Positions 1-58,965 of a DNA stretch of 58,965 bases are shown here, in pieces. The position numbers were made by a program, and so were the translations under genes. Numbering within the stretch: the stretch's first letter is position 1; every line of letters starts with the position of its first letter. The notes beneath the pieces are model-generated. The model was not told where the DNA came from. It saw only the letters and a program-made list of their open reading frames with translations, and ran no database searches. The DNA is from a virus. Lineage: Duplodnaviria; Caudoviricetes. The stretch is taken from IMG/VR virus record IMGVR_UViG_3300012210_000001, positions 1 through 58,965 of that record; one strand, written 5' to 3'.

Positions 1-123
1 AATGGTCAAGCAAGATTTAATTGGCGTGCCATTAACAGCGCCTACGAGCAGTTTTACATTAACATCCGCAAAAATTAATCCACCGAGTTTAATAGTGGAT
101 GCGACCGATAGTAATGGTAATAA
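1..123. repeat. Direct terminal repeat / circular assembly overlap, copy 1
   Basis: Bases 1-123 (aatggtcaag...ggtaataa) are identical to 58843-58965. Confidence 0.97.
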
Positions 124-214
124 GTTGTATTTATATTTTCTATCGCCTAATCCGAGTGATTGGGTCATTGTTGGATTCTATAATTATGTAGGCTTTGACG
201 TGGGAATAGCATAA
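2..214 (+). CDS. 3' part of the junction-spanning virion-module gene
   Basis: ORF track; continuation of the 58664 ORF. Confidence 0.75.
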   Translation: MVKQDLIGVPLTAPTSSFTLTSAKINPPSLIVDATDSNGNKLYLYFLSPNPSDWVIVGFYNYVGFDVGIA

Positions 215-387
215 TGCGTTATTTTATCAACCCAATGAATCAACCATTAGGCCAGAATTTATTTTGTGGATTCTTCAATAATGGAGAAGTGCCTTTACCA
301 CCATCGGGTTCTTCTTACTTTATTACTGAAGACTCCAGTGATTATTTTATAACGGAAGATGGATTAAATAATTTTATAACTGAATAA
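214..387 (+). CDS. Small tail-associated protein (57 aa), not in the ORF track
   Basis: Hand translation gives MRYFINPMNQPLGQNLFCG...YFITEDSSDYFITEDGLNNFITE*. Stop and start overlap as TAATG; three FITE repeats. Confidence 0.65.
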   Translation: MRYFINPMNQPLGQNLFCGFFNNGEVPLPPSGSSYFITEDSSDYFITEDGLNNFITE

Positions 388-396
388 GAGGTTTTT

Positions 397-3363
397 ATGC
401 CTGGTGAAATCAAATTTACACAATTACCTACGGGTAGCGCTATTACGGATGCAGATATATTCCCTTCCGTTCAATCAGGAGTTAGTGTCAAGCAACCCGG
501 TTCTGCAATAACCACTTATGCGCAAACTAAGATTACATTGCAAAATGCCTATAATGTCTCTTCACCTAAAGAAATAAAGTTTGGGTTGGGATCGGGTTTA
601 GCTTTTGTTAACTCTACCGATGATAATGTATTCATTATTTCGGATACTGCAACATCTTGCTTAGAACCATTTGTGGTATCAAAAACGGGGACGGATGGAA
701 TATCAGTCATTCAAACAACCGATCCTGATTCCACGGTATTTGAAGTAAAAAGCACTACCTATGGCAGCATTTCAGAACCCGTCATGTCTGAAATTCAAAG
801 AAATGTCATTGATATCAGTGGCACTCCTATTGGACTGGGTGTTTTTACGAATACTACTAAGACCCGAGATTATTATGATGGTACCTCCTGGCAAAAAATA
901 TTAAACACACAAAACGTCAGTGGGAGCGGCACTGTTACGGTCACTGATAATGGAGATGGCACTATTGATGTTTTTGGATCGGGAGGATCAACTACTCCCG
1001 CAGCTTCATTTGCCGCTTATTCGGTTATCAATAACTCGGCTCCCCGTCCGGCAACTACAGCATTCGGCGCTGTGCCAATCAGTTCTGGTTTCACTGATGT
1101 TAGTGACCAGAATTTCACGAGCCAGACAATGACAATTGCTGGCGTGAATACAGTGGGATCTACCTATACTGGGACTGATACGAATAATTTTCAAGTTAAT
1201 CAGTCGTGTGTATTGCGATCAACAGATACTCTTTTTAGAGAATATTATTATGCAATTGCTATTTTACGAGTGGGTGGATCAATAGAGACTACACTATTCC
1301 AGGGATATACTAATACTAATCAAACAATTTTATTCCCAGCCGCAGTGAGTTTAAATGGGATAGTTACACTATCCACTGGCGATACTGTATTTACTCAAAT
1401 AGTGTCGTTTAATAGTTCTGCAAATTCGCCAACCTATACGATTACGTCAGAAGTTTCTAGTATCGCCGGAACCGCTATTCCGACTTTTCAGGAAATTTAC
1501 GATAATGATCCCGAATACCCCGCGTCAGAAGTTAATTTGGCAACCAACGGTAGTATTCAATTTAATTATGGCTCTGACGTTTCTTTCGGGGCAGGATTAA
1601 ATGGGATAGCCAGTACATTGGGATTGCGTCTTTTACCATCAAATGGGATTGAATCAATTGAAGCTTTGGTAACGGATGATCCCACAACCGCTATATTTAC
1701 AGTAGTATCTACAATTCGCGGATCAAAACCGTTGCCGGACATGACGACAGCACAGCGTGACCTTATCTCAGGATCAAAACCAGTAGCGCTGGGTATCTAT
1801 GACATCTCTATAAATACTCCTCAGTTTTGGACTACCGATAATACTTGGATAAGCATGATCAATGATCAATATGCTCAAACCATCGGTGGTGTTAAAACAT
1901 TTTCGAGCAATATCATTGGCAATTTAACGGGTAATGCTTCCACAGCCACCAGCGCGACAAATGCCACTAATGCCGCCACAGTTTCGACTTCCACAAATGC
2001 ATCATTTTTTCCGATATTTGTCGCATCATCGAGTAACAGTAATCAGCCGTTCAACCTCGGCACTGGACTGAATTTTAATCCAAGTACGAATAATTTAACG
2101 ACTACTACTTTTACAGGCGCATTATCTGGTAATGCTTCGTCAGCAACTATCTTACAGACCGCACGGGCTATTAATGGTGTCAGTTTCAACGGGAGTGCCG
2201 ATATAACTATTACAGCGGTACCGGGAGGTTCGGCCAGCGGCGATTTATCGGGCACGTATCCTTCCCCCACCGTTGCAAAAATAAATGGTGTAACGCTCGG
2301 TAGTACAACAGCGACTTCGGGCAATCTACTGATCGGTTCCGGTACTCAGTGGGTAACGAATGCAATGAGCGGAAATGTAACCATAAATTCTACAGGTGTT
2401 ACTACCATTGGGGCTAGCCAGGTCACTAATTCAATGCTGGCAGGTAGTATTGACCTTACTTCCAAAGTGACAAACGATTTGCCATTTTCAAACGGCGGAT
2501 TCGGTTTTCATACGGCAACCACAGGGGATATTTTCTATGCTTCTGGGACCAATACACCAAATAAACTAGCGGATGTTGCTACAGGACAGGTTTTAGTCTC
2601 CGGTGGTGTTGGTGTTGTCCCCGCCTATTCCGCAACGCCCACATTAACTTCTTTAACATTGCCAAATGGGCAAGGATTAGTGTTGGGCGCTACTACTGCT
2701 AATCAATTAACTATTACTTCAGCGAGTGGTGCTGGAAATCGTGCGGATATTGTATTGAATAGAAATGACTTCACGAATGGAAATTGTCGGTTCTTCTTTC
2801 AAACAGCCACCACAAATGAATGGTCAAACGGAATGCGTGGCGGCAGTGGCGACTATCAAATTTTTGATGAAGTGAACGCTGTAACTCAATTAAGAATGAC
2901 ACAAGCTTCGGGAACCACTGCGGTTTCTACTTTCGCTGGGCAAGTAATAATTAATGGCCTGGGAGGAGTAAATTCACTTGTCGCAACGAATGCGAGTAAA
3001 CAATTAACGACTACGGTATCTGGAATTTCTCCCACTTTTACTGCACTAACCCTATCTACGGGCGATCTAACAGTCACGGGTGGCAATATATTGATTGGTA
3101 CGGCTGCGAAATCACTTTCATATAAGAGCGGCGCAAACGGATGCACAGGCACTTCTACTTTAGTAGCCGGAACCGTTTCCGTGTCCACGACAGCCGTAGC
3201 CGCAACCGATCTTATTCAGGTAATGGTTACATTAGTTGGTGGCACGCAAGGCATTATTTCGGTGCCTTCGGCCTCAATTTCCGCAGGTTCTGGATTTACA
3301 ATAAATTCATCTTTAATAGCTGACACATCGACAGTGAAATGGTGGCTATTAAAAGTAGCTTAA
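397..3363 (+). CDS. Tail fibre / receptor-binding protein
   Basis: 988 aa, rich in T/S/G. Contains the fibre motif TARAINGVSFNGSADITI and two internal repeats (M-[S/T]-xx-QR...W). Lies in the tail module. Confidence 0.8.
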   Translation: MPGEIKFTQLPTGSAITDADIFPSVQSGVSVKQPGSAITTYAQTKITLQNAYNVSSPKEIKFGLGSGLAFVNSTDDNVFIISDTATSCLEPFVVSKTGTDGISVIQTTDPDSTVFEVKSTTYGSISEPVMSEIQRNVIDISGTPIGLGVFTNTTKTRDYYDGTSWQKILNTQNVSGSGTVTVTDNGDGTIDVFGSGGSTTPAASFAAYSVINNSAPRPATTAFGAVPISSGFTDVSDQNFTSQTMTIAGVNTVGSTYTGTDTNNFQVNQSCVLRSTDTLFREYYYAIAILRVGGSIETTLFQGYTNTNQTILFPAAVSLNGIVTLSTGDTVFTQIVSFNSSANSPTYTITSEVSSIAGTAIPTFQEIYDNDPEYPASEVNLATNGSIQFNYGSDVSFGAGLNGIASTLGLRLLPSNGIESIEALVTDDPTTAIFTVVSTIRGSKPLPDMTTAQRDLISGSKPVALGIYDISINTPQFWTTDNTWISMINDQYAQTIGGVKTFSSNIIGNLTGNASTATSATNATNAATVSTSTNASFFPIFVASSSNSNQPFNLGTGLNFNPSTNNLTTTTFTGALSGNASSATILQTARAINGVSFNGSADITITAVPGGSASGDLSGTYPSPTVAKINGVTLGSTTATSGNLLIGSGTQWVTNAMSGNVTINSTGVTTIGASQVTNSMLAGSIDLTSKVTNDLPFSNGGFGFHTATTGDIFYASGTNTPNKLADVATGQVLVSGGVGVVPAYSATPTLTSLTLPNGQGLVLGATTANQLTITSASGAGNRADIVLNRNDFTNGNCRFFFQTATTNEWSNGMRGGSGDYQIFDEVNAVTQLRMTQASGTTAVSTFAGQVIINGLGGVNSLVATNASKQLTTTVSGISPTFTALTLSTGDLTVTGGNILIGTAAKSLSYKSGANGCTGTSTLVAGTVSVSTTAVAATDLIQVMVTLVGGTQGIISVPSASISAGSGFTINSSLIADTSTVKWWLLKVA

Positions 3364-3385
3364 TTAAATTATAGGAGACAATAGT

Positions 3386-3826
3386 ATGACAATTAGATGG
3401 GTAGAAGGTGCGCCACGATTTTTACAAGGGCAATATGCACCGACAACTACAGAGGCGAGTGCGAATAAGGGTGCTTTTGATTTTGGCGCATTACAATTTT
3501 TCTGGGATAGGCTCAATAGTAATGTTTATTTTTTACAATTCATGGATGGCGATAATATTCAAACATGGGCTAATTATCCGCAAGATTTAGACTCACTGGG
3601 AATAATAAGTTTCTTAACACTGATAGTCCCGTATAACGATAATTATGTGCGATGGGCAGTTTCAGACTATGACCCCACTTCAAATGAGGATATTGCGGAT
3701 AAATTTTTTGACGGCGAATTTGGCATATTATTTTGGAATCAGCCCAACGGCAAACTTTTCAAAATGACTGCTTATGAGCCAAATCCTGATGGGGGTTATA
3801 TTCAAACGTGGACACAAATTATATAG
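3386..3826 (+). CDS. Hypothetical tail-module protein with internal duplication
   Basis: Two FG..FW...IQTW repeats; GGAG RBS. Confidence 0.6.
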   Translation: MTIRWVEGAPRFLQGQYAPTTTEASANKGAFDFGALQFFWDRLNSNVYFLQFMDGDNIQTWANYPQDLDSLGIISFLTLIVPYNDNYVRWAVSDYDPTSNEDIADKFFDGEFGILFWNQPNGKLFKMTAYEPNPDGGYIQTWTQII

Positions 3827-3835
3827 GAGCAGTCT

Positions 3836-4033
3836 ATGAAACAAGTATTAAGCAATCCAATTATGGTCAATGTTGAATTAAATTTAATTCAAGATATTGT
3901 CAAAATTATCGGTCAGGCTATTCATAATAAGTTTTGTCATGATGATATTGACGCAGTTAAGCATACATTAATTAATAAAGCGCAACAAGCGATTCAAGCG
4001 CATCAGAATAATTCTGATGTTCCAGCACAGTAA
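3836..4033 (+). CDS. Hypothetical protein (possible fibre chaperone)
   Basis: AGGAG RBS; position after the fibre genes. Confidence 0.55.
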   Translation: MKQVLSNPIMVNVELNLIQDIVKIIGQAIHNKFCHDDIDAVKHTLINKAQQAIQAHQNNSDVPAQ

Positions 4034-4053
4034 TTTTTACAGGAGAAAATAGT

Positions 4054-4938
4054 ATGGCAATTTTATCTTATCAGCCTAATTTTGTAGGCGAAACCGATGT
4101 TAAGCCTCGATTAGTACGGTTAGTAGTGAATGATAGTTATGCTACATTGACGACAGCCGGATATTTAACATCATTCTTAATGAGTTCTGAACCTTTAGAA
4201 CCTACGGACTATATATTTGCAACCTACGGTGCTGATTCAACTTCTCATGCGATCTTAACACCATCTATCAGCAATGGCGTAGTCACTTTAATACCTCTAC
4301 CCATTAGTTCAGGCGATGTCTTATTGCCCGTCCTTGCGAATCATCTGGCTGTATTTACGAATACGGCAGGTCAGGTTGGCGATCCTTCAGCGACCGCTAT
4401 TCACGGTGGTAATCTTCAAGCAGGACTATCCGGTACCGCAGGTTATGTGGCTTCATTCCCTGCAACAGCCGCTAAGGGAAGCTTACATTTAACAGGGGTA
4501 GCCAACACAGGCGACACTATCACCACTATTAGCAATGCTGCGATGGGTCAAGCCAGTGTGATTTCGATTCCTGATCCAGCGGGTGCCACGGCTGATTTTG
4601 TGATCGCTCCCGCTGCTTTGGTCAATAATAACTTAGTGAAAGCAAGTGGTACAACCGGATTGGTTGCTGATACGGGTATTGCTGCTGCTGCCGTCCAACT
4701 ATCCGCTAATATTAAGTCAAATGTTTTAAGTTATGGTGGGGGTGGTACGGGGCCTTCTTTCACGATTGCGGGTCTTACAACATCCAGCATTATTTTAACT
4801 CAAATCGCTTCTTCGACTAATGTGGTTGTTATTGATAGTGCCAAAGTGACCGCTCCAGATACGCTCACACTTAATTTCAGTGCTGATCCAGGAGCAGCTA
4901 CTACAGTCAATTATATAGCGTTTGTGGTTCCACAATAA
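4054..4938 (+). CDS. Virion structural protein (decoration or fibre-like)
   Basis: A/T/G-rich beta-type composition; AGGAG RBS; located in the structural module. Confidence 0.6.
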   Translation: MAILSYQPNFVGETDVKPRLVRLVVNDSYATLTTAGYLTSFLMSSEPLEPTDYIFATYGADSTSHAILTPSISNGVVTLIPLPISSGDVLLPVLANHLAVFTNTAGQVGDPSATAIHGGNLQAGLSGTAGYVASFPATAAKGSLHLTGVANTGDTITTISNAAMGQASVISIPDPAGATADFVIAPAALVNNNLVKASGTTGLVADTGIAAAAVQLSANIKSNVLSYGGGGTGPSFTIAGLTTSSIILTQIASSTNVVVIDSAKVTAPDTLTLNFSADPGAATTVNYIAFVVPQ

Positions 4939-4947
4939 GAGGTTTTT

Positions 4948-5088
4948 ATGCCCCTTAAAAAAGGAAAAAGCCGTAAAGTCATTAATGATAATACGAAAGA
5001 AATGATTCAGGCTGGATATCGGCCTGATCAAGCTTATGCCGCGTCTATGCAAAAGGCGGGTAAAAGCAAAAAGAAAAAGAAAAAGTAA
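4948..5088 (+). CDS. Small basic phage protein of the MPLKKGKS type (46 aa), not in the ORF track
   Basis: Hand translation MPLKKGKSRKVINDNTKEMIQAGYRPDQAYAASMQKAGKSKKKKKK*; GAGG RBS; resembles a common phage family. Confidence 0.75.
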   Translation: MPLKKGKSRKVINDNTKEMIQAGYRPDQAYAASMQKAGKSKKKKKK

Positions 5089-5119
5089 TTTTTCTTTGTT
5101 TTTAAACCTATAGGAGAAA

Positions 5120-5551
5120 ATGAATATGTCTATTGCTGAATTTGGATTTGGGTTATTAGACCCATCTGCCTTGACTACGGGACTCAGTATTGCTGCTGTA
5201 AGCGGAGTGACTGGTCCATCATTAACCGGATTGCAGATCATCAAGACCAACTCGAATGTACACAATAACTTTGTGGAAATTTTGGGTACTCTATCCTTTA
5301 CAGCAACCGCTGCAACGGCAGTCCTGGATATTACCGTACCGAATGCCACGACCGATGTATTTGCCGATGCTGCTCAAGTGCAGGGTGTAGCGAATGTATT
5401 GACAGGTACGGGTTTAGGTAACTTGACCGTCTTAGTTACTACAGCCGCTACCCGGAATATTCGGGCTACCTTTGCATTAGGTAGTGGTGCGGGTGTTTAT
5501 ACGATTAATTTTGCATTTACGTTTCAAATTAATCAAGCCTTGACTCCATAA
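5120..5551 (+). CDS. Putative virion structural protein
   Basis: AGGAG RBS; T/A/G-rich. Confidence 0.55.
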   Translation: MNMSIAEFGFGLLDPSALTTGLSIAAVSGVTGPSLTGLQIIKTNSNVHNNFVEILGTLSFTATAATAVLDITVPNATTDVFADAAQVQGVANVLTGTGLGNLTVLVTTAATRNIRATFALGSGAGVYTINFAFTFQINQALTP

Positions 5552-5568
5552 TCCTGATAACACATGTT

Positions 5569-5591
5569 AGGGCGTAGTCTATATACGCCCT
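5569..5591 (+). terminator. Hairpin ending the structural operon
   Basis: agggcgta-gtctata-tacgccct, an 8-bp stem with a weak U tail. Confidence 0.45.
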
Positions 5592-5653
5592 TAAGTGTAG
5601 GAAAAATATGAATAATAGTGTAATATGTAGACTATAGACAGGACTTCTGTAAT

Positions 5654-5938
5654 ATGATACAAGATGCATATATTAATCATAAAGAAGGCAACGAATGTAT
5701 GAACAATGTCTCTATAGCTGACATAGCCAGTTTTGTCTCAATAGGTATTGCGGTTGGGAGCGTTATTTATTGGGGTGGTGGTTTGGAAAAAAGAGTAAGG
5801 GCCATTGAGAGTTGGAAGAATAACATTGATTCTCAATTAGCGCGTATAGAGAATAAGATTGACTTATCGACCACACAAACTACAGCACGTATTGATCAAT
5901 GTCAGCAGAGCCTATTGGACGCGATAATGAAGCGATAA
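5654..5938 (+). CDS. Single-TM + coiled-coil membrane protein (possible holin-like)
   Basis: Hydrophobic segment IADIASFVSIGIAVGSVIYWGG followed by a coiled coil. Confidence 0.4.
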   Translation: MIQDAYINHKEGNECMNNVSIADIASFVSIGIAVGSVIYWGGGLEKRVRAIESWKNNIDSQLARIENKIDLSTTQTTARIDQCQQSLLDAIMKR

Positions 5939-6176
5939 GTGCCGCTTTATGAACTGAAAAGTTTTTCTTTGCCGTGAGAATACTGGCTTGTAATTCTTTG
6001 AGCCGTTGTTCTCTGTTTCTATCGCGGGTTTTTAATTCCCGCATCTTCTTGAGTATATTCTGCTCATGTGCAAAATAAATCTGCTTGGCAATTTCTAATT
6101 CCGATATAATATTTTTTTTAGTCATATCTCAATACTACTTTATTTCTGTATATAAATCAAGTAGAATGTTCATTTT

Positions 6177-6249
6177 GCCGCTTTAGCTCAGTAGGTAGAA
6201 CAATTGCCTTGTAAGTAATTGGTCATCCGTTCGATTCGGATAGGCGGCT
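6177..6249 (+). tRNA. tRNA-Thr(TGT)
   Basis: Acceptor GCCGCTT/AGGCGGC, anticodon loop CTTGTAA, T-loop TTCGATT, U73. No encoded CCA; one C11-A24 mismatch in the D stem. Confidence 0.92.
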
Positions 6250-6267
6250 TTGAATGGAGAGAGAGAT

Positions 6268-7491
6268 ATGCACATTTTACCGAAATCGTCCCATGCTAAA
6301 CACATCATTAAAGCGTGGATTGATAATGTTCCGATAGATAATAAAGCGATTGAACAGCTTAATAATGTGGCTAGTCTGCCCTTTATTCACAAGCATATTG
6401 CGGTTATGCCCGATGTGCATTGGGGTATGGGGGCAACGGTGGGCAGCGTGATTCCTACTATTGGGGCAGTAGTTCCAGCAGCGGTAGGGGTTGATGTAGG
6501 ATGCGGCATGATTGCTGTCAAACTCACTTTACAAGCCTCTCAATTACCCGATAATCTGCATAATTTACGATGCGCTATTGAAGCGGCCATTCCGCATGGA
6601 CGTACCGATAATGGTGGCGTAAATGATAAGGGGGCGCGCAGCAAGCCTATTTGCGGAGAGAGTAACTCTGAATTAATACCTGATCTAGACTTAATTTTAG
6701 AAAAACATTCCTATCTTCATAAATGGAATACTGAGCGTGCATTTAGACACATGGGGACATTAGGGGGCGGCAATCATTTTATCGAATTGTGTTTAGATGA
6801 AAATCAAAACGTATGGCTTATGTTGCATTCGGGTTCACGGGGTATTGGCAATGCGCTGGGTTCTTATTTTATTGAACGTGCTAAAAAAGATATGCAGCGA
6901 TGGTTTATTAATTTACCGGATGAAGATTTAGCTTATATTCCTGAAGGCTCCGACTTATTCAATGACTATATTGAAGCCATCACATGGGCGCAGTTATATG
7001 CTGCTGCCAATCGAAAAACAATGCTTCATTATACTATGTTGGCAATTAAAGATGAACTCAATATTCACTGCTCCATAGTTGAGATGCCTATTATTAATTG
7101 CCATCATAACTATGTGACCAAAGAAAATCATTTTGGCAAGAATGTTTGGATTACCCGTAAAGGGGCCGTGCGCGCTCGCCTCGGCGATTTTGGTATAATT
7201 CCGGGGTCTATGGGCGCTAAAAGCTTTATTGTTAAAGGATTGGGAAATCCTGATTCTTTTCACAGTTGTTCTCACGGTGCTGGTCGGGTCATGAGCCGTA
7301 CCCAAGCCATTCGAGAGGTTAGCATGGAGCAGCATTTACTCGACACAATGGGAGTGGAATGTCGAAAAGATGCAAGTGTTTTAGATGAAACACCCAGAGC
7401 TTACAAAGATATTGAGGCTGTAATGGCGGCTCAAGCGGATTTGGTGGAGATAGTCCATACTTTAAAACAAATCCTTTGTATTAAAGGATAG
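6268..7491 (+). CDS. rtcB: RtcB family RNA ligase (tRNA repair)
   Basis: Motifs MPDVHWG, VGVDVGCG, GTLGGGNHFIE, LHSGSRG, HHNY, PGSMG, SHGAGR, DETPRAYK and C-terminal KG. ATG 6268 follows a GGAG RBS. Confidence 0.96.
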   Translation: MHILPKSSHAKHIIKAWIDNVPIDNKAIEQLNNVASLPFIHKHIAVMPDVHWGMGATVGSVIPTIGAVVPAAVGVDVGCGMIAVKLTLQASQLPDNLHNLRCAIEAAIPHGRTDNGGVNDKGARSKPICGESNSELIPDLDLILEKHSYLHKWNTERAFRHMGTLGGGNHFIELCLDENQNVWLMLHSGSRGIGNALGSYFIERAKKDMQRWFINLPDEDLAYIPEGSDLFNDYIEAITWAQLYAAANRKTMLHYTMLAIKDELNIHCSIVEMPIINCHHNYVTKENHFGKNVWITRKGAVRARLGDFGIIPGSMGAKSFIVKGLGNPDSFHSCSHGAGRVMSRTQAIREVSMEQHLLDTMGVECRKDASVLDETPRAYKDIEAVMAAQADLVEIVHTLKQILCIKG

Positions 7492-7518
7492 TATTTTTAT
7501 TAACATGAGGAGATTAGA

Positions 7519-8070
7519 ATGAAAAAAAGTATTATTACGGATGCTTTGGAATGGTTGGGTAAGATTATTCCAGACCACATACTCGTCAAAAGGGATGCAA
7601 TTCACTTAGCCGTTGAGCCAATGGTTGCTCAACAAGAATTACTTCCAGGACAAATCTATTATGTCGATGATAAGAAAGTGGGCATAGTTGATCCTTTCCT
7701 TGAAAATGCCGTTTCAATAGGACAGAAATTTTTACTGGTGCTTTTTCCGGGTGAAGTCTCTGTATTACGCCATGATTGGGAGCATCCTTTACTACCGAAG
7801 AATAAAGAAGATACCGAGATACTTGATCAAAAAGAAATATCCATTCTATGGATGAAACGATTTGCTATAGAGAATGGCTATTATGAAGAAGATATGGATG
7901 ATTATACTCATATTATAGAGAAGATATGTGAATTTTTAGATGGTGAAATAGACTGTATTGTTAATGGCGAGTGGGATATTACCGATACATTCTGGTATCA
8001 TTTCGAGATCATTACTGGCCGAAAGATCAAGGATGATGATCGGATTTACAATTTTCCATGCACATGTTAA
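7519..8070 (+). CDS. Conserved phage hypothetical protein
   Basis: Motifs RDAIHLAV, GIVDPFL, LRHDWEHP; strong RBS. Confidence 0.7.
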   Translation: MKKSIITDALEWLGKIIPDHILVKRDAIHLAVEPMVAQQELLPGQIYYVDDKKVGIVDPFLENAVSIGQKFLLVLFPGEVSVLRHDWEHPLLPKNKEDTEILDQKEISILWMKRFAIENGYYEEDMDDYTHIIEKICEFLDGEIDCIVNGEWDITDTFWYHFEIITGRKIKDDDRIYNFPCTC

Positions 8071-8423
8071 ACTATACTATACCCTGGGCATAGTGACTAT
8101 CAAGATTGAAACCGAAGAAGTGACAACGTTTTGCTCCGCTTCGAGGATTATAGAATGATTGAACATCAATGGGCAGATTATGAAGCCTACGAAGAACATC
8201 AAAACCCAAGCAGTGCAGAACGGTGTTATGATAACAATCCGATCAGTGTAGCAGAAAGTCATATTGAAGAGCTGGCACTTACGGGTCAATTGGATGACGT
8301 ATATGAAGACGATCAGTATATTTGCATTGTCACGAATAGAGACACCGGTGCAATTAATCGGATTGAAGTAACGCTATCGCTGGAGCATGTGACTGAGTAT
8401 CACGGTGAAGGGAAGCTTTTACT

Positions 8424-8633
8424 ATGAACAAGCATTGCAGCTATTGTGATAAAGTAGATGAGCTTAGACCTTATGGAAAAAACGCTGCACTAATATGCTT
8501 TGATTGCGGAATGCTTACAGAACATATATCGGAAACTGAGCAACAGTTTTCCTCTCAAATAGATGCGTGCATGGGGTTAACGATCATTGGCGAAGAGTCA
8601 GGGCCTAGGCCCTTCAAAACGGGTAATAACTAA
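8424..8633 (+). CDS. Small Zn-binding hypothetical protein
   Basis: CxxC...ELRPYG...ICxxC. Confidence 0.6.
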   Translation: MNKHCSYCDKVDELRPYGKNAALICFDCGMLTEHISETEQQFSSQIDACMGLTIIGEESGPRPFKTGNN

Positions 8634-8634
8634 A

Positions 8635-8667
8635 ATGAATCGCAAAATCCTTTGCGTAAAAGGGTGA
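8635..8667 (+). pseudogene. Remnant copy of the rtcB 3' end
   Basis: Translates to MNRKILCVKG*, versus RtcB end KQILCIKG*. DNA aaatcctttgcgtaaaagggtga versus aaatcctttgtattaaaggatag. Confidence 0.6.
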
Positions 8668-8689
8668 ACTGTTGCATAATATGCATTAT

Positions 8690-8763
8690 CTGGGCATAGC
8701 GTAGTCTGGTAGCGCAGGGCGTTTGGAACGCTCAGGTCGGTGGTTCAAATCCATCTGCCCAGA
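8690..8763 (+). tRNA. tRNA-Pro(TGG)
   Basis: Acceptor CTGGGCA/TGCCCAG, anticodon arm GGGCG-TTTGGAA-CGCTC, T-loop TTCAAAT, A73. Confidence 0.92.
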
Positions 8764-8774
8764 ATGAGTCCTTT

Positions 8775-8965
8775 ACCTATCGGTTCTGGATCAATCGAGG
8801 TTTATAGGCTGAACCAGCGTAGCGAATCAGCCTAATGAGCGCTAGGTTGTGCAGTCCACCCTCCGATTAAAAACTCGGTTAGAGTAGGCCACGAAAAACT
8901 GCTTCATAGGCTAATTTATTGACTGGTGTCGAATTCACTGGTACTTAAGCAATAGATTGGCCTAT
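8775..8965 (+). ncRNA. Candidate structured RNA downstream of tRNA-Pro
   Basis: Several stems: taggctga/tcagccta, gcagt/actgc, and 16-bp ataggctaatttattg/caatagattggcctat. Possible pseudoknot; no ORF. Confidence 0.45.
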
Positions 8966-8970
8966 CGAAT

Positions 8971-9564
8971 TTAATATATTGGCATATAGAACATAAATTG
9001 TCTCTTCTTAAGCCCATACAAAGGACTAGCCTTCCCTACTTCTAGTTCGCTATATCCCGGTGGGATTGGCTTAAAATATCCTGCTGCCTTTGCCGCAGCA
9101 CCGCTGTTAAAAACACCGCAGACAGTGAGTATTTTAGAAATGGGTTCAGTGCTTTTAATAATGAGAATCGGGAATGGATAGCCTATGGATTTTGGTTCAA
9201 TGGGAGTGCGTGCTATAGGAAAAGGATGGTTTATTGAATCTTTATCATAAATCTGTTTTGTATAGACTTCCGCTTCACACATAGCTAGGAGATCATATAG
9301 CATTGTATCGGCAGACAAAATCCAGATTCTATCATCACTTAATAGATATTTATTCCTTTCGGAAAGCGCATCTTCTAAATAAATAATTTTCAATCGCCTA
9401 TGACTATAGGAATCATCTTTTAGAATATAGTCCACACCATGCGTTGGTATAGCTTCTTTCTCTAATAAATATTCATAAATATGATTCTTATTAAATCCGC
9501 CAGCATATTTATAAGAATAGTTTATTGGATAATGAATAGCGCTATCCATCTTACAAGCATTCAT
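8971..9564 (-). CDS. Hypothetical protein with a possible C-terminal S4-like helical motif
   Basis: ILTVCGVFNSGAAAK...IPPGYSELEVGK resembles TyrRS/S4-type C-termini (recognised by eye). Confidence 0.45.
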   Translation of the reverse strand: MNACKMDSAIHYPINYSYKYAGGFNKNHIYEYLLEKEAIPTHGVDYILKDDSYSHRRLKIIYLEDALSERNKYLLSDDRIWILSADTMLYDLLAMCEAEVYTKQIYDKDSINHPFPIARTPIEPKSIGYPFPILIIKSTEPISKILTVCGVFNSGAAAKAAGYFKPIPPGYSELEVGKASPLYGLKKRQFMFYMPIY

Positions 9565-10179
9565 TTCATTTCTTTCTTCTTCTTGACTACCTTATATTGA
9601 AGTGGTTGAGCCTGAATGGTTTGAATGTCTAGGTTCAGATGATCGTATAGAAGTTTTAGTTTATTAAATTGTTTATCAACATATTTTTCTTCAACAAAAA
9701 CGCCTGTCTGCCAGGAATGATGTATAGTTTTAGACTCTTCAATATCCAGATATTCTTCAATCTTTCTTTTAAACTCATTTAGTTTCTTTTCAACTAAATT
9801 CTTATCAATGGAATCATTATTTTCTCGAAAAGTATTGTCATGAAGATCATTAATATCATAATGTCTTAAATCAAAATGTGAATCTAACCCCATCTTATGG
9901 GCTAAATTATTAATTACGGCAAATACTAAATTATGATTATCATTTATCCTAGCATTTGACCTATCTATTTCATGAATCAATATTAATGTTGTAATTATAA
10001 ACATAACAAGAAGTGCCGATATTATGATACAAAATATAATCATTTCTCTAATTCCTCTTTCTTAACCAATTCAACACTTGACGGAGAATTCCTAAACTCC
10101 ACGCCTAAATAATCTAATAATATTTTAAGCTTATTTGGTTTAGGATGTTTAAATTTCTTAATGCGAATTTTCTTTATTG

Positions 10180-10560
10180 TCATTTCTTATCGCCCTTATC
10201 ATCCAATTTCCGCTTAATATATTGATCATACCCATCAATCGTATCATTAATGGACTGCAATAATTTAGGTGGTAAGTCTTGAATTTGCTTATTATTGACT
10301 ATTTTGGGAAGGGCATAGATGAGCATAGCATCTTGTTTAGATGGCGTGAGAGTCCCTATCACAGTGGCAACGATGGCAATTATTCCAGTTCTATAAACAA
10401 ACTTAATGGTATTTTTACAATATACAGTATCATCTATCTGCTCAAAAACTCTAATTGTAAAAAATATAAAAGAAAATATACCGAATAAAAGAGCTATTAG
10501 TATCGAAGCAGTACTAATATTATCCAATATACTAAATAAATAAATCAACCATGCTGACAT
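10180..10560 (-). CDS. Phage membrane protein
   Basis: Two hydrophobic segments followed by a PSK motif. Confidence 0.65.
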   Translation of the reverse strand: MSAWLIYLFSILDNISTASILIALLFGIFSFIFFTIRVFEQIDDTVYCKNTIKFVYRTGIIAIVATVIGTLTPSKQDAMLIYALPKIVNNKQIQDLPPKLLQSINDTIDGYDQYIKRKLDDKGDKK

Positions 10561-11073
10561 AATGACCTCTCAGATTAAATCTGCTCCCATTGCTGAGAGC
10601 AGTTAGAATTATTTGGACTTTTTAGCTTTTGCTTTTTTGGGCGTATTTTTCTTATGTTGTTCTAATTTCAGAATCTTATCTAATCGGAATGTTTTGGCGG
10701 TTGGCTTTAAAAGCTTGTTCTGAATTAATGTAGTAGCTAGTTTCTTAAATTTATTAACAGATAGTTCCAATTCACTAACGATTAATACTCCCTTTGGAGC
10801 AATAGGCATTTCACCACCTTTAAAATTCAAAATAGTACCCGGAGATAAATTTACTTCATATCCATCTAAATAAGTCGTCAAATCTTTATAAATAACACCA
10901 ATAACTTTCTTGCTCATATTGTCTCTCTCATAATAAAAAATAAACCTATTTATCTCTATAGCAGAAATAAATAAACCCAGCGGTCATGGCTGACCCTAAT
11001 AAGTAACCAATTAATATGTTGGTCATATTCAGATAGTATGATAGTTTTGTATATATGTCAATGTTTTAGTGAA

Positions 11074-11442
11074 TTATTTTCTAGATGGTAATAAATCTTT
11101 CAATTTTTCATTTAATCTATCTTCTGGATAAGAATGTACATCGCGAGAAGAACAATAGGCTTTTTGAGCCGTGTAATATCCGTTAGGATGCATTTTTGTA
11201 TCTTCTAGTTTATGTTGTGATGCTTCCATTTCCTGAATAAGCCGATTCAAATACCAGACAGCTTTCTTATAATCCTTTAAAGCATTCTCCTTGAACGGCC
11301 CACGTGAAATATATTTAAGGGCTGTTAAGCGCAAATGACCGATGAATTCCTCATGACTTGATTTGGCTTTCATGACATCAATGACCTCAATACCGCCTAC
11401 GGTATAATGATCAGGATGGTTAATAGGGTCATGATCTTTCAT
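11074..11442 (-). CDS. DUF3310 family protein
   Basis: DPINHPDHYT.GGIEVID...ALKYISR...DYKKAVWYL. Confidence 0.85.
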   Translation of the reverse strand: MKDHDPINHPDHYTVGGIEVIDVMKAKSSHEEFIGHLRLTALKYISRGPFKENALKDYKKAVWYLNRLIQEMEASQHKLEDTKMHPNGYYTAQKAYCSSRDVHSYPEDRLNEKLKDLLPSRK

Positions 11443-11653
11443 CTAAACACTCCAATCATGTTGATTAGAACACATATACCGTGTCACTGGAGCCAACTTA
11501 ATGGGCTTCAATTGTGTTCTAGTTTCGCATTGATAGGTCAAATATTCAAGCTTTTTATTCAATTCTCTATAAGCTTCTTCATATTCTTTATTAATGACTT
11601 TGCATATTCCTTTGAAGACCTTTCCAGCGTGATCGCATTGTTGACATTGCATA

Positions 11654-11845
11654 TTAGCTTACTCCTTTATTGGCTAAAACTGCCGCTATACCCATTATAA
11701 TTATTGCGATTAAGAATGCCGCTATTCCAATCCACATTGGAATGAATACTAACCACCATGACCAAAGTGCTATTTTAGTAATTCCGGCTAGTTTTAGAAT
11801 AATAAACACCATAAGAAATAATGTAAGTGGAGTGCCAAATTTCAT
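11654..11845 (-). CDS. Small 2-TM phage membrane protein
   Basis: FIILKLAG..WSWWLVFIPMW motif. Confidence 0.7.
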   Translation of the reverse strand: MKFGTPLTLFLMVFIILKLAGITKIALWSWWLVFIPMWIGIAAFLIAIIIMGIAAVLANKGVS

Positions 11846-13048
11846 TTAGATTATCCTATTAATAAGTTATTTTATAAAAAATCAATGACCTTCATAATCT
11901 TTTCATCCAGAAAAGCGACATCGTAGATATCCACATAATGATCATAATCCCCCGAATATCCAATGAATCGGTATAGCATTAAGTCATCTTCATTCATATT
12001 GAAATAATCATTGCTCCTCATTCTCTGCCTCTTCTTTAATTCTCTGTATTCGATCTTTCATACGATTACTGACCCACTCTTGTAATTCATCGGGATCCCG
12101 TCTCTTAAGATTATCCGGCAGAACATTATCTACAAAAGTAGGCCAATCTAAGGGACTGGTAAATGTATCAATCATGCTTATTCTTATCCTCTAATTCTGT
12201 GAGCCGTTCGATGATTTTCGATTGATGATGAATATACACTTCTTCATGCGCATCGAATTTCTTCTTAGTATGGTCAGCTTTTTCAGTCCATATCTGAATA
12301 TCACCTTTGACGTGAAGTTGATAACTTTCCAAGCGAATTGTTAAATCTCTGAGCTTACTTTCTATATTCTTCTGCCATTGTTTTTCAAAGCAATGCATGA
12401 AAATAAGCCCAATAAACGCCAATAATCCGGCAATACCGCACATAATTTCTAGAATTTCCATCATCATTTCTCTGCTTTTGGTTTTTTAACTTTGACACTC
12501 TTTGATTTAGGGGCCGCTTCTTTCTTAGGAGAAGATTCACAACCTATTAAATGTAAATAGTTTTGCCTAAACTCTCTGAATTCTTTCTGTAATAATTCTA
12601 ATTGAGACATTTGTGATTATAATCTCAATATCCCATTCTCAATTTCTTTTTGTTTAAGAATAAGATTGTTGCATTTGGAATCTATAATTAAGCGTGAATC
12701 ATACATTAACTTAATAATTTGATCCAAATGAATAAAATTATGAAATATACTCTTAATTTTTTTTAGCATGTTTCTTTCTCTTCCCCATATCCTCTAGCTT
12801 TGATTCAATAACTAACAATCGGTTTTCCAATTCAATGGCAAGCTGGTCAATTCCATCGCTTAAAGCATCTATTTTACTGGATGTCAGTGTGCGTATGAGT
12901 TGATCGGGCGAATGGCTATTTGTCCGTAATATTCTGTCATTTAGTTCTTTGAAGATCATCTTCATTGTTTTTCGGATCATAATTTACTCTGTATCAATCT
13001 ATAATCCGGTCATAATATTATAGTTTGATCAAAAAGTAAAGCATAAAT

Positions 13049-13101
13049 TGCATAAATAATTTCATAATGGCGTTTACTTTTGGACTATAATGCGATAGAG
13101 T
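13049..13101 (+). promoter_or_regulatory. Sigma70-type promoter of the RNA array, with upstream TGCATAAATAATTTC motif
   Basis: TTTACT (13073) - 17 nt - TAGAGT (13096); the 15-mer motif sits at 13049-13063. Confidence 0.6.
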
Positions 13102-13105
13102 AAGG

Positions 13106-13171
13106 AATGTCACATTCCCAATGGCTATAATTATAATTGTAATCATAACCCCTCCATTGGGAATGGACATT
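13106..13171 (+). ncRNA. Long hairpin at the start of the RNA array
   Basis: aatgtc-a-cattcccaatgg pairs with ccattgggaatg-gacatt: 18 bp with one bulge and a 29-nt loop. Confidence 0.5.
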
Positions 13172-13182
13172 AATTTAAGAAC

Positions 13183-13260
13183 GGGGTGGCATACGGGTGG
13201 TGACGTATTATTGGCTGAACTAGTGTAGGCGATAAGCAGAGTTCGATTCTCTGGCCCCCA
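13183..13260 (+). ncRNA. Degenerate tRNA-like RNA
   Basis: Intact T-arm CAGAG-TTCGATT-CTCTG, D-like arm ATACG/CGTAT, shortened GGGGT/GCCCC acceptor and an irregular anticodon arm. Confidence 0.55.
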
Positions 13261-13265
13261 GAATT

Positions 13266-13339
13266 GTCCCTCTGGCGGAATTGGTATACGCGGTTGGCTT
13301 AGACCCAGCTTATTAGGAGTTCGAGTCTCCTGGGGGATA
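13266..13339 (+). tRNA. tRNA-Leu(TAG) with short variable loop
   Basis: Acceptor GTCCCTC/GGGGGAT, Leu-type D arm GCGGAATTGGTATACGC, arm GTTGG-CTTAGAC-CCAGC, 5-nt variable loop, T arm AGGAG-TTCGAGT-CTCCT, A73. Confidence 0.85.
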
Positions 13340-13348
13340 TTTATATAA

Positions 13349-13387
13349 GGGCGGTTATAGTTGGTTAAAGCCCAATGCCGTCCACCA
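13349..13387 (+). ncRNA. 39-nt tRNA minihelix with alanine identity elements and encoded CCA
   Basis: GGGCGGT-TATA-GTTGG-TTAAAGC-CCAAT-GCCGTCC-A-CCA: 7-bp acceptor with G3:U70, 5-bp stem and 7-nt loop T-like arm. Confidence 0.65.
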
Positions 13388-13410
13388 AATCTATAATGGA
13401 GAACATTAAA

Positions 13411-13689
13411 ATGCCTATATTTAAAATAGATCAGGAAAAAAAACCTCTTAATCCTATAGTTACTATCACGACAGAATTATACAAAGATGGTTCAGTCGAA
13501 ATAATGGCTACATTAGATGGAGAATCTGCTCCATTATTTCTAATATATCCAAATGGCACATGGCGAACACGAAGTGGTGGACTAGCTTATACTTCATTAT
13601 TATTAGAAATGGGTTTTCAATTGGATAGTAATCGCCAATTACAAGCCATCAATGTGGATGGCAAGAAAATTGATGTTCCTTCAATGTAG
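13411..13689 (+). CDS. Hypothetical protein
   Basis: ORF track start 13375 moved to ATG 13411, which follows a GGAG RBS. Confidence 0.6.
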   Translation: MPIFKIDQEKKPLNPIVTITTELYKDGSVEIMATLDGESAPLFLIYPNGTWRTRSGGLAYTSLLLEMGFQLDSNRQLQAINVDGKKIDVPSM

Positions 13690-13700
13690 GAGATAGCCCA

Positions 13701-13928
13701 ATGACAGTTCATTGGATTTGCGAAGAATGCGCCCTTTTAGGCGGTGGTAAGATGCCTGAGAATCATCTAGCAGCGTGGCATCTAGGCAAATGTGATGCAT
13801 GTGATCAAAAAAAGACCGTTACTGAACCCCGTGATTTTGGCTATCCAAAGATTATTAGAAATCGCCGATTACAGTTTGCACAAAGTTTTAGCGGGGGTGA
13901 TAATGATGAGGATCGGATTAAAGTATAA
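13701..13928 (+). CDS. Small Zn-finger hypothetical protein
   Basis: CxxC...H..CxxC...TEPRDFGYP; AGGAG RBS. Confidence 0.65.
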   Translation: MTVHWICEECALLGGGKMPENHLAAWHLGKCDACDQKKTVTEPRDFGYPKIIRNRRLQFAQSFSGGDNDEDRIKV

Positions 13929-14125
13929 TTCTAGTTCTTTTCATTCTTTAATCTCTCTTCAATAAATTTTATCTTTAGCATTATAACAGCTAATTCTGCT
14001 GTCCGACACTCATTCTTCTCACACAAAAAATGCGGACATAGTGATTTATCTGCTCTCAGATAAATCTCTTTGAGCTGAAGTCTTTTCAATTGCCATTTAT
14101 AATAAAATTTCATTATTCCCTCCCA

Positions 14126-14362
14126 TTATGTTTCAACCATAGGCCCCTTCTCTTCTTTATAGTCAGTCCCCGGAATGCAGCCTTCGTTCTCATCGAGTAT
14201 TCTCCAGAATACCTCTTCTCGATGAATAGCTACGCTCTTAGGTGCTTCTATTCCCAATCTGACTTGATTGCCTTTAACCCCCAATATTTGCATTTTACTG
14301 AGACTCCCATCGGGTAGAATCTGATAAATAGATTCCCCAATGCGCCGGGTTAATACAAGCAT
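14126..14362 (-). CDS. csrA: Carbon storage regulator CsrA/RsmA homologue
   Basis: [12 protein letters not shown]...[23 protein letters not shown] is a near-consensus CsrA sequence. Confidence 0.93.
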
Positions 14363-15328
14363 TTAAATCTCCTGCTGACTGAGTTGAGTATCCATTCTTT
14401 CAGAAGATGCTATGGTAGGTGGCAACTTCTTCTCTTTTCTTCCTTTCAATGCGGCAATCCAATGATCCAAATCAGCATAACTCATTTCTTCTAATGAGGC
14501 ACAACCCTTCATTTCACACCCTTTTAAAATACTTAATTGAGGAATCATTAATTCATTCGCCAATTCTTTTAAAAGGCTGACTTGGTCAGCGGTTGCTTTT
14601 ATAACGGGTGCTGAAATAGGTGTCTGAATCGGTGTTCCTTCATTTAGCCAGTCAATCAATTCTTTTCCAAAGGCTATGCCGGGTTTCGTGAAAAGCTTAT
14701 CTTGAAAGCGTCCGGTTCTGTCTTTAATCACTTCGCCCACATGATCAACAGAAATCTCCATCAATAAATCGAATTCGTATTCAATTCCTTTACCTTGCTC
14801 TGGCGCAAGCCCAACGCGCACTGGCTTTGTCTTTCCACTATTACCTTGTTCCGTGAGCCAATCTGTCTTCGCCCGTATCGTGCAAATAATATGGCCGTCA
14901 AAGTCTAATATAGCCTCAATTAATCTCTTCTGCATGGGCGTACCTTCTGACCAGGCACTCCAGCTATTGCCTTTAAATTTGCTCTTGGTTAAAACGGCTA
15001 CCTCATCCAGAATTGCTTGCCATGCATGACTGAGCGAATCAATAATGAGCACCGAATATTTTGCTTGTGTCGCCATTTTAATGGTAGCAATATAATTATC
15101 AATGGTTGGCACTCTTAAATCTATCGTTTGAAACTTAAAGATAGGTTCTTCTTTTCGATTTGCATATTTACTAGCGCTTTTATGTTCAGTATCAATCAGT
15201 AAAATTCGATCACTCATACCATGCGCAATAGCCAAAGCAGTAAAAGTTTTACCCGCCCCGGATGGACCATAAATAGCACATCTTAGCTTTGATTGACTTT
15301 TCGTTGCTTCTTCAATTTGAAATTTCAT
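14363..15328 (-). CDS. AAA ATPase, Sak4-like single-strand-annealing recombinase
   Basis: Walker A GPSGAGKT, IDTE, Walker B LIIDSLSHAW, EYEFD, KDRT. Confidence 0.85.
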   Translation of the reverse strand: MKFQIEEATKSQSKLRCAIYGPSGAGKTFTALAIAHGMSDRILLIDTEHKSASKYANRKEEPIFKFQTIDLRVPTIDNYIATIKMATQAKYSVLIIDSLSHAWQAILDEVAVLTKSKFKGNSWSAWSEGTPMQKRLIEAILDFDGHIICTIRAKTDWLTEQGNSGKTKPVRVGLAPEQGKGIEYEFDLLMEISVDHVGEVIKDRTGRFQDKLFTKPGIAFGKELIDWLNEGTPIQTPISAPVIKATADQVSLLKELANELMIPQLSILKGCEMKGCASLEEMSYADLDHWIAALKGRKEKKLPPTIASSERMDTQLSQQEI

Positions 15329-15339
15329 AAATATACTCC

Positions 15340-16044
15340 TTAATGACATTCATTTAATAATTCGATTAATTTAGCCGCTTGTGCTATTCTGATTCTTTCT
15401 CTAGCATAAGCAGCATCAGCATCAGCAGCATAAGCAGCAGCAGCAGCAGCAGCATCAGCAGCAGCATCAGCAGCAGCATCAGCAGCATCAGCAGCATCAG
15501 CAGCAGCATCAGCAGCATAAGCATAAGCATAAGCATAAGCATAAGCAGGAGCAGATTTTCGGGCTTCCAACCATTCTTGAGTGGAAATTATTCTGTTTTG
15601 AGAATATAAATCTGCAATTTTCTGAATTGCATTTCTATTCATATTTGTTCTTGCATACTGAATAACTCCATATTCTTTATTTATTAATAGCCATATCGCA
15701 AATTTAGGCCAAACTGTCTTTAAAATAGCGCCCACATGAATTGCGGATAAGAATTGTCCGGGCCAAAGCTTGGCATGGTCTAATGGTAATCCTTCAAATA
15801 TTCCGTCTTCTAGTCTTGCTAATAGTCTTGGAATACCTAGTTGAATTTCATATTGAGCATGAATTGAACCAGAACAATCATTCTGCCCCATGTCAAGAGT
15901 GCATCCAACTGCACAGCCTTTTCCATTTTCCCAATAGAAACCCTTTTTAATCTCATCTGCTATTCTATGCCCTTCGACACGTGCCAAAAATTTATCTTTA
16001 ATAGCTTGATCGTTATGATAAGCCCTCAAATTTTCCATAATCAT
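15340..16044 (-). CDS. Phage protein with an Ala/Asp/Tyr low-complexity tract
   Basis: N-terminal GCAVGC motif; AYAYAY-AADAA repeat tract near the C-terminus. Confidence 0.8.
   Translation of the reverse strand: MIMENLRAYHNDQAIKDKFLARVEGHRIADEIKKGFYWENGKGCAVGCTLDMGQNDCSGSIHAQYEIQLGIPRLLARLEDGIFEGLPLDHAKLWPGQFLSAIHVGAILKTVWPKFAIWLLINKEYGVIQYARTNMNRNAIQKIADLYSQNRIISTQEWLEARKSAPAYAYAYAYAYAADAAADAADAADAAADAAADAAAAAAAYAADADAAYARERIRIAQAAKLIELLNECH
15403..15552. repeat. Coding microsatellite of GCT/GAT/TAT codons
   Basis: Runs of agc/agcatc/agcata units on the + strand. Confidence 0.95.
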
Positions 16045-16637
16045 TCCTCCAAAAGTTGTTGAATCGTTTCATCACTGGAGACATTGAATTGATTCCATGC
16101 CTCCACTAATCCATAATTATCTGCAAATTCATCAATGCGCCGTCTTAATTCTCTGAGTTCATTTTCAGTTTGTATATGTTCATAATCAGCGACACTTAAT
16201 CCTGCTTTTATTTCACTCATCATGCCTTGTTGATGGCGAATGACTTCGATTAATGTTTGAATGTCTTTATTTTCCATTGGCTTCCTCCTTGAGTTTTTTT
16301 AATTTTTTATCAATCCATTTACGGGTTGCCGGATATTTAAGACAATATACATATGATTCAATTATGGTAACACCAAAATCTAAAGCATTGGAAAGATTAA
16401 TTAAATGCTTTATATCTTCTTCTATTTCTTGCTGCTTATCAATAAATAATTCAAATTTACTGTGTATGAATGAATCAAGGGACCGTGAAGAAGGTTCCCA
16501 TGAACCTTCGGTTTGCTCTTTCTCGTTATAATATAATTTATCATTCATTATTTTATATAAATATTCATAATTTCGTGTCGGTTCTTTCTCTACTAGAATA
16601 ATACCTTTATATAATTCTGGAAGTGCTTCAATTAAAT

Positions 16638-17072
16638 TCATTTGTCTTCTCCTAATAATTCAGGGTTTTGGTAGATATTGCCGATTATTTCGCAGTAATC
16701 AATAAATTGAAATATTCCTACCATTTCACCATCATCAGTTAATTCTAATATTTCTCCATTATCGCATAATAATAAAAATGATGCTTCTTTATAGATTATT
16801 TGGCAAATATATATTTCCGGCTCCTTAAGAAGTGTTCCTGGCCCAAAAGATATTTTAACAATATCCCCTTCACACAATTCTACTCCATTAATATCTTTGC
16901 AGTCTTCGCCGAGATATTGCATGATCTCACATTCAGATAATGTAAATATCAAAGCTCTTTCGGCAACAATAATATATTGACCAGATAATTGGGATGCTAA
17001 TATATCAGTTAATGTAAAGTCTGAAATAATTTTTAATTCTTTATGCCACGCCCTAAATTTAAACTGTCTCAT
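16638..17072 (-). CDS. YopX family protein
   Basis: KFRAWHK...IMQY.G..DING.E.CEGDIV...EIIGNIYQNPELL. Confidence 0.88.
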   Translation of the reverse strand: MRQFKFRAWHKELKIISDFTLTDILASQLSGQYIIVAERALIFTLSECEIMQYLGEDCKDINGVELCEGDIVKISFGPGTLLKEPEIYICQIIYKEASFLLLCDNGEILELTDDGEMVGIFQFIDYCEIIGNIYQNPELLGEDK

Positions 17073-17640
17073 TTTGTCTCTCCATTTTATATTCAGTCCG
17101 AAACTCACCCGGATGCCATGACCATGGTTTTTCTTTCGCTAATGCCTCATTGAGTGCTTCAAATGCTTCTTGGACTTCTTCACTCGCACATTCTTCAAAA
17201 TACATATCTTCAGGATAAATATCCTCCCAATAATCATCTGATATTTGACTTGGCTGCACTCCTTCGCAAATAGTGAGCCTTAAATCTTCATAAGATATCT
17301 CGGGTTCCTCATCTTCTAAAAAACACTCAATCTGATCTGAATCAAAAAAATATTTATCATAAGTATCTGAATAGAGAGGCGTAATTCCATCCCATTCTTT
17401 AAAGGGTTTTTTATTGTATTTTTCTATTTTTTTCGTCTGAGAACATGGTTTGCACCATCCATATTTTACAAATATTTCTCCACATTCACATTTTCGATGC
17501 GTGCAGCCATCATATCGGGCCATGCGCTCATCTTCATTATAAAAGCATCTATTTTTGCTGACCCATCCTGTTACGGTAATAAGCTGTGCAGATTCTTCAT
17601 CCGTTTCAAAGATGATTTTATCTTGAATATTATTATTCAT
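17059..17640 (-). CDS. Conserved phage hypothetical protein (Cys motifs)
   Basis: TGWVS...ARYDGCTHRKCECG...CxxC. Confidence 0.7.
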   Translation of the reverse strand: MNNNIQDKIIFETDEESAQLITVTGWVSKNRCFYNEDERMARYDGCTHRKCECGEIFVKYGWCKPCSQTKKIEKYNKKPFKEWDGITPLYSDTYDKYFFDSDQIECFLEDEEPEISYEDLRLTICEGVQPSQISDDYWEDIYPEDMYFEECASEEVQEAFEALNEALAKEKPWSWHPGEFRTEYKMERQNETV

Positions 17641-18781
17641 AATGATCTTAGCCTCCTATCTATATCGGCCCTTATTAAAAAGCCTTCATCTGATTGTAAT
17701 TCAAACTTTTTCAATTGACGCTTTGCAATTTCTCTAATGGCTTTTGAGAAATGCAATTTATTCTTTTTTTTCTGAGTCTTCATTATCTTCCTCCTTCTCT
17801 ATTTCTTCAGAAGAAAAATAATATTCTTGATGAAGACTCATTGAAACACTGAATCTTTTGGTTTCACTATTAACTACCATTGACTTAACAATAACCACAA
17901 ACTCCTCATATTCTCCATACGGATCACCATCTCCCCATCCGTCATGAGTAAATTTCTCAATGGCCTTTTCTGCGGCATCGTCAAAATCACATGCTAAAAT
18001 AATTTCTCCATCATCTAATTCATGACCTTCTGAATCTAATGTAGTGCATAAATAACTTTCCATTAAAACTGCCCTCCTTTAATCCCTAACCAACTATATA
18101 TTTTAAACTTATCATGGTCTTTCAATGATTTTTGTTTAAACGCCTCAAGTTGCCGACACATTTGATAGTAACTGTGGTATAGAAACCCCGAGCATAGTAA
18201 GATGACAATCAGACAAACTATTTTTAATGCAATCATGCGCAATCTCCTTTCCAAAAAAGTCAGTTATAAACGTGGTCAATGAATCATCATTCAATGGTAA
18301 ATCATTGACATAAAGAAACTTAGCAAAATAAAGGTTAGCCATGTTTTTAAAAGTATTTTGGTTTCTTTTTTTCATAAGCAAATATTGTTTACCGTATAAA
18401 TATTCCATAATTTCGACCACTCTTTCATTCGTAACTTGATCCAAGCGCGGCCATTGAATTTTATTTTCGATATCTGATAATATATTCCATCCAGATTGCC
18501 AGTGAACAGTTGGGTGAATCATATTAATGATGGATGGCAGCATATATTCTTTCATGAATAACCTCTTATTTTATGAATATGTTGAGCCAAATCAGGGTGT
18601 TGATAATGCAGCATAGACCAGTACTTTCCGTACCATTCGTCATAAGCCTTGGTAATTGAATCATAAATATTGGTATGATTCTTACAGTCTTCACACCGTA
18701 AATGGTAATGAATGGGATTGATGGGATCATCGGCATATAAGCTAATAGAGGTCCCTTCGCAATCCAGGCAAGAAATATCGC

Positions 18782-19180
18782 TCATAAAGTCTCCATCCGA
18801 TCTGACAAATTCTTAATAAATTCTTGATGCGCATGTCCCGATTCATACAGCGATTGCCAATAAGCATGTTCTGCGAATTCGGTAAATATTTGATCAATGT
18901 CTTGACGTGCAGCATTTAGAATGATAGTATATATTTTGTCCACTACTTCCTGGGCATTGAGTTTATTGTTGTAATGGTCTTCTAAGACCGCAATCATATT
19001 GCGCGCTGGGTCCGGGTGATATTGCAATATTTCACAGCCGTCAAAATGACTGTGATCTTTGAGAACCGCTATCGCTATCTGTTGTTGGTCTTTAGTGGGT
19101 AAATCATCGAGTTTCTCAACTGAACCAATATAATAGTGTTGGGTTACTAAATGTACAAGTTCTGTGTGATCAATCCGCAT
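18782..19180 (-). CDS. Hypothetical protein, first gene of a leftward operon
   Basis: ORF track; AGGAG RBS. Confidence 0.65.
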   Translation of the reverse strand: MRIDHTELVHLVTQHYYIGSVEKLDDLPTKDQQQIAIAVLKDHSHFDGCEILQYHPDPARNMIAVLEDHYNNKLNAQEVVDKIYTIILNAARQDIDQIFTEFAEHAYWQSLYESGHAHQEFIKNLSDRMETL

Positions 19181-19189
19181 ACAATAGCT

Positions 19190-19925
19190 CCTTGTTAATG
19201 TAATAGAGGCCGCAGTATAAGCAGTCCAATGAAGGCTTACTAGTTACTTTGTCCTATTGTTTTGTAGGAAAAGCCGTATAATCCTAACCTTTTTTTCTCG
19301 GATAGATTAATCTGAATTATACATTTTATTTCTTGGAAAATACAGTGCTTATGACATGACTTGCCTATTTAATACGGTGGGAGGGTTGGCTGTTAAAAGA
19401 ACGTATCCCACCAAGAAAAGTGCTACAACCATACCTGTAGCAGTGAACACGTTCAGAAGGACGATCAATGAGCTACTCATCTTAAGAATTGTTTTGTAAA
19501 AACATCTCTTCAAATAGCTAACGCGGGGAGCGGAGCGAGCCGCATACCGAGGTACCCCGAGGAATAATGGTCTTAAGCCAACGGAAGGTTTAAAAGAAAA
19601 GAATAATATCTCTCAGTACCGATTGACTTACTTGATTACTTTCACTACAATTATTCAGTCAATTCGTAAGAATTGAGTGAATAATCCTGCTAGGAGCACA
19701 GAAAAATAGTTAAGATATCAGAGAAATGGGAAAAAGTCAAGTGTTTTCTGCAATTTCTCAATAAAACAACCAAATATCAACTTTTTCCTACAGACTACAA
19801 TCAAGTTTTTCCTACAAAATAGGGTCTAAATTCCATGAAAATATTTTTTTTTGCAAAAATCACCTCTTTTTTGCTATTAAATACTTGATTTATATTGCTA
19901 TTATTCTGAAAAAAATGTTATGATT
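19190..19925. promoter_or_regulatory. Large non-coding divergent control region (candidate origin and/or ncRNA)
   Basis: About 730 bp without an ORF of 60 aa or more. Contains multiple hairpins, a 17-mer direct repeat and A/T tracts. Confidence 0.5.
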
Positions 19926-19931
19926 TAGACC

Positions 19932-20339
19932 ATGAAAAGAAAGTGTCCTTTAGAAAATGCAGAAGCAAAAATGTTCAAAGATTGGGCTGATTATCATCCT
20001 ATTGTTAAGCTTTATTTAGCTCCAATACCCAATGGTGGGTCACGTAATAAACTGGAAGCACTGAATATGCGGCGGCGTGGTCAGACACGTGCGGGGGTAA
20101 GTGATTACTTTTTGGCCTATCCTGTCGATAAACAAAAATGGGATGATAAGCTGCATGGATTGTTCACTACCCATTGTAATGGCCTTTGGATTGAATTAAA
20201 GCGCCGTGATAAGACGATTAGTAAACCCACCCCTGAGCAGCGGGAATGGCTGGAACGCATGACAGACATCGGTTATGCGACCGTAGTGGCGTATGGGGCT
20301 GATGAGGCTATCAAGGCGGTGGAAGAATACTTGCGTTAA
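19932..20339 (+). CDS. VRR-NUC domain nuclease
   Basis: IPNGGSR..EA....G..AGVSD...LWIELK...PEQREWL...GYA.VV.YG. Confidence 0.9.
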   Translation: MKRKCPLENAEAKMFKDWADYHPIVKLYLAPIPNGGSRNKLEALNMRRRGQTRAGVSDYFLAYPVDKQKWDDKLHGLFTTHCNGLWIELKRRDKTISKPTPEQREWLERMTDIGYATVVAYGADEAIKAVEEYLR

Positions 20340-20629
20340 GAATGTCTGTCTTAGCGATAAAACGCTCAGGTACCACCTGGGTTAGTTAGGGTGGACATTA
20401 TTATTATGTAGGATTGTCTATTAATGGACAAATGCAGCAGTCCATTTCCGCCGGTAATCCATCCCAGATCAATAGACCGTCCCATTCATGACAGAAATGA
20501 AGCCCAGGGAGGATTACCAAGTCATCCTCGGTAATATAACCGCGCTGGTCAATCTCATTGAATAGCTTAGATTGCTCAGGAGTCATTTCTTGCATAAAAA
20601 TTCACGATCCTTCAATTCAATATTGCTCA

Positions 20630-21025
20630 TTATTCTTCTCCATCCAAATCCAATAGACGATTATACATATCATTATGAACTTTAATAGCTTCTTCTGTTG
20701 TTTTTGCTTCGGGAGAGAAAGCATTGCATGTTGTTTCATTTTTACATACTACTGAGATTATTTTTTCATTGTCACTTCTCCAGATACTATGCATTCCCGT
20801 TGGGCTTCCACACCATATACAGTTTTTAGGTCTAGTACCCACAATTATCCATATTGATTCAATATCAGTCCTTCCAAATTTATCCACTTCAAAATCAATT
20901 TCATCAAAGCTTTTTTCAACGGATATTTCAAATCGGTCGCCTTTCTTTCGATAGAACCATTTATTGAATAGACATTGAACTATTTTGCCTTCATCCATGG
21001 CTTTAACTGCTTCCAATAAATTCAT
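20630..21025 (-). CDS. Lar (restriction alleviation)-like Zn-finger protein
   Basis: CIWCG...VVCKNETTC...EEAIKVHN. Confidence 0.45.
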   Translation of the reverse strand: MNLLEAVKAMDEGKIVQCLFNKWFYRKKGDRFEISVEKSFDEIDFEVDKFGRTDIESIWIIVGTRPKNCIWCGSPTGMHSIWRSDNEKIISVVCKNETTCNAFSPEAKTTEEAIKVHNDMYNRLLDLDGEE

Positions 21026-22539
21026 TGCTTATCTCCTATAGTAGTCATTCGTTCACACGTATAATCTGCATATAACCCAGGCCATTGATACTTCTTTTGC
21101 CAAGCCTCTCCTACCTGCATACAGCGCGATTCTGAGGCATAGCTGCCAATAATGATTGTTTTATTGGGATGACCAAAGCCGCTGGCTAGGGTTAAGTAAG
21201 TGATAAAGCCGATACATGTCCAGATCATACTGCTTTCCTCTCATTATAAGCACGATGCAATAATTTTAAAATTCGCTTTAAATGATATTCACGCTCCTTC
21301 TCATCATAAAACATGCCATCTCCCCTCGTTTCGGCTTCATATATTTTAGAACCCCCCGCATCTCCTTCAGTAGCATAAAGATGTCCATGACGCAATCGAA
21401 TATAGCCAATCTCTTCATCTCCTTTATAAACCGCATATTGTTCAGGGCAAGCATGGCATGTTAGAACAGCTCTTAATCCATCATATTCAAAGTCATCGTT
21501 CATGATGTTCTCCCCTATAAGTCCATTTGATGAATACTATAATTATTTAGAAATTCTTCTTTTGTATATCTTTCTAAGGATGGATGCTTATTAATATTCT
21601 TTATTAATATTTCATTAATTTGTAGTTCGATTCTTTTATCTGGATTTGCAGTTAATAATATAAGTTGTATGGCTGGAACATATAAATTAACAGTTCTCAC
21701 TATTCCATAATCTTTGCATCCATCAATAAAATCAATAATTTCAAAGATATTCTTTCCATTCCATTCAATAGCATCTAACAATAGATCAGAATTCATTCGT
21801 ACTTTCATGTTATCCCCCAATATCGTTTCAAGATTTTGACGGCATCCGGCGTGCTATAGAGCGATAGTTTATAAGTAGTATCGCCCTTTTCTCTGGATTT
21901 AAAATATATGCCGATCTCATCAATATCCGGTCTTCGGCCAATAAAGTGAGTACGCTTTGCTCCTAAGTGGCGCAATAAAGCAAACTCACCTTTTGTAATG
22001 GGGCGATAAATCCCCATGGGTGGTTTACCCCTCATGCCTCGTCCTGTGCCTATTTTTTTCATGATAGCCTCCTTATTAAGCGTTCGCATATATTAAGTTT
22101 GCCTAATACAATTGCCATTTGCTTGTCTTTTGGCATTTCTCCAAAACCAACAGCAAGACGGCTATAGGCTATATCATTAGTAAGTCCTGCTAATTCTTGC
22201 TCTAGCTTTTGTATTTCTTCTTTTATTACATCCACCGCATTATCATTCATTTCAATAACTCCTCAAATTCTTTGATTAAACATTCAATAGACTCTATATG
22301 CCCAATTTCTCGGCTCATCATAACCCGATACTCGGCCCCTTCTTTAAACTTGTCGCACGTCCTATATTTGGCCGCTATGGCAAGTTTTGATTCCTGATAA
22401 GCTTTCAATAAGCTTTTAGCCATTTGTAAGCCAGTCTCTAATAATGATTTATTAGCAGATGGTTTTATTGTGACCATAGGCACGTGACTGTCCGCCGCTC
22501 TCATAGCAATCATGGCTTTGGATGGTCTTCCTAACTTCT

Positions 22540-22863
22540 TCATGTGTTATTCTCCTGACGTAGTAAGTCTCTCTCAATCAGTTCACAGCGTAAAATATGA
22601 ATATCACGCGGTGCGCTAATGCCAATGTTGGCAAAATTAGTCATTTTATGGTTTTTAAACCGCCACCCCAGAAAATTAAGCGATATATCCGGCATAATTG
22701 AATAGGGTTCTCTTAGATTTAAGTAAAAATCTCGACAAGGGATATCGGAATCTTTAATATATAACTTTGCCGATATCCCATGACCTGATTCACCCGTCAT
22801 AATAATGAGAATTCGCGAATCAATGACGAATCCTTCGCCCACTTGTCTCCCTAAGCACAGCAT
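22540..22863 (-). CDS. Divergent, apparently internally duplicated CsrA-like protein
   Basis: N-terminus MLCLGRQVGEGFVI and C-terminus ANIGISAPRDIHILRCEL are CsrA hallmarks, at about twice the usual spacing. Confidence 0.7.
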   Translation of the reverse strand: MLCLGRQVGEGFVIDSRILIIMTGESGHGISAKLYIKDSDIPCRDFYLNLREPYSIMPDISLNFLGWRFKNHKMTNFANIGISAPRDIHILRCELIERDLLRQENNT

Positions 22864-23390
22864 TAATTATTCTCCAGATAATGCTGATATTTCTTAAGCA
22901 TATTCACGATCTTAATAATATCATTGGTTTCAAAGTTATTAGCCCAATTCACCGGAATTTGTGATAAAATTCCATGTAAAACGTGGGGTTCTTCTTTAAA
23001 GCCGCATTTATCCCGGATCATTAAATATTGTTTTTGACCCGCATCTATCGTCATTTTCTTCATAATTTATCTCCTTTTATTCAAATAACCTTAATTCTTC
23101 TTCTGGTTAGCGTAGTCCCATCCGTTTAACCATGCCCTTAAAACAGCCTCCGTTTGATTCAGATCAACATAATCCAATAAAACCAGTAACAGATGATCTT
23201 GAGCGGGCTTACGGTCTGCATTCGCAATCCGTGCCGCTGCTCCAAATATCTTTGCTTCTTGCAATACCTCGGTTTTAACTAAATGCTCCATGTGCTTCTC
23301 CTTATGTTTACACCAACACCGTGTCAGTGATAATCTAATTTTAGTAGTCAATCCGGCAGAAATCAAGACGTACCGTACGTTTAATGGAAA

Positions 23391-23579
23391 TTATTTATTC
23401 ATTTCCTCTGGATTTAATACATCTTCTTCCGATATAAAGGTTAATTTCGCAACCGCTTGACCACGGCGCATTATAATTGTCTCCTCATGACCAAACGCTG
23501 CTTTATTAATATAGCGTGAAAAATTTTCACGCATTTGAACTGACGTAGCGATTGCTTTCTTTTTCATAAAATTACTCAC
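23391..23579 (-). CDS. Phd/YefM-family antitoxin-like DNA-binding protein (orphan)
   Basis: TSVQMRENFSRYINKA..GHEETIIMRRGQAVAKL matches the Phd/YefM consensus. Confidence 0.8.
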   Translation of the reverse strand: MSNFMKKKAIATSVQMRENFSRYINKAAFGHEETIIMRRGQAVAKLTFISEEDVLNPEEMNK

Positions 23580-24141
23580 TTTTTTGTTGTTTTAACCACC
23601 AATACAAACGCATCATGGCGCGGCAATCAGCCATCGCATTATGTGCATTCTCAAACTTTTCTTTAAATGCAAATTCATACGCTTCACTCAATTTTGGGTT
23701 TTTCTTTTTACCCGCATGATTCAGCGGCATTCCGCCTATCTTACTGGCCTCTTGCATTGTGCAGTAAGGCACACATCCAATTGCGCCCCTCGCCCCCGCT
23801 TTGGATAAAGCAATGTCCGTCATGAATAAATCAAATCGGATATTGTGCGCGATAATGGTATGCGCCATCTTAGAAAATTCTACTAAAGCATTCAAAGCAT
23901 AACGCGGGATAACACCACACTTTTGAGCCATCTCAGTTGTAATGCCGTGGATAGCCACCATTTCAGGCGATATCATGCATCCCGGATTATTCAGAATAAC
24001 ATTTAAATTGCCCACCTCTTGCTGATTATCCGTCATTAGAATAGCTGCTAGCTGGACAATATAGGGTTGCTCAGGATGAATAGGGGATTCGCTGAATTTG
24101 GGAATTCCGGTGGTTTCGGTATCAATAAATAAATTAAGCAT
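23572..24141 (-). CDS. DEDDh 3'-5' exonuclease (DnaQ-like)
   Basis: FIDTETTG, IHGIT, AHNIRFD, CTM, AHNAMAD. Confidence 0.92.
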   Translation of the reverse strand: MLNLFIDTETTGIPKFSESPIHPEQPYIVQLAAILMTDNQQEVGNLNVILNNPGCMISPEMVAIHGITTEMAQKCGVIPRYALNALVEFSKMAHTIIAHNIRFDLFMTDIALSKAGARGAIGCVPYCTMQEASKIGGMPLNHAGKKKNPKLSEAYEFAFKEKFENAHNAMADCRAMMRLYWWLKQQKSE

Positions 24142-24164
24142 TATTCTTCCTCTCTAAAAGAATA

Positions 24165-24184
24165 GAAACGGCCCTTACGGGCCG
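24165..24184 (-). terminator. Hairpin / intrinsic terminator
   Basis: On the minus strand, cggccc-gtaa-gggccg followed by tttct. Confidence 0.6.
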
Positions 24185-24201
24185 CCACTATCTAACTCAT
24201 A

Positions 24202-24501
24202 TTAAGCATTATCACAAATAGGATTTTCCGTTTCCGATTGTGTCTTTAAATACACTTTATCATTACAGACAAAGCCCGTCACAATATGATGATCAGCAGA
24301 AATGGCTCTAAATCCCGTTCTATTTTGATCAAATACGCCTTCACATCGTAATCCTTGGGTGTAAAGTATCTGTACATCATGATACTTCTGATCAGTCAGA
24401 ACTTTAACGGCATGTTTGCCTTGTGCGCTATAAATACCATTTGCGCCAAATGCTGTCAATGCACATCCCACTAATCCAATTGCTAACATTGTCTTTTTCA
24501 T
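24202..24501 (-). CDS. Exported small protein
   Basis: Signal peptide MKKTMLAIGLVGCALTAFGA; C...TGF.A...VTG.VC motif. Confidence 0.65.
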   Translation of the reverse strand: MKKTMLAIGLVGCALTAFGANGIYSAQGKHAVKVLTDQKYHDVQILYTQGLRCEGVFDQNRTGFRAISADHHIVTGFVCNDKVYLKTQSETENPICDNA

Positions 24502-25855
24502 TGTCTTTCTCCTTGTTGTTTGGCGATTATCGCCGGGTTTTGTCTCATAATGAGACGTTATTATCCGTTATTTCTTTTTCCAATTCCATTTGCATTCTAT
24601 TCTCCTTTATTCTGTTCTATAAATTCCGCAATCTTTTTCTTAACAGCCGCATTGTCGGCATTTGCTTTAATATATCTATCTAGATTTGCTTCGGAAATAA
24701 GCCTATTTACATAAGCTATCACACAGTCACATCCACTATCATAATGCAATTTCCCCGGGATATTTGCAAACCATCCGCAGGGATATTTGCAAAATGTGCA
24801 CTTATGAGATATAAATCTAAGTCCTGGTCTATCTTTTAAGATAGTCAAAATTTCTTGAGTCAATTGTTCCATTTCAAAACTCCTTTCTATATGATTAATC
24901 ATGAAATATTTTACATGCCGCAATTATTTTTTCACGCATCTCATTATCTTCTGTCCAATTATTTCCCGGAATAACTTCTATTCTTTTTCCATGCATCATC
25001 GGATCTTGTATCCTTACAATATCTTTCTCAACAAAATCTAAGAGATTGCCCGCGCTTTCGGGAGTGTCAGAAATTTCTTTGGTTGGATAAACCTGCTTTA
25101 TAAATTCTAAAGCTCTTTTTCTGTCGCATGTAGCAAAATATATACTCATAATTTTCTCCTTTAATTATTGAAGTCCGCCATCAATCAGTTTAAGCGGCTT
25201 TGCAATCTTTAATCCTCGATGAGAGGCACCCATAAAATCTAGCCAACTATTCGCATCAATAGTCTTGTTAGTGCGAAAAAGATATTGGGCATAGGCTTCT
25301 GTGCGCTCGGCATCAGGGATTTGTTCGCGTATTTTTTGTAGGGATTTCATTTAACTGCTCCCATTTTTCTCAATTCTTCTTGTTTCTTTAAGCTATTCAT
25401 TACTTGTTGTAATGCCCAATCAAGCTTAATGTCTGGCATACTATTTACTATCTCCACAATTGGTTTATCTAAGTCGTCAGGCGAATACATGCGTGCAAAC
25501 ATGATTTGCCAATTTTTGGGTAATTGAGCAAGCCCATTCTTTAATTCTTGTCGAGCAAATTCGCTTAGTTTATTGTTCATTTCAAATCTCCTGTATCCAT
25601 TTTTTATTTATTTTAACATTCATGTCCATGTCTTCCGCATGATTAATCGCTTCCTGTTTGCTATTGAAAAACAATTTATGACTAATTTGAACCGGCAGCC
25701 CATTGCTTGCAGCCCAAATATAAGATTTATGACCTTCCATATTAGATACTAAATATAAATTTACTATATAACCTCTAAATTCAGATTTTGCATATACCTT
25801 TCTATTCATTCCAAATCTCCTTATTGTTAAACAGCGTCATTGCTGTATGTTTGTA

Positions 25856-25909
25856 AGTTTAGTACTTAATGTACTTTTAGTCAAGCAGGTTAGAGAAATT
25901 ATTTATGCA
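25856..25909 (-). promoter_or_regulatory. Leftward promoter A with tandem GTAC operator and upstream 15-mer
   Basis: TTGACT - 17 nt - TAAACT; GTAC at 25862 and 25871; motif at 25895-25909. Confidence 0.75.
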
Positions 25910-26067
25910 TTAAGCAGCTTGACCGTCCGTTAAATATGCTATCACTTGATCAAAGGAACATCCGGCATAATCTTGCATAAACTGAATCATATATTCAGTG
26001 GAACGGTCTTCCTCATCGCATATCTCCTGAGCTTCTCTTAATAAAGCTAATTTTGCTTTGCTAATTT

Positions 26068-26436
26068 TCATAAATCCCATGATTTTGCAAAAATCTTAAA
26101 TTCTTCAAGCAATCCCTCAAAGATCATTTTATTTTCATCTTCATCGAATGCTTTAATATGAAGAGTCTTTTCGTCATGGCTTAATCTTATCTCATAACGA
26201 TATGAAAGATCGCCATGCTGACCATTGCTTATATATACACCCCCTGCTCCCTGTTTATTTGCAGCAACAAAAGCTGCCGCAAAGTCATCTATTTCAAATC
26301 GGGGTAGCTCCCAGGCGAATCGAAGAGATTTTTCAATAAATATGGCGGCTCCTGACGGATATCCATCATGATGCTTATATATATGATTTGATCGCTCGCC
26401 GATTTCAATAAAAGTATATAATGCGCGTGTACTCAT
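26068..26436 (-). CDS. Conserved phage protein (MSTRA...YxHxDGYP family)
   Basis: MSTRALY...IYKHHDGYPSG. Confidence 0.75.
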   Translation of the reverse strand: MSTRALYTFIEIGERSNHIYKHHDGYPSGAAIFIEKSLRFAWELPRFEIDDFAAAFVAANKQGAGGVYISNGQHGDLSYRYEIRLSHDEKTLHIKAFDEDENKMIFEGLLEEFKIFAKSWDL

Positions 26437-26490
26437 TGCTTATTTCTCCCTATCTTTGAGATCAACACCATGTCAATCTCTATATTTATA

Positions 26491-26554
26491 ATTGTAGTAC
26501 GTATTGTACGTTATAGCAAGTGAAATAATGATAATAATAGAAATTATTTATGCA
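26491..26554 (-). promoter_or_regulatory. Leftward promoter B with tandem GTAC operator and upstream 15-mer
   Basis: TTGCTA - 17 nt - TACAAT; GTAC at 26497 and 26506; motif at 26540-26554. Confidence 0.75.
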
Positions 26555-27053
26555 TTAATTCCTAGATTTTTATTTATTTCCTCCGAAACAGGGAATAAAC
26601 TTAAAAAATTATCAAATTCAGCCGTTGGTTCGCCGTATGCAAGCTTTCTATCGTTCTGTTTTTCAAATGCATTCATAGCGCATCTTATCCATGTCATATA
26701 TTCAACATTAGTAATTCTTGAAACTTGGGTTTCAGATAAGCCCGTTTTGTCAAGAAACATTTTATAGCGTGGGTTCATTCAAATCTCCTTAATCCAGCTA
26801 ATTGCGGAATGTCCAGCTAATTTTATGGCACATGCTATATACTCGTCAGATTCCGCCTCAGCATGATTTGCAGGATTATGACAATCATAAACATTAATCT
26901 CTTGAGCTGTATAGTAATCTATATGCTTCGCAAAAAATTCTTCGACTTTTTCTTTTGTTGCAAAGGTTATTTGACCGTGTTTTGTAAATGTTGCAATATA
27001 CATCTTAAATCTCCTTATTTTGCTTTGACTCAATGTCATCGCTTATGTTTATA

Positions 27054-27117
27054 ACTATAGTACGTTATGTACGTTAATGCAAGCAATAATTCTAGATTAG
27101 GAGAAATTATTTATGCA
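27054..27117 (-). promoter_or_regulatory. Leftward promoter C with tandem GTAC operator and upstream 15-mer
   Basis: TTGCAT - 17 nt - TATAGT; GTAC at 27060 and 27069; motif at 27103-27117. Confidence 0.75.
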
Positions 27118-27127
27118 AATAAAATGC

Positions 27128-27156
27128 TTGACAAAGAGTATAATATGCTTTATAGT
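27128..27156 (+). promoter_or_regulatory. Near-consensus sigma70 promoter, divergent from promoter C
   Basis: TTGACA - 17 nt - TATAGT. Confidence 0.7.
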
Positions 27157-27237
27157 GATCTTGACTGCGAAATCTCAACAACTATTAATAATATTTAACA
27201 ATAGAGATCGGCAGTCAAATGTTAGTGCGATAATTAT

Positions 27238-27822
27238 ATGTCAAAAAATCATGGTCGGCCAACTGATTGTAATACAGAATCAATTCAGAAAATTGCGCAA
27301 GATATCAGAAATGGTCTTCCGCGTGAGTCTGCCGCACGCATCAATGGCATTTCAAAAAAGACTTTTTACAATTGGATTGATAAAGGTCGCTTAGATATTG
27401 AACCATATGTACGATTTTTATACGCAATTGAAGTTGCCGAGCATGAACTTGAGCAAGAATTAGTCACTGCATGGATTTCTTGCTCTACAGACAAAGTATA
27501 TATATTAGATGGTAAAGAAGTCGTTAGAAAAGGCGATTGGAAAGCAGCAGAAACATTTCTCAAGAGACGTAAGCCCAAAGATTATTCTGAGCAAACTTTT
27601 ATTAATCTAAAATTAGAGAATGAAGCATACCTTTCCGAACTGGAAAAATTAGCAAAATTATCAGAAGAAATTATCGTGCAGATGTCGGCTGGCAAAGTGA
27701 GCGCGGAAGTGGCTGCTACTGTTTTGAAAGCGCTGGAAGAGCGTAGGCATGTCATCCAGACAGTTGATCAAGCGGAAGATATAGAAGAAATTCAGAACAA
27801 ACTAAAGGGTTTAGGGCATTGA
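27238..27822 (+). CDS. Putative terminase small subunit (HTH)
   Basis: GRPT, HTH AARINGISKKTFYNW, and a DWKAA.TFLKRR.P.DY motif of the kind seen in TerS-like proteins. Confidence 0.65.
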   Translation: MSKNHGRPTDCNTESIQKIAQDIRNGLPRESAARINGISKKTFYNWIDKGRLDIEPYVRFLYAIEVAEHELEQELVTAWISCSTDKVYILDGKEVVRKGDWKAAETFLKRRKPKDYSEQTFINLKLENEAYLSELEKLAKLSEEIIVQMSAGKVSAEVAATVLKALEERRHVIQTVDQAEDIEEIQNKLKGLGH

Positions 27823-27853
27823 AAAATCTTATTGAATAGTATATAATATTTAT

Positions 27854-28171
27854 ATGTCATCACTTCATAAAAATTTATTCTCTGTTCGCAATCAATTGTT
27901 ACAGCATAAGCGTGACAAGAAAAAACATCCCAAGATTACTGCATTACAATATCTATCGACTGACTGGGCTGAACCATTTGCCCAGTGGCTATTTCGTAAT
28001 CAATCGTCAGTAAGTAATGAGAGTGCAATGCAATATATGTCGGCATTCAAAAGTGGTGATTTACGTGTTCTACCGCTTGTAGATGCGGATGATAGCGAAG
28101 GTCATATGCAAAAAGTTGCAGAGCAATTAGAAATAGCTGATAAGTTACGGCTTAAGAAGATAGGGGTTTAA
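27854..28171 (+). CDS. Hypothetical protein
   Basis: ORF track; TATAAT lies just upstream of the ATG. Confidence 0.55.
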   Translation: MSSLHKNLFSVRNQLLQHKRDKKKHPKITALQYLSTDWAEPFAQWLFRNQSSVSNESAMQYMSAFKSGDLRVLPLVDADDSEGHMQKVAEQLEIADKLRLKKIGV

Positions 28172-28175
28172 GCTG

Positions 28176-28604
28176 TCAAGTAATGCTTTTATCTTTCTTT
28201 AGTTGATAGCGATATTGTAAATATTTTAGACAACACTGTCTGCATCTATATTGCGCATAGCCAAAGCGATCCGTTGCCCCCGTTTTGTATACATCTTCAG
28301 TATATCCATGCTTTTTGCAGTTAGAATGAGGATGAAGACTTTCTTTAAATTCTTTGCGGCGCGCCTCTCTTCTCTGTTTTATAACGGTTTTCTGATATAG
28401 AATGGCCTTCCTGGATATTTCTTCTTTATTGTCACTATAATATTTATTATTATAATTTTTATAACATGCTTTACATCTATACCATTTATATTGTATTTTA
28501 ATGACATCTTCAGTGTATCCATGCACTCTGCATTTTGAAGAGGATACTTTATTATTGACATTATTCATACTATATAATATAGCACAATAAGTTATATATG
28601 ACAA
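28176..28604 (-). CDS. Protein with duplicated CxxH...CxxC Zn-binding module
   Basis: CRVHGYTEDV..YRCKAC and CKKHGYTEDV..YRCRQC. Confidence 0.65.
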   Translation of the reverse strand: MSYITYCAILYSMNNVNNKVSSSKCRVHGYTEDVIKIQYKWYRCKACYKNYNNKYYSDNKEEISRKAILYQKTVIKQRREARRKEFKESLHPHSNCKKHGYTEDVYKTGATDRFGYAQYRCRQCCLKYLQYRYQLKKDKSIT

Positions 28605-28639
28605 TAACTGCTATATACATAATAAAGTTAAAATAACTC

Positions 28640-28758
28640 TTGGCCAAATGCCCGATCAGTGATATAATTAAAGAGAGTATAGACTGATTTAGGCAGGAAT
28701 GCTCTCCCTACTTCACGTTTCTTCCCTCAAGATGCGGAAACACCTGGAGGGAAATTTT
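28640..28758 (+). ncRNA. Candidate stand-alone small RNA with promoter and terminator
   Basis: TTGGCC - 17 nt - TATAAT, then stems gagagtat/atgctctc and ttccctc/gagggaa followed by atttt. No + strand ORF. Confidence 0.45.
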
Positions 28759-31057
28759 ATAATTCTTTAATTTATCTTATCCGTATTTTCTGTTTCATCA
28801 ACTTCTATCTACATAATCCCACATTTCTATACACATCCCAGAATAATATATAGGAACTTGATATTTTCTATATATATTGCCCGGCGGATAATATTAATAA
28901 TTTCAGTTGAAACCATTGATAATCAATAAGTTATCCCTGGCGGAGACTATATCATCTCTATTTCTGATCATATCTTCTAATTTATGGGAAAAGCTTGTGG
29001 CAAACCAACATCCCATCGGGTCATTATTCTCACTAATTAAGAATTCAGTATTGAAATAATCGTCCTTGCTAACTTTCAGCTTTTTGCGATATTCAAAATG
29101 CAATTTACCAAGCGCTTCTTTAAGACTGTCTGACGTTAGTCTGGTTATTGTACCTTGTAGTTTTGTCCAATACTTATCGCCTTTCCCATGCGGCAGCATC
29201 TTTGAAGACCAAATTAGCAGGACAGTGAATTTATATTCATTACTCATGGCTTTGCTTTCTTCCATTCATGTTTAACCCTCGTTAGCTCTAGGCCATGGTC
29301 ATCAGGATGCTTTTCAAAACAATCTGGACAGCAGATAAAGAAAATGTCAGATCTATATCGTTGTTCTATTATATTCCATTTATAAAGCTCTTCACTAAAG
29401 GATTGTTTGCAATAATGACAATAACCATTTCTTATTTTATCTTCTTTCAATTTGCTAATTCTTGCAATTTCTAATTGTCCATATTTGTCCATATATTTAT
29501 CAATTGAAAAGATAACTGGATTAGCTCTAACATATTCTTCAGGCGTTGGCAAATCATCAGGTTGAATCATTTCTCACCACTCCATCCACACCAGCATTTA
29601 TTATTCGGCTTTGTTTGCCTTCTTTCTTGCACTCTTGGCAAATCATGGTCCCATCTAGGGAATGGCTGGCATAAATGCTTGCAGAATAGCGAAGATTAAA
29701 AATAGAATAAATAATGGGATCATGATAAATATATATTTCTTCGATAATCCATGCATATCTATCCAATAGAATATAAGCAGCCCAACAGCTATGTTAATCA
29801 TAACCATTCCTAGAGTAAGAAACCCAAATGTTGTGTGCAGTTGATCAAGTATAATTGGGGTTAGAGTCATATCTGAACTTCTCTTTCTAAATCTGGATCA
29901 ACAAAATTGATTTTATCTATGGGCTTATATCTATATTCTGGAATATTATAACTATTTTCCTTGCAATTATCGCACATTGCTTTAGCGTGTCCTTCTGTCT
30001 CCACATATCCGAATACATAATAACCGCTTTCGTCTTGATCTTCGTCAAAATTATAAATGGCTCTATATTGATAGATTAGATAAATCATAGTTCATTCTCC
30101 TTTAGTTCGGGGATTCCTAATTCCGGTAAAATAATAGGTAAAGAGAAAGTATAGTATAGTCCGGTTCTCTTTCCAATTAAAGTTACATTCAAATGATAAT
30201 ACTCCATATTCAGCACTGAAATTGTATTACTGTCATAATATTTAGTATATGCAGATATGCAGAATCCTTCTATTAATTTAAAGCCTTGATCCTCACTCTT
30301 TATATCAAGAATTTCCAGCTTTTCGTATAAAACTGCTTTTACGCGCTCTCTAATGTCTTCCCATTTCATGGTTTATCCTCAGTTAGTTGATTGTCTAAGT
30401 CTGCTTTCGTTACACAAATAGCAGGTATATAAATAACAAAATTCTCAGTGCTATACTCTAATGAGCCGCCATCCATCATGATGGATGGCACTTGTTCATT
30501 ACTGAATAGCTCTTTCAATCCTTGTTTAATTTCTTCTTTTTCATGTTCATTCATGCTTAGGCTCCTGGTTTGGGGAAAATATGCATTTATCATGCTTATA
30601 TGCACATTTCTTACAAATATCTTTTTCACATAATCTACATGTGTGTACGTTTTTTTCATCAGTACTATAATCACAAATATCACAATACCACACTCTATCA
30701 ATAAGACTCATAACTAAACTCCAATAAACTTGAATATGCGAATCATGAAATATAGACACTTACTATATAATCTATTCCATTGCGTTTCTTTCCTGAATTC
30801 CTTAAGTTGTTCTGGAGACATTTGGGATTCTAGATCACGGATTAGTTTCCAATTAGCTTCAATTTGTTCATCAGTTATCTTCATGATTTACGCTCAGCAG
30901 TTTGATTGTTTAAATTTATATCCCAATTACTTCTAATTTTACTGATATTAATTAGCTTATATATTATAGCTTTATCCTCTGTAGTAAGATTATGTCTTCC
31001 CTCCTCTAAAAGATTCTGCAATGATTCTATTGTTATAGGCATATCATCCCTTTAATA

Positions 31058-31270
31058 TTAAATTTCTTCTGGTGGTTTTGGCAGCGGCATCCAGTGCGTA
31101 ATATTCGGAACTCGACAATAATCAAATATAGTTCTAAATTGAAAACTTCCAATTTCCGTCTTTGTATAAGTGATCGTTACAATGGTCTTGCCTGAAGTAA
31201 TGCCTAATACGGGAGTTTCTTGTTCCGGCAAACTCTCTTTAACACTGATCCATTGACTTATATGACTCAT
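31058..31270 (-). CDS. DUF551 family protein
   Basis: WISVKESLPE...ITHWMPLPKPP. Confidence 0.88.
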   Translation of the reverse strand: MSHISQWISVKESLPEQETPVLGITSGKTIVTITYTKTEIGSFQFRTIFDYCRVPNITHWMPLPKPPEEI

Positions 31271-32871
31271 AAGGTAGTCTCTCCTTGGATCATCAATTAC
31301 AGACATTCCAGTAAATTTATTCTGGTCCAGTGACAATTGTTTCACCATCATTCTTAATATTAAAATCCGACTTCTTCCCACACACTCCGCAATGATTCAT
31401 TCCAAATGTACGAATGTCAAGGAATTCATCACTAAAGTCAAATGCTGTGTCATAATACTGACCATCGAATGTACACTGAAAGAACTTGTGTCGTCCGTGT
31501 AACCAGCATTTGAGTTTGTTTATATATTTCATTGCTCTATTCCTATAGCCGCCTCTAAGAGCAATATCTTATCAACTGGATCATAAGCGAGTCTTAAGCT
31601 AATACCACTTTTTTCATCTATGCGACAATCAGAAATATATGGATAAGTTTCTAATAGGTATAGAAAGCAAACTTTATAATTATCCTTGTTTTTATTATAT
31701 CTGATAATATCATGAACGAACAATTCACATCGACATGCTAATAATCCAACATCATTATTGCCAAAATCCCACATATATGTATCAATTGAATTGAATTTAG
31801 ATAAGTCATATCTTGTTACAATATGAAATGGTTGATATACTGCTAATGGAAGTATTAAGATAGGGTCTATTTTATCTTTCAATACAAATAACTTACTAAA
31901 TAGATTTATTGAAGCGGAGTTAATCGCTTTAAGAATAGAGAGAACTTCATCAGTTTTCATTTGTCGGCTCTATAAATTGATTGGTCAAAAGTTGATAATA
32001 TATTATCCTCTAAACTCTTATTATTATCAAATTCTAAAACTTGATCAAATTCTTCTTCATTGATATCTTTATTTTCAATCTTTGCAACAGCAAAACCACT
32101 AGTGAGCATTAGACGTTTCATCAAGCTATTAATCATATTTCAACCATCCTTCATAAACCTCTATCTTATCATCCTTTTCTTTCTTAGCAAAGAAGTGGCT
32201 GCCTTCATAGCTGGGAGGTATATAGAAATGCCCATCATTAGCTATATCTTGCATAAACTTATGCCCACCTGTATTGATTAGCGTGATATTCTTAAAGCCG
32301 GAGAGTTTGAAGGGGGATTTTTTCATTCTTCTTCCATATTTTCAAACATCTCATCCATATCGCAGGGCAGAACAGAATCTAAATATTCCATTTGCTTATT
32401 TAATAAGTCATTTTCTTTCTGTAAGACTTTAATATGTTCTCGCAAATGCTTTATCTCATCTTCAAGCAAGTATTTTGCTGGCTCAGATATTAATAATCTT
32501 CCATTTTCGGTAATGGTTTTTTTAACTGTCATTCTCTATCCTCTAGTTCAATCATTAATCAACTTTTCCTGGTAATTTAAGGCTCATCTCATCAATTTCA
32601 AATCCACAATAACCTAAATATAAATTTATGGGTTCTATTTCTAATAAAAAACCTTGAGCGATTAAATAAGGAACAATTTCGTCCATTTGTTCATATTTAT
32701 ATTCATAATCATCTCCATATATTTTCGGATAAGTAGCGATAAACTTGATTAGCTCTTCTTTAGGATCGAAAGTTTTTAATATAACAAAAAATCCCATTAC
32801 GGTATAACTCGAATATTCTCTCATATCAATCATTAATAACTGACCTGCTTTAGCAATTGGTTTATTATTAG

Positions 32872-33168
32872 TCATAAGCTTTCCTCAAACTCAAATACAT
32901 GTCCCACAAATCTGCCCCAATGATTATCGGCATCTTCCAATTGAAATGATCCCAAGTATCTTGATTCAGCAAGATCAAATGTTTTTCCTGTCATCCGGAC
33001 AATAAATTTTCTATCAGTCCTTTCTTTCTCTTCAGGATCATGCATAAACCACATATAAGGTTCATTATCCTGAACAGCCAATCTTAAAAAGATAGAATTT
33101 ACCGGCATAGAGATACTTGTTTCTGGAAATCTACTTATTTGATATTTATAAATAATTCTATTCTTCAT
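32872..33168 (-). CDS. Conserved phage hypothetical protein
   Basis: IYKYQI...TG..F...YLGSFQ...FVGHVFE. Confidence 0.7.
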   Translation of the reverse strand: MKNRIIYKYQISRFPETSISMPVNSIFLRLAVQDNEPYMWFMHDPEEKERTDRKFIVRMTGKTFDLAESRYLGSFQLEDADNHWGRFVGHVFEFEESL

Positions 33169-33783
33169 AAATTTTCCTCAAATTTAGTCGCGATAATGGC
33201 TTGATCGAGACATTCTTCAAGACACGAACCACTGAAACTATATTCTAGATTGCTATCTTCATCAAAATTAGCAGTATATAAAAAAATCATATATGGGAAA
33301 TTATTTGCTTGCTTAATACTAAAATGATAATCAGCATTATTGAAAAACCTCAAATAAACTTCCGGCTTAAACCGTGGTCGATAATTGTTTGTATTCATAT
33401 ACCAATTATGGTACATTATATCCAGTATGTCAAATCAATTAGTGATATTATTTTTAGGCTATTTGCACTAATTGAATAGATTAGTTAAACTAGAGGAGAA
33501 TAATTGTGAGTTCAGAAATGCGTATACAGGCTTTTAAAGAGATCACTGAGAATAAGAAATGGGAAGATATGAAAGAAATCTGGGAATTATGTAAAACTAA
33601 TAAAATTCCTATTCCTCAAGAAGTGATCAATTATTTTGAAGGGGGAGAACCACACTTTTATGGAATTAGTGTAAATATTAATAATTTAGTACGATGCAGG
33701 ACACTGGGTTGGAAACATTATGCAGATATTCGCTTATGCGACTTACCATCCGACATTAGTATGCTGCGATTCTTGGTATAATT

Positions 33784-34026
33784 ATGAACAAAGAAACTAC
33801 CTTATCTCCTAGAGATATCAAATCTGATTCACAGCTTCATATTCCTATGGAATGCTATAGGCTAGTGGGCGAATTCTTCAAGGGCGACAAGAAAAAGACT
33901 AATCTATGGTTTGAGAGCAAGAATCCGCTGCTAGGCAATGTTAGCCCTGATGACATGCTAGAGATGGGTAGAGGATGGAAGTTGTTAAAGTTTCTTCAGG
34001 CACAATTAGATGGGAATAATCCATGA
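33784..34026 (+). CDS. MbcA/ParS/Xre-type antitoxin C-terminal domain protein (orphan)
   Basis: FFKGDKKKTNLWFESKNPLLGNVSPDDMLEMGRG matches the W...N..LG..SP..L motif. Confidence 0.7.
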   Translation: MNKETTLSPRDIKSDSQLHIPMECYRLVGEFFKGDKKKTNLWFESKNPLLGNVSPDDMLEMGRGWKLLKFLQAQLDGNNP

Positions 34027-34678
34027 GCAAGAACAAGAGCTTTGAATTTTTAAAGTACAAGTCACACCAAATTAGTCATAGTAATTTAGCTTCTTTTATT
34101 ACGCCCAATATGAACAAAATTATAAAATATAAACCTCCTTGTATTTTATGTCGTTCTAATTGTGAACAAGTTTGTTTTAGCAAGTTTTCTCACTCTGATG
34201 ATTCATATATGATAGTATATTCTATTTGTAAATCATGTCTTAATGATAAAGATCATGAGGGAAAAATGTTGAAATTTGTGAAGACTAAGTTATTTCATTG
34301 AGGAGAGTAGTCCATGTTAGCACAACTTGATATAACTTTGGCTCAATTAAGTCTAGTGGAATGGATTAAGCTACTTGCAGTCATTTATATGGTAGGACTA
34401 GCTGGGATGATGGCAATAATCGTTCCTTATATGGGCTATACAATTATAAGAGATATTATAGAAGATATTTGGTGGAAGTCAGAATGAGCTTAGTGAGCAA
34501 TTGGCTGAGAGAGCTAAGGATTATTGGGCCACCTGATCCATCATTATTCTCTGATCTAAAATATTATGTGGAGTACGCGCCTGGTTATACTAACTTTGGG
34601 AATCTCATATATACGGGGCATATTAGTTATATTAGTAAAGATGCTTTGAGAATAGCATATCCATTGGGAGATTAATAA

Positions 34679-35515
34679 ATGACCATATTAATAAACTCAA
34701 TTCCCATTGAAAGTTTTAACTTTCCAGGTGGTGAATGTTCTGTAAAGATTCCTGAAATTTGCTTTGATAGGAATGCAATTACAGCTTATCTCTATTCTTC
34801 AAATGACATAATGAAATTGTTATTAACGGTTGATGCAATACGCCGAATTTATCCAATGGCTAAGATTACTTTAATTATTCCTTACTTTCCATATGCTAGA
34901 CAAGATAGAGTCTGTAATCAAGGAGAAGCTTTGAGTGTTAAAATAATGGCTAATCTAATTAATGGCTTGAATTGTGATGAAGTTATTATCTATGATCCGC
35001 ATTCTGACGTAACATCTGCATTGATTAATAATTGTCATACTGTCGATTCCTTGAAGTTAATTAATGGTAGTATATTATTCAATACTATTGAAGATGATCA
35101 AAATTTAATATTTATCTCTCCTGATAATGGAGCAGAAAAGAAAGTTAGAAATATAGCAAAATATTTTAATCGCCGTATGATATGTGCAACTAAAGTAAGG
35201 GATATAGCAACGGGTGAGATTATAGATACTCATATTATGTTGCGGGATCATATTATAGTTAATCCAAATCAAAATTTGCTCATTATTGATGATATTTGTG
35301 ATGGTGGAAGAACATTTATTGAAATTGCTAAGAAATTAGTAGCACAAAGACCAAAAGGTAATCTCTATCTGTATGTTACTCATGGCATATTTTCTAAAGG
35401 TTTAGACCCATTAAAAGAGTACTTCAATAAAGTATTTTGCTATCATACTATGTTGCCTTCAGATAGAATTGACCGAGATTTTTTAACTATTATTGGAGAG
35501 AGACATGCTGATTAA
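34679..35515 (+). CDS. Prs-like pyrophosphokinase; candidate ADPR-PP synthase (Adps) of NARP1
   Basis: FPGGE, IPYFPYARQDR, DPHS, SPDNGA, K.RD..TG.I, IIDDICDGGRTF, YVTHGIFSKG. Confidence 0.88.
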   Translation: MTILINSIPIESFNFPGGECSVKIPEICFDRNAITAYLYSSNDIMKLLLTVDAIRRIYPMAKITLIIPYFPYARQDRVCNQGEALSVKIMANLINGLNCDEVIIYDPHSDVTSALINNCHTVDSLKLINGSILFNTIEDDQNLIFISPDNGAEKKVRNIAKYFNRRMICATKVRDIATGEIIDTHIMLRDHIIVNPNQNLLIIDDICDGGRTFIEIAKKLVAQRPKGNLYLYVTHGIFSKGLDPLKEYFNKVFCYHTMLPSDRIDRDFLTIIGERHAD

Positions 35516-36986
35516 TGCATTAAATGCAATTGATTTCTATAAAACTGATCATCGCAGACAATATCCGGCTGGCACAACAGAGGTATATGCTAACTTTACC
35601 CCGAGAAGTGATCATTATGCAAATATGGGAATTGATTTTGACCATCATATTATATTCTTTGGATTGCAATATTTTATTCTGGATTATCTAATCGGAAATT
35701 GGAGTCAAACATTCTTTCGTTTACGCAAAAGCGTAGCCATTTCTGCTTATAAAAGGCGCATGGATTTTGCATTAGGAGAAGATGCCATCCGTATGGAGCA
35801 TATTGAAGCGTTGCATGATCTAGGATATTTACCATTGAAAATTAAAGCACTTCCTGAAGGCACGCGAGTACCCATTGGTGTGCCAGTATTGACTATATTA
35901 AATACCCATCCTGATTTCTTCTGGCTGACTAATTATATTGAGTCTGTTTTATCTTGTTATTTGTGGAAACCAATTACTTCAGCCACTATTGCATTTCAAT
36001 ATAGAAAACTCTTGACTCAATATGCACTGAAAACGCATAGTTCTTTAGATTTTGTTCCATTTCAAGCGCATGATTTCTCTTTCAGGGGACTTAGTGGGCC
36101 TCAAGATGCAGCAAGTAGTGGAGCGGCTCATTTAACGTCTTTCGTAGGCACGGATACGGTTCTAGCAATAGATTTTCATGAATACTATTATGGTGCTGAT
36201 GCGGAAATAGAGTTAATCGGTTGTTCTGTTCCGGCTACTGAACATTCAGTAATGTGTATGGGCATGGAGGATGGAGAATTGAATACCTTTAGGCGACTAA
36301 TCAATGACATCTATCCATCCGGTATTGTCTCTATTGTCTCGGATACATGGGATTTCTGGAAAGTGATTACTGAATATACAGTAGAGCTTAAGCAAGATAT
36401 ATTGCAGCGTAATGGTAAGGTAGTATTAAGACCAGACTCAGGTGATCCCATTAAAATTATATGTGGTGATCCAGAAGCCGAAAAATACAGCCCTCAATAT
36501 AAAGGTGCTGTTCAATGTTTATGGGAAGTATTCGGTGGTGAAACTAGAAATGGATACAGTCATTTAGATAGTCATATTGGTTTAATCTATGGCGATTCAA
36601 TTACATTAGATCGTGCTGAAATGATTTTAAAGGGATTAGCTAATAAAGGATTCGCCTCCGATAATATCGTATTTGGAGTGGGTTCATATACCTACCAACA
36701 TGTAACGCGCGATACATTCGGATGGGCAGTAAAAACAACTAGTGGAAAGGTTGGTAATGAGCGTAGGGATATATTTAAAGACCCTAAAACAGATTCCGGG
36801 ACTAAGCGGTCAGCTAAGGGATTATTGAGAATAGATTATAATGAGCAGGGAAAACTTGCTTTATTTGATCAACAAACGCTTGAACAAGAGAATACTGGAA
36901 AATTAGAAACGATATTCTTGAATGGAAGCCTTAAGATTAGTACTACACTTCAAGAGATTAGAGAACGAATAAAGGAACAATTATGA
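35505..36986 (+). CDS. Nampt-like protein; candidate nicotinamide ADPR-transferase (Namat) of NARP1
   Basis: DFYKTDHRRQYP, HDFSFRG, GTDT, SVPATEHSVMC, SIVSDTWD, RPDSGDP, IYGDSIT, KDPKTDSG. Overlaps the Prs-like gene. Confidence 0.9.
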   Translation: MLINALNAIDFYKTDHRRQYPAGTTEVYANFTPRSDHYANMGIDFDHHIIFFGLQYFILDYLIGNWSQTFFRLRKSVAISAYKRRMDFALGEDAIRMEHIEALHDLGYLPLKIKALPEGTRVPIGVPVLTILNTHPDFFWLTNYIESVLSCYLWKPITSATIAFQYRKLLTQYALKTHSSLDFVPFQAHDFSFRGLSGPQDAASSGAAHLTSFVGTDTVLAIDFHEYYYGADAEIELIGCSVPATEHSVMCMGMEDGELNTFRRLINDIYPSGIVSIVSDTWDFWKVITEYTVELKQDILQRNGKVVLRPDSGDPIKIICGDPEAEKYSPQYKGAVQCLWEVFGGETRNGYSHLDSHIGLIYGDSITLDRAEMILKGLANKGFASDNIVFGVGSYTYQHVTRDTFGWAVKTTSGKVGNERRDIFKDPKTDSGTKRSAKGLLRIDYNEQGKLALFDQQTLEQENTGKLETIFLNGSLKISTTLQEIRERIKEQL

Positions 36987-37225
36987 CTGCAATCGCTGAC
37001 AAAATAAAAGAACTCGAAGCGCAATTGGCTGTCTTGAAAAGCTTACAACAGCAGGACCCATTGGAACCCTATAGACAACCATTCCCTGAGCCTCTATTGC
37101 CAGCGGTGCCAGCCCAACCTCCCTGGTGGGGATATCCTCATCATTATGGATGCACATGTCATAATTGTCAGACGTATTGCGCAATAATGCCTTATAGATA
37201 ATAACTAACTGTAGGAAGTATAATT

Positions 37226-37492
37226 ATGGCAACAAAGAAAGGTTTTTATTTAATTGATTTTCTTTTAAAAGAGTATGATTTTGCTTTTCCAGATCGTGAA
37301 ACAGCTCTTAAAAGAATAAGTAAATATGTTACAGTCAATGGAAAGAGTGTATCTCCTGATTATCAGGTTGAACTGGATGATTTCATTATGATTGCATCAA
37401 ATAATGAAGAATATGAATGGCCTCTTGAGCCACGATCTTTGGGACACTTTCTGAAAATAGCTGATCCTTCAACCATCCATTGTATGGAATAG
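37226..37492 (+). CDS. S4-like RNA-binding domain protein
   Basis: RETALKRISKYVTVNGKSVSPDYQVELDDFI follows the S4 consensus R..A...I....V.VNG..V.P.Y.V...D.I. Confidence 0.6.
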   Translation: MATKKGFYLIDFLLKEYDFAFPDRETALKRISKYVTVNGKSVSPDYQVELDDFIMIASNNEEYEWPLEPRSLGHFLKIADPSTIHCME

Positions 37493-38962
37493 GGATTATT
37501 CAATGATAACTAACTGCCCATTTACCGGACAAGAGTATGATGATTATCAATTAGATAAAATTCTATCTGAAATTGATGTGCATATAAAATCAGCATTAAA
37601 TAATGCAACATCTATTTTTAGGGATGAATTAGAAAAAGCCTTCCTTGAGAAGAGCAAAGCTGGAGAGGGTTTTTAAAATGAAAATAATCATTAACTTTAT
37701 ACTTGTAATTCTGAATCTTCTAATCACTGGTATGATATTTAGATTAATCATACTTACTCTTCATGAAATGAATAATGGCCTGATATTCGTTCCATTCTAT
37801 ATTTATGGTCTTACATATTTTTTAAGCCTGATTATAAAGTTTAGTAGTAGCAATAAATGAAAGAATCAAATAACTCATTTGAAATACCAGTTATGGGCAT
37901 TGATGGAACTAATGAATTAAAATTATACGATATACTCTGGGGTAAGTCTTATGTTTCAGAATATTCAATGCGCATAGCTGTTCCTTATTTGCGACGTATT
38001 AAGTCTTGGATGGCTTTACCACTCAATGAAAGAATTAATTTTATGAATATGCGGAGACAAAATAAAGCTTACAATAAAATTATTACTCAGCACGCACATA
38101 AAAGAGGCTATTTCATTAATGGGCGTAAGGTTTTCAAAATTATATGTGATCTTTCGCCATTGGATAAAATATGATTAAATTCCTAAAGCATCTTTTTAAG
38201 CCAAAGATTTGTAATCATCCCTCTGCGAAGGGATATATTGTTAAGTGCGACAAACCGGGCTGTATGGAAAGACAAAAAATAATGAATATAAATATATATT
38301 CTTCCCTTGGTGATACAGACCCAATGGAGTTATATAAGGCATGGACTAATCCACAATCTGCTCCCCTAAATTATGATCCTGATCGTCCAATCTTAAGGGA
38401 GTGGGGATGTTTTTGTAAATATCCTTCTGAGCAATTGATTGCCCAAGATCAATTAATATACTTTCCTGGAATGGCAGCATGTTTAAAATTGATAGATTCT
38501 GATATGCTGATTCAATTGTATCAATGTCAGCAATGCAAGAACACCACAAGAATGTTTCTTAAGAAGATTGCAAAATCGTTTAACTGGTATTACTGCTAAT
38601 GGGTATATTTGATGAGCTAATGAATATATTTGATGAAATGTTTTTTTATGGTCTATCTCATCAATATGGATATATTGATTTAGGGGCTGCTGTGAATTGT
38701 GGAATGCAGCACCAATTAGCTAGCCAGCAGATGTTAGCAGCTCAGATGGCTAAGAGAGAGGAAATTCCCTTAATTAATGTCGAAATTAAAGAAAAACCTT
38801 TAATAGAGGCCGATGCTAAGGGTAAGTCAAGATCATTTGACTGGTATCATTGTTAGATAGATATAATCTATTCAGCCAACTATAATTATCCATTCTTAAA
38901 CTATAAACTAATAACAAAAATAATGCAATACCCTATTTACTTATTGAATAGAATAGTGTAAT

Positions 38963-39430
38963 GTGAGGATAATTATTATTTTGGAATATACAATGCGACC
39001 AACCAGAGATAGAATTAATTATGCATTAGAGCAGATAACTAATCATAATAGTGATTTCTTAGACATAAAGAATCGACTCACCAGAATGGAAGGCCAGCTT
39101 GATTCTATCTTTAAGTTCATGAGTGACGTTCACATGAAAATGGCCGCGACTTTAGAGGCTTTCCATTGTCTTGATGCTACCTTAAAGGTTAATTCAATTG
39201 ATACTACTATGGAGATTCTAGACAATCGACTAGAAACTATTACTATTGAGCTACATGAACGACTAGACAACATTACAGATAATCTTGAGTCATCCCTTGA
39301 TGAATTGCTTGATAATAAATATTCAGACAATGATGATTCAGAAGAAGAGCAAAAGAAAATCGCTTATAAACTTTTAATTCTTCGTGATAATGACAAGGCC
39401 ACAATGATTAATGTAATTGAGGATGAATAA
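38963..39430 (+). CDS. Coiled-coil hypothetical protein
   Basis: Heptad-like LD.RL repeats. Confidence 0.55.
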   Translation: MRIIIILEYTMRPTRDRINYALEQITNHNSDFLDIKNRLTRMEGQLDSIFKFMSDVHMKMAATLEAFHCLDATLKVNSIDTTMEILDNRLETITIELHERLDNITDNLESSLDELLDNKYSDNDDSEEEQKKIAYKLLILRDNDKATMINVIEDE

Positions 39431-39685
39431 ATGATAAAGAAAATTATTGCTATTGTTTTTTTTGGGACAATTCTTTCCGGCTGTACGGACGCTGAATTAT
39501 CCTCTTTCGATACTCTGAGTAATCCAGAACATGTTCAATGTTATTCTGGTGGTAAGCTAATCTATGAAGGCGATTCTACGGGTAAGGTTCTTAGTGTAGA
39601 GAAAAGTGATGGATATTATTTCAGAGATAAAGCTACGCAAAAATTAGTTGAGATTAGCGCAGATTGTATTTTTACGCAAATATAG
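39431..39685 (+). CDS. Phage lipoprotein
   Basis: Signal peptide with LSGC lipobox; CYSGGKLIYEG motif. Confidence 0.75.
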   Translation: MIKKIIAIVFFGTILSGCTDAELSSFDTLSNPEHVQCYSGGKLIYEGDSTGKVLSVEKSDGYYFRDKATQKLVEISADCIFTQI

Positions 39686-40518
39686 GATAGGTAAATAATG
39701 CCAATGCCAGAAATATATTCCCAGATATTCCATATATCACCTGAGAGTGTTGAAGGGCACGTTCTGCCCGAAGGTTTTGATAGAGCTTTTCAAATTCGAC
39801 TAAAAGAATTTGATAATAAAATACTATCCTGTAATATATATTATAAAAGTGATTCGCTTCCCTGGCATAATATTGATGAGAAAGATATGTTAGAAATGTG
39901 CGGAAGATTTAATGAACATTTAGACAGTAAAAGGAAAAAGAATAATGATTGAATTAAAAACCCGAATTGAAGAAACTTGTCCAAATCTCAATAATAATAG
40001 AAATGAAGAACTCTCTATTGCATGGGCTTTCGGTGGAGATGGACAATATGAAGAAGCAGTTATTGTTATAGGAGTTGAATTCAATAAAGCTAAATTATTT
40101 CAGATTAAAGAAAGAGATATGGAAGCTGCTTTGAAAAGAATAAATTCACGATTAAAAGACGCTTACGAGGCCAATCAATGCAAGACTTAACCCCTGAACA
40201 AATAACCGAAGCTGAAAAAGCACTCTTAGCCCATCGTCATAAGATGAAAAAGGTTGCTGACTTTATTAACGAACCCATGAAAGATAAGAATGGTGAAGTG
40301 ATTAAAGATAGGCAAGGTAAAGCAAAATCTATGTCAATGCATTTGCGTACTCAGTATGTAGCATGTGCCTTGGATGAGCTAAATGAACGGGTAACTAACT
40401 CCTTTTCAATGTATGCATATAACTATAATAAAGCATTTGATGAGCTATTTAGACGTTTGGAAAAGCTGGAAAGTAAGAATAGCGAAGTTGAAGCAGATGA
40501 AGCCGTCAAGTAAATGTC

Positions 40519-40866
40519 GTGTGCATCCTTATGGATATATCTAAAAAGTTTATTCACTGTAGAAAGCATGGTGAATCAGAAGCCTATGAGCGTCCTTATG
40601 TTGAAGGAAGAAAACAACGGCTTAGATGTCACACTTGTATTCTAAATTATAGGCAGAAATATAGAAAAATTAAGATGGAAAAGAGAAAGGCTGTCTATAA
40701 GATTCCCTATGAATACAAATGCGCTCCCCTCTCGGGCTGTATTCCAATCGAGAGATATGGATATCTAGGGTGCCATCATTGTATTGGCAAGTGGGATGAT
40801 TATCAGCTAAAATATCTATTAGCGTTTAAACCGCAACCTTATCGGTGGGAGTGGAATCAGATATAA
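40519..40866 (+). CDS. CxxH...CxxC Zn-binding protein
   Basis: CRKHGE...LRCHTC, similar to the module in 28176..28604. Confidence 0.5.
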   Translation: MCILMDISKKFIHCRKHGESEAYERPYVEGRKQRLRCHTCILNYRQKYRKIKMEKRKAVYKIPYEYKCAPLSGCIPIERYGYLGCHHCIGKWDDYQLKYLLAFKPQPYRWEWNQI

Positions 40867-41630
40867 TGGGAATTAATATAAATTTTAGAAGATGGCATCC
40901 ACATTCTGACCATCCAGAATGGGATAGTCTACGTTATGGGGGTGATAAAGAATTTCCAGATTTTTGTAGAGATTTACCTCAGATAAATCATCCAGATATT
41001 AAAGAAATGAGTGATTATTATGATGAATATCCTTTTCGTCCAGATGATTTCAAATTATGGAGAATGGCTATTCGTAAAAGTAAATTGCCATTTCGCGCAA
41101 GATTTCTTAAGTTGATGAGTTTATGTGAGCAGAATCCAGACTATTGGATTAGTTTTATTTATTAAGTAGGAAATCAGATATGATAGACTATCTAATTAGC
41201 TTTATAAAAAAAAACCATGCTCGATATGTTCTTGGTACATTGTCTATTTTGAGCAGAACCTATAGTACTGGTGAACTAATGGCTGACAATTGTGATTACT
41301 TTTTCAGTGAAATAATTGAGAGTAAACCTACTATAGATCAAATAGCTAATCATTTAAAAGGATTAAGGAAATATCAAGATATCGGTCCTCATCCAATTAC
41401 AATTATTATTTTTATGGATGGCTATGGTAGCCTTGCAATTATGTCTAATAATGGTACTCGACTCACAACATCTAAGGTGAAATATGACAATAATTAAAGA
41501 AAGATTGAATAAGTTTAGGAAATTATGTACTAAACATAAAATGTCTGGGAATTATACTCTTAATACTTGGATTTGGTTTTTATATCAGCATGGTTTCTTA
41601 GATAGTTTCTCGACAAATGGCGATTAATTA

Positions 41631-42041
41631 GTGTCTCAATATGTCTATAGTAAATTAACTGGAAATGGATCGTTTAGGCCAGATAATATCTGTCGTGATA
41701 AGTATTATGAGCCGTGCCGCTATTGCAGTAGTAAAGATGGGATTTGGGCTTATTATCAATATCAAGACTGGCGAAAATATAGCCAGCGACATATTTTGGT
41801 TTCCTATTATAGAAGCAGATATAAGATCAGTAAAACTGAAGCAGATGCCATGGTTAACCCGGACCATGTATTCTATTATTACAGATTTTACTGTGATCAA
41901 TGTAAGGCTAAATATCTGGAATGCCCTATTCTTGGCGCTAATAGTATGGATGATGACGGTGAAAGCGCTGTTGAGCAAGCGACAAGTTCTTGGAACAATC
42001 GAATTCTGGATCAAGGCAAACTACTCTATTGGGAAAGATAG
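41631..42041 (+). CDS. Lar-like Zn-finger protein
   Basis: PCRYC...FYCDQCKA...A.SSWNNR. Confidence 0.5.
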   Translation: MSQYVYSKLTGNGSFRPDNICRDKYYEPCRYCSSKDGIWAYYQYQDWRKYSQRHILVSYYRSRYKISKTEADAMVNPDHVFYYYRFYCDQCKAKYLECPILGANSMDDDGESAVEQATSSWNNRILDQGKLLYWER

Positions 42042-42060
42042 TCTCATGCCTAACCTCACG

Positions 42061-42112
42061 AATGCATAATTATGCATTATAACTTGACTATTCTGCATAA
42101 TTGATATAATAT
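42061..42112 (+). promoter_or_regulatory. terL promoter with 18-bp palindrome
   Basis: aatgcataattatgcatt (42061-42078) is a perfect palindrome; TTGACT at 42084; TATAAT/TAATAT at 42105-42112; no SD before ATG 42120. Confidence 0.6.
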
Positions 42113-42119
42113 ATGCATC

Positions 42120-43754
42120 ATGCGCGGACATGCGAATAGAATACAACTCATCGAAAATAAGATTATTAATCTCAATCTTGCTTCTCAAGAAAAGTTACCC
42201 CATAAAGAAGACCTCCGAGACTTCATGGCTTTTCAGCAATACTTCTTTCCTTTATTAGAAGGTCAAGAGTTTGTCATTTCTAAGCCGATTTGTCGAGAAC
42301 CTCATCAACTTCAATTAGCTCAGTTAGCTGACCGCATTATTCATCATGATGTTGATCGGTTAATAGTCAATATTCCACCCAGCTATGGTAAAACCACATG
42401 GGCGGTTATGTTGGCAGCCTATGGATTAGGGTTTTACCCTCGCAGCCGCTTTATCTATATTTCTTACTCTGCTGGCGTAGCCATTACTCAATCCACTAAG
42501 ATTCGATGCATTGTTGAATTACCTCAGTTTCAGCAAATCTTTGGCGTTGAATTGTCTCAACATACCCGTGGCAAAGAATTCTTTATCACCAATCATAATG
42601 GGATGGTTTATGCGGCGGGTTCTGAGGGTACTATTACTTCTAAACATGCGGGATTAGCGCATATTGAAGAATTTGGCGGATGTATCTTCATTGATGACTT
42701 CCATAAGCCGAATGAGGTACACAGTGACACTATTCGAGATCGACAGAATGAGAACTTTCATAAAACCATTCGGAGCCGCTTAAATAACCGTAAAACACCC
42801 ATTATATTCATTGGTCAACGCTTACATGAAGGTGATTTACCTGCATTACTCATGGGGGGTAAATTTGATACCCATACTTGGGAAAGGTTTATCTTAGAAG
42901 CCCTTGATCCGGCTGGAAATGCATTAGACCCCAGCAAACATACTAAAGAAGAGTTGATTAAGCTGCGAGAGATTAATGAATATGTTTATTCAGCCCAATA
43001 TCAACAGAATCCTCAACCTGCCGGAGGCGGTATCTTTAAACGGGATAAGATTACAGTACTAGATCAAATACCCAACAATATTATTACCACCTTCATTACG
43101 GTTGATACGGCTGAGACGGCTAAAACTTACAATGATGCCACGGCCTTTGGGTTTTGGGGTCTATATAAGCTCAAACAGAACAATAAAGAAACCGATACGA
43201 TTGCATTAGTATGGCTGGATGCCTGGGAGATTTGGGTTGAGCCATGCGATCTTGAAAGCAAATTTATGCAATTCTATTATCAGTGCGCCAGGTTCCACGT
43301 AGAACCTAAAATCATTGGTGTTGAAAAGAAGTCTACTGGAACTACTCTGCTGTCTACATTACAGAAATTGCCGGGTCTAACCGTTATTGACACCATCCCT
43401 CACCGTACCACGGGTAAATATCAAATAGCGGGAAATTTGAACGAAGATATTAAGATCGCTATGACCCGTTCCAATAAGATTGAGGGCTTCTTATCCTGCC
43501 AAAGTTATGTCCATTCTGGGCGTGTTTCGGTGATGAACAACATATTTGATGCAAATGGAGAGGAATTATGTATAAATCACTTGACAAAAATAACAGCAAA
43601 TGATACACATATACGCGATGACCTGGCCGATACGCTGAGAGATGCAATTAATATGGGTTTAATGTCTGATTATGTTCTGAACTTCTCAAATTATGCACAT
43701 ATACAGACTGTCATCAAAGGTTATAAAGGCACACTAAAAAGAGCACGAAATTGA
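42120..43754 (+). CDS. terL: Terminase large subunit
   Basis: Walker A NIPPSYGKT, Walker B IFIDDFHK, IGQRLHEGD, AQYQQNP, nuclease VDTA...DD..D. Confidence 0.95.
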   Translation: MRGHANRIQLIENKIINLNLASQEKLPHKEDLRDFMAFQQYFFPLLEGQEFVISKPICREPHQLQLAQLADRIIHHDVDRLIVNIPPSYGKTTWAVMLAAYGLGFYPRSRFIYISYSAGVAITQSTKIRCIVELPQFQQIFGVELSQHTRGKEFFITNHNGMVYAAGSEGTITSKHAGLAHIEEFGGCIFIDDFHKPNEVHSDTIRDRQNENFHKTIRSRLNNRKTPIIFIGQRLHEGDLPALLMGGKFDTHTWERFILEALDPAGNALDPSKHTKEELIKLREINEYVYSAQYQQNPQPAGGGIFKRDKITVLDQIPNNIITTFITVDTAETAKTYNDATAFGFWGLYKLKQNNKETDTIALVWLDAWEIWVEPCDLESKFMQFYYQCARFHVEPKIIGVEKKSTGTTLLSTLQKLPGLTVIDTIPHRTTGKYQIAGNLNEDIKIAMTRSNKIEGFLSCQSYVHSGRVSVMNNIFDANGEELCINHLTKITANDTHIRDDLADTLRDAINMGLMSDYVLNFSNYAHIQTVIKGYKGTLKRARN

Positions 43755-46090
43755 CAGAAGCCGCTGACCAATACAGTAATGACGATACCGAAGATTCCCT
43801 GCTGTCTCGCTTAACCCGCGCTGTTGAAGACTGGATGGATTGGTTTAAACCCAATAATAGCCGCTATCGACAAGCGCAAGACTTTCTCTTTGAAAGCAAT
43901 ATCAATCGCACTGAATCAGCCACATTGACCGAACTACAGCGCCCAGAAATACAAGCAAATGTATTAAATGCGTTCTATACCCATCTTTTGGGCGAGTTTG
44001 CAAAGAATACGCCATGTCCCATGGTTCAACCTGCGGCGGGTGATCCGAGCCTAGCCCCGCAAGTGGAAGTGGTTGAGAATCACATGCGCTATATCTTTGA
44101 CAGTACAAAAAATTGTCAAGTGAATCTATTTGGTAATATGCTGTCCGGTGGATTTGCCATTGGCAAGGTTAAGACTAAATACGTCAATGATAAGAGCTTT
44201 GATCAAATGCTGGAGTTTGATATTGTCCGTGATAATACCCTGGCTGGCTTTGATCCCTTAGCCCGTAAGCGTCATAAAGGCGATGGCAAGTATTATTTTG
44301 AGCTTTATCCCAAACCCAAGGAAGAGGTTGAAGAGGAATACGGCATTACCATCAAAGACAGTGCCTTTAGTGCGATGCCCAGCGATGGTTTCTCATGGTT
44401 CTACACGCAAGGCTATGGAAAGAGTAAACAGAAGATTGTCATGGTCTGTGATTATTATGAGAAGAAATACAAGTATAAAATGCTGTATTTAATCTCAGAC
44501 CCTACCCATCCTGACCAACAGAAAACCATTACCCGCGAAGAATACAAGCACTTAGTGGCTGAGATTGAAGACCAAGGATTAATGGTTCAACCCCCTCAGA
44601 TTATTAAGAAAGGCAAGCGTAAACAAGTCACCATTCATAATTACAAATTTATTGCCAGCCAAGTCTTAGAAGATGAGGAAATGGACTATAGCTTTCTGCC
44701 CGGTGTATTCTTTGATGGCAATTCAGCATGGATGAAGAATAATATACAAATGTGCATCCCTTATATCTGGTATGCCATGGATATGCAACGGGCTAAGAAT
44801 GTGTGTTTGCAGCATATTATCAATGAAATTGAAAATATGCGCATGACGGATGTATTGATACCCAAAGAGGCTTTACCTGCTGAAGAGGAATACCAAGAAG
44901 CCTGGTTAAACCCTCAAAAGACCAATGCGGCTTTAATCTATAATCAATTTCCGCAAGCGAATAATAGTAATGGACAACCTTTAAATGCCCCTCAAGTTAT
45001 TCCACGGGGTCAGGTCAGTCAAAGCGTCATTAGCATGTTTGAAGCGGCTGATCATACGATCCAAATGATTTTGGGTAGCTATGATGCGCAACAAGGTCAA
45101 CAGAATAATATGAGTGGTGCCGCTATTGAAGCGGGAGCTACCCAAAGCAATAATGCATCGCGTCCTTATATTATCAATTATGCCGAATGCATGAGCCAAG
45201 TGTTAACTATTCTAGTGGATTTATTTCCCAAATATATCACCACTGCACGCACTATTCCTATTATGGATAAAGATGGTCAGCGTGACTTTATTCGAGTCAA
45301 TGATTCGGTTCAGAATCCACAATATAAACTGGAATATGAGATTAATGATTTACAAGTTGAAGTGCAGATGAATGCTACTTTTGAAGTCCAACGAACTAAA
45401 TTCTTAGATACGGTGACGAATCTTATGAAGATTTGCCCACCGATTAATGAGTTTGTCGCTTCACCGGATGGCATTATGCTGATATTGGATAATATCGAGG
45501 TTAAAGATATCTCGCTGTTTAAAGAGAAATTCAGTGCGTTCTATCAGAAGCAAGAAGCCCAGAAACAACAGCAACAGCAAATGGCTATGCAAATGAATCC
45601 TGAAGTGAATAAACTGAAGATTGCCCAAATGAATCAGCAATCTAAACAGCAAGAATTACAAATAGACATGCAGAATAAAGAGAAAGATCGTCAAGCGGAA
45701 TTGCTGAAAACGTCTATTCAAATGCACATGGATACTCAGAAAGTGCAAGCCATGAATAATGAATCCGAAGCTAAGATTGTAGTTGCTCAGAATGAGGTGG
45801 CTATTGCAGCCCAAAGAGCGGCTTCTGAGAATCAACGTAGTCTGATTGATGGCGCAATTGCGCTGGATAAACATGCCTATGGCAAGATAGAAAGTGATCG
45901 TGCGCATGGGTTGGAACAGTCGAAACACGCGGCTGGTATATTAAAAACATTGGGAGAATTGAGTAATGAAAAAGAGCGAAATGATGCCCTCAAAAGTCAA
46001 GGGCAAAATGAAGGAGAAGCAAGCGGCGTCAATGCCGAAAGCGAAGGCCAAGGGGAAAGCCAAGAAAATGAAAGCACCGAAACGGAGTAA
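43751..46090 (+). CDS. Portal protein (P22-like)
   Basis: 779 aa directly after terL, with a Q-rich C-terminal coiled-coil region and MSGAAI motif. Confidence 0.88.
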   Translation: MTEAADQYSNDDTEDSLLSRLTRAVEDWMDWFKPNNSRYRQAQDFLFESNINRTESATLTELQRPEIQANVLNAFYTHLLGEFAKNTPCPMVQPAAGDPSLAPQVEVVENHMRYIFDSTKNCQVNLFGNMLSGGFAIGKVKTKYVNDKSFDQMLEFDIVRDNTLAGFDPLARKRHKGDGKYYFELYPKPKEEVEEEYGITIKDSAFSAMPSDGFSWFYTQGYGKSKQKIVMVCDYYEKKYKYKMLYLISDPTHPDQQKTITREEYKHLVAEIEDQGLMVQPPQIIKKGKRKQVTIHNYKFIASQVLEDEEMDYSFLPGVFFDGNSAWMKNNIQMCIPYIWYAMDMQRAKNVCLQHIINEIENMRMTDVLIPKEALPAEEEYQEAWLNPQKTNAALIYNQFPQANNSNGQPLNAPQVIPRGQVSQSVISMFEAADHTIQMILGSYDAQQGQQNNMSGAAIEAGATQSNNASRPYIINYAECMSQVLTILVDLFPKYITTARTIPIMDKDGQRDFIRVNDSVQNPQYKLEYEINDLQVEVQMNATFEVQRTKFLDTVTNLMKICPPINEFVASPDGIMLILDNIEVKDISLFKEKFSAFYQKQEAQKQQQQQMAMQMNPEVNKLKIAQMNQQSKQQELQIDMQNKEKDRQAELLKTSIQMHMDTQKVQAMNNESEAKIVVAQNEVAIAAQRAASENQRSLIDGAIALDKHAYGKIESDRAHGLEQSKHAAGILKTLGELSNEKERNDALKSQGQNEGEASGVNAESEGQGESQENESTETE

Positions 46091-46109
46091 AGATTATGGC
46101 GCATATTAA
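45966..46109 (+). CDS. Small K/M-rich basic protein overlapping the portal 3' end (47 aa)
   Basis: GGAG RBS; MKKSEMMPSKVKGKMKEKQAASMPKAKAKGKAKKMKAPKRSKDYGAY*. Confidence 0.55.
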   Translation: MKKSEMMPSKVKGKMKEKQAASMPKAKAKGKAKKMKAPKRSKDYGAY

Positions 46110-46239
46110 GAAACCAAATGAATCGAATAAACCAAATACAAAGCAAAACTTCGGCCATAAATTAAAATCATTGATTGATAATTCAGCCAATGGTATGGAA
46201 AAGTTACGTCAGAAAATGGTCGGCAAACGGGGTAAATAA
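46096..46239 (+). CDS. Small basic protein (47 aa)
   Basis: GGAG RBS; MAHIKKPNES...KMVGKRGK*; coupled to the next gene by TAATG. Confidence 0.55.
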   Translation: MAHIKKPNESNKPNTKQNFGHKLKSLIDNSANGMEKLRQKMVGKRGK

Positions 46240-46478
46240 TGGCAAAACTCACGGCTAAGAAAAGAAATGCATTGAAGAGTAACACATTTGGATTGCCCGG
46301 TGAACGTAAATATCCAATGCCAAATAAAAGTCATGCCGCGAATGCCAAAGCACGCGCTTCTCAGCAGGTTAAGAAAGGCAATCTTTCTTCGGCTGAGAAA
46401 GCCAAGATCGACCGTAAGGCTGATCGTATTTTAGGGGAGTCGAAAGGCTCAAAATCTAAATCTAAGAAGAGGAAATAA
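46239..46478 (+). CDS. Small basic phage protein (DUF6582-like)
   Basis: LTAKKRNAL..TFGLPGERKYPMPNKSHAANAKARA. Confidence 0.8.
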   Translation: MAKLTAKKRNALKSNTFGLPGERKYPMPNKSHAANAKARASQQVKKGNLSSAEKAKIDRKADRILGESKGSKSKSKKRK

Positions 46479-46480
46479 TC

Positions 46481-46624
46481 ATGAGTGGAATGAAAAGTTG
46501 GCCGATTGAAGAGCCAAAAACAGGTGGAAAAACCTGCGATCCTGAACAACGGGCTAAAAAAATGTCTCCGGCTCAATCCGGTGGCTTTACCCCGATGATC
46601 ATTAAAAAGGTAGTGAAGTCTTAA
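46481..46624 (+). CDS. Small hypothetical protein (47 aa)
   Basis: GAGG RBS; MSGMKSWPIEEPK...KVVKS*. Confidence 0.5.
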   Translation: MSGMKSWPIEEPKTGGKTCDPEQRAKKMSPAQSGGFTPMIIKKVVKS

Positions 46625-46637
46625 TTGTATATAATAC

Positions 46638-46826
46638 TTGACAAATTAAAAATAATTAAGTATTATATTCAATGTCTCTCTCTGTGATGGGTTCTTAGGA
46701 TTAAGGCCCATCACCGCCACCCCAGCGTAGTGGGGTATTACCGACAATGCACGGGTAAATGCGTTCCGAACTTCACGGTATGAAGGTGTTAGCGTGACGG
46801 CGTAAATAGTCATATAGAGGTATCGT
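46638..46826 (+). promoter_or_regulatory. Promoter and structured 5' leader of the scaffold/coat operon
   Basis: TTGACA - 17 nt - TATTAT, followed by about 150 nt of GC-richer hairpins. Confidence 0.65.
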
Positions 46827-47624
46827 ATGCAACAAGAGCAAAGTTTAGGTAGCGCAGTTCCTAATAGTGGAGCAGCGCCCGTTTCAGTAGCAAGTCAACC
46901 GAATGAAAGTACGGCGGCTCCAGTAGCACGTCCTACGTATTCGGAAGATCAGCAAACGCATTTGAATAGTTTAATTGGTGCGGCTAAGAAAGAAGGTTAT
47001 GAGAAGGCTTTGAGAGAACGACATGAACAGACGGGACACCAAGCCCCAGTTCAACCCGTTCCGTCTTATGTCCCTCCTCATCAACCCGTTCAGCAGCCTT
47101 ATCAAGCACCGATTGATCCTCAAGTGCTTCAGCAAATGATTGATACATCCACTGAGGCTAAATTTAAAGAAAAGCTTCAGCAGGTGCAGCAAGAGTTTGC
47201 TACTAAGAGACGGCAAGAAGAAGCGAATGAACTGACCAATAATCTATTACCGAAAGTCAATGCAGCGCGTGAAAAATTCGCTGATTTTGACAAGAAAGTA
47301 GATTTTGAGGCATTTCAAGGTGATGAATGGTATAGGAATTTGAGTCAAATAGATAATGCAGGTGAAGTGATGTATGCCTTAGTGGATAGTCCATCACAAT
47401 TTACCTCATTAGAACTTTTACTCAACAGTGGAAATAAAGCGAAAATAGCAATGGCTAAGAATAAAATCCAACAACTCTCTACCAGTATGAAGAACAATGA
47501 ATCATCTGCTTCTAAGAAAGTCGCTAATGAACCGCTCAAAGACGTACGACCCTCCAAAGTAAATAGCAGCGGTGACGTTAATCTGACTAAAGCAGCCCGT
47601 GAGAAATACGCTCGACAGTTTTAA
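46827..47624 (+). CDS. Scaffolding protein (putative)
   Basis: Lies between portal and coat; P/Q-rich N-terminus; helical region with KFADFD and AGEVMYAL motifs. Confidence 0.75.
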   Translation: MQQEQSLGSAVPNSGAAPVSVASQPNESTAAPVARPTYSEDQQTHLNSLIGAAKKEGYEKALRERHEQTGHQAPVQPVPSYVPPHQPVQQPYQAPIDPQVLQQMIDTSTEAKFKEKLQQVQQEFATKRRQEEANELTNNLLPKVNAAREKFADFDKKVDFEAFQGDEWYRNLSQIDNAGEVMYALVDSPSQFTSLELLLNSGNKAKIAMAKNKIQQLSTSMKNNESSASKKVANEPLKDVRPSKVNSSGDVNLTKAAREKYARQF

Positions 47625-47708
47625 ACTATTGAGCTTCTAACGGTAATGCGCTCTGGTGATTAGACCCGCTGTTAATAGTGATCATTATTAACATTCGAGG
47701 TTTTTACA

Positions 47709-48974
47709 ATGCCACAAGCATTACCAGCAGATAATATTTTACAAAACGTGCAGACTTACCAAAAGTCTGATTTAGGCCCATTATACATTTGTAATCCGTT
47801 GATCTTTACGGCTAACAAAATGTTTGATGATTTCCAGAATTTCTCGGGAAACTTAGGCGACAGTGTTACTTTTGACAAACCATTGAAATTGGTGGGTACG
47901 GATTCGTTAGTCGCTAACTTTGAACGTATCCAACAGCGCACCCAAACATTAACAGTTGATAAAGAGTTCAGCGTTGCTATTCAAGGTAATGCACAGCAAT
48001 TCATTTTCAATATTGATGCATATATGGATCGCCTGGGTTTGCCAGCCATTCGACGTATTGGTGGACGTATTTCACAAGACGTTGCGCTTTTAGCTGAAAC
48101 CAATACCTACCGTTGCTATGGGGACGGACGCAGTCCCGTAAATTCTTTTGCGCAATTAGATGCGGCACTAGAGTCCATGCGAGACTATGGGGACGCAGGT
48201 TATCCAACCCGTGGTTATTTACCTTCTACTGTTATTTCAGCCATTATCAATTCCGGTATTAATCAATTTGTACCTGAACGTAATGAAGAAATTGCGCAGA
48301 CTTGGATGTTGGGTGACTTTGCAGCGTGTTCATGGTATCGCGTTACCAATATGCCAAAACACATGTCCGGTGAATTCGGTACTGTTGATCCCGCTACTTT
48401 AGCATTGACTGTGAGTGCAATTAGTCCAGACGGTTCTACATTGACCATGACCAGTGCAGGTGGTAGCCATACCCAAGCATTAGCGGCTTATGATATTTTG
48501 ACGCTTGACCCTAATAATGCTGTTGGCGCTTTCTTCTTGCAGTTCTCGCAATTCAATACCACCTCTCAGAAAATACAAGTAGCTGTTCAAGCGGATGCCA
48601 CTTCTTCGGGTGGTACTGTTACAGCCACTATTTTCCCCGCATTGATCTCCGGTGTGGATCAACCCGACAATAACAACAAAAACATTAACGTGTCTTTGGC
48701 TTCTTTAGTCGGCGCAACCGTAACCACAACCGCCAGTCATAATGTGGGCTTCATTACGGGCGGTAATGCATTGTACATCGCGATGCCGCGTTTGCCGGAC
48801 CAATTTCCATTTCCATCCAGCCAAGAAGTGGATGATGAGACGGGTGTTTCGATGCGTGTTTACTACGGTAATATTCCAACACAAAACGTATATGGTTTAG
48901 TCCATGACGTAATTTGGGGTAAAACCTTGGTACAAGAGTATGCCATGCGTTTAGCTTTCCCATTGGTGAGCTAA
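47709..48974 (+). CDS. Major capsid protein (P22 coat-like)
   Basis: 421 aa; NLGDSVTFDKP, insertion domain, TGVSMRVYYG, HDVIWG. Confidence 0.9.
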   Translation: MPQALPADNILQNVQTYQKSDLGPLYICNPLIFTANKMFDDFQNFSGNLGDSVTFDKPLKLVGTDSLVANFERIQQRTQTLTVDKEFSVAIQGNAQQFIFNIDAYMDRLGLPAIRRIGGRISQDVALLAETNTYRCYGDGRSPVNSFAQLDAALESMRDYGDAGYPTRGYLPSTVISAIINSGINQFVPERNEEIAQTWMLGDFAACSWYRVTNMPKHMSGEFGTVDPATLALTVSAISPDGSTLTMTSAGGSHTQALAAYDILTLDPNNAVGAFFLQFSQFNTTSQKIQVAVQADATSSGGTVTATIFPALISGVDQPDNNNKNINVSLASLVGATVTTTASHNVGFITGGNALYIAMPRLPDQFPFPSSQEVDDETGVSMRVYYGNIPTQNVYGLVHDVIWGKTLVQEYAMRLAFPLVS

Positions 48975-48977
48975 TAC

Positions 48978-49691
48978 TTGATGAATATAACGGCAAACCA
49001 ACTGATTCTACAAGCCTATTATCTGGCCGATATTGTCGGACTGGATTTTGAAACGGCTTCTGGTTCTCAGAAATTGGTGGGTTTGCAGTTATTGAACGGC
49101 ATCTTAGGCGAGGTTGCTTTAGATGCCGTTTTCATCCCTTATTTTACACATCAGACATTCAATACGGTTCGTGGTACCGAAATATATGTGATACCGAATT
49201 TAATTGAAGTCAGTACGATGACTTACAATTTGAATGATTCTGTCCGCTATTCTTTAACACGTGAAAGCATCAACCGTTATTTTGGTTGGGCGCGTGTGAA
49301 TAATCTCATTTCATTACCCTCTAAGTATACCGTAGAACGTGAACATAATGCCACTAAGATATATATGTATCCTATTCCCGATAAGGAATATGTGGTTAAT
49401 ATCACGGGTAAATTCATGCTATCGGATGTTACCGAAGGCCAAGTCCTAACCGATACGTATGATGTTTATTATTTAAAATGGTTGAAATACCGTTTAGCCT
49501 TAGAATTATGTCAAATCAATGGTAAACAACTCAATCCGGATGCGGCTCTGCAATTGGCTAATTTAGAACGTAGAGTCAATAAATTGGTGGGTACCGATTT
49601 AAGCATTAACAAATTCTCCTTAATTGCGAAACGGGCTGGACGTGGGGATGCTTATATGCAAGCTAACTTCCCATCGGCATGGTGGCCTTAA
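48978..49691 (+). CDS. Head-tail adaptor (P22 gp4-like position)
   Basis: TANQLI..AY.L...GLQLLN..L; YPIPD; LKYRLALELC. Confidence 0.75.
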   Translation: MMNITANQLILQAYYLADIVGLDFETASGSQKLVGLQLLNGILGEVALDAVFIPYFTHQTFNTVRGTEIYVIPNLIEVSTMTYNLNDSVRYSLTRESINRYFGWARVNNLISLPSKYTVEREHNATKIYMYPIPDKEYVVNITGKFMLSDVTEGQVLTDTYDVYYLKWLKYRLALELCQINGKQLNPDAALQLANLERRVNKLVGTDLSINKFSLIAKRAGRGDAYMQANFPSAWWP

Positions 49692-51139
49692 TGGTCATGA
49701 GTAATACCCCTCAAACTATCCCTATTAAGATCGTGGGTGGCAGTACTTTTGCACGCTATCCTAAAATAACCAATGAAAAAACGGTTAATATGATGGTGAC
49801 ATCGGAGAACGATATCAAAGCTTTGGTAGACAATTCAGGTTATTGCAAAGACATTGATTTTGTACCCGGTGAACCGCGCGCTTTATACGTCAGTGTTCGT
49901 TTGAATTCTCTGATTGCGGTTATCGGCAATGTTGTCTATGCCATTACGCCGAGTCTGGATTTTCACGAAGTAGGTTTATTGGATTCGTTTAAGGGCGATG
50001 TATACATTACTGAAAACTTAGCCAGTCAAATTGGTATTGTTGATAACTTAGCCTTATATATCTATAACTACAGCAATAATACATTTGTCCGTGTGGATAT
50101 TCCCGATGTCACTCCGGCTTATATTGCATTCTTAGATACGTATTACATTGTAACGGATTCAAATCGAAACTTTTGGCAACTCAGTAACAGTGATGATGGT
50201 TATACTTATAATGCCTTAATGATCGGCTTTCTACAAACGGCACCGGACGAATTACAAGCGGTTGTTCCGTTGAACAGAACCCTATGGGTTATGGGTAAGA
50301 AGGTATCGGAATTATGGAATGATAATCCTACGGGATATAACGCTTCGGGTATTGGCAATCCAGTCTCCTTTCCTTTCCAACGCAATAATTCTATATCCAT
50401 CAATTATGGCGTATTGTCAGTACCCACCATTTGTGTTGGCTTTGATCGGTTGATTTGGTTAGCGTTCAATGCGGAAGCAGGGCCAACCATCGTCTATACG
50501 GAAGGTGGCCCCGTCAAAGATTTGTCAACGGATGGACTGGACTACATTCTAAAAAATATCATTCGTTTTCCAGAACAATCGAGCGCGACATTACGTGAAG
50601 AGAACGGCCATATTATTTATCAACTGACTTTCTTTAATCCGATGGATAATCTCAGTATTCAATATGATTTCAGTTCTGAATTGTGGAGTCATTGCACAGA
50701 TGAACGTCAGAACTTTCACATTATGAAAGAATTGGCTTATTTTAACAATCAATATTACTTCATTAATTTTGATGAGACTGATCCGGGTCTTTATTTACTA
50801 AGCGCTCAATTAACCACTTACAATGGTGCGAATATCCCACGTATTCGTATATGCCCACCATTGCAATATAAAGATAAAAAGTTTGTGGTTAAACAAGTGG
50901 AATTGCAGATGGAACAGGGCGAAAGTGATGATGAGCGTCAGATTGATTTGTCCCTTTCTAAAGACGGTGGTGAACGATTTGGAAATAAGGTTCGTTATAC
51001 CATGCTTCCGGTAGGTCATCGTAAAGGCCAGGTGCATTTTTGGAATTTAGGCATGGCGAATGATTTGCGTTTACAGTTTGAATTCTTATCGCCTGGACGC
51101 TTTGTAGTGATTGATGGGACAGCGGAGATACGAGTATGA
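49691..51139 (+). CDS. Packaged-DNA stabilisation / tail hub protein (P22 gp10-like)
   Basis: Beta-propeller-like composition; C-terminal LSLSKDGG..FGN...WNLGMA. Confidence 0.85.
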   Translation: MVMSNTPQTIPIKIVGGSTFARYPKITNEKTVNMMVTSENDIKALVDNSGYCKDIDFVPGEPRALYVSVRLNSLIAVIGNVVYAITPSLDFHEVGLLDSFKGDVYITENLASQIGIVDNLALYIYNYSNNTFVRVDIPDVTPAYIAFLDTYYIVTDSNRNFWQLSNSDDGYTYNALMIGFLQTAPDELQAVVPLNRTLWVMGKKVSELWNDNPTGYNASGIGNPVSFPFQRNNSISINYGVLSVPTICVGFDRLIWLAFNAEAGPTIVYTEGGPVKDLSTDGLDYILKNIIRFPEQSSATLREENGHIIYQLTFFNPMDNLSIQYDFSSELWSHCTDERQNFHIMKELAYFNNQYYFINFDETDPGLYLLSAQLTTYNGANIPRIRICPPLQYKDKKFVVKQVELQMEQGESDDERQIDLSLSKDGGERFGNKVRYTMLPVGHRKGQVHFWNLGMANDLRLQFEFLSPGRFVVIDGTAEIRV

Positions 51140-51765
51140 ATGTACTTACTTTTCCATCCACATCAAAACCTTTAAAAGTATCTTCTAAATTGAAAGTCAG
51201 TCCTCAATTGAATAGTCTGGTGGGAGAAATGGAATTGAATGAAGACTTCTTCAATTTCTTTTCCATGAATACGCAAGAACAACAATTATTCTTTTCTCAA
51301 GACGGTCATTTGGTTCCTACTCGGACTAATGATGAATTGGTGGGGCCTAATTCACTCAGCACGTCACAATATACAGCCCGTTTTGCTTATAACGGCACTA
51401 CTGAAAACCACATGGCGAATACGGCGGGTGAATTCAAGAATATCAGTATGAATCAGTTAAGCACCCGTGCGGCTATTGTAGCAGCCATACCGATGCCTGA
51501 CCGAATTGAGCAATACGGTGATGAGAATAAATTGCTGTATACCAATGTGAATGGAACCACCTTTCAAAATCTAACCGTGGGTTTAAGTTTTCCGATGCAG
51601 TTTGCAACGGATGGTACTACCTTATCACTCAATATTAATGGCACTCCATCGAATGTTCCGATATCGGCTCCCACATGTGTTGTTCACTTCGATTCATTTG
51701 ATGGCACTAATTTATTTTTAACAATTAACGGCGATCCTAGAAAAATAGTTACGGCAGCACCGTAA
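51136..51765 (+). CDS. Tail-module structural protein
   Basis: Synteny; ATGA translational coupling. Confidence 0.6.
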   Translation: MNVLTFPSTSKPLKVSSKLKVSPQLNSLVGEMELNEDFFNFFSMNTQEQQLFFSQDGHLVPTRTNDELVGPNSLSTSQYTARFAYNGTTENHMANTAGEFKNISMNQLSTRAAIVAAIPMPDRIEQYGDENKLLYTNVNGTTFQNLTVGLSFPMQFATDGTTLSLNINGTPSNVPISAPTCVVHFDSFDGTNLFLTINGDPRKIVTAAP

Positions 51766-51776
51766 GGGGAAATAGA

Positions 51777-52436
51777 ATGTCTTCAATATTTAACGATATC
51801 TTCGGTACAGGGTCTTCATGGAGTAATCCAGCGAATGCTGCGATGCCTTATTTACAGCAGATTCCCGGCACAATATCGCCGTATTATCAGCCCTATATTA
51901 ATACGGGCCAGAACTCCATGAACCAGTATTATAATAATTCAAGTCAATGGGCAACCCCTCAAGGTGCTTCCAATGATTATAATACCATTGCAGCGGGTTA
52001 TACCACTTCACCTTATGCCCAATATCAAGATCAAAATATGATTAATGCAGATGAACAATTTGCTGCTGCGAGTGGACAAGCGGGTACGCCAGCACAACAA
52101 GCCGCATTGGCTGACCAAATCAACGGTATTAATTCCAAAGATGAGCAAGCCTATATCAATTCTATTCTCGGTATACAGACCGAAGGTGAACATGGCTTAC
52201 AAGATTTAACGCATTTAGGTTACAACGCTTCCAATACATTAGCGGGTATGTTATCGAAAAACTTAAGTGCTGAAGGGGCTTTAGCATATACGGGACAGGC
52301 CAATCAAAATAAATATAATGCGCAGCAAGGCAATATGTGGTCAAGCATATTTGGTACCGCTGCTTCAGCAATTCCTTGGTTAGCTGGGGGCCTTACCTCA
52401 TCTGCAATTCCGGCTGCCATGGCCATGGCATTATAA
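51777..52436 (+). CDS. DNA ejection protein (gp7-like position)
   Basis: Q/N/A/G-rich; YQPYINTG and SPYAQY motifs; synteny. Confidence 0.7.
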   Translation: MSSIFNDIFGTGSSWSNPANAAMPYLQQIPGTISPYYQPYINTGQNSMNQYYNNSSQWATPQGASNDYNTIAAGYTTSPYAQYQDQNMINADEQFAAASGQAGTPAQQAALADQINGINSKDEQAYINSILGIQTEGEHGLQDLTHLGYNASNTLAGMLSKNLSAEGALAYTGQANQNKYNAQQGNMWSSIFGTAASAIPWLAGGLTSSAIPAAMAMAL

Positions 52437-52448
52437 GAGGAAACAATA

Positions 52449-53936
52449 ATGCAATTCCCCATTGAAGACTTGCCTTTACAATCGCCTCTGACGAGCAATA
52501 TTAATAATTCTCTGGATATTTACTCTAAGCTCCAACAAGCGATGGCTGCCCCTGAGCAAATGAAGATGCAACGGGCAATACAGCAAGCGGCTTTGCAGAA
52601 GCAACAAATGGATAATCAATATTATCCTCAAGATATTCAATCTCAGATTGCCTTAAAAAATGCTCAGGCATTAGCTCTTCAGAATAAAGCACCCTCTTAT
52701 CAATCGGGTATTGGTCAACAAGTGGCTGATCGTATGCAGTTAATCAAGCAGTATGGTCCGAACAGCCCTCAAGTTCAAATGTTTGATAAAAACATGGATA
52801 TTGTTAATGACAAAATGCAAGCGATGGCTGGATATCAAAGAGGATTAACGGATAGCCTTCCAACACGATATGCAACGCCACAAGCCAGGGCGCAGCTTAT
52901 GTCATTTGCACAGAATAAACTGGGTTTACCAACCGAAAAAGCAATACAGGTGGCAGCTAATCCAAGTAGATATTTCCCCATGGGGGCTGAGGGTAATCTT
53001 GATTTCAGTCAATTTCAACCGAATGGTATTCAACCCCAAGCACCGCCTCAAGGCATGATGCCAGGAATGGGCCAATTACCACCTGCTCAAATGGGCGGCG
53101 CGTCACCCAATCCAGCAGCCGGAATGACCATAAATCCACAAATGGCACAACAGGCAATCCAGGCTAATCCGCAAATAGGCCAACAATTAGGCGCACAGTC
53201 TCAAGGACAACCACCCCAACAACCTATGCCCAATGGATCGCCAATCTCAGCGGCATTGTCACAGGCCACCAATCAATTAACGCCGGATGAGAAGGCACGA
53301 GCGGGTCAGCAAGGATTGGAAACTCAATCATACATGGATACTAAGACAATTCCCGTTCAGCAGCAAAATGCTATTTATGCCGCTAATCGCGCCCGTGTTT
53401 ACGCCAATTCTTTAATTAAAGAAATGCCCAATATAACCCAATATTTTAATCCAGCCGGAAAACTGAGACTCACAAAAGATCAACTTTCTTCTGTCATGAG
53501 CGGAAAAGCACCGGAAGGATTACAAGATTTAGCCAATTTTAAATCAGATTTAGAAAACTATAAATTAGAAGCCGCTACTATGTTGAGAGTACCCGCTGAT
53601 CAACAAGGACGCGGTGATTTTGGAAAAGCATTTGATTTGAATAGTTGGTATACCAATCCTCAACTGGCGCAACAAACCCTAATGCATATTATGCAAAATG
53701 TAACGAATGCCGAGAAATTGAATGCGCAGCCCGTTGAGCAAGCGCGTCAGCAAAGCAACATTCCATTGCCATCCATAGGTCAAGCACTTTCTGCGCAAGG
53801 CAGTGGAAATAATGGTGCTGCACCTGCTCAAATGAGTATACCCAACTTCAATTCTAAATCTGAATTTCAGACATGGTTTAAATCAAAAACTCCGGCAGAA
53901 CAAGCGGCTATTAAACAACAAATGAGCAATCAATAA
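52449..53936 (+). CDS. DNA ejection protein (gp20-like position)
   Basis: Q/P/M-rich helical protein; synteny. Confidence 0.65.
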   Translation: MQFPIEDLPLQSPLTSNINNSLDIYSKLQQAMAAPEQMKMQRAIQQAALQKQQMDNQYYPQDIQSQIALKNAQALALQNKAPSYQSGIGQQVADRMQLIKQYGPNSPQVQMFDKNMDIVNDKMQAMAGYQRGLTDSLPTRYATPQARAQLMSFAQNKLGLPTEKAIQVAANPSRYFPMGAEGNLDFSQFQPNGIQPQAPPQGMMPGMGQLPPAQMGGASPNPAAGMTINPQMAQQAIQANPQIGQQLGAQSQGQPPQQPMPNGSPISAALSQATNQLTPDEKARAGQQGLETQSYMDTKTIPVQQQNAIYAANRARVYANSLIKEMPNITQYFNPAGKLRLTKDQLSSVMSGKAPEGLQDLANFKSDLENYKLEAATMLRVPADQQGRGDFGKAFDLNSWYTNPQLAQQTLMHIMQNVTNAEKLNAQPVEQARQQSNIPLPSIGQALSAQGSGNNGAAPAQMSIPNFNSKSEFQTWFKSKTPAEQAAIKQQMSNQ

Positions 53937-56500
53937 TGCCCTATACACCGACATTAGACGATATTGAAGAAATAGAAGGACAGCAAGCCAAAAGTGGTGG
54001 CTATAAACCTTCTTTATCGGATATTGATGAGATTGAGAATGCCCAGAATCTTCATATCGGCAATACTGCTTTAAGCAAAGATTTCAGATGGTCACAAGCA
54101 CCCCAACAATTGGCACAGCAAAGTTCATCTTTAGCTAAAACAATATTGGGTAATACTGAATATGGTACTTTAAATCTGGGTAGACGGATTGGCAATACTC
54201 AATTACAAGTTTTGGAAGCCATGGGTATTCATCCTTCTAAAATAGCGGCTGCATTAGGGTTGAAAGGTGTCCCAGAACAAATTCCAGAAAGCTATTTAGG
54301 CAAACAGAATTATGTCCCACAAGATACTGAAAATACTCCGATAGCCCAAGGTTCGCAAATGTTGGGTGGAACCGCTCCATTAGTACTATCAGCACCCGAA
54401 GCTGAGGGAGGAGCATTGCTGACAAAGGCGGCTGAACAAGCTCCTAAAGCGGCTGGATTCTTAGCAAAATATGTGGGTAAACCATTAGGACAATATGCTA
54501 AAAATATTGCATTAGGAACAGCAACAGCCCCATTCTATAGTGATCAATCTGTTCCGCAAGCAGGAAAAGAAGCGCTCACTAATCCTTTGATGCTTGGGTT
54601 ATCCGCTATTCCTTCAATGACACAAATAGGTTCTGATGCTGGACAGTCTATTAGTCAAAAATTAAAACGCTTAGGAGGGACAGCGACACCCGAAGAAATG
54701 CAACAACGATTAGCTGCTTTGAATGCATTAGGAATTAAGAATACCCCTCCCGCTAAAATTATCAGTAGTCCAAGTTTAGCACGTGCTGAATCATTATTAT
54801 CCGTTTCCCCTGGTTCTCCTATGGCTCAAGCTCAATTAGGAGTTGGCAAAGCATTTGGTCAAAATCTTAATGAAGGATTAGGTTCTATCGGTGTAAAGGG
54901 TGAAGGATTGGAGGGAGATACTAATCTAAAACAAGAAATTGCTAATGAAGTAGGTCAGAATTATTCAGCGCCTATTCATCAACAATTAACTGAAAATCTA
55001 CGTAGTCTATCGGGTAAATCGGATAATCCTTTAGAGTCACGCGGTGAAAATCTTCAAGAAGTACAGGATGAGTTAAATAATACGTGGAATCAACGTGTCA
55101 AACATAATCAAGATAAATATGATGCCATGGGCCAAACCGGAAAAGATGAAGGTGCTAGAGTAGCTCAAGATACTATTACTAAAAAAGCAAAAGAATTACG
55201 TGATGAAATGGATATTGTTAAGAGCCGTCATACATTAGGAGGCTTCGATTCAGATTTATATAATGATCTAGGTAATATTATTGATCAGAAAAAAACAATT
55301 GATTATTTCACCGGAAAACCTGATCAATATCCTCAGCAGGATTTTAAGGATGTCAATGCATTCAAGAAATATTATTGGGAAAAATCCGAACAAGCATATG
55401 CTTCTGGAAATAAACAAGCCGGTAAAAAATACCGTGCTTTATATAATGCTTATGATCAAGATATTAAGCAAGCCGCTGTCACTCATGTAAATCAAAATCC
55501 GGGTTCTCAATTGCTTGATCAATATATGGATGCACAAACAGATTATAAAAATAATCTGGTTCCTATCCAAGAAAACAAGGCTCTATTTGAGCATGTATTA
55601 GGGAAGCGACCTTCTGAACAATTAGCCAAGGACTTTGTGAAAACAGGTTCTTATGAAAATTCTACTTTAACAAAACAATTAATGGATGTTCTGTCTCCGC
55701 AAAGTCGTAATAAAATAGCATTATCCGTGGCGACCCGTGGAATGAATAATCTTGATCCTCAGAAGTTATTTAAAAATTTAGATACTTTAGGAGATAATAC
55801 TAAAAATACTTTATTTCAAAATTCACCGGAATTTATTAAGTCTATTTCTGATACAAAACAAAACTTTGATTCTAAATTATTTGAATATGGAACTGGCGAA
55901 CGGGATGCTAAAGATATTACAAAACAATATGTACCTTTAACAAAAGAAAGTGAAAATCCAACATTGACTAAGCGATTAATGAATGCACTTTCTCCTCAAG
56001 GAAAAGCTAAAGTTTTATTGGACAGAGTCAGCAAAGGTCAGACTGAAGCGGGTCCCGAAACACAATTAACGCCACAAGAAGTTATTAAACGATTTAATCA
56101 ATTACCACCCAGAACAAAAGCAATATTTAAACAGCAGTTTCCTAATTTTGTAGAACGCATGAGTAATCTTAAAACAGCCACAGGTATGTATCCGCCGGGT
56201 GATATGAATGCCATGCTCATTCCAAAGACCGGATTCACAAATGCAGCTCAAGACCCTATTAAAGAATTAGAGAAAGGTATTAAAGAAAGTCTTTTCAGTA
56301 AGGGCAATCTATTGACCATAGCTGGAAAAACCTTAACACCTATTGGGTTAAGACATTTATTAACCAAAGCATTGTTAAATACCAATGTACCACAACGCTA
56401 TTTGCAGTCTTTTGAGCCTATTCAACCACGGAATATGAATCAATTACCGATAGCTCAATTATTGGCTATGCAACAAGGACAAGCGGGAGCAAACAAATAA
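53936..56500 (+). CDS. Large DNA ejection protein (gp16-like position)
   Basis: 854 aa, helical, with internal repeats (Y.P.L.DI.EIE twice; EN.TLTK.LM..LSPQ twice); synteny. Confidence 0.65.
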   Translation: MPYTPTLDDIEEIEGQQAKSGGYKPSLSDIDEIENAQNLHIGNTALSKDFRWSQAPQQLAQQSSSLAKTILGNTEYGTLNLGRRIGNTQLQVLEAMGIHPSKIAAALGLKGVPEQIPESYLGKQNYVPQDTENTPIAQGSQMLGGTAPLVLSAPEAEGGALLTKAAEQAPKAAGFLAKYVGKPLGQYAKNIALGTATAPFYSDQSVPQAGKEALTNPLMLGLSAIPSMTQIGSDAGQSISQKLKRLGGTATPEEMQQRLAALNALGIKNTPPAKIISSPSLARAESLLSVSPGSPMAQAQLGVGKAFGQNLNEGLGSIGVKGEGLEGDTNLKQEIANEVGQNYSAPIHQQLTENLRSLSGKSDNPLESRGENLQEVQDELNNTWNQRVKHNQDKYDAMGQTGKDEGARVAQDTITKKAKELRDEMDIVKSRHTLGGFDSDLYNDLGNIIDQKKTIDYFTGKPDQYPQQDFKDVNAFKKYYWEKSEQAYASGNKQAGKKYRALYNAYDQDIKQAAVTHVNQNPGSQLLDQYMDAQTDYKNNLVPIQENKALFEHVLGKRPSEQLAKDFVKTGSYENSTLTKQLMDVLSPQSRNKIALSVATRGMNNLDPQKLFKNLDTLGDNTKNTLFQNSPEFIKSISDTKQNFDSKLFEYGTGERDAKDITKQYVPLTKESENPTLTKRLMNALSPQGKAKVLLDRVSKGQTEAGPETQLTPQEVIKRFNQLPPRTKAIFKQQFPNFVERMSNLKTATGMYPPGDMNAMLIPKTGFTNAAQDPIKELEKGIKESLFSKGNLLTIAGKTLTPIGLRHLLTKALLNTNVPQRYLQSFEPIQPRNMNQLPIAQLLAMQQGQAGANK

Positions 56501-56503
56501 TGA

Positions 56504-56629
56504 CTAATCCATTATATGCCCAAGTAAACAAAGACTACCGATTATCAATGAAGTCCACAGCAAATAGGTCAATAGACCAAAATGATAAGCCGTTACACCT
56601 ATGCAAAATAGAAAGAATAAAAAAAACAT
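56504..56629 (-). CDS. Antisense 41-aa membrane peptide; candidate superinfection exclusion protein
   Basis: Hand translation MFFLFFLFCIGVTAYHFGLLTYLLWTSLIIGSLCLLGHIMD*; GGAG 8 nt before the ATG; fills the intergenic gap. Confidence 0.55.
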   Translation of the reverse strand: MFFLFFLFCIGVTAYHFGLLTYLLWTSLIIGSLCLLGHIMD

Positions 56630-56641
56630 ACGAGGTACTCC

Positions 56642-58651
56642 ATGACCTGCTTAGTTAATGCCGTCATACCCGCCAGTCAATTCATGATCGCACCGTCCTT
56701 ACAGCAGGACTTTATTGACAAAGACACAGGCGAATTACTTGCCTTTGGCATTGTCACGTTCTACCGTGATGCGGATCATCTGACTAAAAAGCCAGTCTAT
56801 GCCGTGAGTGGGCCACCTGACGATCCTATCTTCACCGAATTGCCTAATCCTTTGATCTTAAGCGCAATCGGTACCTTCATTGATCCTAATAATGATCAAG
56901 ACATCATCCCCTACTATCGCCCTTATGACGATGAAGGAAATGTTGACCTTTATTATATTACCGTATACAGCGCCGATGATCAAGGGAATCCAGCGGTATT
57001 GCAATTTACGCGAGATCACTATCCTACGGTTAATATTAGTTCTAATAATACGCAAGTGTTTGCTGAGAACTTTTTGCCCAATGGACAGTTTTTATTACAT
57101 ATTACACAATCCAATCCCCTGGTCAATACTACTTCCATATTTCCGGTGGCGTATGGTTATTGGCAGTTCGCGCAAACATTGAATACCACTTCCGTTAATG
57201 CCGTCACTTTCCCACGCTTCAATTCGCCCAGTGATAATCCACTTCAAGACCCACGTTATGCGTGTCAAATCGCATGTACCTTAGCTGATCCAGCCGATGA
57301 TCGAAAAGATTTATATAATACAATTACTAATGTTAATTTTATGCAAGGCCAAGACTTAACATTTAGTATTACGACTTATTCCAATGATGGCAATAATCAT
57401 AATGTCAATTTTATTATAGAGCAAAATTTTGGAGTAGGTGGTTCACCTTCTGTCCAGACCGTTATTGAAACATTATTAGTGACTCCTGAAATACAGGCAT
57501 TTACTATTAACTTTACAATGCCTTCTACAATTGGGAAGACACTCTCTTCCTTAAATGGCGATACACTGAACTTAATACTCAGAGGGCCGATATCATCTAC
57601 TTCAACAATCAGTTATACCAACGCTATTTTAGTAGAAGGGACTTTTGCTGCTTTAACATATCGTCCTTTGACTCCTGAACAAGACACCGCTTTTTCATTA
57701 TCGGCTGTCTTTGATATTCCATTTTATAATGGGACTGATATTGGAAAGTTTGTTCAATTAACTCAATCAAATACGAGTAGATCGCTCCCCGGCTTTAAAT
57801 ATACCGATCTGTCCACCATATTAATTTTCCCTGGAATGCATTTTGCATATGTCGGCTCAACGGCTCCCAATGGTTTCAAAATTGAAAATGGTGATTCTTT
57901 TGCGGTACAAGCCGGAGGTGATTTAACCCCTTATGTGGATTTATTTAATGTCATCTTGCCAGGCTCTACGACAGGAACTTATGAATATGGTACGGGTATT
58001 AATGGATTTACAAATGCCACAGATATTACAGGATTAGGCCCACTTCCCGATAATCAATTATATATTGTTTGGAACCGATTTGACATTGCTCAACCTGCAC
58101 CGGATGCGGGTACATCAGGCTTCACATTTGTCTTAACAACTACTTTAACTCCTAATGTGAATCGTCAGGTATATACGCAAACAGTTCTACCTGCATCATC
58201 CATTACGGCGGGTCATTATTATCGTTTACCCGTCAACACAACCGGACCTCAATTTGTTCAAATGTTCTGGTTCACCATTGATGGTATAGGCACACAACCC
58301 GCTCCGGCTTTTAATAGTGTGGTCAAAATTGATCTCTTATCAACCGATACAGCTTTACAAGTACGCGATAAGATCGTGCGATTTGCCAACGGATTATTCC
58401 AAATACCGGACTTACAGGGCAGATCAATTCGATACTGGAATAATGGTTCTTATCATGATCCTATTCAATCGGATGCGCGCCAACCTTCGCAAAATAATAC
58501 CGCAAGTGTTGTTTCACCGGGGTTCATTTCATATATCACCGGAAATCAGGGTGACAATATTGGTTCATTTGATTTAGAAAACTTATTACCTGATCCAATA
58601 GGGACTTTTAATACTCAAGATTTATATTTTAACGCCATCATCAAAACTTAA
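56642..58651 (+). CDS. Tailspike / tail protein with head-binding-type N-terminus and collar-like domain
   Basis: LQQDFIDKDTGELLAFGIVTFY...LPNPLILSAIGT; collar-like PG....Y.GSTAPNGF....G and FQIPDLQGR motifs. Confidence 0.75.
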   Translation: MTCLVNAVIPASQFMIAPSLQQDFIDKDTGELLAFGIVTFYRDADHLTKKPVYAVSGPPDDPIFTELPNPLILSAIGTFIDPNNDQDIIPYYRPYDDEGNVDLYYITVYSADDQGNPAVLQFTRDHYPTVNISSNNTQVFAENFLPNGQFLLHITQSNPLVNTTSIFPVAYGYWQFAQTLNTTSVNAVTFPRFNSPSDNPLQDPRYACQIACTLADPADDRKDLYNTITNVNFMQGQDLTFSITTYSNDGNNHNVNFIIEQNFGVGGSPSVQTVIETLLVTPEIQAFTINFTMPSTIGKTLSSLNGDTLNLILRGPISSTSTISYTNAILVEGTFAALTYRPLTPEQDTAFSLSAVFDIPFYNGTDIGKFVQLTQSNTSRSLPGFKYTDLSTILIFPGMHFAYVGSTAPNGFKIENGDSFAVQAGGDLTPYVDLFNVILPGSTTGTYEYGTGINGFTNATDITGLGPLPDNQLYIVWNRFDIAQPAPDAGTSGFTFVLTTTLTPNVNRQVYTQTVLPASSITAGHYYRLPVNTTGPQFVQMFWFTIDGIGTQPAPAFNSVVKIDLLSTDTALQVRDKIVRFANGLFQIPDLQGRSIRYWNNGSYHDPIQSDARQPSQNNTASVVSPGFISYITGNQGDNIGSFDLENLLPDPIGTFNTQDLYFNAIIKT

Positions 58652-58663
58652 TCGGAGACATGA

Positions 58664-58965
58664 ATGCAAAGCGTCAGCACTAATTTAACAATTGCCAGTT
58701 CGCAAAATGGAATACCGTTTTATGCTATTCCTTGGACATCCATCAGCCAACAGATTGCACTTACACAGAATACGAGCGTAGGAGTTGCCATTCCCCAAGG
58801 TATGAATGCCGCTATTTTATATTATTCATCGGGTGCCACTGTAATGGTCAAGCAAGATTTAATTGGCGTGCCATTAACAGCGCCTACGAGCAGTTTTACA
58901 TTAACATCCGCAAAAATTAATCCACCGAGTTTAATAGTGGATGCGACCGATAGTAATGGTAATAA
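58664..58965 (+). CDS. Virion-module protein spanning the circular junction (about 130 aa, ends at 214)
   Basis: GGAG RBS upstream of ATG 58664. MQSVSTNLTIASSQNGIPFYAIP... is in frame with MVKQDLIG... (ORF 2..214). Confidence 0.75.
   Translation, partial: MQSVSTNLTIASSQNGIPFYAIPWTSISQQIALTQNTSVGVAIPQGMNAAILYYSSGATVMVKQDLIGVPLTAPTSSFTLTSAKINPPSLIVDATDSNGN
58843..58965. repeat. Direct terminal repeat / circular assembly overlap, copy 2
   Basis: Identical to 1-123. The ORF starting at 58664 runs in frame into ORF 2..214 across the join. Confidence 0.97.

Follow-up and report, generated by a model that had tools for sequence, protein, structure and literature searches.

A genome-encoded 39-nt minihelix with alanine determinants in the tRNA array of a soil-metagenome phage

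The tRNA array and its surroundings

The window, meaning the whole stretch of DNA that was analysed, comprises 58,965 bp and is a complete virus record with terminal repeats (CheckV 100% complete). The only sequencing run that contains it is labelled soil metagenome and is probably its source; it occurs there as one identical contig with no variants, and no RNA run containing it is found among the sequencing runs listed. The ordinary tRNA genes of the window are those for Thr (6177-6249), Pro (8689-8764) and Leu. The phage also carries RtcB (tRNA repair) and a Prs and NAMPT pair (NAD salvage), which are counter-defence-type genes. The complete record has no match to the tyrosine integrase family (PF00589).

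The minihelix gene, 39 nt on the + strand at 13349-13387, is the third unit of a small array that lies in a divergent intergenic region. The first unit (13181-13261, +) is a degenerate tRNA-like element called by relaxed ARAGORN only, default ARAGORN being silent and Rfam giving no match at E <= 10. Its T arm (CAGAG-TTCGATT-CTCTG) is intact and its acceptor and anticodon arms are irregular, and it has a cloverleaf-like fold with z = -0.9. The middle unit is tRNA-Leu(UAG) at 13266-13339 (+; Rfam tRNA, 52 bits), which ARAGORN places at 13265-13340. From the Rfam end at 13339 the spacer between tRNA-Leu and the minihelix is 9 nt, the distance given in the original prediction; the ARAGORN end is 13340.

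A promoter-like site (GTCACA-17-TATAAT, 10/12) at 13109-13137 (+) could serve the array and the downstream ORFs. It comes from a consensus scan only, and since 9 such sites were found in the region against 6.7 expected, it is weak evidence for a promoter. Downstream of the minihelix, a Shine-Dalgarno sequence (GGAGAA, 13398-13403) precedes an open frame that translates to 92 aa (ATG at 13411; the two together span 13398-13689, +). The ORF starts 23 nt past the CCA of the minihelix, has no family match and no IMG/VR relative, and is probably co-transcribed with the array. The terminator scan found no terminator-like site between the array units or between the array and this ORF.

The minihelix was predicted to encode its CCA end and the three canonical-fold tRNAs to lack it, and their 3' ends agree: the bases following the acceptor strand are T-TTG in tRNA-Thr, A-ATG in tRNA-Pro and A-TTT in tRNA-Leu, so that CCA is encoded in 0/3. 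The seven tRNAs of the Sak4-related loci do not encode it either, giving 0/10 together with those of the window. Elsewhere in phages an encoded CCA is present in 117/131 tRNAs of RtcB loci.

Sequence and fold of the minihelix

The minihelix reads GGGCGGT-TATA-GTTGG-TTAAAGC-CCAAT-GCCGTCC-A-CCA on the + strand. The 5' strand of the acceptor stem (GGGCGGT, 13349-13355, with G3 at 13351) pairs at 7/7 positions with the 3' strand (GCCGTCC, 13377-13383, with U70 at 13381). The 4-nt linker TATA (13356-13359) is unpaired in the fold and replaces tRNA positions 8-48. It is followed by a T-like arm (13360-13376) with a 5-bp stem (GTTGG/CCAAT) and a 7-nt loop (TTAAAGC), and the gene ends with the discriminator A73 and the genome-encoded CCA (13384-13387). 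All 12 base pairs are intact. The acceptor pairs are G1:C72, G2:C71, G3:U70, C4:G69, G5:C68, G6:C67 and U7:G66, and those of the T stem are G49:U65, U:A, U:A, G:C and G53:C61. U8-A9 is usual in many tRNAs, and the linker starts with the matching TA.

The MFE and centroid structures are the same stacked minihelix, at -15.3 kcal/mol (z = -2.55; 1/200 shuffles equal it), and the structure is unchanged when it is folded next to the tRNA-Leu cloverleaf (13262-13425 together). Both the sequence, exactly, and the fold match the predicted arrangement of a 7-bp acceptor stem, a 4-nt linker, a 5-bp/7-nt T-like arm, A and CCA. The reverse complement folds more weakly (-10.7 kcal/mol, z = -0.9), as expected from the turning of the three G:U pairs into A-C mismatches. 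The fold is thus strand-specific, and the structure belongs to the + strand RNA.

Alanine determinants and candidate processing

The part of PMC9976931 that deals with bacterial alanine identity gives the set as A73, G2-C71, G3.U70, G4-C69 and G20, with G3:U70 as the major determinant, which works in minihelices, and G4-C69 and G20 as minor ones. The minihelix has G3.U70 (G13351:T13381), A73 (A13384) and G2-C71 (G13350:C13382). Its 4:69 pair is C:G, not G:C, and it has no D-loop and hence no G20. The "full alanine identity" originally proposed is therefore slightly overstated, in that G3:U70, A73 and G2:C71 stand and the two minor determinants do not.

In stem lengths (7 and 5 bp) and loop length (7 nt) the minihelix agrees with a canonical tRNA, whose T-loop has T54, T55, C56, R57 and A58. 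Its own loop keeps T54, T55, A57 and A58 and has A at position 56, which is off consensus: among 663 phage tRNAs with a placeable T-loop, this position is C in 649 and A in 2. The usual C56 makes a pair with the D-loop in a full tRNA, and the minihelix has no D-loop.

Hairpins made of an acceptor stem, a T stem and a T-loop are described in the relevant part of PMC11143913 as being cut efficiently by RNase P at the canonical site. The minihelix has the features of such a minimal substrate, with an acceptor stem and T stem-loop, a 9-nt leader and a 3' ACCA. The model RNase P hairpins (McClain, Guerrier-Takada and Altman 1987; as described in PMC11143913) share with it the acceptor and T stem-loop, the RCCA and the 5' leader; they are synthetic, and the window's minihelix is a candidate substrate by its shape. 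The synthetic minihelix-Ala (Francklyn and Schimmel 1989, as cited in PMC9976931) is an AlaRS substrate. Like the window's element, it has an acceptor stem stacked on a T stem-loop, G3:U70, A73 and a CCA end. Minihelix-Ala is a laboratory construct, reportedly a continuous 12-bp helix, whereas the window's minihelix is genome-encoded and has a 4-nt bulge between its stems, C4:G69 and A56. By the published rules, as far as those two accounts set them out, both RNase P cleavage and alanylation of the minihelix are plausible (PMC11143913, PMC9976931).

Gene finders and the odds of a chance match

ARAGORN does not call the minihelix in default, relaxed (-ps80), intron or mitochondrial mode, and Rfam gives no match to it at E <= 10 in a search of 12950-13450 that included RF00005 and the tmRNA clan. 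The expectation that standard tRNA finders would miss the element is borne out by this silence. With 4 nt between the 5' strand of the acceptor stem and the T stem, the element has no canonical cloverleaf with a D arm and an anticodon arm.

A bare descriptor of this shape (7 bp, 2-6 nt linker, 5 bp, 7-nt loop, NCCA) has the minihelix as its sole match in the window. It is also matched in 12/200 dinucleotide shuffles of the window (mean 0.06), which is what speaks for a chance hairpin, and in 2.4 Mb of loci recovered via two neighbouring genes it finds 3 matches with CCA, of which 0 are T-arm-like. The minihelix has tRNA features beyond the descriptor, namely GGG/UCC with G3:U70, A73, T54, T55, A58 and G53:C61. 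These features, together with its location 9 nt downstream of a same-strand tRNA, mean that chance is not credible. An intrinsic terminator would need a T-run, and the minihelix is followed by AATCTATAATGG, has no T-run and is absent from the terminator scan; its strand-specific fold also argues against both a terminator and a chance hairpin, which together can be put aside as next to impossible. The minihelix is clearly tRNA-derived and no chance hairpin, and its tRNA-specific features, array position and fold bear out the original view of it as a tRNA-derived minihelix with no anticodon.

Searches for relatives

The TerL of the phage has at most 30% identity to that of any GenBank phage. The only close relatives found are two IMG/VR fragments, L081 (TerL 79%) and L292 (RtcB 71%). 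L292 is syntenic with the window over 2491-11499 and ends 1.85 kb short of the minihelix, and the L081 record does not contain the minihelix locus. Between L292 and the window, tRNA-Pro shows compensatory changes in two stems, the acceptor and the anticodon stem, and an identical T arm, which puts this relative at a distance suited to comparison. L292 lacks the window's tRNA-Thr, and its tRNA-Pro is placed differently. The lineage thus keeps its working tRNAs under structural selection, and its tRNA content turns over.

No comparable element was found in the Sak4-like relatives (160 loci, 46-63% identity). A blastn search of 13100-13500 against GenBank phages returned nothing, and a 48-mer gave 2 short chance matches. 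In tblastn, the first downstream ORF had no match and the second matched 4 distant, non-syntenic records. The acceptor-stem pattern found 11 stretches in IMG/VR, all GC-rich, with no T-arm-like middle and no adjoining tRNA. A pattern for the tRNA-Leu anticodon loop and T arm had 0 matches, and the T-arm 17-mer had 2, neither flanked by pairing acceptor strands. Of two scans of representative bacterial genomes, the first, for the exact 23-nt 3' part of the minihelix, had 0 matches in 185,579 species, and the second had 1, which lacks pairing acceptor strands. No second minihelix is present in 3.7 Mb of sequence, mostly viral contigs, with 865 called tRNA/tmRNA genes.

A generic alanine-minihelix pattern has at least 117 matches in IMG/VR, and among the 117 matches listed, which cover a minor part of IMG/VR, 0 have 7+5 pairs at a 4-nt linker. 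In the 3.7 Mb set, L341 and 33 other matches were rejected as minihelices as they lie inside called tRNAs, and a match with a 5-nt linker in L270 is really a 77-nt tmRNA-like element. L274 was rejected as an apparent open frame in a GC-rich contig with only a weak beta_tmRNA match, and L156 as it has no CCA and no tRNA context.

Homologues with compensatory changes were thus not found in these searches, an outcome that the original prediction had itself named as counting against a function. The missing homologues reflect that there are no relatives covering the minihelix locus, rather than a sampled negative.

Anticodon-less alanine-type RNAs in other viruses

Mycobacteriophage DS6A has a published TLD-only (CDS-less) tmRNA that is reported to inhibit endogenous tmRNA in E. 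coli, and in the sections of the published accounts that treat this RNA, SmpB titration is the sole mechanism suggested (PMC4131195, PMC11915505). The belief that no phage example of such an RNA had been described was thus too strong. The literature searched held no report of a phage minihelix or tRNA-like decoy as such. The DS6A gene was located at 28478-28560 of L375 (Rfam tmRNA, 43.2 bits). The alignment spans positions 1-374 of the model, with 20 nt in place of the 312-nt body, and the 3' end of the gene is ACTA, with no encoded CCA.

Similar genes surfaced in IMG/VR loci while the generic pattern matches were being filtered. TLD-only-like elements are found in L259 (80 nt; Rfam tmRNA, 62.3 bits), L180 (73 nt; 56.5 bits), L257 (76 nt; 27.8 bits), where the element is within a large tRNA array, and L270 (77 nt; 25.3 bits), where it is within a 12-tRNA array. 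Shorter look-alikes in L203 (68 nt) and L290 (65 nt) have no Rfam match at E <= 0.05. These two have a common layout and an acceptor start of GGGCG/CGTCC, as in the window's minihelix, and what distinguishes one from the other includes compensatory changes in both the acceptor stem and the T stem.

Sites with a T arm, an acceptor 3' strand and ACCA lie outside called tRNA/tmRNA genes in 24/93 cases in viral contigs. Eight of the 24 uncalled sites, which have a T arm, U70 and ACCA, have a fully pairing 5' strand that starts with GG within 45 nt, against an estimated chance expectation of ~0.5. The 80 RtcB loci, with 163 tRNA/tmRNA calls including the window's 3, contain 6 orphan T arms (those not called by ARAGORN) that have a called tRNA on their own strand no more than 100 nt away, the window's two being excluded. 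Phages do carry anticodon-less alanine-type acceptor RNAs.

RtcB is present in DS6A, in the L257 record and in the window phage. It is found in 1/5 records with TLD-like elements, and that record is the only one that is at least 90% complete. A link between RtcB and TLD-like elements is not established.

The TLD-only tmRNAs (DS6A, L180, L259, L257 and L270) resemble the minihelix in being phage-encoded and in having G3:U70, A73 and a T arm, with no anticodon and no tag frame. They are 73-83 nt long, whereas the minihelix is 39 nt, and they keep a D-loop analogue and a short P2 helix, both of which the minihelix lacks. From the acceptor strand to the T stem there are 20-48 nt in the ten elements compared and 4 nt in the minihelix. 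The T-loops of the TLD-only RNAs are canonical and that of the minihelix is off consensus; they align to both ends of the Rfam tmRNA model (25-62 bits), and it has no match at E <= 10. By D-loop analogue, P2, T-loop, spacing and tmRNA model, the minihelix lies outside this class. SmpB titration is unlikely for it, since both the D-loop analogue and the P2 helix are missing and the spacing is so short.

The tmRNA proper (RF00023) also has alanine identity at its acceptor end, a T arm and no anticodon. Unlike tmRNA, the minihelix has no mRNA-like domain, pseudoknots or D-loop analogue, and it is not called by ARAGORN or Rfam. The tRNA pseudogenes and fragments treated in part of PMC9897764 are likewise tRNA-derived, non-decoding and located beside intact tRNA genes, and are there said to arise from genetic-element integration or CRISPR-Cas activity. 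Unlike those fragments, as far as that account describes them, the minihelix keeps both acceptor strands, perfectly paired, and the window has no tyrosine integrase. It is shorter than anything described of tRNA- or tmRNA-derived anticodon-less alanine-type phage RNAs.

Origin and possible roles

The reading ranked first, which we hold with about as much belief as doubt, is that the minihelix is a neutral deletion remnant whose activities would be by-products. It would descend from an alanine-type tRNA, or from a tRNA domain like that of tmRNA, of which it keeps the acceptor-stem and T-arm half; the D arm, the anticodon arm and most of the variable loop (positions ~10-46) were probably lost in an internal deletion. 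Decay of this kind fits a third unit in a small, partly decayed tRNA array whose first unit (13181-13261) is itself degenerate and tRNA-like, in a lineage with fast tRNA turnover (L292 has no tRNA-Thr and its tRNA-Pro has moved), and other uncalled tRNA-like pieces adjoin phage tRNA arrays. The TA that opens the linker is what many tRNAs have at positions 8-9, in keeping with descent from a full tRNA, and position 56 of the T-loop has drifted. There is no second copy or homologue in GenBank phages, the IMG/VR patterns, bacterial genomes or the 3.7 Mb set, which counts toward a remnant since a selected device would be expected to recur. The CCA could have come with a parent gained by horizontal transfer, since phage tRNAs elsewhere commonly encode one. 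The CCA is nevertheless exceptional locally (0/3 window tRNAs, 0/7 Sak4-related), and none of the 12 pairs has been lost, although the loop has changed in at least one position. A neutral deletion would also need end points accurate to a few bases at either end to spare two perfect arms, and would have hit, by coincidence, alanine, which is the sole anticodon-independent identity while tRNA-Ala genes are a minority of tRNA genes. The retention of TLD-only tmRNAs in DS6A and four IMG/VR contigs, two of them inside tRNA arrays, and the other counter-defence-type genes of the phage (RtcB, Prs plus NAMPT) also tell against a mere remnant. These coincidences weigh less given that very many stretches were surveyed, so that an occasional striking neutral remnant is expected. 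Even such a remnant may be processed. It would be transcribed together with tRNA-Leu, judging from the lack of a terminator between them, and host RNase P would cut before G13349, given that an acceptor stem, a T stem-loop and RCCA make up the classical minimal substrate of this enzyme. Once trimmed to its CCA end, the product would be chargeable by AlaRS, for which G3:U70 is the major determinant and works in minihelices, according to the part of PMC9976931 on alanine identity.

A selected function is a real but lesser possibility. The analysis lends no support to any of the roles originally proposed (decoy, EF-Tu or SmpB sponge, peptidyl acceptor, alanine donor). The minihelix may be an alanine-acceptor RNA that takes no part in decoding, akin to the phage TLD-only tmRNAs but reduced to the minimum. 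It would be excised by RNase P, end in CCA, be charged by AlaRS and act via its acceptor end. Such a 39-nt RNA could be kept as an acceptor-end mimic that offers a rival substrate to defences or toxins reading the acceptor stem, T arm and CCA (Cas12a3-type tail nucleases or CCA-modifying toxins), or that serves as a sink tying up AlaRS or EF-Tu. The intact helices, G3:U70, A73, G2:C71 and the CCA encoded amid CCA-less tRNAs are consistent with this, as are the precedent of DS6A, L259, L180, L257 and L270 and the investment of the phage in tRNA repair (RtcB) and NAD salvage. It is weakened by the singleton status of the element, which has no homologue in the searches and no covariation, by the lack of the D-loop analogue and P2 that TLD-only RNAs keep, which makes SmpB titration unlikely, and by a 4:69 pair that is not the bacterial determinant, together with the lack of a tmRNA-model match at E <= 10. 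It is unlikely, though conceivable, that the minihelix is instead an element for processing or stabilising the mRNA downstream. Cleavage by RNase P at G13349 would part the tRNAs from the message, and the helix would remain as a 5'-terminal stem-loop that shields the message from 5'-end-dependent decay. Where a host uses RNase Z to process tRNAs that lack CCA, an encoded CCA blocks the enzyme, so that the helix would stay on the mRNA. The element does lie downstream of the last tRNA and 23 nt ahead of the ATG of an ORF that has a good Shine-Dalgarno sequence, with no terminator-like site in between; CCA is on the minihelix only and not on the three tRNAs, and the minimal RNase P substrate shape is present (as outlined in PMC11143913). 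Any stable hairpin would suffice for this, however, making G3:U70 and a T-loop-like loop needless; nothing comparable occurs in 2.4 Mb of related loci, and the reading depends on the RNases of the host. Least probable of the readings that accept a tRNA origin is an attP-type site that duplicates the 3' end of a tRNA or tmRNA gene from the host, with an upstream strand that pairs by chance. Uncalled pieces of T arm, acceptor 3' strand and ACCA are indeed common in viral contigs (24/93), but this phage has no tyrosine integrase (PF00589), its record is complete with terminal repeats, and the 23-nt 3' part has 0 exact matches in representative genomes of 185,579 species. The non-canonical T-loop would be unlikely in a working host gene, 7/7 upstream pairing at one short distance is improbable by chance, and the element is a unit of a tRNA array, so an attachment site is very improbable.

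Conclusions

The minihelix is a real and unusual observation. Its interpretation as a chargeable, non-decoding RNA is plausible, and a neutral remnant is ranked ahead of a selected device. Even as a remnant, it would illustrate that one deletion can turn a tRNA gene into a potential substrate for RNase P and AlaRS that is invisible to gene finders. If it is made and selected, it would give minihelix-Ala, a laboratory construct, its counterpart in nature, and if it is charged with alanine, it would be the smallest natural aminoacyl-acceptor RNA. The phage would then be exploiting the anticodon-independent alanine system for a non-decoding acceptor RNA, and the minihelix would be a simple RNA-decoy candidate against defences that attack tRNA 3' ends. 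It would also be an extreme member of a wider, largely unstudied set of anticodon-less alanine-type phage RNAs that includes the TLD-only tmRNAs. Genes resembling the latter recur in viral contigs, sometimes in tRNA arrays and sometimes with RtcB in the genome, and this recurrence may be a more solid lead than the minihelix itself.

tmRNA-related and other tRNA-like elements in viral records

Five viral records carry tmRNA-like genes consisting of the tRNA-like domain without a tag frame (TLD-only), with lengths of 73-83 nt. Two are the IMG/VR loci L180 (4193-4265) and L259 (5625-5704); two others lie inside large tRNA arrays, on the minus strand of L257 (3550-3625) and L270 (550-626), and the fifth is in mycobacteriophage DS6A (L375, 28478-28560). 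Rfam tmRNA aligns to both ends of each gene with the body deleted, at 25-62 bits, and none of the five is called by ARAGORN. A literature search on these genes found a published account for DS6A only. The RNA ligase RtcB is encoded in DS6A and in the L257 record as well.

Elements of a 65-68-nt kind are present in two other viral loci, L203 (1078-1145, plus strand) and L290 (7131-7195, minus strand), neither of which has a called tRNA. They are laid out alike: an acceptor stem that starts with GGGCG and contains G3:U70 leads through a short single-stranded stretch to a small hairpin, after which come GGAAC, a T arm of canonical form and ACCA. Between the two, the acceptor and T stems show compensatory changes, and neither element has an Rfam match at E <= 0.05. 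The 55-nt element of viral locus L274 (6776-6830, plus strand) has G3:U70 in its acceptor stem, which is followed by a 5-bp/4-nt hairpin, a T arm and ACCA. It lies in a GC-rich contig, apparently within an open reading frame, and is overlapped by a weak beta_tmRNA match (18.7 bits). The element may be a chance match or a tmRNA fragment of the att type.

RtcB-linked tRNA arrays

In the window, tRNA-Thr and an RtcB gene directly behind it together occupy 6177-7491 (plus strand). Translation of this RtcB probably begins with the ATG at 6269, preceded by GGAGAGAGAG, and not with the TTG at 6250. Across 80 IMG/VR loci retrieved through this RtcB, 160 tRNA genes are called, and phage RtcB is therefore commonly found in or near tRNA arrays. 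The related phage fragment L292 lacks a counterpart of tRNA-Thr and has tRNA-Pro directly behind RtcB. This tRNA-Pro(UGG) (L292 6546-6620) is orthologous to that of the window (8689-8764); the T arms are identical, and the differences in the acceptor and anticodon stems are compensatory.

In RtcB-linked arrays, canonical T arms also occur as orphans next to called tRNAs: in L334 (20355-20371 and 21135-21151, minus strand), L346 (1702-1718, plus), L308 (686-740, plus) and L323 (7337-7353, minus). ARAGORN misses all of these T arms; behind several of them come an acceptor-like strand and CCA. Non-canonical tRNAs and remnants are both possible readings.

Other features of the window

The first unit of the window's small tRNA array is a degenerate tRNA-like element (13181-13261, plus strand), called by ARAGORN in relaxed mode only, under the label 'Ser(tga)'. 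It has a canonical T arm (CAGAG-TTCGATT-CTCTG), an irregular acceptor stem and a weak anticodon arm. Its RNAfold structure (z = -0.9) resembles a cloverleaf whose acceptor stem is bulged. The tRNA at 13266-13339 (plus strand), tRNA-Leu by its UAG anticodon, is only 74 nt long with a 5-nt variable loop; a long variable arm is normal in bacterial tRNA-Leu.

In the divergent intergenic region, an inverted repeat of about 17 bp (ATGTCACATTCCCAATGG ... CCATTGGGAATGGACAT, 13107-13170) overlaps the best promoter-like site. It resembles an operator. The repeat surfaced only through an Rfam microRNA-family match, which is spurious.

Adjacent genes at 34679-36986 (plus strand) encode a ribose-phosphate pyrophosphokinase and a nicotinamide phosphoribosyltransferase, an NAD-salvage pair of a type tied to counter-defence against NAD-depleting systems.
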